Below, one piece after another: positions 1 through 64,000 of a stretch of DNA of 64,000 nucleotides. A program made the translations under genes and the position numbers. The notes below the pieces were generated by a model. It had not been told where the DNA came from. It searched no databases and saw only the letters and a program-made list of their open reading frames with translations. Source of the DNA: a virus (lineage: Duplodnaviria > Caudoviricetes); IMG/VR virus record IMGVR_UViG_3300017917_003016, positions 1 through 64,000 of that record; one strand, written 5' to 3'. Position 1 is the stretch's first letter. Each line of letters begins with the position of its first letter.

Positions 1-774
1 GTTGCTGGCGGTGGTGGCGGTGGTGGCGGTAACTCTAGTTTTATTGGCGGTATGGGCGGCGGTGGTGCCGGTGGCTATAGGACTGGAACTTTATCCGTTT
101 CTTCTGGCGTTTTATACACCGTTACTGTTGGCGGCGGTGGGAACGGCGGGTTTGAAACAGTAGGCTCCAATGGTTCCAACTCTATTTTTAGCAGCATTAC
201 ATCTACCGGAGGTGGCGCAGGCGGTGGTGCTACTCCGAATGGCTCTGGTATTCCCGGCTCTTCTGGAGGGTCTGGCGGTGGCGCCGCGCCTAGTACGGCA
301 AGCGGATCTGGTACTGCTGGACAGGGCAATCAGGGCGGTACTGCAGGCCCTGCTCAGCAGAACAATAGCGGTGGCGGTGGTGGTGGTGGTGGTGGCGCTG
401 CTGGCGGAAATGGTTCTGCTGGAGTTGGCGGTGTGGGCGGCAAAGGCCTTGCATCTTCAATTAGTGGGGCATCGGTAACTTACGCAGGCGGTGGCGGCGG
501 CGGATGGGGTGCTGGAGGAAGCGGTGGCGGTGGTGCGGGTGCTTCTAATCAAGATACTAATGGTGAAAATGCTACTGTAAATCTTGGTGGTGGAGGCGGT
601 GGTGGAGTATCGGCTGACGCAGGCACAACCGGCGGCAATGGTAGTTCTGGCGTTGTAATTATTCGTTATCCGGACACATATCCTGCCGCATCTACTAGTG
701 GCTCCCCTACAGTTACAGTGATTGGTGGATACCGCATTTACAAGTGGACTGGTTTAGGCTCCATTCGATTCTGA
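1..774 (+). CDS. Glycine-rich virion-associated protein (5' truncated)
   Basis: Frame is open from base 1 (VAGGGGGGGGNSSFIGG...) with poly-Gly tracts and a C-terminal GSSGVVIIRYP...GGYRIYKWTG motif typical of phage Gly-rich proteins. Confidence 0.75.
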   Translation, partial: VAGGGGGGGGNSSFIGGMGGGGAGGYRTGTLSVSSGVLYTVTVGGGGNGGFETVGSNGSNSIFSSITSTGGGAGGGATPNGSGIPGSSGGSGGGAAPSTASGSGTAGQGNQGGTAGPAQQNNSGGGGGGGGGAAGGNGSAGVGGVGGKGLASSISGASVTYAGGGGGGWGAGGSGGGGAGASNQDTNGENATVNLGGGGGGGVSADAGTTGGNGSSGVVIIRYPDTYPAASTSGSPTVTVIGGYRIYKWTGLGSIRF

Positions 775-782
775 GGTAAAGT

Positions 783-1139
783 ATGGCTCATTTTGCACAA
801 CTTGATGAAAACAATGTGGTAATGCAAGTGGTTGTTGTTCATAACAATGAACTTCTGGACAACGGGATCGAATCCGAAGCAAAAGGTATCGCCTTCTGTC
901 AATCACTATTTCCGAACACTAACTGGATACAAACTTCGTATAACGGCAACATGAGGAAAAACTACGCAAGTATTGGTTATACCTACGATGCCCAAATAGA
1001 TGCATTCATTCCTCCAAAGTTATATGCCTCGTGGATACTAAACGATGCTGCTCGATGGGAAGCACCTGTACCTATGCCGCAAGATGGGAAGCAATATCAG
1101 TGGGACGAAAACATAATTAAATGGCGTGAAATCAATTGA
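783..1139 (+). CDS. Conserved phage hypothetical protein
   Basis: 118 aa, MAHFAQLD...WIQTSYN...YAxIGYTYD...W; GAGG RBS upstream; a type often found next to Gly-rich phage genes. Confidence 0.7.
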   Translation: MAHFAQLDENNVVMQVVVVHNNELLDNGIESEAKGIAFCQSLFPNTNWIQTSYNGNMRKNYASIGYTYDAQIDAFIPPKLYASWILNDAARWEAPVPMPQDGKQYQWDENIIKWREIN

Positions 1140-1188
1140 GGTAAACTAATAATTTAAGTATCTCAATTGAAAAATATCAAACTCTTCG

Positions 1189-1196
1189 CATAAATA
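1189..1196 (+). promoter_or_regulatory. T4-type late promoter (CATAAATA) for the fibre gene
   Basis: Matches the NATAAATA motif recurring upstream of structural genes in this window. Confidence 0.6.
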
Positions 1197-1272
1197 CAAT
1201 AAATCAATACTAATGCCTTAGGGGAATATGGAACCGCAGGCAATAACTAAACCCACAACTGCGGAGTTTTGA

Positions 1273-4200
1273 ATGTCAGCGTTAACCCGAATACTCAATA
1301 ACCAAATTTACGATAGTACCATCGTAGCATCGCAAAAAATAGCGCCGGGAACCATAACCGGCAGTTTATTCTCAAGCAACGTAACTGTACCCGGAGACTT
1401 GCTAATCTCCGGAAACTTGTTTGTACTTGGAACCAGTGCTTACACAACCATTGCCAGTACCAACACCTACGTCAATGACCCACTGGTTACTCTTAACAAT
1501 GGATTTAGTGGAACAAACAATAGAGATTGTGGTTTAATTTTCAATCGCGGATCATCTCAAAATCAAGCCATTGTTTGGAACGAATTTAACAAAGAATTTC
1601 GCCTAATTGGCACTACTGAAACAGGCACGACCTACGGCAATGTAGTGGCCAGCACGTTTGCAAATCTGCATGTTGGTAATATCGGTGTTGATTACAATTT
1701 ATCAACTAACAGCCTTGCAGTCAACTCAGCCATCACAGCATCGAGTCTTAATCTATCTGGAAACCTACTGGCCAGCACAGTTGGCGCTAGTTTTATAACT
1801 GCCAGCACCGCAGCAGTTGGTAACCTTGCAGCAGTAACCGTAGGCAATGTTGGCACTCAATTCAATGGTACGGCTATTAATCTGAGCGGAAACGTTATAG
1901 CTGCTGCTGGAATATTGAATGCCCTTACAGTCAATGGTAATGAATCGGTAACTGGTTATTTAAATGTCACAGGTAATATACTGGGTGCAGCGGGTACATT
2001 TAGTGGCCTTACAGTCAACGGTAACGAGTCGATCACTGGTTATTTGAACGTTACGGGTAATGTACTAGGTGCAGCGGGTACATTTAGTGGCCTTACAGTC
2101 AACGGTAACGAGTCGATCACTGGTTATTTAAATGTCACAGGTAATGTGTTGGCTAGTACAGTTGGTGCAAGTTTCTTAACAGCCAGCACAACTGTAGTAG
2201 GTAACATTTCAGCAGTTACCTTTGGCAATACAGGTGCAACCTTTACCGGTGCGAGTTTGAACGCCACAGGTAATGTGTTGGCTAGTACAGTTGGTGCAAG
2301 TTTCTTAACAGCCAGTACAGCCACAATTGGTAATATTGCAGCAGTTATCTTTGGTAATACAGGTGCAACCTTTACCGGGCTAACAGGTGCCTTTAGCGGC
2401 AATGTCATCGGCGGTCTGGCACAGTTTGCAGCAATAAATTCAACCCCTATAGGTAACGCACTGGCCAGCACAGGCGCGTTTACCACACTTACTGCTAGCG
2501 GAATCGTTACATTTACCAGTGCTACAGATGCTACCAGCCTAGGCAGCGGCGCTCTGCAGGTAACAGGCGGTGCTAGTATTGGTAAAAATCTATATGTAGG
2601 TGGTAACCTAAACATCATTGGTAATTCGTTTGTTGTTACCAGTAATTCTGGTGTATTCTACGGTAATGCTGTGGGCTCTGGTGCACTATATGCAGGGGTA
2701 ACAGGTTATGTACCTCAGGAATTCACAACTATCCAGTCAACCGGTAACTGGAATGGTTATATTCAGATAAACAATCAAAATATCAATAACGGGTCGTCGG
2801 CATCCACAGACTTTGTGGCCACGGCTGACAACGGCACTGCATCTGACACATTTATTGACATGGGTATAAATTCAAGTCAATACAGCGTAGCAGGATTCGC
2901 TTTAAGCCGTGCCAATGACGGATATCTATATGTACACGGCAACACCACTACTGGTGGCGGTAATCTCTTGTTGGCAACCATGCACAACAACGACATTATA
3001 TTTGCTACCAACGGGCAAGACACTGCCAACGAAATAGCACGCCTCAAAGACGGGCAAGGGCTGCAGGTCAAGGCAACTACACCTGCAAGTTCAAGTTCTA
3101 CTGGAGCACTACAGGTCAGCGGTGGTGCAGGTATTGCAGGCAATCTATATGTTGGTGCTGGGATACAAGGCACTGTGATTGGTAATGTTACTCCCGCAGC
3201 AGCCAACTTTACTAATGTTGGCGTAAGCGGAACAATCACTGCGTCAAGTTTATCTATTGGCCAAGTCAATGTGTCTGGTAATGTATTAGCAGCAGCCGGC
3301 ACATTTAACGCTTTGACTGTTAATGGCACTACTACAACTCAAGTATTAAATTCAACAGGTAATATATTAGGTACAGGTGCTGTATTTAACAGCCTAACAG
3401 TCAACGGTAATGAGTCAATTACCGGATATTTAAATGTCACAGGCAATGTGTTAGGTGCAGCAGGTACATTTAACGGACTTACAGTCAACGGTGATGAGTT
3501 GGTAACTGGCTATCTTAACGTTACAGGAAATATACTAGGCGCTACTGGTACACTGGGTATACTAGCAGTAAACAACAATCTCTGGGCCAATGCCAGCATA
3601 GCAACCACAGCCCAAGGTATTGGGGCGATTGTGGTCCCCAACGGCGGTATCAGTGTTGCCGGTGCTGCAAATATTGCCGGAGCCATAACCACCGCAGGCA
3701 CTGCACAATTTAATAACACCCTAACAGTTGGTGGGATAACCTATTACACCAACACAACTAATGCTACTGAATCAACCGGTACTAGCGGTGCACTTCAAAT
3801 CAAGGGTGGCGCCAGCATCGCCAAAGATTTATGGGTTGGTGGTAATATCTATGCAAGTAATATATTTGGTGTTACACATCAAATAATTACCGTAAAAGAT
3901 CCTCTAGTCTATTTTGATGCTGCTAACACCTATCCATACAACTACGATATTGGATTTTATAGTAATTTTGTAGGACCAAATCCAATTGATAATACGGGTA
4001 ACGTATATCAACACAGCGGTGTTGTCCGCGACAATGCTGACAACACATGGAAATTCTTCAGTAACGTTCGCAGCGAGCCAAGCGGCAGTTCTATAACATT
4101 TAATGCGGATACCATATATGATCCAGTATTGGCAGGTAATCTGCGACTGACCTATACCCAGACTGCAACCAGTACCACAACAGGTGCTCTACAAGTGGCC

Positions 4201-7200
4201 GGCGGTGCAGGCATAGCAGGAAATCTGTTTGCAGCACAGATAAACAGTACCGGTAATGTAATAGGACAATTGGGTATCTTTAGTACCCTAACAGTCAACG
4301 GCAATACTGCTACTGGTAACCTTACTGTAACCGGATCTATTACAACTTCTGGCGGTGATGGCAATATCAGCGGGGTTAATAACCTAACTGCTTCAGGATA
4401 CATCAATACCTCAGGCAACATTTCTGCAGCAAGAATCAATGCAGGCAACGTTAATTCTGCACTGTTTACTGCAAACTCGGCTATGAGCATTACCACAACG
4501 GGTAATGCCCTGTCTCATATCACTATGATACCCAATGCCGGTAATGTGATCATCAAAGGCGGGTTAGAAGTAGACGGTAATTTATCAACCAATCAATTTA
4601 GAGCCAACGGTGCAGTTGTTGGTAATTTGTTTATTGGATCCCCAATTAACTTTGACAGTAATGTCTCAGGGATACAGACACTAACTGGAAATCTAGCCAT
4701 TTCCAGTGCTTTGAACACTATTATCCAAAGCGGAAACGGTGGTAACATAGAATTACAACCTGGGATGTCACTTACTAATGGAGTTGCCATTGGCAATTCT
4801 AGTGGTGCTTTCTGGGTTGCTCCCCTATCTTATTTTACCAATGCAACTGATTCAACATCAACTACCTCGGGTGCAGTTAGATTTACAGGAGGTATAGGAG
4901 TTGCAGGCAACGTCTGGGCAGGCAATATCTATACCAGAAATCTTACGCTTACTGGTGCATTAAGTGTTAGTTCACTTAATTTAACTGGTAATTTATTAGC
5001 CTCAACTGTTATAGCCAATTTCCTAACCGCAAGCACTGCGGCTGTGGGTAATATCTCTGCGGTTATAATTGGTAATAGCGGAGCCACGGTAACTGGAACT
5101 ATAGGTGCGTTTAGCGGAAACATTATAGGCGGACTGGCACAATTTGCAGCAATTAATGCAACACCTATAGGTAATGTCACGGCCAGTACTGGTGCTTTTA
5201 CAACACTTAGCGCAAGTGCAGGTATTTGGGCTAACAGCACAACCGCTAGTACCAATACCACAACCGGTGCCCTAGTTGTAGCAGGAGGTGTTGGTGTTGC
5301 AGGAAACATATTCCAGGGCGGTGCGTATTTTGATACAAGTTCTTCAAATTATATATTCGCTGCTACTCCGGCCACTGTAAATGCATTGTCGTCGGGTACC
5401 TTCATAAGTGTTGGTGCAGCCACCGGCACGCTGGTATTGCGTAATCCAAATATTACCACAGTACAAACTGGCACATTAAATTTATTCAATGCTAATGCAA
5501 CTACTATAAACTTTGGGGGTGCTGCTAGTCAAATAACAGTAGGCAATACAGGAAGCCAATTCACATTTAACTCATCTACAATTTCTGGCCCAACATCAGT
5601 TAGCATATTTGATGGCTCGCAGACTGTGACTGCGTTTGGTGCAGCACAAAATTTAGACATTGGTTTCAGTAGTGGATTTGCAAATATTAAGAGTCCCTTA
5701 GTAGACTTTACTAATATAACGAATATTACCTCATCTGCAAGCACTGCTTTAAATCTGTTCAATGCTAATATTCTTACATTAAACGCTTTTGGTGCAGTAA
5801 CAAGTGCAACTATTGGTGCAAACAACAGCGGTAATCTGCGTATACGCAATGACATTGTGTTCTTACAAAATAATGCTAACGTCAACGGCACTCGAGATGC
5901 TACAAACACCACAACCGCAGCACTGACTGTAGCAGGAGGTGCCGCGGTCAAGGCTGGGATGATTATAGGCGGAACCCTGTATGCAAATGCTGCAATCGAT
6001 ACAACACGATCAGACTACGGCGAAGGGGCAATTGTAGTTCCCAATGGTGGACTTAGTGTAAGTGGCAATATCTGGGCAGGAAAAAATTTATATGTAGGGC
6101 CCTACGCACCAGAGGCTGGAAATGTATTACCGGGACTAACCATAGGTGCGATAGATGCAGATCCAGAATACACCGAAATTGCTGTTCTAAATTTAGACAA
6201 TCGGGGGTCAACTGATCTAGCCGTTTACGCCAGCGACTTTGATGTAGACAATGGTTGGGCTGGTATTGGATTCACTGGAAATGCATTTAACGATCCAAGA
6301 TACACTATAACCAAACCCCACGACGGTTATGTATTTGTTAGCCCTAGAGCAACATATGGTGGTAATCTAGTATTAGCCACTGACAACAATGGGGTATACA
6401 ATGATATTGTATTTGGACTAGGAAGTTTCTTAGAAACCTCCGAAGTTATGAGAATGCATGGCAACATCAGTACCGGTGGTAATGCATGGATCAAATACAC
6501 AACCTCTGCAATCACACCTACCAGCGGTGCACTAAGAGTTGCCGGCGGAGTTGGTGTTGGCGGTAACATACGCACCGGTGGCGGCGCAGTATTCAACAGC
6601 AGTCAAACATACGATCCATTCCAAGTCAAGGGTGCTGCAACAACAACATTAATCTATGCCGATCCCGCTTACGGTGCAGTGATAATTGGCGGTAGCAACA
6701 CCAGTCCAGTTTTAGGTAGCACACTCAAAATTAACAGTACAGATTCGCTACTTCTACCAGTTGGATCAACCGGGCAACGCCCAAGTTCAACTGGTAACGT
6801 TGACGTACAAGGGATGTTGCGATTCAACACTACACTAAACAACATAGAATATTATGATGGCATAAGTTGGCAAACTCCGGGGGTTGTGGTTAGTTCCATT
6901 ACCGATCGCCAATTTAGCGGCAACGGGCCTTATGGTAATGTTGATGGAGTTAACACTACCTTTACTATACAAAGCAATGCTACAACGGCTGGTACGCTGG
7001 TAAGCATAAACGGTGTTATACAATTCCCAACGTTGGCCTATAGTGTAAGCGGTACTACTTTAACCTTTACTGAACCTCCTGCTGCAACTGATGTTATTGA
7101 TGTAAGAATTCTAGTGAATACCACAGTAGTGGATACACTAGCAAGCGGAAATGGTCTGCAACAATTTATAGCATCCGATAATGCAGCAGAAATTTGGTCA

Positions 7201-7596
7201 GGAACTTCATATTCGATCAAACAGGTACAGGTCACGCCCGCCGGCGATCTAGAACTGCTTACTGGGCAAAAACTAACCTATACACAACCGGTGGTTAACA
7301 TCGTAGCCAACAATACCCCCTATGTAATCAGTACTTGGAGCCAGGCTGCTTATACCACAGCCAAGTACATAGTCAGTGCTAAAAAGGATTCTACCAATGT
7401 AGAAAGTTACGAAGCACTGGTCACAACAGATGGTGGCGGTAATGCTTATATTACAACATATGGTGTTATTAACAATGGAACAACTATGGGTACATTGACT
7501 GCTAATGTTGTCAGCGGCAATGTTCGAGTATACTATACTACCACAACCGGCATGACCAACGCTAATGTTAAAGCACAGGGAACATTTGTTGTCTAA
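1273..7596 (+). CDS. Large tail fibre / fibre-like structural protein (2107 aa)
   Basis: G/N/T/A/S-rich; about ten GAL(Q/V)VxGGxG(I/V)xGN(L/I) shaft modules; 28-aa and 43-aa repeats; C-terminal globular modules; GGAG RBS. Confidence 0.8.
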   Translation: MSALTRILNNQIYDSTIVASQKIAPGTITGSLFSSNVTVPGDLLISGNLFVLGTSAYTTIASTNTYVNDPLVTLNNGFSGTNNRDCGLIFNRGSSQNQAIVWNEFNKEFRLIGTTETGTTYGNVVASTFANLHVGNIGVDYNLSTNSLAVNSAITASSLNLSGNLLASTVGASFITASTAAVGNLAAVTVGNVGTQFNGTAINLSGNVIAAAGILNALTVNGNESVTGYLNVTGNILGAAGTFSGLTVNGNESITGYLNVTGNVLGAAGTFSGLTVNGNESITGYLNVTGNVLASTVGASFLTASTTVVGNISAVTFGNTGATFTGASLNATGNVLASTVGASFLTASTATIGNIAAVIFGNTGATFTGLTGAFSGNVIGGLAQFAAINSTPIGNALASTGAFTTLTASGIVTFTSATDATSLGSGALQVTGGASIGKNLYVGGNLNIIGNSFVVTSNSGVFYGNAVGSGALYAGVTGYVPQEFTTIQSTGNWNGYIQINNQNINNGSSASTDFVATADNGTASDTFIDMGINSSQYSVAGFALSRANDGYLYVHGNTTTGGGNLLLATMHNNDIIFATNGQDTANEIARLKDGQGLQVKATTPASSSSTGALQVSGGAGIAGNLYVGAGIQGTVIGNVTPAAANFTNVGVSGTITASSLSIGQVNVSGNVLAAAGTFNALTVNGTTTTQVLNSTGNILGTGAVFNSLTVNGNESITGYLNVTGNVLGAAGTFNGLTVNGDELVTGYLNVTGNILGATGTLGILAVNNNLWANASIATTAQGIGAIVVPNGGISVAGAANIAGAITTAGTAQFNNTLTVGGITYYTNTTNATESTGTSGALQIKGGASIAKDLWVGGNIYASNIFGVTHQIITVKDPLVYFDAANTYPYNYDIGFYSNFVGPNPIDNTGNVYQHSGVVRDNADNTWKFFSNVRSEPSGSSITFNADTIYDPVLAGNLRLTYTQTATSTTTGALQVAGGAGIAGNLFAAQINSTGNVIGQLGIFSTLTVNGNTATGNLTVTGSITTSGGDGNISGVNNLTASGYINTSGNISAARINAGNVNSALFTANSAMSITTTGNALSHITMIPNAGNVIIKGGLEVDGNLSTNQFRANGAVVGNLFIGSPINFDSNVSGIQTLTGNLAISSALNTIIQSGNGGNIELQPGMSLTNGVAIGNSSGAFWVAPLSYFTNATDSTSTTSGAVRFTGGIGVAGNVWAGNIYTRNLTLTGALSVSSLNLTGNLLASTVIANFLTASTAAVGNISAVIIGNSGATVTGTIGAFSGNIIGGLAQFAAINATPIGNVTASTGAFTTLSASAGIWANSTTASTNTTTGALVVAGGVGVAGNIFQGGAYFDTSSSNYIFAATPATVNALSSGTFISVGAATGTLVLRNPNITTVQTGTLNLFNANATTINFGGAASQITVGNTGSQFTFNSSTISGPTSVSIFDGSQTVTAFGAAQNLDIGFSSGFANIKSPLVDFTNITNITSSASTALNLFNANILTLNAFGAVTSATIGANNSGNLRIRNDIVFLQNNANVNGTRDATNTTTAALTVAGGAAVKAGMIIGGTLYANAAIDTTRSDYGEGAIVVPNGGLSVSGNIWAGKNLYVGPYAPEAGNVLPGLTIGAIDADPEYTEIAVLNLDNRGSTDLAVYASDFDVDNGWAGIGFTGNAFNDPRYTITKPHDGYVFVSPRATYGGNLVLATDNNGVYNDIVFGLGSFLETSEVMRMHGNISTGGNAWIKYTTSAITPTSGALRVAGGVGVGGNIRTGGGAVFNSSQTYDPFQVKGAATTTLIYADPAYGAVIIGGSNTSPVLGSTLKINSTDSLLLPVGSTGQRPSSTGNVDVQGMLRFNTTLNNIEYYDGISWQTPGVVVSSITDRQFSGNGPYGNVDGVNTTFTIQSNATTAGTLVSINGVIQFPTLAYSVSGTTLTFTEPPAATDVIDVRILVNTTVVDTLASGNGLQQFIASDNAAEIWSGTSYSIKQVQVTPAGDLELLTGQKLTYTQPVVNIVANNTPYVISTWSQAAYTTAKYIVSAKKDSTNVESYEALVTTDGGGNAYITTYGVINNGTTMGTLTANVVSGNVRVYYTTTTGMTNANVKAQGTFVV
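1924..2150 (+). repeat. 84-nt in-frame tandem repeat (LTVNGNESITGYLNVTGNVLGAAGTFSG)
   Basis: Near-identical units start at 1924, 2008 and 2092; diverged copies at about 3390-3540. Confidence 0.9.
2137..2378 (+). repeat. 129-nt (43-aa) in-frame direct repeat in fibre gene
   Basis: acaggtaatgtgttggctagtacagttggtgcaagtttcttaacagccag starts at 2137 and 2266. Confidence 0.85.
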
Positions 7597-7605
7597 GGGT
7601 AAAAA

Positions 7606-8340
7606 ATGTTAAGATTGGTTAAAAAATATCGACGAGGCTATACCGGTGAAGACGTTATTGTTGAAAAACGTATGGAATACGGTAGATGGCATACTGTTAC
7701 AGAAAGAGTACCTAATCGCATAGTAAATAAACAAATTTCCAATGTTGCGGTGATTATTGGAAATGGCACTAATCGTTTAAATTTTGATCTCATGAGATTA
7801 AAAAAACTCAGCGGACTTCTTGGGTCAAAAACAGTACAAACCTACGGATGCAATGCATTGTATAGAGATTTTTCACCAGATTTTTTAATAGCAGTAGGAA
7901 ATAACGGTATAGTTGATGAGATTGCTGACAAAGAATATACTAACGAACACATTGTATATTCAAGTGCTGCACATCTGCTGCAATTTCCAGGAAAGTTTTA
8001 TCTGCTACCGTATGATGTATATGCTGATGCTGGTACTGCTGCTATCTACCTGGCAGCATTTGATGAACATAAAAAAATTTACCTAATTGGTTTTGATGGT
8101 CATGAGCCTAATTGGAACAATAATGTCTACGCCGGAACAACCGGTTATGACGGCAAAAATGTTCACATTGATCATTCAGAATGGATACTTAATCACAAAC
8201 AAGTTTTTGATGTTTACGACGACGTAGATTTTGTTTGGGTAACCCCGTTAGGCAATAATCTTGTACCAGAGCCGCTGAGATCGTGTCTTAATTTTAGACA
8301 AATTAGTTTTCAAACTCTGATATTAGAGTGCGATCTATAA
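7606..8340 (+). CDS. MptE/Maf-like (DUF115-type) putative transferase
   Basis: VAVIIGNG...YGCNALYRDFxPDFLIAV...AGTAAIYLA...IYLIGFD motif pattern. Confidence 0.5.
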   Translation: MLRLVKKYRRGYTGEDVIVEKRMEYGRWHTVTERVPNRIVNKQISNVAVIIGNGTNRLNFDLMRLKKLSGLLGSKTVQTYGCNALYRDFSPDFLIAVGNNGIVDEIADKEYTNEHIVYSSAAHLLQFPGKFYLLPYDVYADAGTAAIYLAAFDEHKKIYLIGFDGHEPNWNNNVYAGTTGYDGKNVHIDHSEWILNHKQVFDVYDDVDFVWVTPLGNNLVPEPLRSCLNFRQISFQTLILECDL

Positions 8341-8763
8341 AACTTCTTCTAAGGTCCGAATTTTATCTATAACAGTAGCAAAGTTAATAGTTCGCCAAAC
8401 CCCGGGATGTAAAGGTCTTGGGTGATCCTCTAATCTGACCCAACAGTAACCGCGGTGCTCATCATTTAATGCAGGCACAAATTCTTCGTCTAGAGCAATT
8501 AAAAAAGTATGATATTTGAATTTACCGTTCTCGCTGGTAAATTTTTCTAAAGGGATAACTTTGATAGCGGAAAAATCAAATCCAAGTTCTTCTTCTAATT
8601 CTCGATACAGACTGCTCAGAAGATATTCGCCCGTTTCAACCCCGCCACCTGCTAACCCCCACGTGCCGGCATGCCTTTTGGTGTTACGCAGTAGGAATAG
8701 ATAACGTTTGGTACTAGTGCTGTATATAAAAGTACCAACGCCTTCTATAATACCAGCGTCCAC
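8335..8763 (-). CDS. NUDIX hydrolase
   Basis: Nudix box GGGVETGEYLLSSLYRELEEELG; GTG at 8763 chosen as start to limit overlap with gp15. Confidence 0.85.
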   Translation of the reverse strand: MDAGIIEGVGTFIYSTSTKRYLFLLRNTKRHAGTWGLAGGGVETGEYLLSSLYRELEEELGFDFSAIKVIPLEKFTSENGKFKYHTFLIALDEEFVPALNDEHRGYCWVRLEDHPRPLHPGVWRTINFATVIDKIRTLEEVL

Positions 8764-10157
8764 AGACCCGCTTTGTATTCCCCTTCGTAACTCTTTAGCC
8801 ATTGTATACCGTTCCATTTATATTGAGTACCTGTGGTTAGATTACTAACATATTGTAGATTAGAATTATTTTCGCTGTCAAATGAAACAGTCCAATAAGT
8901 GCCGGTCCATTGAATAATATCGTTGGCATTTGCAACCAGATCCTGGCCATTGGTTCCTCGCCAAGCACTGGCTCCTTCTTCAGGGGGATTATCATAACTA
9001 CCTATGGCATGCAAGATAAGATATCTTGTACCTGTGGGTGGATTAGTTATGTTTGAATCAACAGTTACTCTAGTAGGATCTATAATGGCATTTATTGCCT
9101 GTAAGGTATTAGTGGGTTTAGTGTCAACGTCAACATTAAAAATTAACAGGCTATCATCAGTGGGATGATAACTGACAGTGCCAATCACTTCAGTATAGCC
9201 GTCCTCTTGGAGAAGTCTTACTTGACTGATACCATTTTGCAATGATCCGTACATGTCAACAAGTTTGTGCCAATTGTCTCTGGTACCAACTTTAACAGAA
9301 GGTTCTAAAGTTGGAGGGTCGCGGGGATCAGCAAATTCACTAACTTTAAGTATAGTCAACGTATTGCCTACGAGCAATACACCATACTGCAAAGGAGTAA
9401 AATATTGACGCTTGCCCAATAAATTGTCTTCGTTTAAAACATCTTCACTAAGATTACCGTTAGAATCGTGTATATTGGCAATTATTTTTTGAATAACACC
9501 TAGTTTTTTAACTTTGGCCGGCGGTGAGATCCACACAGGTAGTTTAAATGTTAGTGTGGCAACATCGATGGGATTTTCTGTACCGATTGGCACCGATCGG
9601 TTGGTCCACGACGGGCTCTCAAGATAAACTACACTTAGGCTGGTCCAATCTATGTAATTGTCTGTTGATTGTATTTCCAGTGCAGGGTTAAACAAAACCA
9701 TCAATTGTTCTAATAATTGTAATTTTTGTTTAGTATTGCTAGTCCAAATGTCTAGTTTAAGTTCTATAGTATAAGGTACTGGCATTAGGCGTTCTATAGT
9801 AAATGCATTGCCTTGCCGATTTTCAAACTCTTGAGTTTCTTCATTGTAGTATCGTTCACGTATCTGCATTTTTCCAACAAATGTTGGTTCCTGCACACGA
9901 TCTCGATCATAAGACACACCATTGATATAAACAGTCATTGCGGGCACCGCCGGTAGCACACTTCCGCTGGCGTTTTGACTAATGATCATTTGTACTTGAC
10001 GACTGCTGTCGCCCCAGTATACTGGCACACGTTGATAGGCAAGATTACCATCTCGATCCTTGCCAAACTCAACTTGAAAACCAGACACCATACGTATGAA
10101 CTGTGCAAGAAAACGTTCTATTTGAGCATCATAGAAAAATTGTTGAAGTGCTGCCAT
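8745..10157 (-). CDS. gp15: Tail completion / sheath stabiliser, T4 gp15-like
   Basis: FYDAQIERFLAQFIRMVS...QRVPVYWGD...MPVPYTIELKLDIWTSNTKQKLQLLEQLMVLFNP; lies next to gp14. Confidence 0.75.
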   Translation of the reverse strand: MAALQQFFYDAQIERFLAQFIRMVSGFQVEFGKDRDGNLAYQRVPVYWGDSSRQVQMIISQNASGSVLPAVPAMTVYINGVSYDRDRVQEPTFVGKMQIRERYYNEETQEFENRQGNAFTIERLMPVPYTIELKLDIWTSNTKQKLQLLEQLMVLFNPALEIQSTDNYIDWTSLSVVYLESPSWTNRSVPIGTENPIDVATLTFKLPVWISPPAKVKKLGVIQKIIANIHDSNGNLSEDVLNEDNLLGKRQYFTPLQYGVLLVGNTLTILKVSEFADPRDPPTLEPSVKVGTRDNWHKLVDMYGSLQNGISQVRLLQEDGYTEVIGTVSYHPTDDSLLIFNVDVDTKPTNTLQAINAIIDPTRVTVDSNITNPPTGTRYLILHAIGSYDNPPEEGASAWRGTNGQDLVANANDIIQWTGTYWTVSFDSENNSNLQYVSNLTTGTQYKWNGIQWLKSYEGEYKAGLWTLVL

Positions 10158-11512
10158 TATATATTATCCGCTGAAGGGCGCAAGGCCTGACTCAGGCTTT
10201 GTCGTTCGTTAATTACATGGCGATATACCGTATATTCGAGTAAGTCGCCAGTTTCAAGAACACTTGACACAGTAAACGAAACATTACCGCCAGTGTTGGC
10301 CATGGTATTTACAATTTGGAATCCGTTGAGTTTTACACGAACACCATAGGTACTGACATACGGTACTTTAGTAACGACAGTACCGTAGGGATTGACATTG
10401 CTGAGAGTAAATGACAGGGTGGCAGAATTTGCAGATGGAGTATAGGGACTAGAAACACGTATACCGTCCCAGGCAGCAGAATTACTCATAAATTTTTCAG
10501 TGTCATTGATAAATCCGCTGAGTTGTGTGGTGTTATTTACACCCGGGGTCAAATTAGTGCGCACAGCATCTTCTATTTTAACCCAACGTTGGCCATCATA
10601 ACGGAAAAGTCTGTTAGGTACATAATCCAGTCGAAGATAAAAGTCGCCTTCGCTGGGGCCTGCAGGGAAACTTAATCCTGCTGCTACGCTTGCACCATTG
10701 GGCGGTCTACCATCGCCGGTAAGATATCCTTCTACTTTAGCAGTGGGAGTATAAGTATTGGCACTAGTATCATTGGATAAGGTATAGATACTACTAGTGT
10801 CGTATCCACTTTTGGGCACGTCTTCTTCGGCCCGTGCAACCACTGCATCGTTAATACTGATTAGTTTGTTGTAGGTACTGAGGGCCTCGGTCAATGCTCG
10901 ATCTTGGTTATCAACGATGCCGTCGCCGTTGAGATCTAGATTATTAAGTATGTCCTTGTATTCCTGACTGTCTACTAGCGGTGCTAGTTTAACACGCCAA
11001 AGGTGCGGATACCATGTAGGAGCAAAACCTTCTGCTGCACGTGTAGCGTCTTGTACTACATAGAAACGCTTAAGAGCAATACCGATGGTGTCGTCTAATG
11101 GCCAAAAATCTTTGAGGAATGGCATTTCCATAACATCGCCCACCATGATCTTACGACCCAAAGTTTCAATCATATCGTTAAGATGAAATACAGCAAATAT
11201 GGTATCGCCTGTTAGAAACAGGCCAAACTGAGTTAGATCAAAATCACTGTCGTTGATGCGAAATAGCGTGCGCATAACATAGATTGATGTATCATACTTT
11301 CGATCACGATTTTCTAAAAACAACAGATCTTGGATGGCAGTGACACCGGTGCTACCAGGTTCTGTTAGACTTATATTTCCTGTATTCTGAGGCCCTAGGT
11401 ATTTGTGTATGTTAACATCAACTCCACCCACAGTGAACATTTCACTCATAGTCTTGTCAAAGAACTGATAGTCAAATCCTTTGGTTGGGCGATATAAACT
11501 TAGACGAGGCAT
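10157..11512 (-). CDS. gp14: Neck protein, T4 gp14-like, with C-terminal extension
   Basis: GGVDVNIHKYLGP...LTQFGLFLTGDTIFAVFH...GRKIMVGDVMEMP; late promoter upstream. Confidence 0.7.
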   Translation of the reverse strand: MPRLSLYRPTKGFDYQFFDKTMSEMFTVGGVDVNIHKYLGPQNTGNISLTEPGSTGVTAIQDLLFLENRDRKYDTSIYVMRTLFRINDSDFDLTQFGLFLTGDTIFAVFHLNDMIETLGRKIMVGDVMEMPFLKDFWPLDDTIGIALKRFYVVQDATRAAEGFAPTWYPHLWRVKLAPLVDSQEYKDILNNLDLNGDGIVDNQDRALTEALSTYNKLISINDAVVARAEEDVPKSGYDTSSIYTLSNDTSANTYTPTAKVEGYLTGDGRPPNGASVAAGLSFPAGPSEGDFYLRLDYVPNRLFRYDGQRWVKIEDAVRTNLTPGVNNTTQLSGFINDTEKFMSNSAAWDGIRVSSPYTPSANSATLSFTLSNVNPYGTVVTKVPYVSTYGVRVKLNGFQIVNTMANTGGNVSFTVSSVLETGDLLEYTVYRHVINERQSLSQALRPSADNI

Positions 11513-11533
11513 TGAGACATCCTAATTATCTAG

Positions 11534-11574
11534 TATTTATCGCCGTTGACAGTCATAGCATGCGATGTTATACT
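11534..11574. promoter_or_regulatory. Back-to-back promoters: late GATAAATA (minus strand, gp14) and sigma70-type TTGACA-N17-TATACT (plus strand)
   Basis: tatttatc at 11534-11541; TTGACA 11546-11551; TATACT 11569-11574. Confidence 0.75.
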
Positions 11575-11580
11575 TGCATT

Positions 11581-11853
11581 ATGGCTGAGATTCAAACTAG
11601 TTTAGATTGGCAAAAAACAGCGCAGACGCTGCAGATGACCTTGATACGAGTTCCAGAGGGACAGCCCAGAAGGCAATTGATTGACCATATGGTAAAAATA
11701 CAGACTATGGTTAGTGAACTAAGTAAAGAAGAAGTTAACTGCCGCCGCCGTCAAAAACAAACACTCAAACACAAAGAACAACTAACTAAAATAAACAAAG
11801 AAATAGACCAGTTGGAACAAATGATTACTTTTACAATGCTAGCAGGACGTTAA
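11581..11853 (+). CDS. Hypothetical coiled-coil protein
   Basis: MAEIQTSLDWQK...; start placed at the ATG just downstream of the sigma70 promoter. Confidence 0.6.
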   Translation: MAEIQTSLDWQKTAQTLQMTLIRVPEGQPRRQLIDHMVKIQTMVSELSKEEVNCRRRQKQTLKHKEQLTKINKEIDQLEQMITFTMLAGR

Positions 11854-11854
11854 T

Positions 11855-12040
11855 ATGAAGCACATATGGAATCAACCCTACGATCCCACTAACCGCTGGA
11901 ACGGCTGGGGTATCGCTAAGATTTCAGTGGCAAATCACACACGCCTGGTTGAACTGGATAGGTTAGAACCTATTGTTGATACTACAGAAGCGCAAGCAAT
12001 TCTAAGCAAATTTACTCTGGAGAACGGTAATGGCAATTAA
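11855..12040 (+). CDS. Hypothetical protein
   Basis: 61 aa, tightly packed between neighbouring genes. Confidence 0.55.
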   Translation: MKHIWNQPYDPTNRWNGWGIAKISVANHTRLVELDRLEPIVDTTEAQAILSKFTLENGNGN

Positions 12041-13220
12041 AGTTGACGGTAGCAAGCGCAAAGCCAAAACGCAACGCGATCCCTTGTTCCTGGACGAAAA
12101 GTATACCGGAGGTGAACCCACGTGGGACACTGTTCGTGCATTGGAGTTTACCAACGAAGAGTTTGATCATCATCTGCGTAAGAGTTTGGCCTACTACAAT
12201 TATTACTACTCAGTAAAAGACCTTCGCAAGTATTTGGTAGACTGGCTGCGTAAACACATTGGTGGCGACTATCATCAATTGGACAAGGCTATGGTAGATC
12301 GATACGCCAAAACTCCAGACTCGTGGACTCCTATGACTGCTTGCGCTCTGGTTAAATCACACGATAGCGGCATGCCCTTGCGTGATCGCCATGTTGAATA
12401 TATTCTTGAGACGGTCAAGCGAGTCATTACACAGGCAATTGATGCAGAAGAGCCTGAAGTTAAGGAAGAAAAAGCCAAGGTAGAAGTTCGAGTTCCTACT
12501 ATTCAGGATCGCATGAACGAAATCGCTAACAAGCATATCCTTTATTTTGAAGAACTTGAGGACCGTGTGCATGCTGGCGAAACTGTAGAAGTCAAAGCCT
12601 ATGAATACCTCTTGGGTAAGAATGTTCCGCAGGCATTGATCGGTAAGATTCAGGCAGTGTTTGAGCCTAGACTAGCAGAGATTCGTGCTGCACGAGACAG
12701 TGACTGTGAACAACTTAAGGAAGGTTATGCGCACCTTAAGGCTGCAGACTATCGTCGCTATGAATCATTCTATGAAAAACTCTTTAATGATTTTGCCAGT
12801 TATGCGCAGACCAAAAAGGCCACTAAGAAAGCCAGTGTACGCAAGCCTCCTGCTAAGGAGAAACTTGTTGCAAAGTTGAACTATTGCAAGAATGATGCTG
12901 GTCTTAAGGTGGTCAGTGTCAATCCTGTGGACATTATCGGTGCTAAGGAAGTGTGGGTCTACAATGTTAAGACTCGTAAACTAGGACGTTATATTGCAGA
13001 CAGCCACATTGGTACGTTGGGCATTAAAGGTACTACAATTGTGGGATTTGATGAGATCAAAAGTACACAAAAGACTCTGCGGAAACCAGAAGTTCAGATC
13101 AAAGACTTTATGTCTTCAGGCAAGGTGGAACTGCGTAAGTTCCTTGATAATATCAAAACCACAGAAATCAAACTTAATGGTCGCGTAAACGCAGACACTC
13201 TGCTGCTAAAAGTTCAGTAA
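12030..13220 (+). CDS. Conserved myovirus hypothetical protein (396 aa)
   Basis: GGAG RBS; C-terminal KLVAKLNY...NPVDIIGAKEVWVYNVKTRKLGRY...KTLRKPE pattern. Confidence 0.75.
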   Translation: MAIKVDGSKRKAKTQRDPLFLDEKYTGGEPTWDTVRALEFTNEEFDHHLRKSLAYYNYYYSVKDLRKYLVDWLRKHIGGDYHQLDKAMVDRYAKTPDSWTPMTACALVKSHDSGMPLRDRHVEYILETVKRVITQAIDAEEPEVKEEKAKVEVRVPTIQDRMNEIANKHILYFEELEDRVHAGETVEVKAYEYLLGKNVPQALIGKIQAVFEPRLAEIRAARDSDCEQLKEGYAHLKAADYRRYESFYEKLFNDFASYAQTKKATKKASVRKPPAKEKLVAKLNYCKNDAGLKVVSVNPVDIIGAKEVWVYNVKTRKLGRYIADSHIGTLGIKGTTIVGFDEIKSTQKTLRKPEVQIKDFMSSGKVELRKFLDNIKTTEIKLNGRVNADTLLLKVQ

Positions 13221-13267
13221 TTAAAACTTGGATCTGGCGATAAATACTCAGTAAAGGATATTTCATA

Positions 13268-14461
13268 ATGAGTCTATTGCCAGCCAATGTTTCTCCCACT
13301 GCTAATCTAACTGCTACTCTAAGTATGGAGACGCAGAGCCTGTACAATAATTACACAGGCACCGGCGCCGGCCATATCGCATTCGATGCAAACTTAGAAG
13401 CGCAGTTAACTACCGTTACTAGTCTTAGAAACGATATCACAGACTACATTCGTTTGCGTTTAGGCTATGGTATGATTGATGTTGAGGCAGACAAAGAACA
13501 CTTTGATAACGGTATCAAACAGGCATTAATACGCTATCGGCAGCGTAGTTCAAACTCAGTTGAAGAATCCTATGCCTTCTTAGACTTATATCCAGAAACA
13601 CAAGAATATATTTTGCCTAATACCATTATGGATGTTAAAGCAGTGTATCGTAGAGGTATTGGGTCAGTCACAGGCACTACTGCTAGCCAATTTGAACCTT
13701 TTGCATCAGGTTACCTAAACACTTACATGTTAGTTGCAGGTCGAGTTGGCGGACTTACTAACTATGAACTGTTTGTAGATTACCAAAAATTAGCAATGCG
13801 TATGTTTGGTGGCTTTATGAATTTTACCTGGAATAAGGTTACTAAAAAAATTACATTAGTTAGAAAAATGCCATTTCAAGGGTCCGGAGCCACATTGCGG
13901 CTGAAAAGTCTTACGGCATCGGGAACAGCAGTAGGCAGCACAGTAACATTTCAAATCAGCAGTCAAGGTCCCTGGAGCGGAGTGGGTGTAGGATCTGAGA
14001 TTGCTATTACCAACTGTCCGGTGTCGGGCTACAACGGAACCTATACAGTTCAAACGGTTGACCCAACAGGGCAAGTGTTTACATTTCTAAACACAGCACC
14101 TCTGGGTGCAACCACAGTCAACGATATGTCTCTGGCATCAACCTTTGTTAGTGCTCCAGGATCACCAGATAATGCAGTTAAAGAAACTGTACTTCTACAT
14201 ATATACAATTACAAACCAGATGTTATGTTACTCAACGATCCGCAGGTATTTCCTTGGATTCAAGACTATGCCTACGCTCTAACGTTGATAAGCATAGGCA
14301 ATGCCCGTGAAAAATTTCAAAGCATTGCGGGCCCACAGGGCGGCACATCACTAAACGGCGCTGCCCTCAAACAAGAAGGCACAGAACTGCTGACTAAACT
14401 AGACGAAGAAATTCGTAATTATGTTGATGGTGGACAACCTCTGACTTGGATTATGGGTTGA
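13268..14461 (+). CDS. gp13: Neck protein, T4 gp13-like
   Basis: DYIRLRLGYGMIDVE...WIQDYAYAL...GNAREKF...GGTSLNG; late promoter GATAAATA at 13239-13246. Confidence 0.8.
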   Translation: MSLLPANVSPTANLTATLSMETQSLYNNYTGTGAGHIAFDANLEAQLTTVTSLRNDITDYIRLRLGYGMIDVEADKEHFDNGIKQALIRYRQRSSNSVEESYAFLDLYPETQEYILPNTIMDVKAVYRRGIGSVTGTTASQFEPFASGYLNTYMLVAGRVGGLTNYELFVDYQKLAMRMFGGFMNFTWNKVTKKITLVRKMPFQGSGATLRLKSLTASGTAVGSTVTFQISSQGPWSGVGVGSEIAITNCPVSGYNGTYTVQTVDPTGQVFTFLNTAPLGATTVNDMSLASTFVSAPGSPDNAVKETVLLHIYNYKPDVMLLNDPQVFPWIQDYAYALTLISIGNAREKFQSIAGPQGGTSLNGAALKQEGTELLTKLDEEIRNYVDGGQPLTWIMG

Positions 14462-14511
14462 TTTTTCTTATTAAACTCTAGTATACTAATTCAATTAATA
14501 GGAGTATTTCA

Positions 14512-15195
14512 ATGCCTCAAATCATTGGCATTTGCGGATTTATTGGTAGCGGCAAAGACACGGTTGCTGACTATTTGGTAAACCTACATCAATTTCGAAG
14601 AGAGAGTTTTGCCAGCAGCCTTAAAGATGCTATGGCACACATTTTTGGTTGGGACCGCCAATTACTAGAAGGCCGCACTAAACACAGTCGTGAGTGGCGG
14701 GAACAGCAGGATGAATGGTGGAGTCAACGGTTAGGTATGAATATTACGCCACGTTGGGTTCTTCAACACTGGGGCACTGAGGTCGCGCGCCGCGGCTTCC
14801 ACAACGACATTTGGATAGCCAGTCTTGAAAATCGTCTGCGCAACACTGGGGACGATGTGGTAATTACCGATTGTCGTTTCCCTAACGAAATATCAGCACT
14901 GCGTAAGGTTGGTGGCAAAATTATACGCACCTGCAGGGGACCTGAACCAGCGTGGCATGACATAGCAGTAGCAGCCAATCAGGGAGAAAATTGGGCCGTA
15001 CAAGAACTTAAGGCCTTAAAAATCCATGCAAGCGAATATTCGTGGGTTGACAACGATTTTGATTTTATACTGGACAACAACGGCACATTGGATGAACTAT
15101 ATCAGCAGATTGAGGAGTTCCTTGTTAAAAATCAGGAACTAAATCTCCTTGACGCCAACCTAATCCTTCACGAGCAACTTCAAATTGACAGTTAG
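14512..15195 (+). CDS. Deoxynucleoside monophosphate kinase (T4 gp1-like)
   Basis: IIGICGFIGSGKDT P-loop; TPRWVLQHWGTEV; VVITDCRFPNE; HASE; sigma70-like TTGATT-N18-TATACT upstream. Confidence 0.9.
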   Translation: MPQIIGICGFIGSGKDTVADYLVNLHQFRRESFASSLKDAMAHIFGWDRQLLEGRTKHSREWREQQDEWWSQRLGMNITPRWVLQHWGTEVARRGFHNDIWIASLENRLRNTGDDVVITDCRFPNEISALRKVGGKIIRTCRGPEPAWHDIAVAANQGENWAVQELKALKIHASEYSWVDNDFDFILDNNGTLDELYQQIEEFLVKNQELNLLDANLILHEQLQIDS

Positions 15196-15475
15196 CACAG
15201 ATAGTTTTAAGATTGGTATGTAAATTGTTGTTAAGATTACCATCTATGTAGTAGACAAATAACTGCTCTCGATATTTGGCTTTGAACCCGCACTTTTCAC
15301 AGTGCGGTTTCTTTTTGTATCCTCTTTGTTTCCAAAGTGGTTCGGGCCTTGTGAGGCCTTTCTTTTTTCTTATGCAACTGTCGCAGCGACTACGGTAATA
15401 GGTCTTATCTCCCGTGCGATAGTTCACTGCACAAGGTTTTTTGCCGCAAACTAAACATAATTTTCGCCATTGCAT
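15125..15475 (-). CDS. Zinc-finger HNH-like protein with degenerate active site
   Basis: Four CxxC pairs; QLFVYYIDGNLNNNLHTNLKTICANC; own late promoter (CATAAATA, minus strand, 15480-15487). Confidence 0.65.
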   Translation of the reverse strand: MQWRKLCLVCGKKPCAVNYRTGDKTYYRSRCDSCIRKKKGLTRPEPLWKQRGYKKKPHCEKCGFKAKYREQLFVYYIDGNLNNNLHTNLKTICANCQFEVAREGLGWRQGDLVPDF

Positions 15476-15581
15476 GCCGTATTTATGGTGAACCTTTCAA
15501 AGGGCATCGTAAGCCACCAAAAAAACCAAATAAAAATAAATAGTTTAAAGCGGTAACATATTATTAAAGGAACATAGAACC

Positions 15582-18500
15582 ATGGCATCACTAACTTCCC
15601 CAGGCGTATCAGTTAGCATAATTGATCAAAGCCAATTTGCACCAACACAGGCTGGCACAGTTCCGTATGTATTGATTGCCACAGCGCAAGACAAGCAAAC
15701 ACCTGCTAGTACATTAGCAGCCGGTACAACCATAGCCAATGCAGAAAAGATTATTACGGTAACTAGCCAGAGAGATCTTATCAATACTTTTGGCACTCCT
15801 ATTTTTGAAACAGATGCTTCTGGAAATCCCATACAAGGAAGTGAACTTAGCGAATACGGGCTACTAGCAGCCTATTCAGCACTGGGCGTAACTAACACTA
15901 TATATGTTCAACGCGCCAATGTAAATCTTAACGAATTAACAGGCACAAGCACAAGACCAACAGGTATACCAGCAGATGGTACCTATTGGTTAGATACAGG
16001 CAATACCAATTGGGGTGTTTATACTTGGTCCCCCGAAAATGGATTCATCCAAAAAACACCAACAGTGATTACCGATACAGATTATCTAAGTAGCGGAGTT
16101 CCTTTGAGCACTTTTGGGGTCATAGGTGAATATGCAGTGGTAGCCACAAGTTCAAGTAATCCAATTTATTATAAGGGCTACGACAACAGTTGGACTTTAG
16201 TAGGCAGCGACAGTTGGAAATCTGTAGTTCCGGCCTTGATTGGTAATGTTGCAAGCCCAACAGTCACTGCCGGTAGCAAGTTAATTATTAACGGTAATGT
16301 TGTTACTGTTGCTGGCACTACTGTAAGTTCAGCGGCCAGTGCAATTAATGCTGCAGTAATACCCGGAGTATCGGCTCGAGTTAATTCAACTAGCCAATTG
16401 GAAATATTTGTAAACAGTAATACAATTATCTATAGTAATGCTGCAGGTAATCTTCGAGGTGCAATCGACACTGCAACTAGCAGTGAAGATACTCTACAGA
16501 TTACTAAGGGCAGTGTGCTTCTTGGAAACCTTGACTGCGCTAGTAACATTGGTCTGCTGCAAGACGACATTAATTACGGTCCGTCTATTTCTAACAATGG
16601 TAATACCTATACATACAACGGCCCAACAATTCATTTTGGTGCTTACACAAACCCACCTGCATGGCGAACCACTGACGTAACACCAAGACCAGAAGATTCT
16701 GTTTGGTTAAAAACTTCAGCAACAGGCAATGGTGCCAATTGGGCAATTAAAGAATACGATGCTAATTTAGACACTTGGGTTCAGTTTAGTGCTCCACTTT
16801 ATCTAAATGATTCGTCAGCCATTAATGCTCTAGATCCAGTTTCTGGTGGTGCAGGGTTGGCTGCTGGTACCCTGTATGTAAAATATGATACCTTAGCCAC
16901 AGACACAACTACCTTCCGCCCTTACATTAAAAATGTTTCTGGGGTACTTACTATCACAGGAACAGTAGCAGGTGGATCGGCAACCTATGTCAACGGTGAC
17001 AGTTTCCGTTTAGATGTGTCAGTTCCAGGATCAGCCACGCTGGCCAATGCCACAGTTACACTAAGCGGTACAACTGCAAGTGCATTGGTATCAGGAATAT
17101 TAGGTGCTGGATTACCTAACATTATATCTGGCTTCAATAGCAGTGGTGCGATATACCTGCGTCATTTGGCCGGAGGAACTATCCAAATAACCCAGTTAGT
17201 AGGTAGCCCCCTTAATACTGCAGGCTTACTAAGTGATTCTCATGTTCAAGTAATATCTGCGGGCACTATTTACCTAGCAAGTCCATGGACTCCGTTGACT
17301 TACACTTATGGTGATACTGAGCCGTTTAGCAATCCGGCAGAAAATACTTTGTGGTATTATAGTAATGCTACAGAAGTAGACATTATGATCAGTGATGGTA
17401 CTGCTTGGAAGGGCTATCGCAACGTCAGTAATGATGCACGCGGCTATGACCTAACTGACACTGATGCAAACGGGGTAATATTTAGCGCCAGCCAACCTAC
17501 TACACAAAGCGATGGTACAAGTCAGTTGGCAGCAGGAGATCTTTGGATCGATACCGGAGATCTAGCAAACTTCCCAATACTGTATCGTTATAACGGTATA
17601 ACCTGGGATCTATTAGACAATGCAGACGATGTAAGTGCTAATGGTATTGTATTTGCAGATGCGCGTTGGTCGGCAACAGGAAACGTAAACGTTATAACAG
17701 ACACGTTGCCAACAATTGAATCACTGTTAACCAGCGATCATATTGATCCTGATTGCCCAGATTACCAACTGTACCCACGTGGTATTCTGTTGTTTAATAC
17801 TCGTCGCAGTGGGTACAATGTTAAGAGATTCAAATCAAATTACTTTAGTGATGAGCAATTAGCAACAGTAAACTCTTCTGAAGCAGATGCTTGGGTAACC
17901 TACAGTGGCGAAGACCCTACCACTGGTGTACCGTACTTTGGTCGTAAGTCACAACGTAGTGTTGTGGTACGTGCAATGAAGGCAGCCATCGCAGAAAGTC
18001 AAACACTGCGCGAAGAAGGCACTCAGTTTAATCTAATTTGCGCTCCAAACTATCCAGAATTAATACAGGATATGATAACATTGAACAATGATCGAGTTAA
18101 CACAGCCTTTATTATCGGCGATAGTCCGATTGATCTACCATCAAATAGCACTGCACTAGACAACTGGTCACGCAATGCTGATTTAGCCTCTGATAACGGT
18201 GAAGATGGTCTTGTAAGTCGAAGCGAATACCTAGGTGTTTATTATCCGGGCGGCCTAGCAACTAACCTAGATGGAAATAGTGTTGTGGTTCCGCCAAGTC
18301 ATATCATGCTACGCACAATGATACGCAGCGATGCGGTTAGTTATCCTTGGTTTGCACCTGCAGGGGTACGTCGCGGCATAATCGATAATGTTTCAAGTAT
18401 CGGTTACGTTGACAGAGCAGACAATGACACTTACAAGAGTGTAGGCATAACTACAGGACTGCGTGATGTGCTTTATCGTAACGATGTTAACCCATTAACA

Positions 18501-18887
18501 GTTTTACCTGGGGTTGGACTAGTCGCATACGGGCAAAAAACTCGCTACAGTACCGATAGCGCACTAGACCGTATAAATGTAGCAAGATTGGTTGTATATC
18601 TACGCACAATATTAGCCAAGGCTGCTGCTCCGTTTATATTTGAACCCAATGACGCTATTACACGTAGTCAAGTAAAAGCCGTGTTTGATGCAGTGTTTAA
18701 CGATTTGGTTGCAAAACGAGGCATTTACGACTTCCTAGTTGTGTGCGATACAACTAACAATACACCTACTCGTATAGACAACTACGAGTTGTGGATTGAT
18801 ATAGCAATTCAACCAGTTAAGGCTATTGAATTTATTTACATTCCGGTACGCCTACAAAATACTGGAGCAGCACTGACTATAAGTTAA
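15582..18887 (+). CDS. gp18: Tail sheath protein, T4 gp18-like
   Basis: LTSPGVSVSIID N-terminus; YPWFAPAGVRRG; GQKT; LDRINVARL; FIFEPND; IQPVKAIEFIYIP. Confidence 0.95.
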   Translation: MASLTSPGVSVSIIDQSQFAPTQAGTVPYVLIATAQDKQTPASTLAAGTTIANAEKIITVTSQRDLINTFGTPIFETDASGNPIQGSELSEYGLLAAYSALGVTNTIYVQRANVNLNELTGTSTRPTGIPADGTYWLDTGNTNWGVYTWSPENGFIQKTPTVITDTDYLSSGVPLSTFGVIGEYAVVATSSSNPIYYKGYDNSWTLVGSDSWKSVVPALIGNVASPTVTAGSKLIINGNVVTVAGTTVSSAASAINAAVIPGVSARVNSTSQLEIFVNSNTIIYSNAAGNLRGAIDTATSSEDTLQITKGSVLLGNLDCASNIGLLQDDINYGPSISNNGNTYTYNGPTIHFGAYTNPPAWRTTDVTPRPEDSVWLKTSATGNGANWAIKEYDANLDTWVQFSAPLYLNDSSAINALDPVSGGAGLAAGTLYVKYDTLATDTTTFRPYIKNVSGVLTITGTVAGGSATYVNGDSFRLDVSVPGSATLANATVTLSGTTASALVSGILGAGLPNIISGFNSSGAIYLRHLAGGTIQITQLVGSPLNTAGLLSDSHVQVISAGTIYLASPWTPLTYTYGDTEPFSNPAENTLWYYSNATEVDIMISDGTAWKGYRNVSNDARGYDLTDTDANGVIFSASQPTTQSDGTSQLAAGDLWIDTGDLANFPILYRYNGITWDLLDNADDVSANGIVFADARWSATGNVNVITDTLPTIESLLTSDHIDPDCPDYQLYPRGILLFNTRRSGYNVKRFKSNYFSDEQLATVNSSEADAWVTYSGEDPTTGVPYFGRKSQRSVVVRAMKAAIAESQTLREEGTQFNLICAPNYPELIQDMITLNNDRVNTAFIIGDSPIDLPSNSTALDNWSRNADLASDNGEDGLVSRSEYLGVYYPGGLATNLDGNSVVVPPSHIMLRTMIRSDAVSYPWFAPAGVRRGIIDNVSSIGYVDRADNDTYKSVGITTGLRDVLYRNDVNPLTVLPGVGLVAYGQKTRYSTDSALDRINVARLVVYLRTILAKAAAPFIFEPNDAITRSQVKAVFDAVFNDLVAKRGIYDFLVVCDTTNNTPTRIDNYELWIDIAIQPVKAIEFIYIPVRLQNTGAALTIS

Positions 18888-18973
18888 TATACGCAGATAA
18901 TGGGAGGGCTTGGCCCTCCCAAAACTGAATCAAAAAATGGTAAATACTATAAAGCATTAAAAAGGAAACAAAG

Positions 18974-19591
18974 ATGGCAACATCATCATTAACCAATTTT
19001 ACAGTGCCGTTATCAACAAACCAAAGTGCTAGTTCACAAGGTTTGTTAATGCCAAAATTAAAGTTTCGCTTTCGCGTGACTTTCTTAAACTTTGGTATAA
19101 CCCAACCAACCACTGAATTGACAAAACAGATAGTTAGTTTCAAACGTCCAACGTTGAGTTTTGAACAAATTGAAATTCCTGTATATAACAGTAAAGTTTA
19201 TCTAGCAGGTAAACCAACCTGGGCTGAAGTAACATGCCAGATACGTGACGATGCCAGCGGCGAAGTAACCAAACGAGTTGGCGAACAGATGCAGAAGCAG
19301 TTTGATTTCTTTGAGCAAAGCACTGCGTCATCTGGTATTGATTATAAGTTCCAAACTATTCTTGAGATACTTGATGGTGGCAACGGTGCAAATACTCCAA
19401 ACGTTCTTGAAACATGGGAACTCTACGGTTGCTATCTAATGTCGGCTGATTACGGTGATAACAACTACGGATCAAATGAACCAATGACTGTAGATTTATC
19501 AATACGTTATGATAATGCTCTGCAGACACCAACCGGTAGTGGCATCGGTGCTACTGTTACTCGCACGTTGGGAACAGTAATCACAGGCTAA
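18974..19591 (+). CDS. gp19: Tail tube protein, T4 gp19-like
   Basis: MPKLKFRFRV...RPTLSFEQIEIPVYNSKVYLAGKPTW...WELYGC...LSIRYDNA; follows the sheath gene. Confidence 0.9.
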   Translation: MATSSLTNFTVPLSTNQSASSQGLLMPKLKFRFRVTFLNFGITQPTTELTKQIVSFKRPTLSFEQIEIPVYNSKVYLAGKPTWAEVTCQIRDDASGEVTKRVGEQMQKQFDFFEQSTASSGIDYKFQTILEILDGGNGANTPNVLETWELYGCYLMSADYGDNNYGSNEPMTVDLSIRYDNALQTPTGSGIGATVTRTLGTVITG

Positions 19592-19611
19592 TGATTAAAT
19601 AAAGTAAGAAG

Positions 19612-19641
19612 AAAAGCCCGGCTTAGTTCCGGGCTTTTTTT
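19612..19641 (+). terminator. Rho-independent terminator after gp19
   Basis: AAAAGCCCGG-cttagtt-CCGGGCTTTTTTT. Confidence 0.9.
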
Positions 19642-19670
19642 ACGGATAAATATATGAAATAGGACCAACC

Positions 19671-20681
19671 ATGGCACAGAACGATATATTTTCAGGAATA
19701 TTACAGTCTATAGCACCTCAACAGAATATGCGAGATTATCAGCATGCGTCTCGTACGTTTGTTGACAGTTTATATAGATTAAGTCCTAAGTACAGCAATC
19801 TTTTTCATGTCTTTATAGATGTTAATCGAAGCCTAGCATCTCAACTTAAGGTTGATCAACTCAAACAGATAGAAATTGGTCTTATGGCCAAGCAAGTTCA
19901 ATTACCAAAGTTTACTGTTACCACAAAGACCCATAACGCATACAATCGAAAAATCGTTCAACAAGAAAAAGTTTCATATGATCCGGTGGCTATCACATTT
20001 CATGATGACAGTGCAGATGTAGTTTTAAACTTCTGGACTGATTATTTTCAATACTACTACCGAGACAGCGATTATCCTGATTTGGCAACCTATCAGTATG
20101 ACAGCAAGTATAAGCCTCGCCAAGAGCAGAGGTGGGGGTTTAGTCCAAAGTACGAATCTAATAATATGCCTTATTTAAATAGCATACGTATCTACAGCCT
20201 GCACCAAAAACGCTTTAGTTCTTATACTTTAGTGCGTCCTATAATTACTAATTTTGCTCATGGCCAGCATGTTGCAGGGGAATATTCTCCTTTAGAACAC
20301 ACACTCACAGTTAATTATGAGGCTTTACAATATGAAAGTGGTCCAGTGAGCAATGGAACTGTTCAGGGATTTGATCAAATACACTATGATACTACTCCAA
20401 GCCCGCTGCGCAATGCGGGTGCTTTAATTGGTGCTGGAAGAAGTATCCTTAGCAATATTGAAAACGGTGATCTAGCATCGGTCTTGCAGAACGCAACCAA
20501 CGCAACTAACATACTTAACGGTAGTAATTTCCAATTAAAACAAACCCCTTCATTTGATCTTAGTCAAGTTGGAAACAGTATACTCCGAGGAAAAAACCCG
20601 TTCAGCACCGTTTTTGCTCCAACTAGTTCATCAGTAGAACAAGGTCTAAGAAGTGCAGTGACTAGAACAACCAATCTTTAA
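19671..20681 (+). CDS. Tail tube-like / baseplate tube initiator protein (gp19/gp54 fold)
   Basis: AKQVQLPKF...NAYNRK...SYDPVAITFHDD...W..YF.YY; late promoter GATAAATA at 19645-19652. Confidence 0.6.
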   Translation: MAQNDIFSGILQSIAPQQNMRDYQHASRTFVDSLYRLSPKYSNLFHVFIDVNRSLASQLKVDQLKQIEIGLMAKQVQLPKFTVTTKTHNAYNRKIVQQEKVSYDPVAITFHDDSADVVLNFWTDYFQYYYRDSDYPDLATYQYDSKYKPRQEQRWGFSPKYESNNMPYLNSIRIYSLHQKRFSSYTLVRPIITNFAHGQHVAGEYSPLEHTLTVNYEALQYESGPVSNGTVQGFDQIHYDTTPSPLRNAGALIGAGRSILSNIENGDLASVLQNATNATNILNGSNFQLKQTPSFDLSQVGNSILRGKNPFSTVFAPTSSSVEQGLRSAVTRTTNL

Positions 20682-20690
20682 GAGATAAAA

Positions 20691-21209
20691 ATGGCAATAA
20701 CAGGCAATTTACCAAATCAGACTGCTAGTAATCGTACTACAGAAGGATTTTTTAATAACTTTTACACAGCACCGTTAAACACCAGTGCAAATATCAATGA
20801 TTCTGTGGTGGCCTATTTCCAAGATATAACCGGTAGTAAGGAAATTGGAAAAAATTTAGCAGCGGCAGTAATATACACAGCCCTACAGCAAAATATGGAT
20901 CCGATGGATATAGTTAATCATCTAAAGGTTTTGAGCACTAAAAATCAAAACAATGCTCCAGATTTTTATCCAGGGCAAACTAATCAATATGCACAAGATA
21001 CAGATGTTTACAACACAGGATCCGGCACGTGGTCTACAAGCGGTAAGCAATATGCTAAACCGGGCCCCGATACGCCATATAGCCAGATCAATGAAGTTGA
21101 TGAATATTTAACTATGTTCTTAAATTTAAATAGAGTAGGTACTAGTCTTTTGGGATTAAACAATAGCCCGCAGACTAGCCCGTATGTTCAAAGAGCGATT
21201 CTAGCCTAA
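20691..21209 (+). CDS. Hypothetical virion protein
   Basis: 172 aa in the late tail operon. Confidence 0.6.
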   Translation: MAITGNLPNQTASNRTTEGFFNNFYTAPLNTSANINDSVVAYFQDITGSKEIGKNLAAAVIYTALQQNMDPMDIVNHLKVLSTKNQNNAPDFYPGQTNQYAQDTDVYNTGSGTWSTSGKQYAKPGPDTPYSQINEVDEYLTMFLNLNRVGTSLLGLNNSPQTSPYVQRAILA

Positions 21210-21640
21210 TGAGCAAATATGCCAACGGTAAATTTACTGTAAAAAATCCAGAGAAATATATGGGTAAGAGCGTCCCAACTTATCGATCAAGTTGGGAGTG
21301 GGCTTTTATGAACTTCTGCGATAACAACCCTGCAGTGGTCAATTGGACTAGTGAAAGTATAAAAATTCCCTATTTCAATCCTGTAAGCGGTAAACAGACT
21401 ATCTATGTTCCAGACTTTATGATAGTCTATGTAGATGCAAACAAGCGACAGCACACGGAAATGGTGGAAATTAAGCCATTAAAAGAAACCACTATGGAAA
21501 GTGCACGTAGTCCTAGAGATAAACTTAGTGTTGCTATAAACATGGCCAAATGGGCCGCTGCAGATGCTTTTTGTAAAGCACACAATATGCGTTTTAGAGT
21601 TGTAACCGAATACGATATTTTCAAAAATCTAAAACGTTAA
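21209..21640 (+). CDS. gp4: Head completion nuclease, T4 gp4-like
   Basis: NPEKYMG...YRSSWE...CDNNP...WTSE..KIPY...YVPDF...VEIKP...N.AKWAAA. Confidence 0.9.
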   Translation: MSKYANGKFTVKNPEKYMGKSVPTYRSSWEWAFMNFCDNNPAVVNWTSESIKIPYFNPVSGKQTIYVPDFMIVYVDANKRQHTEMVEIKPLKETTMESARSPRDKLSVAINMAKWAAADAFCKAHNMRFRVVTEYDIFKNLKR

Positions 21641-21650
21641 ATACCATACT

Positions 21651-22145
21651 ATGACACAAAAACTTTCAGAACTTTTTAATCTTCCCGCCACAGAAGACGT
21701 TTCAATTGAAGAAACTGCTCAATCAATTGAAGAACAGCAGGAAATTATTCAAGCAGTAGATACTGCCATCGATAAAATTGATGCGGCTCTGCCCTTTGTT
21801 AACGACCTAGACACTAGCGATCAAGAACTTGACGAGTTGAGCGAGTTAGCCAAAGAAAAATTTCAAGATTTGATCGATTTAGGTATGAATGTTGAAGCAC
21901 GTTTTAGTGGGCACATCCTTGCTACCGCAGGCACGTTATTGGGCCATGCTATCACAGCCAAACAGGCTAAACTAGATAAAAAATTACGCATGGTTGATCT
22001 GCAACTTAAAAAAGCCAGGTTGGATCATCAAGTGGCTCAGGCTGAGAAGAAGTCAGACGGTGAACGCATTATTGATGCTGAAGATGGGCAGGCAGTGGTC
22101 CTAGATCGCAATGAGTTGCTAAGACAGATCCTTAGCAAAAAATAA
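21651..22145 (+). CDS. Possible terminase small subunit
   Basis: Helical 164-aa protein ending in VVLDRNELLRQIL, reminiscent of T4 gp16-type C-termini; upstream of gp17. Confidence 0.4.
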   Translation: MTQKLSELFNLPATEDVSIEETAQSIEEQQEIIQAVDTAIDKIDAALPFVNDLDTSDQELDELSELAKEKFQDLIDLGMNVEARFSGHILATAGTLLGHAITAKQAKLDKKLRMVDLQLKKARLDHQVAQAEKKSDGERIIDAEDGQAVVLDRNELLRQILSKK

Positions 22146-22182
22146 CGGTGCTTTTGATAAATAACACTATAGGATTAGGACT

Positions 22183-22806
22183 ATGAAAAATTTCTTACAA
22201 TATCTAACCGAAACCCAAAAGGTCTACGAATATAAGATAAAATTGGCCAATATTGATCCCAAAGATCATATGGACCGCATTAAAACTATGCTGGCGGCTT
22301 ATGTAGTTGATACTGTTAGCGCACCCAAGCATCTGCCCATTATGGAAAACAATATAGATTTTCCTAGCATGAGAAATGCAGATATTCACGTAATCGAAGT
22401 AAGTTTAAAATATCCGGTTACAGAAACCCAGTTAAGAATGTTAATTGCTGAGACTGTAAGCGTACCACTTAATCAAGTATTTGTTGTGCCAGCCGGACAT
22501 CCGGAAGAACTGTGGCGTAACGGCGAAGGTGAACTCAAACAATATGTTCAGGGCGATGCAGAACTAATAAAGCCATATCCCAACGCCAGCGCGGAACAAA
22601 CTGATGCTGGCAAGGCCTACGCAGAAAAAAAGGTTTTATTTAAAGATCTTCCTAGAACTAAATGGACACAGGCTGGGTCAGACAACACTATCGGTGGTGC
22701 ACCTAATCCAGCAGACGGTAAAACTACTAATGGTATTGCTACTGGCACAAATTCTCCAGTAGGAAGCCAAAAAAATTCAATTCCTAACCCAAATAAAGGA
22801 TTATAA
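22183..22806 (+). CDS. Probable capsid-internal / head protein
   Basis: N-terminus MKNFLQYLTE resembles the T4 capsid-targeting sequence; late promoter at 22156-22163. Confidence 0.6.
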   Translation: MKNFLQYLTETQKVYEYKIKLANIDPKDHMDRIKTMLAAYVVDTVSAPKHLPIMENNIDFPSMRNADIHVIEVSLKYPVTETQLRMLIAETVSVPLNQVFVVPAGHPEELWRNGEGELKQYVQGDAELIKPYPNASAEQTDAGKAYAEKKVLFKDLPRTKWTQAGSDNTIGGAPNPADGKTTNGIATGTNSPVGSQKNSIPNPNKGL

Positions 22807-22808
22807 AA

Positions 22809-24308
22809 ATGAGCGATATGAAAATGTATAATATTTTAGGTAAGTTTAATACTCTAAACCCACAACTTACCAAGGTTAGCGAAAAAGAAATTGATCAACC
22901 AATTAAAGAAGAAGTTGACCCTAAGAGCCTCAAAGGTCACATTCAACAACTAGAAGAAAAATATATGGGTTTTAAGAAAACTGTTGCAGCCATTAAGAAA
23001 GGTGGCAGTGCAGAAGATCCAGAGGCTGTGGCTGCTAGTATTGGTCGCAAAAAGTATGGCAAAGAAAAATTTCAGAAGGCTGCAGCCGCCGGTAAGAAAC
23101 TGGGAGAAGCAGCGAAGCCAGATTTTCTAGATCTAGACAAAGATGGTGATCGCAAAGAGCCAATGAAGAAGGCTGCTAAAGAAAAGAAACAAGTTGCCGA
23201 AGGCCAAATGAAGCAAATGTTGCATAATGATGCAGAACGCATGAGCCTTAAGGCATTTTTAGACAAACACTGTCATCGTTCTGAAGACCGTAAGGAAATG
23301 ACTGACTTTTGGAAGAACGTTAACGGCGAAGGTGATCTAAATGAAGTGGCACCTCCGGGTGCTAAAGCAGAGCGTATGGTCAAACATATCAAGAAAGGTT
23401 ATGCTAAGGACGGTAAATTAACTAAACGCGAAAAGGGTATTGCCTATGCTACTGCTTGGAAGGCTAAAAAAGCAGGTAAGTTAGAAGAAAGTCATGATAT
23501 TCGTAAGCACCCTATCTATACAACGCAGGAAGCCTGGGACCACTATGCCCAAGAACTAGCAGAACAAGAATTAGCCAACATGGAAGCAGAGTCAGTCATG
23601 CAAGAAGAACCACTAATGGATGCTGAGCATGAATTGGACGAAATTGCTCGTTTAGCAGGCTTACCAAAGACAATTGACGTAGACACTAAAACACCTTATC
23701 CAACAGGTGGCGTACCTGCAGATCCAAGCAAGGCACCACCACACGAGGCCCCTGTGGTGCATGAAGGCGAAACCTGCGTAGAATGTGGTATGATGGAAAG
23801 TGAGTGTGGTTGTGATCATGAGCCGATGGATGAAGGTGCAGAAGAGATGGGCGAAGGCAATGAATTCTCTGGTGCACTAGCAGCAGCACGTGCTTCTGGC
23901 GCCAAGGAGTTCAGCGTTGGTGGTAAGAGTTATAAAGTAAAAGAAAGCCAAGAACCTGTAACTGAAGACATTAACTTAAATGTCAGCGCCACTGGTCCTG
24001 AAGATGTTCTTAATGTTATACAAAAACTAGCAGGTATGCCTGTAATTGCTGTAGCCGCGCATGACCAAATGCAAGAAGAACTCGAAGAGGATGGCCCAAA
24101 AGAACGCGATATTGAGTATACCAATACTCCGCGCGAAGAAACAGCGTCACCTGAAGCAGCCTATCCTGGCGGTACTGATTTGAACAGACCCAAGAAGTCC
24201 TATTCAGACAAGCCGTTCCGCGGTGATAACCCGATGGCTGTAGCAGAAGCCAAAGAGGAAGCCTTGTGGAAAGCCTACAAGGGAATGATTGGAAGCGTCA
24301 AGGAGTAA
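22809..24308 (+). CDS. Modular capsid-internal protein (499 aa)
   Basis: Alternating basic and acidic modules separated by (L/V/M)xE sites; DLDKDGD motif; two IxxLAG motifs. Confidence 0.65.
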   Translation: MSDMKMYNILGKFNTLNPQLTKVSEKEIDQPIKEEVDPKSLKGHIQQLEEKYMGFKKTVAAIKKGGSAEDPEAVAASIGRKKYGKEKFQKAAAAGKKLGEAAKPDFLDLDKDGDRKEPMKKAAKEKKQVAEGQMKQMLHNDAERMSLKAFLDKHCHRSEDRKEMTDFWKNVNGEGDLNEVAPPGAKAERMVKHIKKGYAKDGKLTKREKGIAYATAWKAKKAGKLEESHDIRKHPIYTTQEAWDHYAQELAEQELANMEAESVMQEEPLMDAEHELDEIARLAGLPKTIDVDTKTPYPTGGVPADPSKAPPHEAPVVHEGETCVECGMMESECGCDHEPMDEGAEEMGEGNEFSGALAAARASGAKEFSVGGKSYKVKESQEPVTEDINLNVSATGPEDVLNVIQKLAGMPVIAVAAHDQMQEELEEDGPKERDIEYTNTPREETASPEAAYPGGTDLNRPKKSYSDKPFRGDNPMAVAEAKEEALWKAYKGMIGSVKE

Positions 24309-24310
24309 TT

Positions 24311-24664
24311 ATGAAATTTAACGAATTCCTTTCTGAGTCCGTTATTGCTGAAGAAATTTACCATGGTGACGAATTTTACGAAGCCTACGGCGATCTATGG
24401 TATGATGAAGATGGGCTATATGAAGCAGAATATCGTGGTCGTAAAGTACCTCTTGGTAAACCTATGCGTGGTGATGTTAAGAAGTTTAAGGTATATGTTA
24501 AGGATCCTAGCACCGGCAACATCAAAAAGGTAAACTTTGGTGATCCTAACATGCGCATCAAAAAATCTAACCCGGCCCGTCGCAAGAGTTTTCGTGCTAG
24601 ACACAACTGCGATAATCCAGGTCCTCGTACCAAGGCTCGCTATTGGTCCTGCAGAAAGTGGTAA
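24311..24664 (+). CDS. Probable capsid-internal protein with basic Cys-containing domain
   Basis: MKFNEFLSE N-terminus after AGGAG RBS; KVNFGDPNM...RRKSFRARHNC...ARYWSCRKW. Confidence 0.7.
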   Translation: MKFNEFLSESVIAEEIYHGDEFYEAYGDLWYDEDGLYEAEYRGRKVPLGKPMRGDVKKFKVYVKDPSTGNIKKVNFGDPNMRIKKSNPARRKSFRARHNCDNPGPRTKARYWSCRKW

Positions 24665-24667
24665 ACT

Positions 24668-25048
24668 ATGAAAATACGCGAAATTGTTCATGAGGGTAAA
24701 GAAGGAAAAAAACCCAAACACGACCGTGCAGATACTGGCGAGTGGCAGTTTCGAGACCAAGGCGGGTATGATCGTGCTTATAATTTAAATCGTATTATGA
24801 TGGCTAGTGCCATAGCAGACGGCGTTTCTGAAACTGCTGTTGATATGCCGCAAAGTTCTTGGGTTGAAAAATTTAATGTTGCCCGTCCTTATACGGAACA
24901 AGAACACAAGATGATGAAAAGTGCGTTTAAAACTGTAAGCAGTGAGCATTATCACACAGAAAAAGATCATAAGAGCCGCGAACCCAATGATACGCATAAA
25001 GTAAGTCCCATGCGAGACCGCGGTCCTATCAAAAGTAAATCTAAGTAA
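24668..25048 (+). CDS. Probable capsid-internal protein
   Basis: MKIREIVHE N-terminus; 126 aa. Confidence 0.65.
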   Translation: MKIREIVHEGKEGKKPKHDRADTGEWQFRDQGGYDRAYNLNRIMMASAIADGVSETAVDMPQSSWVEKFNVARPYTEQEHKMMKSAFKTVSSEHYHTEKDHKSREPNDTHKVSPMRDRGPIKSKSK

Positions 25049-25275
25049 TGTCTGAACTTGACGAAATAAAACTACTTGCGGGTGTTACACAAAACGTTGG
25101 ACGCCTACAGGAATATAAAGGTGTTGGCAGTGTCCAAACCAACGGCAGTAATATGAGCATTACTGCCAATGAAAAAATTCAATATCAAAATACTCACAAT
25201 ATTCAACCTGGAACTCCAGAATGGTTTAGGTTGTGGTTTAGTAAACCATATCTAACAGGCGAAAAACCCTGGTAA
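25048..25275 (+). CDS. Small virion-associated hypothetical protein
   Basis: MSELDEIKLLAGV...IQPGTPEWFRLWFSKPYLTGEKPW. Confidence 0.65.
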   Translation: MSELDEIKLLAGVTQNVGRLQEYKGVGSVQTNGSNMSITANEKIQYQNTHNIQPGTPEWFRLWFSKPYLTGEKPW

Positions 25276-25311
25276 TCTAATTTACTGTAGTTAAATCTGA
25301 TAAGTAGATGT

Positions 25312-26883
25312 ATGAGTACAGCCAAGGGTACAGATAATGTTCTTGTTAAAAAGCCGCATACCAAATCTGCCTTTACACAAGAACAATTAGAAGAATTTGT
25401 AAAATGTTCAGATCCTATAACGGGTCCAGAATATTTTATGAGTCATTATTTCTATATACAACATCCTACCCGCGGTAGAATGTTATATTCTCCCTTTGAT
25501 TATCAAAAAAGATTAATACATACCTACCATAGTTATCGTTTTAGTATATCATTAATGCCTCGGCAAACAGGTAAGTCAACTAGTGCTGCGGGATATCTAT
25601 TATGGTATGCAATGTTTGTGCCTGATTCAACCATTCTAATTGCTGCACACAAATACTCAGGTTCACAGGAAATCATGCAGCGCATACGCTATGCCTACGA
25701 ATCTGTGCCAGACTTTATACGTGCCGGTGTTGTGAGTTATAACAAAGGTAGTATAGATTTTGACAATGGTAGCCGTATAGTTTCGGCCACTACAACAGAA
25801 AACACAGGGCGCGGTATGTCAATATCTCTGCTGTATGCTGATGAGTTTGCATTCGTCCGTCCAACTATCGGTAGAGAATTTTGGACATCTATTAGCCCAA
25901 CATTGGCCACTGGCGGTAAGTGTATTATTACGTCAACACCTAACTCAGATGAAGACCAGTTTGCCATACTATGGAAAGGTGCCAACAAATGTGTAGATGA
26001 ATATGGTGAGGCCACTGACATAGGCATCAACGGATTTAAAGCGTTTCGCAGTTATTGGAACGAGCACCCAGACCGCGATGATAAGTGGGCCACAGAACAA
26101 CGTGCTCAATTGGGGGATGAACGTTTCCGCAGAGAAATGGATTGTGAATTTATTATCTGGGATGAAACTTTAATCAGCCCAAGTTTTCTAGTAGAAATGG
26201 AAGGAGTCGATCCTATAGAACGGCAAGGTCATGTACGCTGGTACAAACGACCAGAACCGCAGTTTACCTATGCAGTGGCATTAGATCCTAGTTTAGGAAC
26301 TGGTGGAGATCCCGCGGGCATACAGGTTTTTGAATTACCCACGTTTAAACAAGTAGCAGAATGGCAGCACAATCGTACTCCTATACAAACACAAGTGGGT
26401 ATAATTGCAGAAATTACCAAATATCTAGCCGAAACGGTCAATCAAAATAATATCTACTACAGTGTTGAAAACAACACAGTGGGCGAAGCAGCACTTATCT
26501 GTATTAATGAAATTGGCGAAGAAAACATTCGTGGTATTTTTCTAAGCGAGCCTCGCGGTATGTCAGCCACTGGCCGCAGATATCGCAAAGGATTTAATAC
26601 AACAAACAAAACAAAAATTTCAGCCTGTGCTAAATTAAAGAATCTAATTGAAAGCCGGCGCATGACTGTGGTCAGTCGCAGCCTTATATCAGAACTCAAA
26701 ACCTTTGTAGCACAGGCGGCCAGTTATGCAGCCAAACCAGGTGAAACAGACGATTTGGTCATGAGCCTATTGCTGATTGTACGCATGGCTCAGGTCTTGC
26801 AGAGTTTTGACAGCCAACTTGACTATACTATGAAGGACAGTCTTGAGGATGTAGTTGAGCCCATGCCTTTCTATATACTCTAG
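25312..26883 (+). CDS. gp17: Terminase large subunit, T4 gp17-like
   Basis: Walker A PRQTGKS; LLYADEFAFV; IITSTPN; nuclease ALDPSLGTGGD and DDLVM. Confidence 0.95.
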   Translation: MSTAKGTDNVLVKKPHTKSAFTQEQLEEFVKCSDPITGPEYFMSHYFYIQHPTRGRMLYSPFDYQKRLIHTYHSYRFSISLMPRQTGKSTSAAGYLLWYAMFVPDSTILIAAHKYSGSQEIMQRIRYAYESVPDFIRAGVVSYNKGSIDFDNGSRIVSATTTENTGRGMSISLLYADEFAFVRPTIGREFWTSISPTLATGGKCIITSTPNSDEDQFAILWKGANKCVDEYGEATDIGINGFKAFRSYWNEHPDRDDKWATEQRAQLGDERFRREMDCEFIIWDETLISPSFLVEMEGVDPIERQGHVRWYKRPEPQFTYAVALDPSLGTGGDPAGIQVFELPTFKQVAEWQHNRTPIQTQVGIIAEITKYLAETVNQNNIYYSVENNTVGEAALICINEIGEENIRGIFLSEPRGMSATGRRYRKGFNTTNKTKISACAKLKNLIESRRMTVVSRSLISELKTFVAQAASYAAKPGETDDLVMSLLLIVRMAQVLQSFDSQLDYTMKDSLEDVVEPMPFYIL

Positions 26884-26895
26884 ATAAATATTGTT

Positions 26896-29439
26896 ATGAG
26901 AGAAATTAACAAAATCGCAGAAGGTCTATTTGAAAAAATTCGTGACCGTTTTGAGGATGTTAGCCTGGGTGATGACAAAGCCATGGCCACACAGGATCCT
27001 GAAAAGGCAAGATTCTTTAATTTTGACTATGTAGTTGACGGTCATAATCACGGTAACGTAACATTAAGCCTAATTGATGAAATTAGTCTCAAAGTCTACT
27101 TCAGTAAGAACATAACCAAAGATCTAAGTGACCACGAACGACAGCATTGGTATGATTTCCTTCGTAGTCTTCGTGAATTTGCCCGACGAAATTTGCTGAG
27201 TTTTGAACCCAGAGATATCACTCGCTCAACCCTCAAATTCCGTGATATTAGGCAGGTCAGCAAGGCAGACGACACATACGATAAAGATGACGTAGTTAAA
27301 GAAAGTCGCATGTATGGAACCACTCGCAGTAGTTATGAAAATCGTGGCCCGGTGCGTATAATCATACGTCATGCAGATCATGTCGATCCTGAACGTGTAG
27401 GGGACAGATCTCGCAAGATAAAATCAATTTATCTTGAAACACAAGAAGGCGAACGCTTTAAACTGCCACATAACAGCCTGCGCTATGCTCGTGCTATGAG
27501 TCGTCATTTACGTGAGGGTGGTACAATCAATGACGATTTTGGTCAGCACATTACAGAAATGGCTGCAGAGTGCGCTAAACTTAGAAACTTTAAAACTGCC
27601 ATGTCACGTCGAGTATTTGAAGACGAAGAAACTCAGCATATGGTAGAAGCAGCATTTGAATATCACGGACTTCTCAAAAACACTCTTAATCGCATGAGCG
27701 GCCGCAAAGGGTATCAGCGATGCCAAGAACAATTTGTGGCTACTAGTACTAGTTATATACCCGAAGAAGATTTTGATGCAGAAGAATTCAAAGAAAGATT
27801 TGTCAAACGTACATATAATGAACGTATACAAGACGCTCTTCCGTTGGTGCACAAGGCTTATCGTATGAAAAAGACCGATAAATTTGTAGAAGCATTTGAA
27901 GGGTGGGCTGATAGGTTATCAGAAGGAACTTGGCAAATACCAGAAGCAGACAGTGATATTGCACAATTAGTTGAGTTGCTAGCAGAACCTCTTCCTGTAG
28001 GAGCAGACGCTGAAAATGCTATTAATTCACTGAGTGACCTAATAGGAGATGATGTACTTTATGATGATCTTGCAGATCTAGCCAAAGTAAATCCTGAGGA
28101 AGATGCCCGTAATGTTATAATTGCATGGTTACAAACTAATTTGCCGGAAGTATACGACAAACTTGAACAATCTCCTGAGGAAGATCGGCCCTCAACACAC
28201 AACCAAGAACCTATGGCTGAAAATGAAAAGCCAGTGGCAAACATGAGTAGAAATGAAATATTAGATTTATTAAACATGGATCCCATGCGGGCTAAGAATT
28301 ATTCAAATGAACAACTTAGACGTCTGGCAGACAAAAGGACCGGCGAAATGACAGAAAACTATGAACAAGATGATTTAGACGGTAGCCCTTATGAAATGGG
28401 TTATCGTGCTGCTGCACTACACCATAAGAGCAAGAGTTCAAATCCTTTTGACATGTCAGATCCAAGATATGATACTTGGGAAGATGGTTGGCGAGAAGGT
28501 GCAGCAGAAGAAGGCCTTGATGAATTAGACGAATCTGGGGCGTACGGTAGTTACGGTGATATCCATGAAAGTCATGATGCTAGCGAAGCAGTACAGGCTG
28601 CGATTATACACCGCATAATCAATCAACACAAAGATGTTTTAGCCAAATTTGGTCCAACTGCTATTATGAATGCTGTAGAAGATGAAGCAGCACATAAGGG
28701 AGATATTGAAGAAATTGGTACCAGTGATGTCAGTGCATGGACTAGATCAGTAATCCAATCTTTAGAAACAGGTCAGTACGGTGATGCTCATAACGATCTT
28801 GAAGAGGACTATGGTCAACGCGCACCAGCAGATTCTGCTAGCCCGCTTACTCATGCACACCAAGCATGGTGCGATGCTTGTGATCGTGAAGAAAAGAAAT
28901 GTGTCTGCGAAGACAAACTAGAAGAATCTTTTATGTCTGATTGGAATTCATTTCTGTCAGAAGGCAAAATGAAAGACCTAGCCATCGACCTTCGCGAACT
29001 ATCAGAAGCAGAGTTTAAGAAAAAGTATGGCAAGACCAAAGCAGAAATGCGTGCTAGTCTAAAAGAAGATTTAGATGAAGGACAAGAAGAAGATGACGTT
29101 GCTGCCGCACGTGCTGCTAGAGCCAAACTTGACAAGCCTGCAGTGTTTAGAAAACAAGAAAAGTTCCTACCTAGCAAAGACAAGGATTGGATGGTCACTC
29201 CCGACGAACTAAAGGCTGCTGAAGAACTACCCAGTAGAGAGTTTGCACTGCGAAAGAAAGAACTAGGAATGAAGGAAGAAGTAGATACGGGCGAAGTAGA
29301 TGCTCGTAAAACTACGCCATCAAGCGAAGAAGAAAAAGAAAAGGTATTTTCTAAACATCGCGAACGTGTAAAAAATTTAGAAAAAGACGAACTTGAAGAA
29401 GATATCGTAGATATCAAGAAACTAGCAGGCCTTAAGTAA
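26896..29439 (+). CDS. Large acidic modular protein, probable capsid-internal/core protein (847 aa)
   Basis: Late promoter at 26883-26890; MREINKIAE N-terminus; many xxE|S/G/D junctions; ends in DIKKLAGLK. Confidence 0.65.
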   Translation: MREINKIAEGLFEKIRDRFEDVSLGDDKAMATQDPEKARFFNFDYVVDGHNHGNVTLSLIDEISLKVYFSKNITKDLSDHERQHWYDFLRSLREFARRNLLSFEPRDITRSTLKFRDIRQVSKADDTYDKDDVVKESRMYGTTRSSYENRGPVRIIIRHADHVDPERVGDRSRKIKSIYLETQEGERFKLPHNSLRYARAMSRHLREGGTINDDFGQHITEMAAECAKLRNFKTAMSRRVFEDEETQHMVEAAFEYHGLLKNTLNRMSGRKGYQRCQEQFVATSTSYIPEEDFDAEEFKERFVKRTYNERIQDALPLVHKAYRMKKTDKFVEAFEGWADRLSEGTWQIPEADSDIAQLVELLAEPLPVGADAENAINSLSDLIGDDVLYDDLADLAKVNPEEDARNVIIAWLQTNLPEVYDKLEQSPEEDRPSTHNQEPMAENEKPVANMSRNEILDLLNMDPMRAKNYSNEQLRRLADKRTGEMTENYEQDDLDGSPYEMGYRAAALHHKSKSSNPFDMSDPRYDTWEDGWREGAAEEGLDELDESGAYGSYGDIHESHDASEAVQAAIIHRIINQHKDVLAKFGPTAIMNAVEDEAAHKGDIEEIGTSDVSAWTRSVIQSLETGQYGDAHNDLEEDYGQRAPADSASPLTHAHQAWCDACDREEKKCVCEDKLEESFMSDWNSFLSEGKMKDLAIDLRELSEAEFKKKYGKTKAEMRASLKEDLDEGQEEDDVAAARAARAKLDKPAVFRKQEKFLPSKDKDWMVTPDELKAAEELPSREFALRKKELGMKEEVDTGEVDARKTTPSSEEEKEKVFSKHRERVKNLEKDELEEDIVDIKKLAGLK

Positions 29440-29459
29440 TTTGTTTTTTGGTTTTACCA

Positions 29460-29485
29460 AAAAGGCACTAATTAGTGCCTTTTTT
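29460..29485 (+). terminator. Rho-independent terminator
   Basis: AAAAGGCACT-aatt-AGTGCCTTTTTT. Confidence 0.85.
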
Positions 29486-29486
29486 G

Positions 29487-29516
29487 TTGACAGCATAAAT
29501 AATAGTAGCGTATTAT
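29487..29516 (+). promoter_or_regulatory. Nested early and late promoter for gp32
   Basis: TTGACA 29487-29492, N18, TATTAT 29511-29516, with CATAAATA (29494-29501) inside the spacer. Confidence 0.7.
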
Positions 29517-29577
29517 GTATGAGTGCAGAATACGTTTAGGCACAATATTATGGCAAACTTATTAAGGAGAAAACATC

Positions 29578-30576
29578 ATGGCCACATCACTAGCAGAAAT
29601 TCGCGCAAAACTTCAAGCACAAGAAACTCGCAGCCAAGGTAGCAGCGGCACAGGCGACAACGCAATCTACGCACACTGGAACATCCAAGAAGGACAAAAT
29701 GCTCGTGTGCGATTCCTCCCAGACGCAGACCCAAAGAACACATTCTTTTGGGTAGAACGACTCATGATTAACTTGCCTTTTGCAGGTGTAAAGGGTCAAG
29801 TTGATTCTAAGCCTGTAACCGTGCAGGTTCCTTGTGTTGAAATGTATGGCGAAGCATGCCCAGTATTGGCAGAAGTACGCACCTGGTTTAAGGATTCTAG
29901 CCTTGAAGAACTAGGTCGCAAGTATTGGAAGAAGAAGTCATATCTATTCCAAGGATTTGTGCGTGAAAACCCTCTCAAGGACGACGAAACACCTGCCAAT
30001 CCAATTCGTCGCTTTATCATCAGCCCACAGATTTTTAATCTAGTCAAGTCAGCACTGCTGGATCCTGAACTGGAAAATCTGCCTACTGACTATCAAGCAG
30101 GTCTTGATTTTACCATTAGCAAGACCAGCAAGGGTGGATATGCAGACTATAACACTAGCAAGTGGAGCCGCAAGGAATCAGCACTGACCGCTGACGAGGC
30201 CGCTGCTATTGAACAGTACGGTCTGTATAATCTTGCAGACTTCCTGCCTAAGAAGCCCAGTGAAGTTGAACTTAAGGTTATCAAAGAAATGTTTGAAGCC
30301 AGTGTAGATGGGCAAGCCTATGATGCAGAACGTTGGGGTGCTTACTACAAGCCACGTGGTGTTGCAGTAGCAGCATCTAGTGCACCTGCTGCATCAGCGC
30401 CGGCGCCCTCTGTGCAGGCTGTGGAGGATGAAACTCCCCCTTTTGAAACTGCAGATCGCGCAGTAGCAACAGAATCTGTTGCTAGTACAACTGCTCCTGT
30501 GACTACACCTGCAGCAGGAAACACTCGTGCAGAAGATATTCTTGCGATGATCCGTAATCGTCAAAAGACGTCTTAA
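29578..30576 (+). CDS. gp32: Single-stranded DNA-binding protein, T4 gp32-like
   Basis: RVRFLPD...CVEMYGEACPV...YWKKKSYLFQG...IRRFII...GLDFTISKT..GGYADY..S.W; low-complexity acidic tail. Confidence 0.9.
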   Translation: MATSLAEIRAKLQAQETRSQGSSGTGDNAIYAHWNIQEGQNARVRFLPDADPKNTFFWVERLMINLPFAGVKGQVDSKPVTVQVPCVEMYGEACPVLAEVRTWFKDSSLEELGRKYWKKKSYLFQGFVRENPLKDDETPANPIRRFIISPQIFNLVKSALLDPELENLPTDYQAGLDFTISKTSKGGYADYNTSKWSRKESALTADEAAAIEQYGLYNLADFLPKKPSEVELKVIKEMFEASVDGQAYDAERWGAYYKPRGVAVAASSAPAASAPAPSVQAVEDETPPFETADRAVATESVASTTAPVTTPAAGNTRAEDILAMIRNRQKTS

Positions 30577-30635
30577 TCAAGTAAGGCACGGACAGGGTGC
30601 AATGCCCTGTCCATCGATTTCAACAAGGACACACT

Positions 30636-31712
30636 ATGGCAAAGCCATTTGATATTTCAAAATTTCGTAAAAGCATTACCAAATCAATCGACGGTTTGGG
30701 AATTGGATTCAATGATCCAACTGACTGGATTTCAACAGGTAACTATACACTAAATTATCTAATCAGCGGCGACTTTCATAAAGGCGTTCCTCTGGGTAAA
30801 GTAACTGTGTTTGCTGGAGAATCTGGTGCAGGTAAGAGTTACATCTGTTCTGGAAACCTTATTCGTCACGCACAAGCACAGGGCATTTATCCTATTCTAA
30901 TTGACACAGAAAACGCCCTAGATGAAGACTGGCTTCGTGCCTTAGGTGTTGATACCGGCGAAGACAAGTTACTGAAACTTAATGTAGCAATGATCGATGA
31001 TGTTGCTAAAATTATCAACGACTTTGTTAAAGAGTACAAACTGCTGCCTGTGGAAGAACGCCCCAAGGTCTTGTTTATTCTAGACAGTTTGGGTATGATG
31101 CTAACACCTACAGATGTTAACCAGTTTGAAGCAGGCGATCTTAAGGGCGATATGGGTCGTAAGCCTAAGGCCCTGACCGCTTTAGTGCGCAACTGTGTAA
31201 ACATGTTTGGTAGTCTAAATATTGGATTAGTTGCTACTAACCACACCTATGCAAGCCAAGATATGTTTGATCCAGATGATAAGATTTCAGGTGGGCAAGG
31301 TTTCATCTATGCATCAAGCATTGTTGTTGCTATGAAGAAGTTAAAGTTGAAGGAAGACGAAGACGGCAACAAGATTTCAGAAGTACGTGGTATTCGTGCA
31401 AGTTGCAAGATTATGAAGACCAGATATGCCAAACCTTTTGAAAGTGTTCAGGTTAAGATTCCCTATGACACAGGGATGAATCCCTACAGTGGACTTACTG
31501 ACATGCTAGAATCTAAGGGCCTGCTGGTCAAAGATGGCAATCGACTGATGTACAAGACTGCTGATGGCAAAGAAATCAAACAGTTTCGTAAGGCCTGGGA
31601 AACTAACGAGGACGGCAGTTTGGACATAGTAATGAAAGAAATTAGTTCTAACGCCAATTTGCTAAGTAAGAATAATTCCTCTGAGGAAGAACAAGGAGAA
31701 ACAGAAGCATGA
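30636..31712 (+). CDS. uvsX: UvsX/RecA-like recombinase
   Basis: Walker A FAGESGAGKS; IDTENALD; ILDSLGMM; TNHTY; SGGQGFIYASS; start MAKPFD after AGGA. Confidence 0.93.
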   Translation: MAKPFDISKFRKSITKSIDGLGIGFNDPTDWISTGNYTLNYLISGDFHKGVPLGKVTVFAGESGAGKSYICSGNLIRHAQAQGIYPILIDTENALDEDWLRALGVDTGEDKLLKLNVAMIDDVAKIINDFVKEYKLLPVEERPKVLFILDSLGMMLTPTDVNQFEAGDLKGDMGRKPKALTALVRNCVNMFGSLNIGLVATNHTYASQDMFDPDDKISGGQGFIYASSIVVAMKKLKLKEDEDGNKISEVRGIRASCKIMKTRYAKPFESVQVKIPYDTGMNPYSGLTDMLESKGLLVKDGNRLMYKTADGKEIKQFRKAWETNEDGSLDIVMKEISSNANLLSKNNSSEEEQGETEA

Positions 31713-31957
31713 CTTTAGAAGTGGATATTCTTAGCGAAATGTGGACAACCTGTAAGGAGTATATTGCTCCTAAGGATCGTCAAGCAGCAGCGGATCACGT
31801 GATCAGCGTGGTTGCAGATCATAATATTACCGAAGATGATCTTAGAGCCATAGGAGGCACAGACAGTTATTTGAAACGTGCAGTGCAAGAATACATGGGC
31901 GAAGATGAGGAAGACGAAGACCCCTATGATGATTCAATTGAGGATGATGATTATTAA
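31709..31957 (+). CDS. Hypothetical acidic protein
   Basis: 82 aa, coupled between uvsX and uvsY. Confidence 0.65.
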   Translation: MTLEVDILSEMWTTCKEYIAPKDRQAAADHVISVVADHNITEDDLRAIGGTDSYLKRAVQEYMGEDEEDEDPYDDSIEDDDY

Positions 31958-32412
31958 TGTGGTATAGCCGGGTAGTAGCCAGTCTTGCTGCAATACCTGA
32001 TTTCATAGCCCATTATGAATCAGAACTTGATCAAGCCAAACGAGAAGTTGGCACATATGGCAACATTGAGAAGAATCTAGCAAACCTTCCGGGCATTACC
32101 GAACATCGATTTAATCAACTGCAGGAAATTGAAGCAGTGCTGAATTATCTTAATATTCAACTGCGAAAGATTCGTAAGAAGCATTTTCAAAAATACCTTG
32201 AGGCCTACCAACGAGCACTAACGTCGAGAGACGCTGAAAAATATGTTGACGGAGAAGATGAAGTCATTGATTTTGAAACTATTATCAATGAGGTTGCACT
32301 TCTACGTAACAAATGGTTAGGTATCATGAAGGGATTAGAAAGCAAGAATTTTATGCTAGGGCATATCACACGTCTACGCACGGCTGGTATGGAGGATGCC
32401 AGTATTGGTTGA
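31957..32412 (+). CDS. uvsY: Recombination mediator UvsY-like
   Basis: KYLEAYQRALTSRDAEKYVDGE...GIMKGLESKNFMLGHITRLRTAGMED; adjacent to uvsX. Confidence 0.8.
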   Translation: MWYSRVVASLAAIPDFIAHYESELDQAKREVGTYGNIEKNLANLPGITEHRFNQLQEIEAVLNYLNIQLRKIRKKHFQKYLEAYQRALTSRDAEKYVDGEDEVIDFETIINEVALLRNKWLGIMKGLESKNFMLGHITRLRTAGMEDASIG

Positions 32413-33316
32413 GAGGCATAGTTTGTCTATTTTAAGCCTGTTGCAACAGTATGAGGTCTTTTTAGAAAGTCTCAAACATATCGCTGATATGGGTTGCGGC
32501 AGCGGTGCCGATATAGATTGGTGGGCTACCTTAGAAAACAGCGAGAATCCCCCAGAACCTTATAATTTCAATTGCTTTGCTGTAGACCGCAGTTCGTCAA
32601 AATTAGCACAGGTCCCAAATCGCAAAAATATACATAAAATAAACAATTCCTATGATGCAGAATTTTTATTTCCTGTTCCTATAGATTTTATTTGGGCACA
32701 CGACTCTCTGCAGTACAGCACCGATCCGTTGCATACCCTGCGCAGATGGAATAGTTATATGAATACCAATGGTATGTTAGTTGTAACGGTTCCGCAGCAC
32801 ACAGGAATTGAGTATGGCCGTCAATACAGCAGAGCATACAATGGTTGTATATATCATTATACTCCACTGATGTTAATCTATATGCTAGCAGTAAACGGAT
32901 TTGATTGTAGGGATGCGTATCTGCTAAAACGCTGGCAAGACCCTTGGATTCAAATGGCAGTGTACAAATCAGACGTTCCGGCAATGGATCCAGCAACAAC
33001 TACATGGTTTGACCTAGCAGATAAAAATTTACTACATCCTAGTATTGTCAATAGTTTAAATTCCAATGGATTTATCAAGCAAGAAGAAATTTTAATGCCG
33101 TGGTTAGACAAAGAACTTTATTTTATAGACTACGTTAGTCAACGAATGGAAACTCCTCCGGCCACTGAAACCACTGGTGTTATAAATGACGATGTTACTC
33201 GATCTGACAGAATCAGTATTGAACAACCTAAAGAAGCAGTGCGAGCAACTGAAATATTAAAGCCGCGGCCATTGTTAAATAAACCACCAACACGTAAGAG
33301 TTATAAAAATGCCTGA
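32396..33316 (+). CDS. Class I SAM-dependent methyltransferase
   Basis: IADMGCGSG motif I; DFIWAHDSLQY; NGMLVVTVP. Confidence 0.8.
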   Translation: MPVLVERHSLSILSLLQQYEVFLESLKHIADMGCGSGADIDWWATLENSENPPEPYNFNCFAVDRSSSKLAQVPNRKNIHKINNSYDAEFLFPVPIDFIWAHDSLQYSTDPLHTLRRWNSYMNTNGMLVVTVPQHTGIEYGRQYSRAYNGCIYHYTPLMLIYMLAVNGFDCRDAYLLKRWQDPWIQMAVYKSDVPAMDPATTTWFDLADKNLLHPSIVNSLNSNGFIKQEEILMPWLDKELYFIDYVSQRMETPPATETTGVINDDVTRSDRISIEQPKEAVRATEILKPRPLLNKPPTRKSYKNA

Positions 33317-33746
33317 GAAAATTGTTCTAGTAACCGGCGGTTTTGATCCTATTCATTTAGGGCATATTGAATATTTTACCGAGGCTAAACGTTTAGGGGA
33401 TAAACTAGTAGTAGGAGTCAATTCTGATTCTTGGCTAACACGCAAAAAAGGCAAGGCATTCATGCTTAGATATGATCGCATGCGCATAATTTCTAATTTG
33501 CGCATGGTTGACTATGTCTTAGAATTCAACGACGACGACGATACGGCTAATCATGCTATAAAACTAACCAAACAGACTTGGCCTACAGCAGAAATTATCT
33601 TTGCCAATGGGGGCGACAGAAACAAAGGTAATATTCCGGAAATGTCTATAGAAGGCGTTGAATTTGTATTTGGTGTTGGCGGGACTATCAAAAGATCCAG
33701 CAGCAGTAAGTTGTTAGATGAATGGTGCAGGAATTTCGATAAATAG
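33309..33746 (+). CDS. Cytidylyltransferase-like (RfaE domain II / TagD family) nucleotidyltransferase
   Basis: VTGGFDPIHLGH (HxGH); VVGVNSD; FANGGDR; SSS terminal motif. Confidence 0.88.
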   Translation: MPEKIVLVTGGFDPIHLGHIEYFTEAKRLGDKLVVGVNSDSWLTRKKGKAFMLRYDRMRIISNLRMVDYVLEFNDDDDTANHAIKLTKQTWPTAEIIFANGGDRNKGNIPEMSIEGVEFVFGVGGTIKRSSSSKLLDEWCRNFDK

Positions 33747-33752
33747 AGTATC

Positions 33753-35282
33753 ATGCGCGATCTAATAGAAATAGTTACTGAAAGTGTAGGGCTAGCCAAC
33801 AGAATTCCTGGCCAAAAATTTGTCAATCCTGAAACCAAAAAAACTATTACGTTCCAAAGTTTGATATTTTACCCAGAGTCTGGCAGATTTGAATCACCGG
33901 ACAAATTAAACGATGCTATTAATAGTTTATATCATGCTAGTGACATTCAGTGGTCTAATAAACCAACCAGTTTAACTGGTGGTTTTGGTATAGCACAATT
34001 TGGAGATGACGAAACAGGTGAGTACATTTATATCGGAAGATTTTTTAAGGAAATCAGCCCCAATCCTGTAGAAAACAATTTTCCAAACTCTGCTGTTCCT
34101 GGATTTAGATTTCAGGGTAAGTCAGCAGAAAAAGAGCGCACAGGTTATAAGCCCAGCGAAATTTTAACACAATTTGAAAACAATACTCCGCAGTCGATTC
34201 TACAGCAGGTTGTAGAAAAATTTGGCGCAGACAGTGCCATTGCACAGGCTACAAAGATATTTGTAGAATCAGATAGTCTGCCAGTGGTTATGCCTAAAGG
34301 TGATATCAATTTTGCCAGTTTTAGAGACTATTTTTGCGAATTGCTGCAACCGATTGCTTTGATCAAGGGAATGAATGTTGCAGGGAATGCCAAAGAAGCA
34401 GAACAGATATTTTTTGGCGATGCAGGCTTTGACACTAGTACGGTAAGTTTCAACACCGGAGCCATTGGTGGTTTGTCAGACAGTGTGTTAACAAATTCTG
34501 AAGGGCGTGAAATAAAACTCAGTAGTAAAGGCGCTAAGGGTGCTAAAGCCAGTGCAGTTAATTTATTAAACAGTGTTAAGGAACTAGAAGAAACTCCACG
34601 TGGAAAAGATCTAATAGAAAAGTATCAAAACGTCATTGGGATCTTAAACATAATCAAAGACCAAGGGCACTTTATGGCTCCTTTACAACTGGCTGCAATG
34701 TATGGAATTATTTCTAACGAAGACATTCCCTATGTTGAAACACTTAAGAAATATGGACCAAACGATAAAATCATAGGTTCAGGAGTTCTAACACCGACAC
34801 TGGAAAAATTGTATACTGAAAGAAAATCATCTAGCCCAGAACGAATCGTACCTAGAGAACATCTTACAGCAGCCATTGCCTATAAAGTGGCTGAGTATGT
34901 AAATGAGAATACAAACTTTGGTGAGGCTGCTTCTGAAATACTCAATAACGGTGCTTTGGTCCAGATGTACACAGATGCAGCAGAAAAGGGTGACACTATC
35001 ATTATTAAAGGTTTTAGAACAGTCTATCCTAGCACAGCAGTTACTGGTGTTGAACTAGATGCTAGCAAAACCTATTTTAGCACTGGTGGTAAAGGCAACT
35101 TTGTTTTTAATATTTTGTACAACGGCGCAACCAGCAAAGACATACAAGACCAAGAGGTACAGCAACAGGCCTCTGCTGCAAAACAAGATGAAATTGAGAA
35201 AAAAATTCAAGATATTGCACAAAGAAAACCAGTACTGAAACCTCGTGCTAAACGCGAAGACGAGCCAAGACAACTGCGATAA
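33753..35282 (+). CDS. Late hypothetical protein, possibly virion-packaged with a nuclease-like motif
   Basis: Late promoter at 33738-33745; MRDLIEIVTE N-terminus; LSDSVLTNSEGREIKLSSKG. Confidence 0.6.
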   Translation: MRDLIEIVTESVGLANRIPGQKFVNPETKKTITFQSLIFYPESGRFESPDKLNDAINSLYHASDIQWSNKPTSLTGGFGIAQFGDDETGEYIYIGRFFKEISPNPVENNFPNSAVPGFRFQGKSAEKERTGYKPSEILTQFENNTPQSILQQVVEKFGADSAIAQATKIFVESDSLPVVMPKGDINFASFRDYFCELLQPIALIKGMNVAGNAKEAEQIFFGDAGFDTSTVSFNTGAIGGLSDSVLTNSEGREIKLSSKGAKGAKASAVNLLNSVKELEETPRGKDLIEKYQNVIGILNIIKDQGHFMAPLQLAAMYGIISNEDIPYVETLKKYGPNDKIIGSGVLTPTLEKLYTERKSSSPERIVPREHLTAAIAYKVAEYVNENTNFGEAASEILNNGALVQMYTDAAEKGDTIIIKGFRTVYPSTAVTGVELDASKTYFSTGGKGNFVFNILYNGATSKDIQDQEVQQQASAAKQDEIEKKIQDIAQRKPVLKPRAKREDEPRQLR

Positions 35283-35337
35283 TAGTTGACAAATCTATTT
35301 TAACCCCTATATTATATTAATCTCAAGGAGAATCCAT

Positions 35338-35586
35338 ATGACCATTCGAACATTGCGAACGTCGATTGAAAAAGTAGATCTTGATGCATGCATTAAAGAG
35401 TTTGGGGGTAGTAGATATAATTTAATTTTAGCATCCACAGTGCGCGCCAGAGAAATTGCATACCAAAGATTATTGGCTGCAAAAGGAGGCGGTAACATTG
35501 CTTACGAAAGCAAACCTGCAGTAGAAGCACTGTGTGAAATAGCCGCAGGCAAGATAGATAAAAGTTACTTAAAAAAGGTTAAATAG
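35338..35586 (+). CDS. rpoZ: RNA polymerase omega subunit-like protein
   Basis: SRYNLILASTVRAREI...KPAVEALCEIAAGKI parallels omega (NRFDLVLVAARRARQM...KTTVIALREIEEGLI); TTGACA promoter at 35286. Confidence 0.8.
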   Translation: MTIRTLRTSIEKVDLDACIKEFGGSRYNLILASTVRAREIAYQRLLAAKGGGNIAYESKPAVEALCEIAAGKIDKSYLKKVK

Positions 35587-35594
35587 GAGATAGT

Positions 35595-35771
35595 ATGGCA
35601 ACCGTTCACAATAAATTACCTAAAACTGTCAAAAGATTAATGGCTTTGATGCCCGATCAAAGCCGCGTTTCGGTGTTCAAACACATGATGATTGATGCAG
35701 AAAAAAGTTTTCAGGCTGCTCGAAATCGCAGAGCAACTGACATAGATTTAAACAAGACCGGAAACGATTAG
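35595..35771 (+). CDS. Small basic hypothetical protein (58 aa)
   Basis: Not in the ORF track; AGGAG RBS; MATVHNKLPKTVKRLMALMPDQ... Confidence 0.65.
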   Translation: MATVHNKLPKTVKRLMALMPDQSRVSVFKHMMIDAEKSFQAARNRRATDIDLNKTGND

Positions 35772-35814
35772 CAATCTATTATCGACGTTGAGATGCGTCG
35801 ATAAATAGTTTTCT

Positions 35815-36852
35815 ATGTCTAAACATCTTAAATTTTTGCTAGTTTATGGCGCTATATTATTTGGCGCCATAAATTATACTAGCATGGAAATTCATCAAAT
35901 ATTTGCCTTGTTGGCAGCACCCGCCTTATGGGCAGTGTTTGAACTAGCAAAAATTACCAATGACGTTAAGGTAAAAATAGCCCAGGCTATAGCCTACAGT
36001 GTAGCCGCCGGCACACTAATTTGGTTTTGGGATCTAAAACTATTTTTAGTAGCCTTGTTTTTAGGTTGGATATTGTTTGGTCTGGGAGTTAGTATTTGCC
36101 TACATAAATGGGCTAGCCATAAAACATTTGTACCTAAAAATAGATTTTACAAATGGTTAATTTTATGGTTTGGAACCATTTGTACACTGGGAAGTACTGT
36201 AAGTTGGGCTGCCGGTCATCGCAAGCATCATCAATATACAGATAAAGAGGGTGATCCTCATAGACCGGCTGGAAATTTCTGGCACAAGGTCAAAGTATAC
36301 TTTTATTATTTTCCCACTTATCACATTAGTCCGATGATCATCAAAGATCTAACGTCAGATGTAGATCATAAGTGGTTTCATAAAAACTATTACATCATAA
36401 TCTACAGTTATGCACTATCTTTGTTAATGATAGGTCCAGAATATTTAGGTTATTTCTATGCATTACCAGTTTTATATGTTTTTACTGGAATTAGTTGGGT
36501 AACTGTCATTGCTCATATTCCCAGCACCGGACGTTTTGGTTATCGAAGTGATACCTATCGAATTTATAACAGCGATGATTATACCTATAATAGCCATGTG
36601 TGGCAATTTCTATTAATGGGGGAAGGATATCATAACACACACCATGCTTGTCCTTGGTTATGGAACAATGCTGTATTGCCAGGGGAATTTGATATTAGTG
36701 CTAAGATTATCAAATTGATTGGCAATCCTTATGATAAACCTCCTAGTCCCTTTGTTGATGTTCGCCGCGGAAAAAAATTGTGGGAAGAAATTGCCATGGT
36801 TAAAGCAAAGAATACAATTGATGACCGTCCGGAAAAACTGCGCGATACTTAA
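35815..36852 (+). CDS. Membrane fatty-acid (delta-9-type) desaturase 1
   Basis: Three His boxes HKWASH, HRKHH and GEGYHNTHH; multiple hydrophobic segments; late promoter at 35800-35807. Confidence 0.88.
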   Translation: MSKHLKFLLVYGAILFGAINYTSMEIHQIFALLAAPALWAVFELAKITNDVKVKIAQAIAYSVAAGTLIWFWDLKLFLVALFLGWILFGLGVSICLHKWASHKTFVPKNRFYKWLILWFGTICTLGSTVSWAAGHRKHHQYTDKEGDPHRPAGNFWHKVKVYFYYFPTYHISPMIIKDLTSDVDHKWFHKNYYIIIYSYALSLLMIGPEYLGYFYALPVLYVFTGISWVTVIAHIPSTGRFGYRSDTYRIYNSDDYTYNSHVWQFLLMGEGYHNTHHACPWLWNNAVLPGEFDISAKIIKLIGNPYDKPPSPFVDVRRGKKLWEEIAMVKAKNTIDDRPEKLRDT

Positions 36853-37554
36853 ATGCAAATAAAACCTATTGCTCTCATTGGTTATAGATCTGGCTTAGAT
36901 TTGTTTATTGAAACAGCAGATGAACTTGGAATAGAAATAGCAGGAATATATGACAAATATTTTTATGGGAATACTAGTCATCTAGATAGCATTCCAGTCA
37001 TCGGTAACGAGGAAAATATTTCTGATCAAGAAAAAAATCTTTACAATTTTATTCTTTCTAGCGGTAATGCCGGCCATTACAATCCAAAAAATCCAGAACA
37101 CAGTGGAGATAATCTAAGACGCACTAGAATAAAACTCATGCGCGAGCAAAAGTTACCATTGACAAATTTGATAAGTAAACACGCATATATTAGCCCAAAA
37201 ACAAAACTAGGTAGCAGTATAGTAATTGCTCGCGACTGTTATGTTCGAGCCAAAACAACAATTAACGATTTTTGTTATCTAGATAGTGGATCAGCAGTGG
37301 CACACGATGTTATTTTAGGAGAAAATGTTATATTGGCTCCCTACAGTTTTGTGGGCGGGCACGTATGCATAGGTAATAATGTAATGATAGGCGCCGGCAG
37401 CATGGCTATAAACGGGTATCATGATAAATCTTTAGAAATTGGCAATGATGTCAAAATTATGGCTGGGAGCATGATTATGAGAGATGTGCCCAACGGAAAA
37501 TTTGTACATAATAGTGGTAGAATGATTCAACGATTAGATTACAAAAAGGATTAG
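36853..37554 (+). CDS. Hexapeptide-repeat sugar O/N-acetyltransferase (PglD/NeuD-like)
   Basis: N-terminal Rossmann-like IALIGY; left-handed beta-helix repeats; AVAHDVILGENV. Confidence 0.85.
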   Translation: MQIKPIALIGYRSGLDLFIETADELGIEIAGIYDKYFYGNTSHLDSIPVIGNEENISDQEKNLYNFILSSGNAGHYNPKNPEHSGDNLRRTRIKLMREQKLPLTNLISKHAYISPKTKLGSSIVIARDCYVRAKTTINDFCYLDSGSAVAHDVILGENVILAPYSFVGGHVCIGNNVMIGAGSMAINGYHDKSLEIGNDVKIMAGSMIMRDVPNGKFVHNSGRMIQRLDYKKD

Positions 37555-37560
37555 TTAATA

Positions 37561-38847
37561 ATGGACTATAAAATAGCAGATATAAATTTAGCCCCATGGG
37601 GACATCGAGAAATAGCCATTGCGGAAACAGAAATGCCGGGGCTAATGAGCGTCCTAGAAGAATATCGCGCCCAGCAACCTCTTAAGGGCGCACGTATAGC
37701 AGGCAGTCTGCACATGACCATACAGACCGCAGTATTGGTCAAGGTTCTAGTTGCATTGGGCGCAGAAGTTCGTTGGTCAAGTTGTAACATTTTTAGTACA
37801 CAAGACCATGCAGCAGCAGCCCTGGCAGATCTAGGTATACCTGTGTTTGCTTGGAAAGGTGAAACAGAAGAAGAATATTGGTGGTGTATAGAACAGACTA
37901 TACAAGGCCCCAACGGTTGGAAGCCCAACATGCTGCTAGATGATGGGCATGATCTTACTTGGTGGGTACATCAGAATCGTCCTGATTTATTAGACAATAT
38001 CATAGGAGTTACAGAAGAAACTACTACAGGTATACATAAGATACGTGAAGCACAGGCCCGCGGCGAGTTCCGCCTGCGTGCTATCAATGTCAACGATTCA
38101 GTAACAAAATCAAAGTTTGACAACCTTTATGGTTGCAGAGAAAGTCTAGTGGACGGCATCAAACGTGCAACAGATGTTATGATTGCTGGTAAGATTGCAG
38201 TGGTTGCAGGATTTGGTGATGTAGGCAAGGGCAGTGCTGCTGCGTTGCGAGCATTGAGTGCCCAGGTCTGGGTAACTGAAATAGATCCTATCTGCGCACT
38301 ACAAGCAGCCATGGAAGGATATCGTGTGGTCACCATGGATTGGGCTGCTGACAAAGCAGACATATTCGTTACTGCCACAGGCAACATCGATGTGATTACA
38401 CACGACCACATGGCAAAGATGAAGCATAACGCCATAGTGTGCAATATAGGCCACTTTGACAGTGAAATTGATATTACTAGCCTAGAAAAGTATGAGTGGG
38501 AAGAAATTAAACCACAGGTTGATCACGTGATATTCCCAGACGGTCGTCGTATTATTGTGCTAGCCAAAGGACGCCTGGTAAATCTAGGCTGTGCAACAGG
38601 GCACCCTAGTTACGTTATGAGTAACAGTTTCACTAATCAGGTCATAGCACAGATAGAACTGTATACCAACTATAAAAATTATGAGGTTGGTGAACTATAT
38701 CTGCTGCCCAAAAATTTAGACGAACTAGTGGCTAAATTACATCTAAAGAAAATTGGTGCAGAGTTAACTAATTTAACCTATGAACAGGCAGAATACATAG
38801 GAGTTGAGGTACATGGCCCATACAAGCCAGACACCTATCGTTATTAG
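37561..38847 (+). CDS. ahcY: S-adenosylhomocysteine hydrolase
   Basis: [14 protein letters not shown]; SCNIFSTQD; EETTTG; [14 protein letters not shown]; GFGDVGKG; [11 protein letters not shown]; [10 protein letters not shown]. Confidence 0.98.
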
Positions 38848-38872
38848 GAAATTTTACCAAATAAGTGAAAAA

Positions 38873-38913
38873 ATGTTGCAGAGCAGCATAATTTTTCATA
38901 TAATGTATAAATA
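38873..38913 (+). promoter_or_regulatory. Sigma70 promoter overlapped by a PhaR-like operator, followed by a late promoter
   Basis: ATGTTGC-AGA-GCAGCAT (38873-38889) covers -35 TTGCAG; N17; TATAAT 38899-38904; TATAAATA 38906-38913. Confidence 0.6.
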
Positions 38914-38985
38914 GATGTAGCAGTAAGGGGATGCTGCGGGTGCAGGTCTCACAAGTAAACTCGCTTATTTAAAAGGAGAACGCAA

Positions 38986-39177
38986 ATGTTTACAGTTGAT
39001 TATGCAGTTGAGCAAGGTGTTAAGAACGCCAAGACCGTTAGTGCTTTGATTACAAACAAGGAACTTCGTACTGAAGTTGACCGTTTCATTGATGCACAGG
39101 CCGAATATACTAAGACTCTAGTAGAATCAGTGACTAAGATCGGCAAGGCATTTTACGGTTCTGTAGCGACCAAGTAA
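38986..39177 (+). CDS. Phasin-like small amphipathic protein
   Basis: 63 aa, helical, FIDAQAEYTKTLVESV pattern; strong AAGGAG RBS; PhaR-like site upstream. Confidence 0.5.
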   Translation: MFTVDYAVEQGVKNAKTVSALITNKELRTEVDRFIDAQAEYTKTLVESVTKIGKAFYGSVATK

Positions 39178-39197
39178 TTGTATACTTGATCAATACC

Positions 39198-39220
39198 AAG
39201 CCCGCTATATGCGGGCTTTT
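39198..39220 (+). terminator. Rho-independent terminator
   Basis: AAGCCCGC-tatat-GCGGGCTTTT. Confidence 0.85.
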
Positions 39221-39232
39221 ATTTTGATGTTT

Positions 39233-39250
39233 TTGTAATAATAGTGTAAT
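39233..39250 (+). promoter_or_regulatory. Putative Pho box
   Basis: TTGTAAT-AATA-GTGTAAT, 11-bp-period direct repeat resembling CTGTCAT-A(A/T)A(T/A)-CTGT(C/A)A(C/T). Confidence 0.4.
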
Positions 39251-39301
39251 TGATTTTCAAGTAAATATAAAGTAAGTTATAAGATTATTGAAAGGGTGTC
39301 G

Positions 39302-39403
39302 ATGATTGAAATTTTCTTAGGAATTCTAGGAGAAGCATTGCAAGAAATAGGGGTATATCTTATGGTTCTTGTTGCTGCATCAATATGGAACATTTCAAAT
39401 TAA
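39302..39403 (+). CDS. Small hydrophobic peptide (33 aa)
   Basis: MIEIFLGILGEALQEIGVYLMVLVAASIWNISN; AAAGGG RBS; not in the ORF track. Confidence 0.45.
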   Translation: MIEIFLGILGEALQEIGVYLMVLVAASIWNISN

Positions 39404-39427
39404 AAAACAAATTTGTATTTGATTACC

Positions 39428-39457
39428 CAAGGGGTACTGCTTCGGTAGTACCCCTTG
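39428..39457 (+). other. 13-bp stem with C(UUCG)G tetraloop upstream of the plcP-like gene
   Basis: CAAGGGGTACTGC-TTCG-GTAGTACCCCTTG; no U-tract follows. Confidence 0.8.
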
Positions 39458-39476
39458 TCACATTGTGAGATAAAAA

Positions 39477-40304
39477 ATGGAGCAGAACAAAACATATAAA
39501 ACAATCTGTATATCAGATGTTCACTTGGGCAGCAAAGATTCACAGGCTTCGTTGCTGAATAATTTTCTCAAGAACAACAGTTGCAGCCATCTCTTTTTAG
39601 TAGGGGACATAATCGACGGTTGGAAAATACAACAAAACAAGTGGCGCTGGAAACAGAGCCACTCAAATGTAGTGCGCCGCGTTTTGGGAATGGCTAAACA
39701 CGGTACTAAAGTTACTTACATTACAGGCAACCATGACGAATTTTTAAGACCTTTTGTTACCAATGCATTTTTAATGGGTAATATTACAGTGGTTAATCAG
39801 GCAGAATATCGCGACACTGACGGCAATCTTTATCTGTTAACACATGGCGATATGTTTGATGGAATTACTCGAGCAGCCAAATGGTTAAATCTTCTCGGTG
39901 ACAAAGCCTATGATTTTGTATTGTGGATTAATACACATTTCAATTGGTGGAGGCATAGATTTGGTTTTGGCTATTGGAGCCTAAGTAAATTTCTCAAGCA
40001 CAGAGTAAAACGTGCGGTAAATTTCATTTTTGAATTTGAATCAGTACTAGTCAACTATTGTCGTAAAAGAGGATTTGATGGGGTTATCTGTGGGCACATA
40101 CACACTCCAGAAATAAAAACTATCGATGGGATAAACTACATGAACTGCGGCGATTGGGTAGAAAGTTGTTCTGCCTTGGTAGAACACTGGGATGGCCGTT
40201 GGGAAATAGTCTATTGGACAAAGGAGCAAGAAGATGTGGTTATTGCTTTTAACAGCAGTGCACGTGAACAATCCAAACGACATACCAGCAAAAATGTGGC
40301 TTGA
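39477..40304 (+). CDS. PlcP-like metallophosphoesterase (LpxH-related phospholipase C)
   Basis: SDVHLG, GDIIDGW, GNHD, HGD, CGHIH and NCGDWVES motifs; paired with a GT4 gene. Confidence 0.8.
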   Translation: MEQNKTYKTICISDVHLGSKDSQASLLNNFLKNNSCSHLFLVGDIIDGWKIQQNKWRWKQSHSNVVRRVLGMAKHGTKVTYITGNHDEFLRPFVTNAFLMGNITVVNQAEYRDTDGNLYLLTHGDMFDGITRAAKWLNLLGDKAYDFVLWINTHFNWWRHRFGFGYWSLSKFLKHRVKRAVNFIFEFESVLVNYCRKRGFDGVICGHIHTPEIKTIDGINYMNCGDWVESCSALVEHWDGRWEIVYWTKEQEDVVIAFNSSAREQSKRHTSKNVA

Positions 40305-40388
40305 ATTTGAGTCACAAGAATCATGCGAACGTGCTCTTGGCACTATGACTTTTTGGGTTAAATTTCCAGCATTTAAGGTAACAGGAAC

Positions 40389-41396
40389 ATGCACAAAAAA
40401 ATCTTAATCATAACTGATAATCTAAGGGACCAAGTAAATGGCGTTGTCACCACGTTCAAAAATCTTGAGAGTCTGGCTGTTCGTTCTGGTTATAGTCTTG
40501 TTTATATTGATCCCGGGCAGTTCCCTCATATTAATTGCCCTGGTTATCCTGAAGTTAAGTTATCCTGGCCTTGGGGTATTGGAAAAAAGATTGCGGCGGT
40601 GGCTCCGGATCATATACATATCGCTACGGAAGGTCCATTAGGCCTTGCTGCCAGAATCTGGTGCGACCGTAATGGCAAGACCTATAACACCAGTTATCAT
40701 ACTAAATTTCCTGAGTTTTTAGAGCGTTTGTATAATTTTCCTCGTTCTTGGTCCTATTGGTATATGCGTTGGTTTCACAAACATTCGGGGAAGGTTCTTA
40801 CTACCACACAAACTATGGTAAGAGAACTTAAATCACATGGATTCAGTGACAATGTCGTAAGTTGGACACGCGGAGTAGATAAAAAAGTCTTTAGCGATAA
40901 ACTAAGAAGCCCAGAAGTAAATGGTCATCCCATATTGTTAAGTGTTGGTCGTGTTAGCCGAGAAAAAGGTCTTGATGATTTTTGTCAATTAGATGTCCCA
41001 AACGCAACCAAAGTAATTGTAGGTAATGGTCCTTATCGTGCAGAATTAGAGAAAAAATATCCTAATGTAATGTTTGCAGGGTCAAAGTTTGAGCATGAAC
41101 TAGCAGAATATTATGCCAATGCTGATGTATTTGTTTTTACTAGCCGTGTGGACACGTTTGGTATAGTAATGATCGAAAGTCTAAGTTGCGGTACTCCTGT
41201 TGCAGCCTATCCTGTGCCGGGCCCGATAGATATCGTTGAAAACGGTGTTAACGGATACCTGTCTGATGATCTAAATCAAGCCATTCAACAGTGTTTGACC
41301 ATAAGTAGAAAGCAGGTTTATAAATCTAGCCAAAAGTGGACTTGGGAAAATTGTTGGCAGATATTTCATGATAACCTTGTGCCTTCTAAATTTTAA
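40389..41396 (+). CDS. GT4 glycosyltransferase, Agt-like glycolipid synthase
   Basis: ILIITD...QVNGVVTT; HIHIATEGPLG; SVGRVSREKGL; DTFGIVMIESLSCGTPV. Confidence 0.82.
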   Translation: MHKKILIITDNLRDQVNGVVTTFKNLESLAVRSGYSLVYIDPGQFPHINCPGYPEVKLSWPWGIGKKIAAVAPDHIHIATEGPLGLAARIWCDRNGKTYNTSYHTKFPEFLERLYNFPRSWSYWYMRWFHKHSGKVLTTTQTMVRELKSHGFSDNVVSWTRGVDKKVFSDKLRSPEVNGHPILLSVGRVSREKGLDDFCQLDVPNATKVIVGNGPYRAELEKKYPNVMFAGSKFEHELAEYYANADVFVFTSRVDTFGIVMIESLSCGTPVAAYPVPGPIDIVENGVNGYLSDDLNQAIQQCLTISRKQVYKSSQKWTWENCWQIFHDNLVPSKF

Positions 41397-41453
41397 TGAT
41401 TTCCAGTAAAATTTTTGTTTGACCTTAGGCATAAGTAATTACATAGTAATAAG

Positions 41454-41479
41454 ACAAAACCCACTTGCGTGGGTTTTGT
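41454..41479. terminator. Bidirectional-type terminator hairpin
   Basis: ACAAAACCCAC-ttgc-GTGGGTTTTGT. Confidence 0.8.
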
Positions 41480-41490
41480 TGCGATTAAGG

Positions 41491-41559
41491 ATAGTAAATT
41501 TTTTTTATGTTTGTAATAGGAAAAAACAATTAGACTTAAACTCATTATAAGTTTAAACT
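41491..41559 (+). promoter_or_regulatory. OxyR-like site abutting a sigma70 promoter
   Basis: ATAG-N10-TTAT-N7-ATAG-N7-CAAT (41491-41530), then TAGACT-N17-TAAACT (41531-41559). Confidence 0.6.
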
Positions 41560-41580
41560 ATTAAAAGTGTAGGAGATTAT

Positions 41581-41646
41581 ATGTTTGAAATTGTAATCGC
41601 GCTCATAATGGTAGGACTGTTTTGGGCATCATTTGGAAATATTTAA
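41581..41646 (+). CDS. Small hydrophobic leader peptide (21 aa)
   Basis: MFEIVIALIMVGLFWASFGNI; AGGAG RBS; not in the ORF track. Confidence 0.5.
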   Translation: MFEIVIALIMVGLFWASFGNI

Positions 41647-41657
41647 AGGAGAAATCA

Positions 41658-42092
41658 ATGAAACTAGTAGGAACAAAGACAGAGCAGCATCTTAAGGACG
41701 CATTTGCAGGTGAATCAAAGGCTAACCGCCGCTATCTATACTTTGCCAACATGGCTGACATTGTAGGCGCACCAGATGTCGCTAACATCTTTCGACATAC
41801 TGCTGAAGGTGAAACCGGCCACGCCCACGGGCATATGGAATACCTAATCAAGGGTGGTTCAGGCGACCCCGAAACTGGCCTTCCGGCCAATGATATCGTT
41901 CAAGCACTGGAAAGTGCTATTCACGGCGAAACACACGAGTACACTGACATGTATCCGAGCATGGCCCGTGATGCACGTGACGAAGGCTTTGACGAAATCG
42001 CTGATTGGTTTGAAACACTGGCCAAGGCAGAGCGCAGCCATGCTGGCAAATTCCAACGCACTCTTGACGCTTTTGTTAAAGAGAACGCATGA
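41658..42092 (+). CDS. Rubrerythrin (short form without rubredoxin domain)
   Basis: [16 protein letters not shown]; [10 protein letters not shown]; [10 protein letters not shown]; AERSHA diiron ligands; start after AAGGAG. Confidence 0.92.
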
Positions 42093-42679
42093 TGCTAACT
42101 CGCGACGACTTATGGAGTTTAGAAGAATATAGTCAGGTTCGCGAGGAATTCAAACCTGCTGCAGCAGCACATCGCAAACTGCGGCAGGTCAGTATTGGCG
42201 ACCATATGACTATTAGTTTTGAAGATCAGTTTACCGTCAAGTATCAGATTCAAGAAATGCTGTTGATAGAAAAAACTTTTACTGCAGAAGGTATTCAAGA
42301 TGAACTTGACGCATACAATCCTCTAATTCCTACAGGCACCAATCTTAAGGCTACACTGTATATTGAGTACAGTGATCCAACAGAGAGAGCACAGCGCCTC
42401 AAAGATCTTAAACGTGTTGAGGATCGAGTTTTTATAAAAGTCGGTAATTATCAAGCAGTCTATGCCATTGCGGACGAAGATATGGATCGAAGTAATCTGG
42501 ACAAGACTAGCGCAGTACATTTTCTAAGATTTGAACTTACTGAGCCAATGATTACAGCCTTAAGACACGGTGTCAACTTGGATGTTGGAGTGAATCATCC
42601 TGCTTATCCTGTGATTGCAACTGTATCTGATCAAACTCGTGATGCGTTAGTGCAGGATTTTGATAAAGAAATTGCTTGA
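42089..42679 (+). CDS. DUF3501-like protein
   Basis: FE...[13 protein letters not shown]...[13 protein letters not shown]...[12 protein letters not shown]; coupled to rubrerythrin. Confidence 0.8.
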
Positions 42680-42687
42680 TTTAAATT

Positions 42688-42715
42688 TGTAAAGCCTGCG
42701 CAGGCGGGCTTTACA
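42688..42715. terminator. Bidirectional terminator between convergent genes
   Basis: TGTAAAGCCTGC-gcag-GCGGGCTTTACA. Confidence 0.8.
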
Positions 42716-42726
42716 TTTCTATAAGA

Positions 42727-43464
42727 TTAATTTGTATTAATACGCATTAATCCTAACATAGCGAAAAACCTAACATACCAATACCCTAGATCAAACTCAA
42801 ACCATTTCATGGCTAGATTTAGTCTGTTAGGATTTAAATGATGGTTTGCATGAAGTTCTTCGCCGGCTAGTAAAATGCCAATTGGGAACATATTTACTGC
42901 TTTTCCTGAATTGGGTAGTTTTACATATCTAAATCCCAACTTATGGGTGCCCCAATCTGCAGTTAAAATAACAATATCTGTTATAAAAAATCGATGGATA
43001 GCACCAATTATAAATCCAGATATACCAAACAGCAGAGTATATATTCCCCACAGGATAGTTAACCCTAACGTTGGGTGTTTTTGATAAAATTGTTCAATTT
43101 GGCTAGTGTCCGTTTTTATTTCGGGAGCATAAGTGGCTAAATCTTTAGGACCGATGAATCGAGGTTTGTTCGGGTCATTATGTTTGTAGTCGAGCAATTC
43201 CCTAAGGGATTGTAAATGAGGACTACACGGGTCTTCTTTTTGATCGCTAAATCTATGATGTTTTCGGTGCAAAGCACACAAATGTTGTTGCCAGTTTTGA
43301 TAGGCTAAGCCCATCACTACCCATAAAATAAACCTAAACACTATTGCTAAATTTTTATCAATAACATATTGCTTATGTATAATCGATCGGTGAACTAGTA
43401 GGCTAAATGTTGCCCATAGAAGATGATAACAAAGAAGAAAAAATAATATAGAGTTTATCACCAT
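42727..43464 (-). CDS. Membrane fatty-acid desaturase 2
   Basis: His boxes HRSIIH, HRKHH and GEELHANHH; WFEFDLG; late promoter AATAAATA on the minus strand at 43482-43489. Confidence 0.85.
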   Translation of the reverse strand: MVINSILFFLLCYHLLWATFSLLVHRSIIHKQYVIDKNLAIVFRFILWVVMGLAYQNWQQHLCALHRKHHRFSDQKEDPCSPHLQSLRELLDYKHNDPNKPRFIGPKDLATYAPEIKTDTSQIEQFYQKHPTLGLTILWGIYTLLFGISGFIIGAIHRFFITDIVILTADWGTHKLGFRYVKLPNSGKAVNMFPIGILLAGEELHANHHLNPNRLNLAMKWFEFDLGYWYVRFFAMLGLMRINTN

Positions 43465-43572
43465 TGGATCCAATTGAAAAATATTTATTTTAAAGAAACA
43501 ATTGTTTGTTGACTATTGGAAAATTTTCTGTTAAACTAAAAAAGTTAACACTAACCTAAATAAGGAACAAAC

Positions 43573-43731
43573 ATGTTTGATTCGATTGAAATACGCAAAG
43601 TAGCCAATGGCTTTATTGTAATTCTTAATACAGAAGCCGATTCTCTAGAGTATGTTTTTGACACTAGCCGCAAGGCTATCAAGTTTATTCGTGAATACGT
43701 AGAAGCCAAACATATAAGAGAAACTGTATAA
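43573..43731 (+). CDS. Small hypothetical protein (52 aa)
   Basis: MFDSIEIRKVANGFIVIL...; AAGGA RBS; promoter TTGACT-N17-TAAACT at 43509-43537; not in the ORF track. Confidence 0.65.
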   Translation: MFDSIEIRKVANGFIVILNTEADSLEYVFDTSRKAIKFIREYVEAKHIRETV

Positions 43732-43800
43732 TTTTGCTGACATTTTTTAGCAAAATAAATAGTTTTGTTGCTGTAAATTCAATAAAAACTGGAGAAATCG

Positions 43801-44826
43801 ATGTCAAAAACCGTCTTAGTGACTGGTGGTGCTGGATTCGTTGCACACCATGTCATTGAAAAAATCCTGCGTGAAACCGATTGGAATGTAGTAAGTTTAG
43901 ACCGATTGGACTTTTCCGGAAATCTTAATCGCTTGTGGGACATGGCTCAGGATTTGGATACCACCACTCGTAAGCGCATACGTGTAGTATTCCATGATTT
44001 GCGAGCGGATCTAAACCCGTTGGTACGCCGAGAAATTGGCAAGGTTGACTATGTACTGCATCTGGCTGCAGGTAGTCATGTGGATCGATCAATTGAATAT
44101 CCCATGGAATTTGTTTTAGACAATGTAGTTGGAACCTGTAATGTCCTAAACTATGCTCGTGACCTAGACGGTTTAGAACGATTCATTTATTTCTCAACTG
44201 ATGAAGTATTTGGTCCTGCGCCCGTCGGTGTGGACTACAAAGAGCGAGATCGTTACAACAGTTCTAATCCATATTCTGCCACTAAAGCCGGCGGCGAAGA
44301 ACTAGCCGTGGCTTTTGAAAATACCTATAAGTTGCCGATCTACATCACACATACTATGAATGTGTTTGGTCAAAGACAGCACCCGGAAAAATACATTCCC
44401 ATGTGTATTCGCAAGGTACACGATGGTGATACCATTACTATTCACTCAGACGCTACACGAACAATTCCAGGAAGTCGCCACTATATTCATGCTGCAGATG
44501 TGGCAGATGCTATGTTGTTCTTGTTGAATCTACGGGCAACTTTGGAAGAAGATCACGGCGGAGCCAAATGCCCTAAGTTTAATCTAGTAGGGGCTGAAGA
44601 AATCAATAATCTAGCATTAGCACAGTTAATTGCGGATGTGCAAGGAAAACCACTGCACTATGAAATGGTTGATTTTCACTCAAGCCGGCCTGGGCACGAT
44701 CTGCGCTATAGCCTTAGTGGAGAATACATGAAGAGCCTAGGATGGGTTCCTAGGGTTGCACTTAGCCAACGTATTGGTGAAGTAGTGAATTGGACTTTGG
44801 CCAATGAACGTTGGCTGCGAACTTAA
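43801..44826 (+). CDS. rfbB: dTDP-glucose 4,6-dehydratase-like NDP-sugar dehydratase
   Basis: TGGAGFVA; HLAAGSHVDRSI; STDEVFG; YSATK; HPEKYIP; RPGHDLRY; late promoter at 43754-43761. Confidence 0.9.
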   Translation: MSKTVLVTGGAGFVAHHVIEKILRETDWNVVSLDRLDFSGNLNRLWDMAQDLDTTTRKRIRVVFHDLRADLNPLVRREIGKVDYVLHLAAGSHVDRSIEYPMEFVLDNVVGTCNVLNYARDLDGLERFIYFSTDEVFGPAPVGVDYKERDRYNSSNPYSATKAGGEELAVAFENTYKLPIYITHTMNVFGQRQHPEKYIPMCIRKVHDGDTITIHSDATRTIPGSRHYIHAADVADAMLFLLNLRATLEEDHGGAKCPKFNLVGAEEINNLALAQLIADVQGKPLHYEMVDFHSSRPGHDLRYSLSGEYMKSLGWVPRVALSQRIGEVVNWTLANERWLRT

Positions 44827-44835
44827 AGGACAGAC

Positions 44836-45576
44836 ATGAGCAAGAATATTGTATTTTTAACTTCTGCGGTTTATACTAATTATGGCATTTATAACCCGCA
44901 AGAACGTATTAAGCAAACACTAGAAACAGCACAGAGTGCCAGAAAGTACATTCCTGACTGCAAGATAATTCTTGTGGACAACAGTAAGGTTGACGTGCAA
45001 AATGACGATAGTGCAGAATTTAATGAACTCATCGATACTGTAGATTACTATATCGACAACAGCGACGATAGCGACATTCAGTATTTTCATAACAATGTTG
45101 CAAACTACGATATTGGCAAAAATGCTATGGAAGCCATGGGCCTGCTCAAAGCCCTGACGTTTATCTATAATGACAGCGATATGATGCAGGAAATCAATCA
45201 AGCGTCTCGCATTTTTAAACTCAGTGGCAGATATTCAGTAACTGACAAGTTTGATATTACCAAATTTGATAATCCTTCAACTCAAGACAAGTACGTGTTT
45301 AAAAAGGCTCAGCCAAGTTGGATTAATCCACAAGACACTGGAGTAAATACCTTGCTTCAGACTCGTCTTTGGAGTTTTACGCCAAGCCTGTACCTAGAAA
45401 CCATGCAGATGTATAGTCATATTATTGAAAATATGATTAATTTATTCAATGCAGGCAAGTATATTGACAATGAGCACAGCATGAGCAAGTTTATTCCTCG
45501 CAATAAACTGGTAGAATTAGAAACGGTAGGTCTAATGGGCAACATTGCTCCTAATGGCATGATGATCATCGATTAA
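44836..45576 (+). CDS. Putative glycosyltransferase-like protein
   Basis: IVFLTSAV...RIFKLSGRY pattern; inside the sugar cluster. Confidence 0.45.
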   Translation: MSKNIVFLTSAVYTNYGIYNPQERIKQTLETAQSARKYIPDCKIILVDNSKVDVQNDDSAEFNELIDTVDYYIDNSDDSDIQYFHNNVANYDIGKNAMEAMGLLKALTFIYNDSDMMQEINQASRIFKLSGRYSVTDKFDITKFDNPSTQDKYVFKKAQPSWINPQDTGVNTLLQTRLWSFTPSLYLETMQMYSHIIENMINLFNAGKYIDNEHSMSKFIPRNKLVELETVGLMGNIAPNGMMIID

Positions 45577-46499
45577 TGAAGAATGTACTGTTATTAGGGG
45601 CAAATGGATACATAGGGTCTCGTCTTAAGCAGATCTTAAATTTTGCCCACTGTGTAACTGCAATTGATATTGGTTGGTTTAGTCGTGTTGATGACTGCGT
45701 GGTTTCTGACTACAGACATCTGACTAACAGCGAACTTAAAAAGTTTGATGTAATTATCGTTTTGGCAGGTCACAGTTCAGTAAAAACCTGCGAAGGGCCC
45801 ATGCAAAGTCCATGGTTGAACAATGTGACCAATTTTACAGATCTCTTGGCAAAAACGGACGATCAACTGATAATTTACGCTAGTTCTGCCAGCGTGTACG
45901 GCAATAGTCTGCCGGGACAAAAGCATCGCGAAGAGGTGCAGCGGTTTGTCCCTGTTAATAACTATGATGTTACTAAGTATGTGTTAGATCTGCATGCAGA
46001 AGCGGCCTTGTTGCAGGGACGTAAAATCATAGGTCTTCGATTTGGTACGGTTAACGGTTGGTCATCGATTCTGAGAACCGATGTTATGATCAATGCCATG
46101 TATGAAACTGCAGTGCGCAGCGGTAGCATACAGGTGACCAATAGTCATATCAGTCGAGCCATTCTAGGTATCGAAGATCTTTGCCGAGCCATTGATACTT
46201 GTATCAAAAATCCTGTGCCGGGTATTTACAATCTTGCAAGTTTTAATTTAACAGTCAGTGAAATTGCCAACGCTGTGTCAGACAAGTTAGATGTTCGTTT
46301 GGTTGACAACGGTTTGCTGGGCAATGCCTATGATTTTAGTCTAGACACTCAACTGTTTGAAACTACTTATAATTTCAAATTCAAAGAAACACCCGATAGC
46401 ATACTTCAGAGTTTAGTTGAAAAATATTCAACAGCAAAAACTCAAAGACGTGACCAATATATCTACTATAACTGGACGGAAAAAAATGACATCGAATAA
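45576..46499 (+). CDS. NAD-dependent epimerase/dehydratase (SDR)
   Basis: LLGANGYIGS; YASSASVYG; YDVTK; GLRFGTVNG. Confidence 0.9.
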   Translation: MKNVLLLGANGYIGSRLKQILNFAHCVTAIDIGWFSRVDDCVVSDYRHLTNSELKKFDVIIVLAGHSSVKTCEGPMQSPWLNNVTNFTDLLAKTDDQLIIYASSASVYGNSLPGQKHREEVQRFVPVNNYDVTKYVLDLHAEAALLQGRKIIGLRFGTVNGWSSILRTDVMINAMYETAVRSGSIQVTNSHISRAILGIEDLCRAIDTCIKNPVPGIYNLASFNLTVSEIANAVSDKLDVRLVDNGLLGNAYDFSLDTQLFETTYNFKFKETPDSILQSLVEKYSTAKTQRRDQYIYYNWTEKNDIE

Positions 46500-47706
46500 C
46501 TGTAAAGAACTAACAGAATGCCTGTGCTGTGGTAGCCGCTCTCTAAAAGAAGTACTAGATTTAGGCGAGCAGCCAATGGCCAACAGTTTTATAACATCAC
46601 CTGACGAATCAGAATTGACCTTTCCTCTGCGCCTTAATCTCTGCTCGGGATGTACGCATCTGCAACTTAGCCACGCAGTAAATCCAGATCTATTGTTTAA
46701 AAATTATCTCTATGTCAGCGGTACTAGTCAAACTCTTCGCGACTATTTTGATTGGTTCGCTAATTTTACTTTGCAGTATTTTAAAAATCGTCCTAAAGCA
46801 GTTTTAGATATTGCCTGCAATGACGGTAGTCAATTGAATTCTTATAAGAGTCTTGGTCTCAGAACATTTGGTATTGATCCAGCAGAAAATCTACATAAGA
46901 TCAGTTCTGCCAACCATATGGTTGTCTGCGATTATTTCAGCGACAAACACATTGATGAATTCAAACAACACAAATTAGATATAATTACTGCGCAAAATGT
47001 TTTTGCACACAATAGTTATCCTTTAGATTTTCTTAAGATTTGCAAAGAAATAATGCATGACGAAAGTGTGTTGTTTATTCAAACTAGCCAAGCAGATATG
47101 GTAAAGAACAACGAGTTTGACACCATCTATCATGAGCATCTGAGTTTTTTCAACAGTATGAGTATGAATGCACTAGTAAGTCGCGCTGGCCTGCACTTGG
47201 TTGACATCGTCAAAACCCCTATACACGGCAACAGTTACGTATTTGTTATTCAAAAGAATCCAAGTAATACCGAATTGGTAGACCAGATGCTGCGTAATGA
47301 ACGTGAATTGGGATTACAAAATCTGCAGACCTATAGTGAATATGCAGAAAAGTGTATTAATGTAATTGAAGATCTTAAACAAACGATAATGCACTATCGA
47401 CTGCTGGACTACCATATAATTGGGTATGGTGCTGCTGCAAAAGGTATGACTTTGATTAACTTTGGTGATCTTCATTTAGATTATGTAATCGATGACAATC
47501 CTTTGAAACAAGGAAGATTTTGCCCAGGTAGTCACATACCTGTAGTATCAATTGATATCCTTGACAGCCTGTCTTCAGATGCAAAAGTAGCATTTATACC
47601 ACTAGCATGGAATTTCTTTAGTGAAATTCGAGACAAAATTAAAATCAAAAGAGACAAAACAGAAGATGTTTTTATACGGTATTTCCCTAAAATTAACATA
47701 GAATAA
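46486..47706 (+). CDS. NDP-hexose C-methyltransferase
   Basis: N-terminal CxCC...C Zn site; LDIACNDG; NVFAH; FDTIYHEH; GYGAAAKG; DDNPLKQG. Confidence 0.88.
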   Translation: MTSNNCKELTECLCCGSRSLKEVLDLGEQPMANSFITSPDESELTFPLRLNLCSGCTHLQLSHAVNPDLLFKNYLYVSGTSQTLRDYFDWFANFTLQYFKNRPKAVLDIACNDGSQLNSYKSLGLRTFGIDPAENLHKISSANHMVVCDYFSDKHIDEFKQHKLDIITAQNVFAHNSYPLDFLKICKEIMHDESVLFIQTSQADMVKNNEFDTIYHEHLSFFNSMSMNALVSRAGLHLVDIVKTPIHGNSYVFVIQKNPSNTELVDQMLRNERELGLQNLQTYSEYAEKCINVIEDLKQTIMHYRLLDYHIIGYGAAAKGMTLINFGDLHLDYVIDDNPLKQGRFCPGSHIPVVSIDILDSLSSDAKVAFIPLAWNFFSEIRDKIKIKRDKTEDVFIRYFPKINIE

Positions 47707-48485
47707 TGCGAACACTAATATCTCATTTTTACAATGAAGAATATCTACTACCGTGGTTCCTAAACCACCACAAGCAGATCTTTGATCATGGCATAATGAT
47801 CGACTATCATTCAACTGATCGATCAGTTGAAATAATCAAAGAAATTTGTCCCACGTGGGACATCGTAACTAGTCGTAATAATGATTTCCAGGCCGACATG
47901 ATCGATGTAGAAGTCAATGAAATTGAAAAACAAATCAGTGGTTGGAGAATTTGTTTAAATGTAACTGAGCAGTTGATTGGCGATTATTCTATCCTAGATG
48001 ATCAACCTAGACAATTATTGATACCTAGTGTATTTTTTGTTGATTGTGATAGAGATCGCCATGTTACACATGATTTACCACTTTACGACCAAAAAACACA
48101 TGGATTTATGTTTGGCGATAGTCCGCAAAACTTTTTAGAACGCCGTAGTCGAAGTCTGCACAACATTCCTGTGCACTATCCTGCTCAGAGTACTCCGCAG
48201 TGTATGGCTCCGGGTCGTCACTGGAATTCATACAATACAGACAAACTAGTGACATTTTACTACGGTTGGTGTCCATTTGACGATGGCGGCATAGCACGTA
48301 AACTACAAATACAGACTCAAATACCTTTGATTGACCGTCAACGTGGTTGGGGATTTCATCATATTACCAACAAGGAAACCCTAACCTGGAGATTGGAAAA
48401 TGAATTCGTACCCAGAGCCAGAAATATTGCCAAGGAAATAGAACCTTATGTTACCAAACATAAAAGTCTTACAAATTTATTATAA
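47706..48485 (+). CDS. GT2-like glycosyltransferase
   Basis: HFYNEEYLLPWFLNHH...IMIDYHSTDRS motif. Confidence 0.7.
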   Translation: MRTLISHFYNEEYLLPWFLNHHKQIFDHGIMIDYHSTDRSVEIIKEICPTWDIVTSRNNDFQADMIDVEVNEIEKQISGWRICLNVTEQLIGDYSILDDQPRQLLIPSVFFVDCDRDRHVTHDLPLYDQKTHGFMFGDSPQNFLERRSRSLHNIPVHYPAQSTPQCMAPGRHWNSYNTDKLVTFYYGWCPFDDGGIARKLQIQTQIPLIDRQRGWGFHHITNKETLTWRLENEFVPRARNIAKEIEPYVTKHKSLTNLL

Positions 48486-49284
48486 ACCAGAACTTCGTCA
48501 GCATTGTGACCCGTTGTTTGAACCGTTGGATAATACTGCCAATCCTCGTCCAGATCTGAGAGAGTGGTATAATTGGGATCAGGAACACGAGCGTCTGGTA
48601 TCATCAAACCTAGATTATTGGGGTTTTGTTAGTTGGAAGTTCAAAGAAAAAACCAATCTTACAGGACAACAGGTCTTTGACTGGATACAACAAAACCCCG
48701 GTCATGATGTTTATCTGCTTAATCCTTGTATAATCAATGAGGCTTTATTTTTAAACAGTTGGGAACAAGGAGACCTCTGGCACCCCAACATCAGCGGTAT
48801 AGGTAATAAATTTTTAGAAAAATTAGGTTACAATGATATTGATGTGCGATCTATGGTCTTAGATCGAAACAAGACTGTGTTTGCTAACTATGTTATTGGT
48901 AATCGTAGGTTCTGGACTAAATTTATGGAGTTCAGTCGTAGACTCTTTACAGAAGCGGAAAAAGATAGTATATTTAAAAATGAAGTGTTTGGTGCAGGCG
49001 GCAGCAATTATGCACACGACAAGAGCCTGCCAAATTTTACATTTCTAATAGAACGACTAATTCCTACGTTCTTAGAACTAGAAGGATTCGATAGTATTGG
49101 ATACAGTTATGACAATCCCAATGCAGTTCATGAAAAATACAAGCCCCACTGGGCAGATTTGACTGCAATAAGTGATTTAAAATTGCTCATAAATCGTTAT
49201 GAAAGTGACGAATTATACAGTATTTGGAACTATTTTAGACAAAAAATGCTACAACAAAATCCGGGTATTTTAGGTCTGGAATAA
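48448..49284 (+). CDS. Putative glycosyltransferase-like protein
   Basis: QIYY...LREW...DYWGFVSWKF...FLIERL pattern; cluster context. Confidence 0.45.
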   Translation: MLPNIKVLQIYYKPELRQHCDPLFEPLDNTANPRPDLREWYNWDQEHERLVSSNLDYWGFVSWKFKEKTNLTGQQVFDWIQQNPGHDVYLLNPCIINEALFLNSWEQGDLWHPNISGIGNKFLEKLGYNDIDVRSMVLDRNKTVFANYVIGNRRFWTKFMEFSRRLFTEAEKDSIFKNEVFGAGGSNYAHDKSLPNFTFLIERLIPTFLELEGFDSIGYSYDNPNAVHEKYKPHWADLTAISDLKLLINRYESDELYSIWNYFRQKMLQQNPGILGLE

Positions 49285-49364
49285 TTATCTCTTTTTCTGC
49301 CGATAAAACTACGTATAAAAGTCATATCATCCTTGACTATATACTAAACGTTCGGAGGAAAAGC

Positions 49365-49577
49365 ATGGATAATAACCAAACCGAATCGAGATATTATTGT
49401 GCAGGGAGATATTGCGCAGTGAGGGAACAGTGTCACAGACACACTTCAAGTGTAAAGGTAAATGAAGCAGCATTTGATGACTATGATCTAGTCCATATGA
49501 GAGACGGGGTAATCAAACCTTGTCAATATTTTGTAGACCGCAATCTAGCCACAGGTCTACCGCCGAGAGAAATCTAA
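49365..49577 (+). CDS. Small Cys-containing hypothetical protein
   Basis: 70 aa; GGAGG RBS; YYCAGRYCAVREQC. Confidence 0.6.
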   Translation: MDNNQTESRYYCAGRYCAVREQCHRHTSSVKVNEAAFDDYDLVHMRDGVIKPCQYFVDRNLATGLPPREI

Positions 49578-49608
49578 GCAAGACGTAAAACTAACAGGAG
49601 GGAAAACT

Positions 49609-50187
49609 ATGAGCGTATTTCAACGCCTCAAAACGATACTGACCTGGACAAATATGTCCTTAGTATTTGGAGTAAGCCTGCTGATGTTCAGCAGTAGTGC
49701 AGTACCACAGATGCAAACAAATTTTGTTTTCGATAGATTCCAGCAGTCTTATAAACAAAAATATGATGCCGCAAGACAGCGCCAATTGGTATGCCTGGCT
49801 CGTAACGTCTACTATGAAGCCGGCAACGAACCATTCAAAGGGCAACTGGCAGTGGCTCAGGTCACAGTCAATCGAGCACACAGCGGACAATTTCCTAGAG
49901 ACCTGTGCGATGTAATAAGTCAATCATCTCGCAGAGGTCAAACACGTGTTTGCCAGTTCAGTTGGTATTGCGACAAGACTAAGAATAAAAATTTAAGAAT
50001 CAGTGAATCTCATCCAAGTTATATTGCTGCTAAAAAGGTTTATCTTGAGGGCGAAAGGCTTCCAAAACTGGGACACAGTACCTATTACTTTCATAATCTT
50101 ACGGTAACGGTATCTCAAAGTTATCCCTATAAGATTATAGCAAAAATTGGCAATCATATTTTTTATAGGCGAGAAAAACAATCTTGA
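49609..50187 (+). CDS. Cell wall hydrolase, SleB/Hydrolase_2 family
   Basis: CLARNVYYEAGNE...AVAQVTVNR...CQFSW...YYFH...IGNHIFY; N-terminal hydrophobic segment. Confidence 0.88.
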   Translation: MSVFQRLKTILTWTNMSLVFGVSLLMFSSSAVPQMQTNFVFDRFQQSYKQKYDAARQRQLVCLARNVYYEAGNEPFKGQLAVAQVTVNRAHSGQFPRDLCDVISQSSRRGQTRVCQFSWYCDKTKNKNLRISESHPSYIAAKKVYLEGERLPKLGHSTYYFHNLTVTVSQSYPYKIIAKIGNHIFYRREKQS

Positions 50188-50627
50188 ACAAGGCTTTGGT
50201 TTTTCTAAGGGAACGCATACGCCAGGATGAAGTAATTGCTGAATTAAATCCTTGTCTGGTAGTAAAATCAAATAAACCTACTTTTCAACTGCGATTGGCC
50301 GAAGCGGGGTTAATCCTTGATGAAAAAATTGCTGAAGGTCTTAGATTAGATGTGATTTGTGTAGTAAATGAGAATAATTTAAGAATTTATGATCTTGAAA
50401 AATTTTCAAAAGATGATTACCTTGAAAGATTTTACTATACAACTGATCAACTACATTCTAGTTCCTTTTTCTGTAAGCCTGGTGCATTTAGTACGATCAG
50501 CAGTCTTTATAAGATAAATTTTGATAACTATAACTTCAAAAATACTGGCCACGATACCATAGAACTACTTACTGAACAAATTTTCTTTTTGGTTAATCGT
50601 TTGGGATTTGAGGTAAAAATTGGATAA
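50184..50627 (+). CDS. Hypothetical protein
   Basis: 147 aa, TTG start overlapping the previous stop. Confidence 0.5.
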   Translation: MNKALVFLRERIRQDEVIAELNPCLVVKSNKPTFQLRLAEAGLILDEKIAEGLRLDVICVVNENNLRIYDLEKFSKDDYLERFYYTTDQLHSSSFFCKPGAFSTISSLYKINFDNYNFKNTGHDTIELLTEQIFFLVNRLGFEVKIG

Positions 50628-51438
50628 GATATCCAGAGCAGCAGTTTTAGTCGCTGGAGATTTTAGAACTTGGCCCAGAGCCAGCCAATATATCTTTGAC
50701 TATGTTGACGATATCTGTCAACAGGCTGATTATTATTTTGCCACGTGGAGTACTACTAGAGACTATTGGTATCCTCAGATGCATTCAGAAAAAACTCAAA
50801 GAAACGTAACTGATCATGATATCAAAACAAAATTTATTGAAAATAATAAAACACTGATAAATTTTGTTATTGTCACTGATAGACCGGCTGTATTCTATGG
50901 AACTAACTATCTTCAAAGTTATCTAGCCAATCGTGCCAACTTGCTCAAAAGACGTTATGAATTGGACAATGGTTTTGTTTATGACCAAGTATTAGAAATT
51001 CGTCCAGACCTTTATATCTACGATAGCAATAAAGAAAATATAACTAATCTAAAAGATTTTGAATTGCTAATGGATGTTACTCGCGACGTGCTAGTTCCGG
51101 GCTCTCAACTTTTTCCTGAAGCAATAGATTTTTATTATCGAACCAATAGCCTTACCAGTGACATAATGTGTAACAGATTTTTTTATCAAAAATCTTTGCA
51201 TGTTGAATTCTATCGAACACAGTATGATCATTGGCCCTTGCCTATACACAATCACACAATCCTAGCCGACTATGTTTTAGTTAGAAGATTGCATTCGATA
51301 GCCAATCAAGATAGTTTCCAACAAATAGTAATTAGACCCAATTTTCCCCCGGGAGATTTGCGAACTATTCCATATGAAGAATTATGGGAATTACAACGTC
51401 AATTTTTAGATTACACCAGAAGTTTACCAAGAGAATAA
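50620..51438 (+). CDS. Putative glycosyltransferase-like protein
   Basis: AVLVAGDFRTW...YFATW...YDQVLEIRPDL pattern. Confidence 0.45.
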   Translation: MDKISRAAVLVAGDFRTWPRASQYIFDYVDDICQQADYYFATWSTTRDYWYPQMHSEKTQRNVTDHDIKTKFIENNKTLINFVIVTDRPAVFYGTNYLQSYLANRANLLKRRYELDNGFVYDQVLEIRPDLYIYDSNKENITNLKDFELLMDVTRDVLVPGSQLFPEAIDFYYRTNSLTSDIMCNRFFYQKSLHVEFYRTQYDHWPLPIHNHTILADYVLVRRLHSIANQDSFQQIVIRPNFPPGDLRTIPYEELWELQRQFLDYTRSLPRE

Positions 51439-51444
51439 TTAGCC

Positions 51445-51475
51445 ATTGACCTAGGTCAATAAATACGCATATAAT
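51445..51475 (+). promoter_or_regulatory. Sigma70 promoter with a 16-bp palindrome over -35 and a nested late promoter
   Basis: ATTGACCTAGGTCAAT 51445-51460; AATAAATA 51458-51465; TATAAT 51470-51475. Confidence 0.65.
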
Positions 51476-51497
51476 GATATTCAACTAGAGGTCAAAT

Positions 51498-51971
51498 ATG
51501 TCCGTAGAATTTCTAACACTTGACAACTGTCATGTAGTGCACAAGCCCTGGGGGCAGGAAACTTGGCTACAAGGTGGCAGTTCCCTATACCCATTTGCAC
51601 TCAAAGAACTAATACTTCGTGAAGGTTTTGTGACTAGTCTGCAGGTTCATCAGTTTAAATCAGAAACCATACACCTGCATCAAGGTCACGGAGCATTAAT
51701 TTATCATCCAACTCCGTTTGACTGCGAAAAATATCTCCAAGGTGGATATTCTCCACAGGATATTCAACAGATCAAAAATGAATTGATAACACAACCACTG
51801 GGACCGGGTGCAGTATTTCACACACCCCCGGGCACTATACATCGTATGGTAGCCTATACAGACCTACACTATACTGAAGCCAGCACCACACAACTAGACG
51901 ATGTTATACGTCTGGAAGATTCACACAATCGAGGACATGGAAGGATAGACTCAGAACATGAGCAACGCTAA
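51498..51971 (+). CDS. Cupin-domain sugar isomerase-like protein (PMI type II C-terminal like)
   Basis: VHKPWGQE; TSLQVHQFKSET; HTPPGTIHRM; EAST..LDDVIRLED. Confidence 0.8.
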   Translation: MSVEFLTLDNCHVVHKPWGQETWLQGGSSLYPFALKELILREGFVTSLQVHQFKSETIHLHQGHGALIYHPTPFDCEKYLQGGYSPQDIQQIKNELITQPLGPGAVFHTPPGTIHRMVAYTDLHYTEASTTQLDDVIRLEDSHNRGHGRIDSEHEQR

Positions 51972-53550
51972 ACTCACTGTATTAATTCTAGCAGCAGGAT
52001 ATGGCCGCCGTATGGGGCCATTTAGTCGCATGATTCCCAAAGCACTTATACCATATAATAATAAACCTTTGATAAGTCATATCATTGAAAAATTTAATGT
52101 GCACACAAGATTTGTCATAGCCTGCGGACATTTAGGACACATGATCAAAGATTATGTAAATGCAGTTCACGGCGACAAAGACATAGTGTTTGTGGATGTG
52201 CCTAATTATGCAGAAGGTGACACTGGCCCCGCTACCAGTATACAGGCCTGTGCCAAGTACATACGAGGTGGATTCATGTGGTTGGCCTGTGACACTCTTT
52301 TTGATTTTGACTATCATAACAAACTGGATCATAATTGGATTGCCGTGCACCCGGTAGACTCAACGTTGGCACAAGACTACTGCTGGGTAGAGCGAGAGTC
52401 TGATCAGATCATAAATGTCTACAATAAGAAGCCCAGTCGTGATGCTGTGGACGCCTTTGTTGGTCTAATGTATGCTAAGGACGACGAATATCTTGACAAT
52501 CTCATTGCTCGCAAGGCCAAGGAAACCTATGAAGGGTTTAGTGGTCTAACCCTCAAAGCGCATACCATACGCACCTGGAAGGACTTTGGTACCTATGAAA
52601 AATGGGAAGATCTCAATTCAGAATTCACCGATGTTAGTTTCCCTAAACCAGATGAACTATTTTATACAGACAATGGCAAGGTAGTTAAATTTTGGACCAA
52701 TCCCAAACAAGCAGAAATGCGTGTGCGCCGAGCAGACTGTAATCCTGCTGCCATGCCTAGCAATGTTACCAGTGCAGGCAATTTTTTAGTACATGATTTT
52801 GCACAAGGAGACATTGTCTACAATCAGTACACTCCGGAAGTGTTTGCACGTATGCTTGAATGGTGTGAGAACACCCTGTGGAAGCCAGCACCAGAAACAG
52901 AAGAACAGCGGCGATTTGATATATGCCGCAAGTTCTACTACGAAAAGACCATGGAAAGAGTTGAAGCATTCCGTGTCAAGTATTCAGATTGGTCAGAGCC
53001 CTGCGCAGTCAACGGTCAGCAGGTTCTGACCATTAATCAGTATCTAGATCAAATTGATTTCCCATGGTTGTGTTCAACTAATTCGTGGAGTTTCATACAC
53101 GGCGATCTGCACTTTGACAATACCATATATGACAACGGACAGTTTGAAGGCAAAATGAAGATATATGATGCTGAATTAGTGGCTCCTTATAAATTCACTG
53201 CCATAGATTGGCGCACAGATTTTGGTGGTGAACTCTATGGTGATCTTTATTATGATCTAGCCAAGATGCTAGGAGGATTGCATCTCAGTTACAGAGACAT
53301 CAAACATGAGCAGTATGGATATCAAGAACGCGACGACAAGGTCCTGCTAGAGGTGCCCAGTGTACAGAATGTAGATGTCTACGAAAACATGCTGAAAGAA
53401 TGGGTTGAACACCGCGGACTAGAGTGGCGCAAGGTTAAGTTGCTGGTACCGATTATCTATCTTAACATGAGTCCCTTGCATGAATGGCCGTTTGACAAGT
53501 TCCTAGTGGCTCTAGCACAACTACACTTTTCTAAGGTGCTAAATGCTTAA
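51958..53550 (+). CDS. Sugar nucleotidyltransferase fused to an aminoglycoside/choline-kinase-like phosphotransferase
   Basis: N-terminal LAAGYGRRM...PKALI; C-terminal IHGDLHFDN...IDWR...YYDLAK. Confidence 0.82.
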   Translation: MSNAKLTVLILAAGYGRRMGPFSRMIPKALIPYNNKPLISHIIEKFNVHTRFVIACGHLGHMIKDYVNAVHGDKDIVFVDVPNYAEGDTGPATSIQACAKYIRGGFMWLACDTLFDFDYHNKLDHNWIAVHPVDSTLAQDYCWVERESDQIINVYNKKPSRDAVDAFVGLMYAKDDEYLDNLIARKAKETYEGFSGLTLKAHTIRTWKDFGTYEKWEDLNSEFTDVSFPKPDELFYTDNGKVVKFWTNPKQAEMRVRRADCNPAAMPSNVTSAGNFLVHDFAQGDIVYNQYTPEVFARMLEWCENTLWKPAPETEEQRRFDICRKFYYEKTMERVEAFRVKYSDWSEPCAVNGQQVLTINQYLDQIDFPWLCSTNSWSFIHGDLHFDNTIYDNGQFEGKMKIYDAELVAPYKFTAIDWRTDFGGELYGDLYYDLAKMLGGLHLSYRDIKHEQYGYQERDDKVLLEVPSVQNVDVYENMLKEWVEHRGLEWRKVKLLVPIIYLNMSPLHEWPFDKFLVALAQLHFSKVLNA

Positions 53551-54013
53551 GAGATTTATTCTAGATGTAGATGGGGTACTGAACGATGGCATGCTCTACT
53601 GGGGCGTAGATGGCAAGCCGTTCAAGGCATTTGGCAACTACGACCACGATGGTCTTAAGATCTTACGCCAGCATTTAGACATTGAATTTATCAGTGCTGA
53701 CCAACAGGGTTGGGCCATAACAGAAAGCCGCATAGTCAAACATATGAAGTTTCCCTTGACCATGGTCAAAGAAGCGGATAGGTTGAATTGGGTATTGTCC
53801 AGAGGTGACACTGCGGAAACAGTGTTCATGGGCGACGGTCCTTATGATGCAAAAATATTTCCACATGTGGCTCTGAGCATAGCACCTGCACAGGCGTGGA
53901 ATACCGCATGCTCTGCTGCAACTTATGTAACACCCCGTAAAGGAGGCCGCGGCGCTGTAATGGACGCCTGCGTTTATATTATGAATAGGATGGGAATCGA
54001 ACATGAATTTTAG
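53543..54013 (+). CDS. KdsC-like HAD phosphatase
   Basis: ILDVDGVLNDG; K.F...D.DG; FMGDGPYD; GGRGAV. Confidence 0.85.
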   Translation: MLKRFILDVDGVLNDGMLYWGVDGKPFKAFGNYDHDGLKILRQHLDIEFISADQQGWAITESRIVKHMKFPLTMVKEADRLNWVLSRGDTAETVFMGDGPYDAKIFPHVALSIAPAQAWNTACSAATYVTPRKGGRGAVMDACVYIMNRMGIEHEF

Positions 54014-54986
54014 ACTGGGATTTGGGCCTATGAGCCCTGAAGTAATACGTGCAATCTGTACATACTCGCATGATACCAAACGGCCACTGATGATCATTGC
54101 CAGCCGCAATCAAGTTGATGCTGACAGTGGTTATGTCATGACCACACCAGAACTGCGACAACTATTAGACACACTGCCAACTGACCATGTGTGGATGTGT
54201 CGCGATCACTGCGGTCCTTATTTCCTAGACAGCGAGAAGAATCTCAGTCTGCGCAAGGCCATAGAAGCAACTAAGAAAACCATAGCCTATGACATAGAAC
54301 AAGGGTTTGACCTCATACACATAGACACCAGTAGAGTTGATGATACCTATGGTGTTGCTGAAGAACTGTTTAATTTTTGCCTAAGCCTTAAGACCGACAT
54401 ACGTTTTGAGTTTGGTACCGAAGAAAACGTTGGTGTTGCTGCGGGTGCGGTCAAGTATCGTTCAGATGTGGCCTTTGCCAAGAACATTCCAAACATTGAA
54501 TTTGTAGTTGCACAGACAGGTAGTCTGTGTTTTGAAGACCGCCAGGCTGGAACCTTTGATACTGAAACAGTTCGTAGTCTAGTAAAAGAAGCAGAATTCA
54601 ACGGAGTCAAACTCAAAGAACACAATGCCGATTATCTTACACCTGACCAAGTACGTCTTCGCAAGGCCGCCGGTGTACATGCTATGAACATAGCACCGCA
54701 ATTGGGCGTGGTACAGACTAAACTACTTAAAGAACTTTGCTTGAGTCGAGTGGGGCAAGATCTTTGGGATCCCTTTGCTCAGAAAGTCCTAGCCAGCGGA
54801 CGTTGGAAGAAATGGACTAACAGTGATCAGGATGATCAAAAGGTCATAGTCGCAGGACATTACTGTTTTGGCACTGCAGAATATCGGGCAATATTAGATG
54901 GTCTGAGCCAACACGCCAATTGGGATGACGAAATTCAGCAGGCACTTTATCAGGTATTTGATACCTATACAGATAATCTAGCATGA
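54003..54986 (+). CDS. GatZ/KbaZ-like (tagatose-phosphate pathway) TIM-barrel protein
   Basis: IASRNQVDADSGY; RDHCGP; GFDLIHIDTS; EFGTEE; VAQTG; KEHNADY; NIAPQLG. Confidence 0.72.
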   Translation: MNFRLGFGPMSPEVIRAICTYSHDTKRPLMIIASRNQVDADSGYVMTTPELRQLLDTLPTDHVWMCRDHCGPYFLDSEKNLSLRKAIEATKKTIAYDIEQGFDLIHIDTSRVDDTYGVAEELFNFCLSLKTDIRFEFGTEENVGVAAGAVKYRSDVAFAKNIPNIEFVVAQTGSLCFEDRQAGTFDTETVRSLVKEAEFNGVKLKEHNADYLTPDQVRLRKAAGVHAMNIAPQLGVVQTKLLKELCLSRVGQDLWDPFAQKVLASGRWKKWTNSDQDDQKVIVAGHYCFGTAEYRAILDGLSQHANWDDEIQQALYQVFDTYTDNLA

Positions 54987-56077
54987 TTGTATTATTCAAC
55001 GTTAAGATCACTGACGTGCGCATGGGTTATCCCTATCGCCGCGGCGAGTGGATGCCCGATCCAGAGAGATTTGATGTATTTCGTTACTGTTTAGCCAGTA
55101 CCGCAGAATTAGGGCCCCTGACCAGTCGTTTTGTATTTTGTATAACACTTGCACCTGAACTAGCACATAGGCAAAGTGAACTAGATGCTTATATGCGTGA
55201 TCTATTTCCTAGGGAAAAATTAGAAATTATTTGGCAACGCTGTGATTATGGGCGTGATTGGCGCAGGATTTGTGACCAATACCTCACCGATCCTAACGAA
55301 CTAGTTTGGCTAGCCTGCAACGATGATCATATCTTTTTAGACAGCGACCTAGACACAGTTAAGAGTGCAATCAAACATTTGAATCTAGATTCAGATCCCA
55401 ATGCGGTGTTTTACTACAGCCATTGGCCAGAACAAATGCGCATGGCCAATCATTATCATGCGGAATTAACCCAAGATGGTTTACTGGTAAAATATCCCTG
55501 GGAAACCTTTGATGGCATAATGATACTCAAAGCAGGTCGTTTGTCCGGGTATTTTGACCGTGACTATGGCAATGCTGCCATGTTCAAAGTTGATTATCTT
55601 GGTGCATATCATAATTATCAAGCACCTGGTCCTGTGTATGCTCCAACTAAAGAGATAGTTCGTCACTATGAGGGTTATAGTCATGTTAATCACGAAATGC
55701 CACAGCACCTAGCCAATGTAGTTCCTCCCCTGTTTATTCCTCCTGGATTTTTTGAAAATAACATGCAGGTTCGTGTAGGTTATCATGAACGAGATAACAA
55801 CTCTACAAACTTTAATCCTGCAGCAGAGTGGCTATACAATACCAATCCTGCAGGCACAGACTATCGTTGGCATGTCAAGGACATACCTCTGTTTTGGCAG
55901 AAGCACATAAGACAAATTGATCATGCTGATGATTATGATGATATTCTTATGAAACGGGCTAGGGATGCTGCTTTTCTTGCCGCAGCACGTGTACCGATGA
56001 AGTGCTTTGGCATAGACTTTAACCACACATCTGTGCCCCCCAACAGTTGGTTTCAAAAACACCTGTTGTATCGCTAG
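54983..56077 (+). CDS. Putative GT-A-fold glycosyltransferase
   Basis: WLACNDDHIFLD (DDH/DxD-like); ends the sugar module. Confidence 0.45.
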   Translation: MIVLFNVKITDVRMGYPYRRGEWMPDPERFDVFRYCLASTAELGPLTSRFVFCITLAPELAHRQSELDAYMRDLFPREKLEIIWQRCDYGRDWRRICDQYLTDPNELVWLACNDDHIFLDSDLDTVKSAIKHLNLDSDPNAVFYYSHWPEQMRMANHYHAELTQDGLLVKYPWETFDGIMILKAGRLSGYFDRDYGNAAMFKVDYLGAYHNYQAPGPVYAPTKEIVRHYEGYSHVNHEMPQHLANVVPPLFIPPGFFENNMQVRVGYHERDNNSTNFNPAAEWLYNTNPAGTDYRWHVKDIPLFWQKHIRQIDHADDYDDILMKRARDAAFLAAARVPMKCFGIDFNHTSVPPNSWFQKHLLYR

Positions 56078-56141
56078 ATTTTGGTTGACCTTTTGGTCCT
56101 GTGAACATATAATAGCAGCATAACGTAACAACACAGGAGCA
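56075..56141 (+). promoter_or_regulatory. Early promoter-leader-RBS cassette P1
   Basis: GG-TTGACC(56085)-N17-TATAAT(56108)-AGCAGCATAACGTAACAACACAGGAGC. Confidence 0.9.
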
Positions 56142-56145
56142 TACA

Positions 56146-56535
56146 ATGGCATACTTTAGTCAAGAACGCAAGGCTCAAATCGCCCCCAAGGTCAAGAGTA
56201 TCCTGAAGAAGTACGGCCTTAAGGGTAGCCTTAGTGTGCGCAATCACAGCACTGTGGTCTTGACCATCAACAGCGGCAAGATTGACTTTATCGGTAACAA
56301 CCAAGAGACCATGGGTCGCACCTGGGCCCAGCGCCGCACCAATCTTGATGTCAACATTTATCACTATCGTAATCACTTTGACGGTGTTGCACGTGACGCA
56401 CTCGCTGAACTGATTACTGCTCTCAACGACGGCAACTGGGACAACAGCGACATCCAGACCGACTACTTTGACAAGGGTTGGTACGTTAACGTCAATGTTG
56501 GTCGTTGGAACAAGGGTTATATTGTCACTGCCTAA
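56146..56535 (+). CDS. Early hypothetical protein
   Basis: 129 aa directly after P1; DYFDKGWYVNVNVGRWNKGY. Confidence 0.8.
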   Translation: MAYFSQERKAQIAPKVKSILKKYGLKGSLSVRNHSTVVLTINSGKIDFIGNNQETMGRTWAQRRTNLDVNIYHYRNHFDGVARDALAELITALNDGNWDNSDIQTDYFDKGWYVNVNVGRWNKGYIVTA

Positions 56536-56545
56536 GGAGGCTAAG

Positions 56546-56692
56546 ATGTTTGATCTTATCGATGACACGGCTGCACTCCACGCTCAATGGGAACTTGAGT
56601 ATCAAGAATGGCTAGGTAGCGAAGCCTGGGTTGAAGTTGTTAACCAGTGGCTTTGTGAATTGGCTAACGAAATGCTCAATGAGGAGGCCTAA
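56546..56692 (+). CDS. Small acidic early protein
   Basis: MFDLIDDTAALHAQWE...; AAGGAGG RBS. Confidence 0.65.
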   Translation: MFDLIDDTAALHAQWELEYQEWLGSEAWVEVVNQWLCELANEMLNEEA

Positions 56693-56859
56693 TGGAAAGC
56701 GTTCAAATGAATGAAATTCTGCAGCGCATGGCTCGTGAACGTAATTGTACGGTTTATCAGGTCATTCAAGAGTATTTGAAATACCAATTAAACGGGCAAG
56801 TCAAACACTTTTGGCCTGACCAAAACGAGGCCTGTAGGTCCTATTTGGAGAACAACTGA
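56692..56859 (+). CDS. Small early protein (55 aa)
   Basis: MESVQMNEILQRMARERNC...; GAGGAGG RBS; TAATG coupling; not in the ORF track. Confidence 0.6.
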   Translation: MESVQMNEILQRMARERNCTVYQVIQEYLKYQLNGQVKHFWPDQNEACRSYLENN

Positions 56860-56927
56860 TGAGTCTTATTGGACTTATTGTAATGCTGCTGGTACTTGGT
56901 ATTCTTATTGGAAGGTACATTAGGTGA
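56859..56927 (+). CDS. Tiny membrane peptide (22 aa)
   Basis: MSLIGLIVMLLVLGILIGRYIR; TGATG and GTGA overlaps with both neighbours. Confidence 0.5.
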   Translation: MSLIGLIVMLLVLGILIGRYIR

Positions 56928-57151
56928 CTGCAGAATCTGAGCGTTTTTGTCAACTAATTGATGAATTGAGGCGGGCCTATGTTGCCTCAGATTCTGCAGA
57001 AAGTTCATATGCAAGGCTAGTTGGTGCTCTGGGTGCTATGATACCTTGGTATGTAGACGCTGAAAATCTAGCCAAACTCAACAATGCTCTAGAACAAGCA
57101 GTTAAAAACGAAACTATGAAAATTCTTGGTAAGGAAAATATCCATGCTTGA
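56924..57151 (+). CDS. Early hypothetical protein
   Basis: 75 aa, GTG start coupled to the previous stop. Confidence 0.6.
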   Translation: MTAESERFCQLIDELRRAYVASDSAESSYARLVGALGAMIPWYVDAENLAKLNNALEQAVKNETMKILGKENIHA

Positions 57152-57533
57152 TCAAGAAAACGAGAAGTTCAACGAAGTTGTGTTTGATGGCATCCGTTTT
57201 CTAGAGAGCCTGACTCGTTATTACGGTGCTGAGCGTGGCATGGAAGTCTGGGAACAGTTGGGTGAAGTTGTAGGCAAGGACGTGCAGGGCCAGGTGTTCT
57301 TTGCCATGCTCACGGGCGATACCAGTAACCGTGTGAGAATCAGCCGCGGCACCTGTAAAGAAGCAGTGACCGCTATCAAGGCCATTCGTCAGGCCACTGG
57401 CATGAGTCTCAAAGAAGCCAAGGATGCCTGGGATCTCACTGCAGTCAAGACCGTGACTCTTGACAATGTTCAGCGCGATGCCAAACAGGAGTTTCTTCGC
57501 GATCTTCGCAGTATTGGTGTGAGGGTTCACTAA
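57144..57533 (+). CDS. Protein with a ribosomal L7/L12 C-terminal-like domain
   Basis: AVTAIKAIRQATGMSLKEAKDAWD matches the L7/L12 CTD motif (VIKAVRxxTGLGLKEAKDLVE). Confidence 0.7.
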   Translation: MLDQENEKFNEVVFDGIRFLESLTRYYGAERGMEVWEQLGEVVGKDVQGQVFFAMLTGDTSNRVRISRGTCKEAVTAIKAIRQATGMSLKEAKDAWDLTAVKTVTLDNVQRDAKQEFLRDLRSIGVRVH

Positions 57534-57534
57534 C

Positions 57535-57999
57535 ATGGCAGAAATTTTTTACCGTAAGGTCGGCCGCCGCTATGTCCCAGTCAGTGAATATGACAACTCT
57601 GTCATGGACAGTTTTCCCTACGGATCTCATCTTGTGGTGGTAAAGCGAGGATCAACTAGCCGCCGCCACAACATTGATCCTGCACACGCACCTATGATCG
57701 CTGCTGGTCTTATTGCTGAAGATGCAGTGAGAGAAGCATTGGTCAAAGCCGGCGAAATTCGCCTGCAACGCCGTGACCGTGAACGTCAACTTACACCCGG
57801 ACAAAAGCAGGCCTGGGATAATCTAGTCAAAGAATTTGGTGACAGTGCCAAACAACTGGAATGGCCCAGCACTGCAGAAGTTGCTGAAGAAGGAGTTAAA
57901 GCCATGCAGCGAGAAGCAGATCAACTGCTGCAGAACCCCTCAGTACGTGCAGCCTATGATCATTTTTTGACAGTCTGCGAACTGTGCCGCGAGCATTAA
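57535..57999 (+). CDS. Early hypothetical protein
   Basis: 154 aa; IFYRKVGRRYVPVSEYD. Confidence 0.7.
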   Translation: MAEIFYRKVGRRYVPVSEYDNSVMDSFPYGSHLVVVKRGSTSRRHNIDPAHAPMIAAGLIAEDAVREALVKAGEIRLQRRDRERQLTPGQKQAWDNLVKEFGDSAKQLEWPSTAEVAEEGVKAMQREADQLLQNPSVRAAYDHFLTVCELCREH

Positions 58000-58003
58000 A
58001 ATT

Positions 58004-58060
58004 GGTTGACCTTGCCTGCAGATCACTGTATAATGCTTGCATACGCTAACAAAGCAGGAG
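58004..58060 (+). promoter_or_regulatory. Early promoter P2
   Basis: GG-TTGACC(58006)-N17-TATAAT(58029); CAGGAG RBS. Confidence 0.88.
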
Positions 58061-58068
58061 TAGACAAC

Positions 58069-58416
58069 ATGGCTTACATCGTTTTCCATTTTGAAACTCG
58101 CCAAATCATCAAGCATTATGCTTCGCGCAAGGGTGCACTGGTTGGTCTCCGTGCTGCTAATCGCAATGCTGGCTATCCGCAGCGTTGGACTCTGTGCAAC
58201 TACGATGTTGATCACGGTGCTCTGCGTGAGTGGTGCGAGACTGCCGATGGCTCCAACGGCTATGCTCCTTATGCTGCTATCGAATCCAACCTGTTTGATC
58301 AACACTATCGTCGCAACATCACGGTGACCAATCTTATGACGGGCAAGCCTGTGGAAATTGACAGCAACACCCCGTGGAGTTGCCGCCCGGACAGCGAAGC
58401 CTACTGGAGTAACTAA
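58069..58416 (+). CDS. Early hypothetical protein
   Basis: MAYIVFHFETRQ...; C-terminal NTPWSCRPDSEAYWS; start placed after the P2 RBS. Confidence 0.75.
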   Translation: MAYIVFHFETRQIIKHYASRKGALVGLRAANRNAGYPQRWTLCNYDVDHGALREWCETADGSNGYAPYAAIESNLFDQHYRRNITVTNLMTGKPVEIDSNTPWSCRPDSEAYWSN

Positions 58417-58431
58417 TTTAATGAGCCAAAC

Positions 58432-58707
58432 ATGATTAACATTCAATTTAACATTCACAATCCACTAGTTCATCGATTTGTGCCCGTTAAGATATGGCAA
58501 GGTCCAACTCCTATTGAACACAAATTTTGGGAGTTGGAAATCTACAAGAGTTCGGATATTGTTGATGCGTTCTTTCGTTTCGACTGTTGTCAAAGCCATG
58601 CTGGGCTGCATCTAGGTCTAGCACTGCTGGGATACAACATTGAATTTCAAATCTATGACCATCGTCATTGGGACTATGAAGAAGAAGATTGGTATTATAA
58701 TGAATAA
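58432..58707 (+). CDS. Hypothetical protein
   Basis: 91 aa; SHAGLHLGLALLGY...IYDHRHWDY. Confidence 0.65.
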   Translation: MINIQFNIHNPLVHRFVPVKIWQGPTPIEHKFWELEIYKSSDIVDAFFRFDCCQSHAGLHLGLALLGYNIEFQIYDHRHWDYEEEDWYYNE

Positions 58708-58717
58708 GGAACTGATT

Positions 58718-58852
58718 ATGAAAACTATTGCACTGGTAATTGCTGTACTGTCGCTGATTTCTTTGGCATTTAACTACTCTGATCCTGCAGCAGCCGCAGG
58801 TTGGGCTGTGGCCTTTGCTGGTTGGATCTTCCACGCACTGGCCAAAGAATAA
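58718..58852 (+). CDS. Small two-TM membrane protein
   Basis: MKTIALVIAVLSLISLAF...AAGWAVAFAGWIF; AAGGA RBS. Confidence 0.55.
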   Translation: MKTIALVIAVLSLISLAFNYSDPAAAAGWAVAFAGWIFHALAKE

Positions 58853-58899
58853 AATGAAATTTATGCTGCAACTGGGACTCTGCGGAATCTAAAGACCGT

Positions 58900-59118
58900 A
58901 TGAATCAAAAAATTCGTGAGTTTATTCAAAGGTCTTATCCTCAAGTTGACCTTGACCAAGAAATTGCCAATCGCGATGAATTGCCTAAAGAAGTTGAGCA
59001 TTTGGTTACCCTAGTGGTGGAAGAATGTCTTAAGGTTAGTGGCCGCACCCCCACAGTGTGGCCTTTTGCCTTTATAGATTTTAACAAGGTAATCAGACGA
59101 CATTTTGGCCTAGATTAG
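58900..59118 (+). CDS. Hypothetical protein
   Basis: 72 aa; LVTLVVEECLKV...IRRHFG. Confidence 0.55.
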   Translation: MNQKIREFIQRSYPQVDLDQEIANRDELPKEVEHLVTLVVEECLKVSGRTPTVWPFAFIDFNKVIRRHFGLD

Positions 59119-59181
59119 ATTTTGGTTGACCTTTTGTTCCTGTGATCTTATAATAGTGGCATAACGTAAAACACAGGAGCA
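59116..59181 (+). promoter_or_regulatory. Early promoter-leader-RBS cassette P3, near-copy of P1
   Basis: TAGATTTTGG-TTGACC(59126)-N17-TATAAT(59149)-AGTGGCATAACGTAAAACACAGGAGC. Confidence 0.9.
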
Positions 59182-59185
59182 AGGC

Positions 59186-59446
59186 ATGAACAGTCAAGCC
59201 ATTCAAACTGCTATCTATACTTGGGCAACCAACGGTAGTTTTTCTGCACCTTACGGTGTGCTCACTGGCCAACACGCCAGTCGCAATGGTCGCAACTATC
59301 ATTCAGTGACCTTTGGTCGTGCCCGCAGTCTGGACTGCGAAGTGCAGATCTACAACAGGAATTTTATTGTAGTACGTACTAACCGTCATGGTAGCCAGGT
59401 ATTTCGTAACTACCAAGACTGTCAAAACTTCCTGGATACTCTGTAA
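59186..59446 (+). CDS. Early hypothetical protein
   Basis: 86 aa directly after P3. Confidence 0.75.
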   Translation: MNSQAIQTAIYTWATNGSFSAPYGVLTGQHASRNGRNYHSVTFGRARSLDCEVQIYNRNFIVVRTNRHGSQVFRNYQDCQNFLDTL

Positions 59447-59482
59447 TTCTTCCAACAGATAAATATCTAACAAGGACCTGCA

Positions 59483-59665
59483 ATGAAAATCACTGAAGTT
59501 AGCAAGACCAATCGCCAAGCACTGCGCGAAAGCCTTGAACAGTCCAACGATACTGGTTTCAGTGTTGACGACCTTATGACTATCTACGATCTGCACAAGA
59601 ACGGTGATTGGGACTGTGTAGACGCCGATGATGAAATTGCACGTCTTGATGCTATGATTGACTAA
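59483..59665 (+). CDS. Small acidic protein, candidate antitoxin
   Basis: Late promoter GATAAATA at 59458-59465; MKITEV N-terminus; acidic C-terminal half; directly upstream of a RelE/YafQ-like gene. Confidence 0.55.
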   Translation: MKITEVSKTNRQALRESLEQSNDTGFSVDDLMTIYDLHKNGDWDCVDADDEIARLDAMID

Positions 59666-59670
59666 TCAGT

Positions 59671-60072
59671 ATGCCTGCGCCGCGCGATAATAAACCACAA
59701 ATACAAAGAAAATTTTGGCGCAGTACAGAGTACCGAGATCAGGTCAACCCAGAAAATCCAAATCGAGTCCGCGGTTCAGTCAAAGATTCTCTTAAGAGAT
59801 TTTTGAGCAGCAAAAGAACTAATCCGCAACAGTCCTACGGCAACAAAGACTATCCGTTTACATCAGCAGGGCAATTTGCCCATGAAGTTCCGGGACTGAT
59901 GCATGCTCATTTAAGTCAAGATCTTTCCATAGTCTATAAAGTTCAAGGTAACGAAATATATCTTTTTGGGATATTTTCACATGCTGACCTTGGTACCGGA
60001 AATCCTCCAAATATTCGTAAACAAACTAGTATGGCACGAAGATTTGCCAACATGACCTTTACTGAAGAATGA
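59671..60072 (+). CDS. RelE/YafQ-like mRNA interferase
   Basis: DYPFT...GLMHAHLSQDLSIVYKVQGNEIYLFGIFSHADL parallels YafQ (DHPL...ECHIxPDWLLIY...LxLxRxGSHSDLF). Confidence 0.65.
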   Translation: MPAPRDNKPQIQRKFWRSTEYRDQVNPENPNRVRGSVKDSLKRFLSSKRTNPQQSYGNKDYPFTSAGQFAHEVPGLMHAHLSQDLSIVYKVQGNEIYLFGIFSHADLGTGNPPNIRKQTSMARRFANMTFTEE

Positions 60073-60078
60073 CTCTTT

Positions 60079-60133
60079 GGTTGACAACCCTGCTCTAGAC
60101 CTGTATAATAGCGGTACAGTGAACAACAAGGAG
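60079..60133 (+). promoter_or_regulatory. Early promoter P4
   Basis: GG-TTGACA(60081)-N17-TATAAT(60104); AAGGAGC RBS. Confidence 0.9.
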
Positions 60134-60141
60134 CAACAACA

Positions 60142-60297
60142 ATGACCCACAATGAAATCATGGACGAATGGGCACGTCGACTCAATTACGTTGCACAACT
60201 GTTCCGTGAAGGTGAGATTGATCTGTGTGAGTTTGACGAACGCAACGCTGCGGTGCAAGGTTGGTTTGACACTGAGTATGCCAAGGTAGTTGGTTAA
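60142..60297 (+). CDS. Small early protein (51 aa)
   Basis: MTHNEIMDEWARRLNYVAQLFREG...; follows P4; not in the ORF track. Confidence 0.7.
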   Translation: MTHNEIMDEWARRLNYVAQLFREGEIDLCEFDERNAAVQGWFDTEYAKVVG

Positions 60298-60316
60298 TTT
60301 TAACAAGGAGCGCACA

Positions 60317-60406
60317 ATGTATATTCCCCAACCTGTGATTATTTTTGTTGTGTCCCTTCTCATCGGCTACGGCGCTGCTGACATTTTTGCAAAATTCTTC
60401 AATTAA
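60317..60406 (+). CDS. Small membrane peptide (29 aa)
   Basis: MYIPQPVIIFVVSLLIGYGAADIFAKFFN; AAGGAGC RBS. Confidence 0.6.
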   Translation: MYIPQPVIIFVVSLLIGYGAADIFAKFFN

Positions 60407-60431
60407 TCACTTGCTCAATCAGGAGATAACT

Positions 60432-60701
60432 ATGACTGCACAAGAAATCGTTCGCGAGATCGTCACTGGCAACTTCACTGCTGATGAAGTTCGCAGTTTC
60501 TACGACGCCTATAAGTTTGCTGCCAATCAACTGTCGCGCAAGGCAACCTTTACTCTGCGCCGAGGCGACAAGGTCAAGTTCAAGGACCGCTATGGTTTGG
60601 AAGTGATCGGTACTGTGCAGGACATCAAGATCAAGAACGTAGTGGTTAAGACTACGTTGTATACCTACCGTGTGCCGGCTAGCATGGTGACTGCGGCTTA
60701 A
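60432..60701 (+). CDS. Early protein with SH3/KOW-like C-terminus
   Basis: MTAQEIV...; LRRGDKVKF...GTVQDIKIKNVVV..YRVPASM; CAGGAG RBS. Confidence 0.7.
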   Translation: MTAQEIVREIVTGNFTADEVRSFYDAYKFAANQLSRKATFTLRRGDKVKFKDRYGLEVIGTVQDIKIKNVVVKTTLYTYRVPASMVTAA

Positions 60702-60703
60702 TT

Positions 60704-60907
60704 ATGATTATTACCGAAGAACGTCAAATGGTTCTGCAGGCAGTGCTTGACGGGCAACTGAGTGCAGATTATGTCACCGACGAAGAACTTATCTTTCTGC
60801 ATCACAGTCTAGCAGATTCTACTATTGAAGAAGCCATGTATGCAGCAGAGTCTCGCAATGATGTGACGGTGTTTGGTCTTGACTGGGAATATGCGCAGCC
60901 CAATTGA
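60704..60907 (+). CDS. Hypothetical acidic protein
   Basis: 67 aa, packed in the operon. Confidence 0.55.
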   Translation: MIITEERQMVLQAVLDGQLSADYVTDEELIFLHHSLADSTIEEAMYAAESRNDVTVFGLDWEYAQPN

Positions 60908-61106
60908 CACCAAAAGATATCCTTATCAGGTTGTGGTTGTTGAGCCTATACCAGTCATGGCACACATTTGGTTAAAAAATAATCAAATTGATCACAAGGA
61001 CTCCTTTACTGAGGGTGCTGCTGTGGGACAGTTAGATCCTCTGGTGCGTTGTATCTATTTTGCCGATGCTCGTGATGCTGCTTGGTTTGCTTTGAAGTGG
61101 TCATAA
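60891..61106 (+). CDS. Hypothetical protein
   Basis: Ends in IYFADARDAAWFALKWS. Confidence 0.55.
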   Translation: MRSPIDTKRYPYQVVVVEPIPVMAHIWLKNNQIDHKDSFTEGAAVGQLDPLVRCIYFADARDAAWFALKWS

Positions 61107-61126
61107 AATTTGAAATTAGGTAAATT

Positions 61127-61318
61127 ATGATAGAAAAAACTAGATTAGATGGATTACTGTTCGCCATGTTAGGCGACAGTCAGTTGGTAGAACGTTGGTG
61201 GTATAGTCCTAACAAGGCCTTTGACTCAGAAAGGCCGATTGATGTTTTTGTACTAGAGCCCGATCGAGTCAGAGACTATGTCATGCGTATGGCCAATCTC
61301 AACAGTGACTACGACTGA
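61127..61318 (+). CDS. Stand-alone MbcA/ParS/Xre antitoxin C-terminal-like protein
   Basis: MLGDSQLVERWWYSPNKAFDSERPIDV...VRDYV resembles the G...A..WL..PN.AL.G..P.D pattern. Confidence 0.55.
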   Translation: MIEKTRLDGLLFAMLGDSQLVERWWYSPNKAFDSERPIDVFVLEPDRVRDYVMRMANLNSDYD

Positions 61319-61380
61319 TTTTGGTTGACATTTTGGTCCGTTGATCGTACAATAGCATCATACTAACAACAACGGAGCAA
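61316..61380 (+). promoter_or_regulatory. Early promoter P5
   Basis: GATTTTGG-TTGACA(61325)-N17-TACAAT(61348)-AGCATCATACTAACAACAACGGAGC. Confidence 0.88.
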
Positions 61381-61384
61381 GACT

Positions 61385-62014
61385 ATGGCCTACTACCGCA
61401 AGCACCAAGTGGAAGAACCCCGTTTTACGGTCAAGGAGATTGTGGCCGCAGCCATTATTCAAGATGAACAACATCCCACAAAGGACGGTGTTCCGCTGAC
61501 TACTCGTGACATCCTTGAAAGCACTCCTGTGCTGCCCGTGGCTCGTGCTGAGCAAATGATTGAAGAAGTACAGCAGAATTTTACTCTCAGCATGCTGCGC
61601 GGTCGAGAGTTCAGCAACTTCAATCGCAAGTTGGCAGAAATCATCAGCGAGCCTGAAGCCAAAACCAACAGCAATTTTGGTATCCTTGCTTATGTTCCCA
61701 GTGTTCACCGTGACCTGGTCAAGACCAACACTATTACTGAACAAACCTGTGACAGCCGCTATCAAGGACGCACAGGCGAAACTTTGAATTTTACGGCTCG
61801 CGTGTTGAACTGCCGTTACATTGCCAGTTATGGTTTCTATACCGCACTGTTGCTTGACGACACCGGTAACGTCTACAGTTTCAGTCCTAAGGCTTCGCTA
61901 GATGAAGGTGCGACTGTGACCATCCGTGGCAAGGTCAAGGCACACAAGCAGGACAAGTACAACAACAACGTTGAGACTACCTATCTCAACTATGTCAAGA
62001 TTCAAAAAAATTAA
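61385..62014 (+). CDS. Early protein with a C-terminal OB-fold-like domain
   Basis: GETLNFTARVLNCRY...DDTGNVYSF...VTIRGKVKAH...TYLNYVKI. Confidence 0.7.
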   Translation: MAYYRKHQVEEPRFTVKEIVAAAIIQDEQHPTKDGVPLTTRDILESTPVLPVARAEQMIEEVQQNFTLSMLRGREFSNFNRKLAEIISEPEAKTNSNFGILAYVPSVHRDLVKTNTITEQTCDSRYQGRTGETLNFTARVLNCRYIASYGFYTALLLDDTGNVYSFSPKASLDEGATVTIRGKVKAHKQDKYNNNVETTYLNYVKIQKN

Positions 62015-62017
62015 ACA

Positions 62018-62082
62018 AGATTTGGTTGACAGGCTTACCAAAATATCATATAATAGCATCATAACGTAACAACACAGGAGCA
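62018..62082 (+). promoter_or_regulatory. Early promoter-leader-RBS cassette P6
   Basis: GG-TTGACA(62026)-N17-TATAAT(62049)-AGCATCATAACGTAACAACACAGGAGC. Confidence 0.9.
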
Positions 62083-62088
62083 GCACAA

Positions 62089-62490
62089 ATGGCCAAGATC
62101 TACACCTTCGACGAGAACATTGTTAGCGATCTGTACAAGGATGCCTATGGTCACCGCCCGGGCCAATCGTTCTGGGAAATGTGGAAGACTGTCACCGACC
62201 GTGACCGCCAAGAAATTTGGGACAACCTGCTTGAGGCTCTGGACCGTGCCGTTGAGCAAGAACGTGCTGCCCGGACTCGTGCCGAGCATGACTTCCAGTT
62301 CACTATTGCTAGCCTGATGCATGCAGGTGCCAAGGACTTTGAAATGGCCGTTCGTTGGCTACATGACGCAAACGACACCCAAGGTGACGATGAGTACCTG
62401 GAGTACAAGTTGGGAATTGGCTACGGCTATATCCGCGAGGCTCGTGAGTCCATGCAGGTTGCCAATGAACTGCTGGCACAAACCGCATAA
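62089..62490 (+). CDS. Early hypothetical protein
   Basis: 133 aa; SDLYKDAYGHRP. Confidence 0.75.
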   Translation: MAKIYTFDENIVSDLYKDAYGHRPGQSFWEMWKTVTDRDRQEIWDNLLEALDRAVEQERAARTRAEHDFQFTIASLMHAGAKDFEMAVRWLHDANDTQGDDEYLEYKLGIGYGYIREARESMQVANELLAQTA

Positions 62491-62492
62491 GT

Positions 62493-62563
62493 GGTTGACA
62501 ACTAGATCCAAAGATCATATAATACTGAAACTGTAGTACAAAACACAATAACTTTTCAGGAGC
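62493..62563 (+). promoter_or_regulatory. Early promoter P7
   Basis: GG-TTGACA(62495)-N17-TATAAT(62518); CAGGAGC RBS. Confidence 0.9.
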
Positions 62564-62570
62564 ATAGACA

Positions 62571-63398
62571 ATGAAGACTACCACTCGTACTCGCGTTCGT
62601 ATTGCCAAGGCCCCGGTCAAGACTGAAGCCCAGCGCATGCAGGAGATTGCTGAACGTTTTGAAATCCTGGATGAAATGGCCAAGGCCACTACCAACGGTG
62701 ATATCCGTGCTATGATTGTTTCGGGCCCTCCGGGTGTGGGCAAGAGTTTTGGCATCGAGCGTGTTATTGACAAGGCTGTGTTGTTTGACCAAGTGGCCGG
62801 CAAGCGTCTGCGCTGCGAAGTGGTCAAGGGTGCTGCCAGTGCCATTGGCCTGTATACCACTCTGTACAAGTACAGTGATCCTAACTGTGTTGTGGTGTTC
62901 GATGACTGTGATAGCATCCTGTTGGACGATGTCTGTCTTAACCTGCTTAAGGGTGCACTGGACTCGGGCAAGAAGCGCCGCATTTCGTGGCTCAGCGACA
63001 GCAACATTCTGCGCCGCGAAGGTGTGCCTAATCAGTTCGACTTCAAGGGTGCTGTGATCTTTATCACCAACCTTAAGTTTGATGACATGAAGAGCAAGAA
63101 GTTGGCTGACCACCTTGAGGCTCTGCAAAGCCGTTGCCACTACATTGACCTGGCTCTGGACACTACTGAAGACAAGATTCTGCGTATCAAGCAGATTGCT
63201 GCTACTGGTGAACTGTTCCAAGATTATGAGTTTGATCAGTGCGTTCAGGACGAAATCATCGAGTTTATGACTACTAACAGCAGTCATCTTCGTGAAATCA
63301 GTCTGCGTATGGCCATCAAGATTGCTGACCTGCGCAAGAGTTTCCCTGTCAAGTGGCAGGCCCTGGCTCGTACTACCTGTATGAAGGCCGCGGCGTAA
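62571..63398 (+). CDS. AAA+ / P-loop ATPase
   Basis: Walker A GPPGVGKS; Walker B VVVFDDCD; IFITN; ALQSRC arginine finger. Confidence 0.88.
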   Translation: MKTTTRTRVRIAKAPVKTEAQRMQEIAERFEILDEMAKATTNGDIRAMIVSGPPGVGKSFGIERVIDKAVLFDQVAGKRLRCEVVKGAASAIGLYTTLYKYSDPNCVVVFDDCDSILLDDVCLNLLKGALDSGKKRRISWLSDSNILRREGVPNQFDFKGAVIFITNLKFDDMKSKKLADHLEALQSRCHYIDLALDTTEDKILRIKQIAATGELFQDYEFDQCVQDEIIEFMTTNSSHLREISLRMAIKIADLRKSFPVKWQALARTTCMKAAA

Positions 63399-63408
63399 TC
63401 AATTTTGT

Positions 63409-63520
63409 CTGAGGTAATAACTCCACGTGATAACTATTTTTTGCAGTACCTCGGCGCACTTTTTATTGTCTAGCTCCTAGTGCATCGAGTTTTAAGCCCA
63501 GAGTTTTCTCTGGGCTTTTT
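63409..63520 (+). ncRNA. Candidate structured 3' UTR antisense RNA
   Basis: Stems CTGAGGTA/TACCTCGG and GCACT/AGTGC; loop ATTGTCTAGCTCCT complementary to early RBSs; ends in a terminator. Confidence 0.4.
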
Positions 63521-63522
63521 TT
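63494..63522 (+). terminator. Rho-independent terminator
   Basis: AAGCCCAGAG-tttt-CTCTGGGCTTTTTTT. Confidence 0.9.
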
Positions 63523-63567
63523 ACCTTAACAGTTGCATTTGTTTTCAACAAACTATATACTAATAAG

Positions 63568-64000
63568 ATGACCAAATATTCATATGTTGAAGACTATCTA
63601 GAACTCCTAGCAGGCTACGAACCTAACAACCTGCTCAATCAGTTTACGTATTCTTTGCCAGGTAAGATAGTTAAACTGGCCCGTTATGACATCAGTGTGG
63701 TAGAAAACATGGCCAACAACACCATATGGGGTACTGCACTAACTGATCGTCAGGCGGAATTGGCAGTCAAGTTGATTTTGAAATATCGCAGACAATTTGC
63801 TGCCAAAGGTATAGATGTTAGTCCGGTTGAAACACCCACCTTTCGAATCCCAATTAGAAAAATTGATCGAACAAAGAGCATCATACTTGATCAAGATCTC
63901 GTAAAAATTAGATTTCCCTATGATCAAAAGTATATCGATGCCATGCAAAATTTGCAGAAGCAAAACAAAGGGCTAGTGACCTTTGATAGACACTCTAAGA
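63568..64000 (+). CDS. Hypothetical protein (3' truncated)
   Basis: MTKYSYVEDYLELLAG...TALTDRQAELAVKLILKYRRQF...; open to the window end; promoter TTGCAT-N17-TATACT at 63533-63561. Confidence 0.7.
   Translation, partial: MTKYSYVEDYLELLAGYEPNNLLNQFTYSLPGKIVKLARYDISVVENMANNTIWGTALTDRQAELAVKLILKYRRQFAAKGIDVSPVETPTFRIPIRKIDRTKSIILDQDLVKIRFPYDQKYIDAMQNLQKQNKGLVTFDRHSK

Follow-up and report, generated by a model that had tools for sequence, protein, structure and literature searches.

A conserved anti-Shine-Dalgarno stem-loop at the 3' end of a jumbo phage early transcription unit and its predicted pairing with the start of an ATPase gene

The window analysed here covers the initial 64,000 nucleotides of a 201.7-kb IMG/VR virus record from a jumbo phage, which is estimated to be ~56% complete. 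T4-like features of this phage include a homologue of nrdC.10 and a TAAATA-like late box. The early region extends over 56.08-63.52 kb on the plus strand and contains seven sigma70 promoters close to the consensus; a stereotyped leader ending in (A/C)GGAG(C/T)...ATG follows each of them (the early gene starts were curated by hand). In a terminator scan the whole region shows a single strong intrinsic terminator, located behind the last early gene. This gene encodes an AAA ATPase homologous to T4 NrdC.10; tblastn matches it to T4-type nrdC.10 and to PA5oct, a Pseudomonas jumbo phage (48% identity), and 253 relatives are found in viral contigs, with ~75% amino acid identity. The features of the early region and its 3' border are as follows.

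56085-62523, plus strand: seven early promoter-leader cassettes, (A)TTTTGG-TTGAC(A/C)-17-TA(T/C)AAT-AGC.GCATAACGTAACAACACAGGAGCA, several of which are near-copies of each other
62495-62523, plus strand: P7, the last early sigma70-type promoter (TTGACA-17-TATAAT, 12/12 consensus match), start of the ATPase mRNA
62558-62576, plus strand: ATPase initiation region, with Shine-Dalgarno (SD) sequence AGGAGC at 62558-62563, bulged A at 62564 and AUG at 62571; predicted partner of 63461-63478 (duplex and fold calculations)
62571-63398, plus strand: AAA ATPase gene, 275 aa, homologue of T4 NrdC.10, last early gene (PF00004, E = 8.9e-6)
63450-63489, plus strand: anti-SD stem-loop, with 5' arm 63450-63460, loop 63461-63478 and 3' arm 63479-63489 (MFE and centroid folds)
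63471-63478, plus strand: invariant loop motif TAGCTCCT (RNA UAGCUCCU), the complement of AGGAGCUA (conservation in relatives)
63494-63522, plus strand: intrinsic terminator of the early region, with a 10-bp stem, UUUU loop and U-run (terminator scan and fold)
63533-63570, plus strand: sigma70-like promoter TTGCAT-17-TATACT directly 3' of the terminator, a conserved downstream neighbour of the hairpin element (sequence reading)

The gene that follows the terminator, gene 63568 (379 aa), is without a Pfam match. Its mRNA appears to be leaderless, because the ATG lies only 6 nt past the -10 element. A similar arrangement, with a sigma70-like promoter overlapping the T-run of the terminator and an ATG that is always 6-7 nt after the -10, is seen in the window and in relatives (L012, L016, L022, L027, L033, L035, L053, L055, L065 and L068-L070), and another early gene of the relatives (MKYFAYGMNT...) starts 6-9 nt after its own -10.

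The hairpin arms, CTCGG-C-GCACT and AGTGC-A-TCGAG, align over 11 positions that include a 1x1 internal mismatch, and enclose an 18-nt loop, UUUUAUUGUCUAGCUCCU (also given as TTTTATTGTCTAGCTCCT). A 127-nt region around the hairpin folds with z = -3.7 relative to dinucleotide shuffles. The hairpin ends 4 nt 5' of the terminator, whose stem has 6/10 GC pairs and is followed by a T-run, as is characteristic of intrinsic (Rho-independent) terminators. The loop 8-mer TAGCTCCT or its complement has just three occurrences in the 201.7-kb record: the loop itself and two genuine translation starts. A small ORF on the minus strand, behind AGGAGCTA, was considered and rejected, as no start codon follows in any clade.

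The locus had been put forward in an original prediction as a candidate small RNA of roughly 110 nt, flanked by a 5' stem and a strong terminator and acting on the ribosome-binding sites (RBSs) of the early genes. The sequence and coordinates given there are correct, as are the five RBS-to-start strings, all of which are present at the genes named. Of the two flanking elements, the terminator is indeed strong, but the 5' stem (63405-63433) is weak, missing from the centroid fold and not conserved in relatives. Since, in addition, the hairpin of the relatives often starts immediately past the stop codon, the conserved unit measures ~65-75 nt instead of ~110 nt.

The same module is found once per genome, at the end of the ATPase transcription unit, in ~54 of 81 related jumbo-phage loci, although these relatives share ancestry and counts across loci are not phylogenetically independent. 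It consists of a hairpin with loop T(A/G)GCTCCT, a U-rich spacer of 3-10 nt and an intrinsic terminator, followed by a sigma70 promoter of which the -35 (TTGACT) overlaps the T-run and by a gene with its ATG 6-7 nt past the -10. The loop motif, U(A/G)GCUCCU, does not vary: among 42 distinct elements T-GCTCCT is the same throughout, and its A is conserved in at least 90%. The stems, on the other hand, are very diverse. When 30 distinct hairpins are aligned with their arms flush, 26 distinct 5' arms and 5-6 pair types at each stem position are counted, and 97% of the pairs are canonical, compared with 49 +/- 4% when partners are shuffled. Because the stems had been picked by complementarity, the same stem finder was also run on 4200 random sites, which give a median stem score of 8.2 against 17.5 at the elements. 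Furthermore, the stems contain 21 G.U pairs against 2 A.C pairs, in agreement with an RNA transcribed from the plus strand.

In plain MAFFT alignments the motif acts as an anchor and helix 1 is masked, and RNAalifold returned only the terminator from them; for this reason the flush-arm counts and an alignment fitted to a covariance model (R1) were used. In the fitted alignment all 7 pairs of helix 1 change on both sides, with a covariation score of 0.60 versus 0.18; none of 500 shuffles scores as high, and slid registers reach at most 0.15. Helix 2 of the model, the terminator, is 99% paired and also covaries in relatives. Searched against the 201.7-kb record, model R1 finds the 63450-63489 hairpin as the sole confident copy (49.4 bits, E = 1e-6). 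Two relatives with 97-98% complete genomes (338 and 354 kb) likewise yield a single copy each.

No copy was detected by model R1 in an 81% complete relative, nor in the genome of PA5oct, the closest cultured relative, where only terminator-like matches of 23-25 bits were obtained. About a third of the relatives have no element within 3 kb. The closest relative with a short ATPase (L002) has a hairpin at the same place without any CUCC, and L005 has merely a degenerate CUCCC in place of the loop motif. No family of Rfam 15 reaches its gathering threshold; the best match in the window scores 21.6 bits versus a threshold of 50 (RF02278), and the element of L012 (L012:5543-5649) has a sub-threshold match to rsmX (36 bits versus a gathering threshold of 56, E = 0.002). 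These sub-threshold matches probably reflect a likeness of hairpin-plus-terminator geometry. A megablast of the region against cultured phages gave no match. The hairpin is genuine, an RNA structure of the plus strand that is conserved where the early transcription unit ends.

A feature acting at the level of DNA, such as an operator-like site, an origin or single-stranded DNA hairpin, or an early promoter-leader cassette copied in inverted orientation and left as a relic, is a very improbable explanation of these observations. Double-stranded AGGAGCTAGACAAT does occur at 63467-63480 on the minus strand as well as at two gene starts, and the repeated early cassettes are plausible substrates for recombination. 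However, the excess of G.U over A.C in the covarying stem indicates plus-strand RNA, and a dimeric DNA binder would conserve the arms rather than the asymmetric centre. In none of the clades is the motif followed by an ORF or start on the minus strand, and conservation over very divergent relatives makes a relic unlikely.

Within the early region the loop has its best match at the start of the ATPase gene itself, AGGAGC[A]TAGACAATG (62558-62573, -23.5 kcal/mol), and none of 3000 shuffled loops in which CUCCU was kept matches this start as well. In the MFE structure of the whole 992-nt mRNA, the ATPase start region and the loop (63461-63478) form 18 bp with each other. Comparable folds were made of whole mRNAs of 1.0-1.4 kb, although MFE prediction is unreliable for RNAs of ~1 kb and such folds are weak evidence. 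In these the SD is paired with the 3'-UTR loop in 18/24 distinct relatives and in 0/24 when the loop is reversed, the loop being chosen among a mean of 2.8 CUCC sites per mRNA. The longest duplexes require opening of the local stem. When the ~6.8-kb locus is scanned for the longest exact complement to the loop, the ATPase start comes out in ~25/36 distinct cases, over 7-11 nt; in the largest clades the match is just 7-9 nt (AAGGAGCU).

The variable loop bases follow the ATPase start of the same phage, as seen for AGGAGCTAAA in L013, AGGAGCTAGA in L046, AGGAGCTAAC in L016 and L022, ACAGGAGCTAA in L030 and TAGACAA in the clade of the window. All GGCUCCU variant loops (L010, L025 and L054/57) go with AGGAGCC starts, although these two events represent only ~2 lineages; in L057 the match spans 11 nt, AGGAGCCAACC. 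Loop/start duplexes from the same phage have a mean energy of -14.9 kcal/mol, compared with -13.2 kcal/mol for mismatched combinations (permutation p = 0.001, 8 loop classes). The ATPase start contains GGAGC in 35/36 distinct loci with the element, versus 6/17 loci without an element within 3 kb. These four comparisons agree in direction. The two sequences also always share one transcription unit: no convincing terminator or promoter was found between ATPase and element in 16 relatives, including those with gene insertions of 0.5-2.7 kb. Judged from sequence comparison, the loop is thus a putative 3'-UTR anti-SD, which lies on the same transcript as the SD and has a complementarity to it that goes beyond chance and has been kept through evolution. 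The loop UAG stays invariant even where the ATPase start has C, A or G at the corresponding place, which hints at an extra constraint, e.g., several targets or a protein.

The combination of a variable stem and an invariant asymmetric loop is indeed the classic signature of a protein-bound RNA hairpin. The element could then serve protein recognition or act at the 3' end, by stabilising the mRNA, by marking a site of processing or by modulating the adjacent terminator in a nut/put-like manner, with an incidental likeness to an anti-SD. Its position is in line with such a role, as it always lies 3-10 nt 5' of the terminator at the junction between the early and the next class, and so are the invariance of UAG against a varying presumed partner and the close relative that keeps a hairpin here with an unrelated loop. 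In a comparison with nut/boxB- or put-like elements, hairpin position and loop conservation fit as well, but the co-variation of loop and start is unexplained by such a class. We consider this alternative improbable, though a serious rival, for it accounts neither for variable loop bases that change with the start of the ATPase gene in the same phage, nor for the occurrence of GGCUCCU loops with AGGAGCC starts, nor for the association of the element with GGAGC starts.

The better-supported reading, for which we put the chances at slightly better than even, is an icaR-like lock on the ATPase mRNA in which the 3' UTR folds back onto the SD; the pairing, the resulting repression and the action in cis instead of in trans are what we infer from the data above. 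The 3' UTR of the last early unit would present the anti-SD UAGCUCCU in the loop of its hairpin. On completion of the transcript, this loop would pair with the AGGAGC(U) RBS of the ATPase gene, ~0.9 kb upstream on the same RNA, and in the window phage the predicted duplex covers the ATPase AUG too. Such pairing should block binding of the 30S subunit and would probably speed up decay, the 18-19 bp duplex of the window phage being a possible RNase III substrate. Ribosomes could still load during transcription, after which the finished 3' UTR would close the start, resulting in a burst of translation.

Sequestration of an RBS by an anti-start sequence elsewhere on the transcript has a parallel in phage T4, where hairpins of gene e, soc and I-TevI hide the start on early read-through transcripts. 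In those T4 genes the anti-start sequence immediately precedes the start, and a late promoter within the hairpin allows it to be bypassed, whereas in the jumbo phage the corresponding sequence is found ~1 kb downstream, in the 3' UTR. The closest likeness in mechanism is to the icaR mRNA of Staphylococcus aureus, whose 3' UTR has a UCCCCUG motif that pairs with the mRNA's own SD (PMC3868564); in both cases a pyrimidine-rich anti-SD motif is the conserved core of the UTR. The icaR 5'UTR-3'UTR pairing blocks initiation and can create a substrate for RNase III (PMC3868564). There is no sequence homology with icaR, and, unlike in icaR, the motif is placed in the loop of a short covarying hairpin adjoining the terminator, at the end of a multi-promoter early operon of a lytic jumbo phage, with a duplex that is predicted to extend over the AUG. 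Experiments have further established that, over hundreds of nucleotides, anti-SD-like 8-mers on the 3' side base-pair with an RBS, which blocks initiation and favours decay (Gill et al. 2025, PMC12697547). The mechanism and distance range proposed here are the same, but those sequences are accidental and selected against, while the phage motif is positively conserved, structured and covarying with the RBS.

Since all read-through early transcripts end with the module, and the other promoter-proximal early genes use AGGAGC as well, the loop could also work in trans, and the cis and trans modes can coexist. The six other promoter-proximal early starts form the following predicted duplexes with the loop.

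56135-56148, plus strand: AGGAGCATACAATG, start of gene 56146, a weaker loop complement, -13.7 kcal/mol
58056-58071, plus strand: AGGAGTAGACAACATG, start of gene 58069, -15.1 kcal/mol
59175-59188, plus strand: AGGAGCAAGGCATG, start of gene 59186, -16.7 kcal/mol
60129-60144, plus strand: AGGAGCAACAACAATG, start of gene 60142, -14.4 kcal/mol
61373-61387, plus strand: CGGAGCAAGACTATG, start of gene 61385, -15.6 kcal/mol
62076-62091, plus strand: AGGAGCAGCACAAATG, start of gene 62089, -13.5 kcal/mol

The promoter-proximal early starts rank in the top 2-6% of duplex energies in comparison with 172 other genes of the phage, and the loop is, as originally proposed, an anti-SD complementary to their AGGAGC-type sequences. 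GGAGC is present in 6/10 early starts versus 13/63 elsewhere; the internal early genes have other SDs. For the six starts listed, the real loop performs better than shuffled loops in which CUCCU was kept (p = 0.02), but when GCUCCU is kept the shuffled loops are as good in 9.5% of the trials (p = 0.10), and the regulon-wide complementarity thus essentially amounts to the 6-nt core AGGAGC. The comparison with anti-SD-keeping shuffles, which had been proposed as a refuting test, therefore gives a weak result for the claim that one loop addresses many early genes, as the six starts do not clearly surpass the controls. Of the promoter-proximal early starts of the relatives, several are without AGGAGC, which is almost always present at the ATPase start. 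No second extended target of the loop, within 3 mismatches, was found in the near-complete relatives G001 and G002, and a target search in the fragments G005-G007 gave only the ATPase start and AGGAGCAAG-type starts. The early region contains 11 CTCC sequences against 17.4 +/- 4.0 expected, a depletion that is weak and carries no argument.

Nor is the best target in this genome an early gene. The covarying partner is the start of one early gene, that of the ATPase, and the best match of the loop in the entire record lies outside the window, at the start of gene 118895 (AGGAGCTAGACAATG), with 14 nt of perfect complementarity and a duplex of 19 bp that includes one G.U pair (-27.6 kcal/mol). In the region 118895-120265 of the record (L083:2896-4266) a CsgF-like gene (PF10614, E = 4.7e-11) is followed by a CsgG-like gene (PF03783, E = 3.4e-50). 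The CsgF-like gene is probably a late gene rather than an early one. In the relatives its homologues are located on contigs other than those of the ATPase loci, and their upstream regions differ.

A reading in which a stable 3'-UTR-derived small RNA of ~70 nt, produced from all seven early promoters, represses the early genes with AGGAGC starts in trans, so acting as an early-to-middle timer, and also the CsgF-like gene, appears unlikely. The architecture fits, with a conserved loop seed in an otherwise variable 3' UTR and the intrinsic terminator of the mRNA with its U-tail. In addition, all seven promoter-proximal early starts contain (A/C)GGAG(C/T), GGAGC is enriched among early starts and the CUCCU-keeping shuffles are outperformed, as described above. 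The perfect 14-nt CsgF-like target is on another transcript and could be reached in trans only, and the invariant UAG suits a consensus for multiple targets better than a single partner. The Hfq-type small RNAs CpxQ, SroC and DapZ, which are made from the 3' ends of mRNAs and act on translation starts, similarly carry their seed upstream of the parental intrinsic terminator; unlike in these RNAs, the best conserved target of the phage element is the parental mRNA itself. Against this reading stand the success of the GCUCCU-keeping shuffles, the other SDs of the internal early genes, the AGGAGC-free early starts of relatives and the lack of an extended second target in G001 or G002. Moreover, a scan of the ATPase 3' end and a comparison of the relatives revealed no internal promoter or conserved 5' processing feature for a small RNA. 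Given the weak shuffle results and the co-variation with the ATPase start, the regulon-wide action in trans is therefore supported only in part, and, with the covarying partner being one gene start on the same transcript, fold-back in cis is at least as likely as action in trans.

More doubtful still is the idea that anti-SD RNA from seven strong early promoters globally titrates SDs of the AGGAGC type, closes down the early regulon and releases ribosomes for the next class. The first gene of that class, directly downstream, is conserved as apparently leaderless and would therefore be translated from an SD-independent mRNA. In the early shut-off of T4 the RegA repressor and the RegB endoribonuclease, which cuts GGAG in early SDs, are involved. 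If true, global titration of AGGAGC would be the RNA counterpart of RegA/RegB: the SD region of early mRNAs is targeted and silencing is post-transcriptional in both, but the effectors are proteins in T4 and an RNA is proposed here.

Returning to the fold-back of the 3' UTR onto the ATPase start, 3' UTRs that reach back to their own RBS are known from very few bacterial genes; a literature search turned up no example conserved in lytic phages, nor is one known to us. A 3'-UTR anti-SD regulator would be new for phages and unusually well supported by natural co-variation. The element is single-copy and covarying and occurs widely in a large clade of uncultivated jumbo phages of ~340 kb, in which it tracks the RBS of one conserved early gene, that of an uncharacterised T4 NrdC.10-type ATPase. 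It constitutes a new RNA family that could join Rfam, offers evidence from natural co-variation for long-range aSD/SD pairing in vivo, and opens a testable way into the question of how early gene expression ends in these phages; should the reading in trans be true, it would represent an RNA-based temporal switch.

Several further observations concern the regions around the two genes. Upstream of the csgF-like gene (118845-118897 of the record, L083:2846-2898) a hairpin is present of which the 5' arm, TCTAGTCTAGATTCCTTG, is itself anti-start, and a T4-late-like GTAAATAC box is contained in the loop. The csgF-like homologues of relatives, too, have TAAATA boxes within hairpin loops. The arrangement resembles the device of T4 gene e and soc, by which only transcripts from the late promoter are translated. 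The CsgF-like and CsgG-like proteins represent curli-type secretion genes in a jumbo phage.

The ATPase of the window is without the ~75-aa N-terminal domain (MSNAFIRIKSGAYR...GGQFPGFPEDIRVKV) that is present in most relatives (342-348 aa; compared with L013, L016, L021, L028, L046 and L072), and the short form is common to the window, L002 and L005 only. Gene 62089-62490 was considered as the missing N-terminal domain, but a comparison shows that it is not. Small hydrophobic ORFs of ~30 aa (e.g., MVWFFAILLLLAGQPLLAFALAAIALMIKS) are located between the ATPase stop codon and the element in L026, L033, L053, L063, L070, L004, L008 and L035. Another conserved motif, GCCGTGTGCGTAAC(G/C)GGCAATGTCAATAAGTCC(C)GTTTCGATAA, for which Rfam has no match, lies in the first ~60 nt after the ATPase stop in L003, L012, L017, L018, L036, L038 and L048. 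In L017 this GCCGTGTGCGTAAC-type motif takes the place of the anti-SD hairpin, just 5' of the junction of terminator and promoter.
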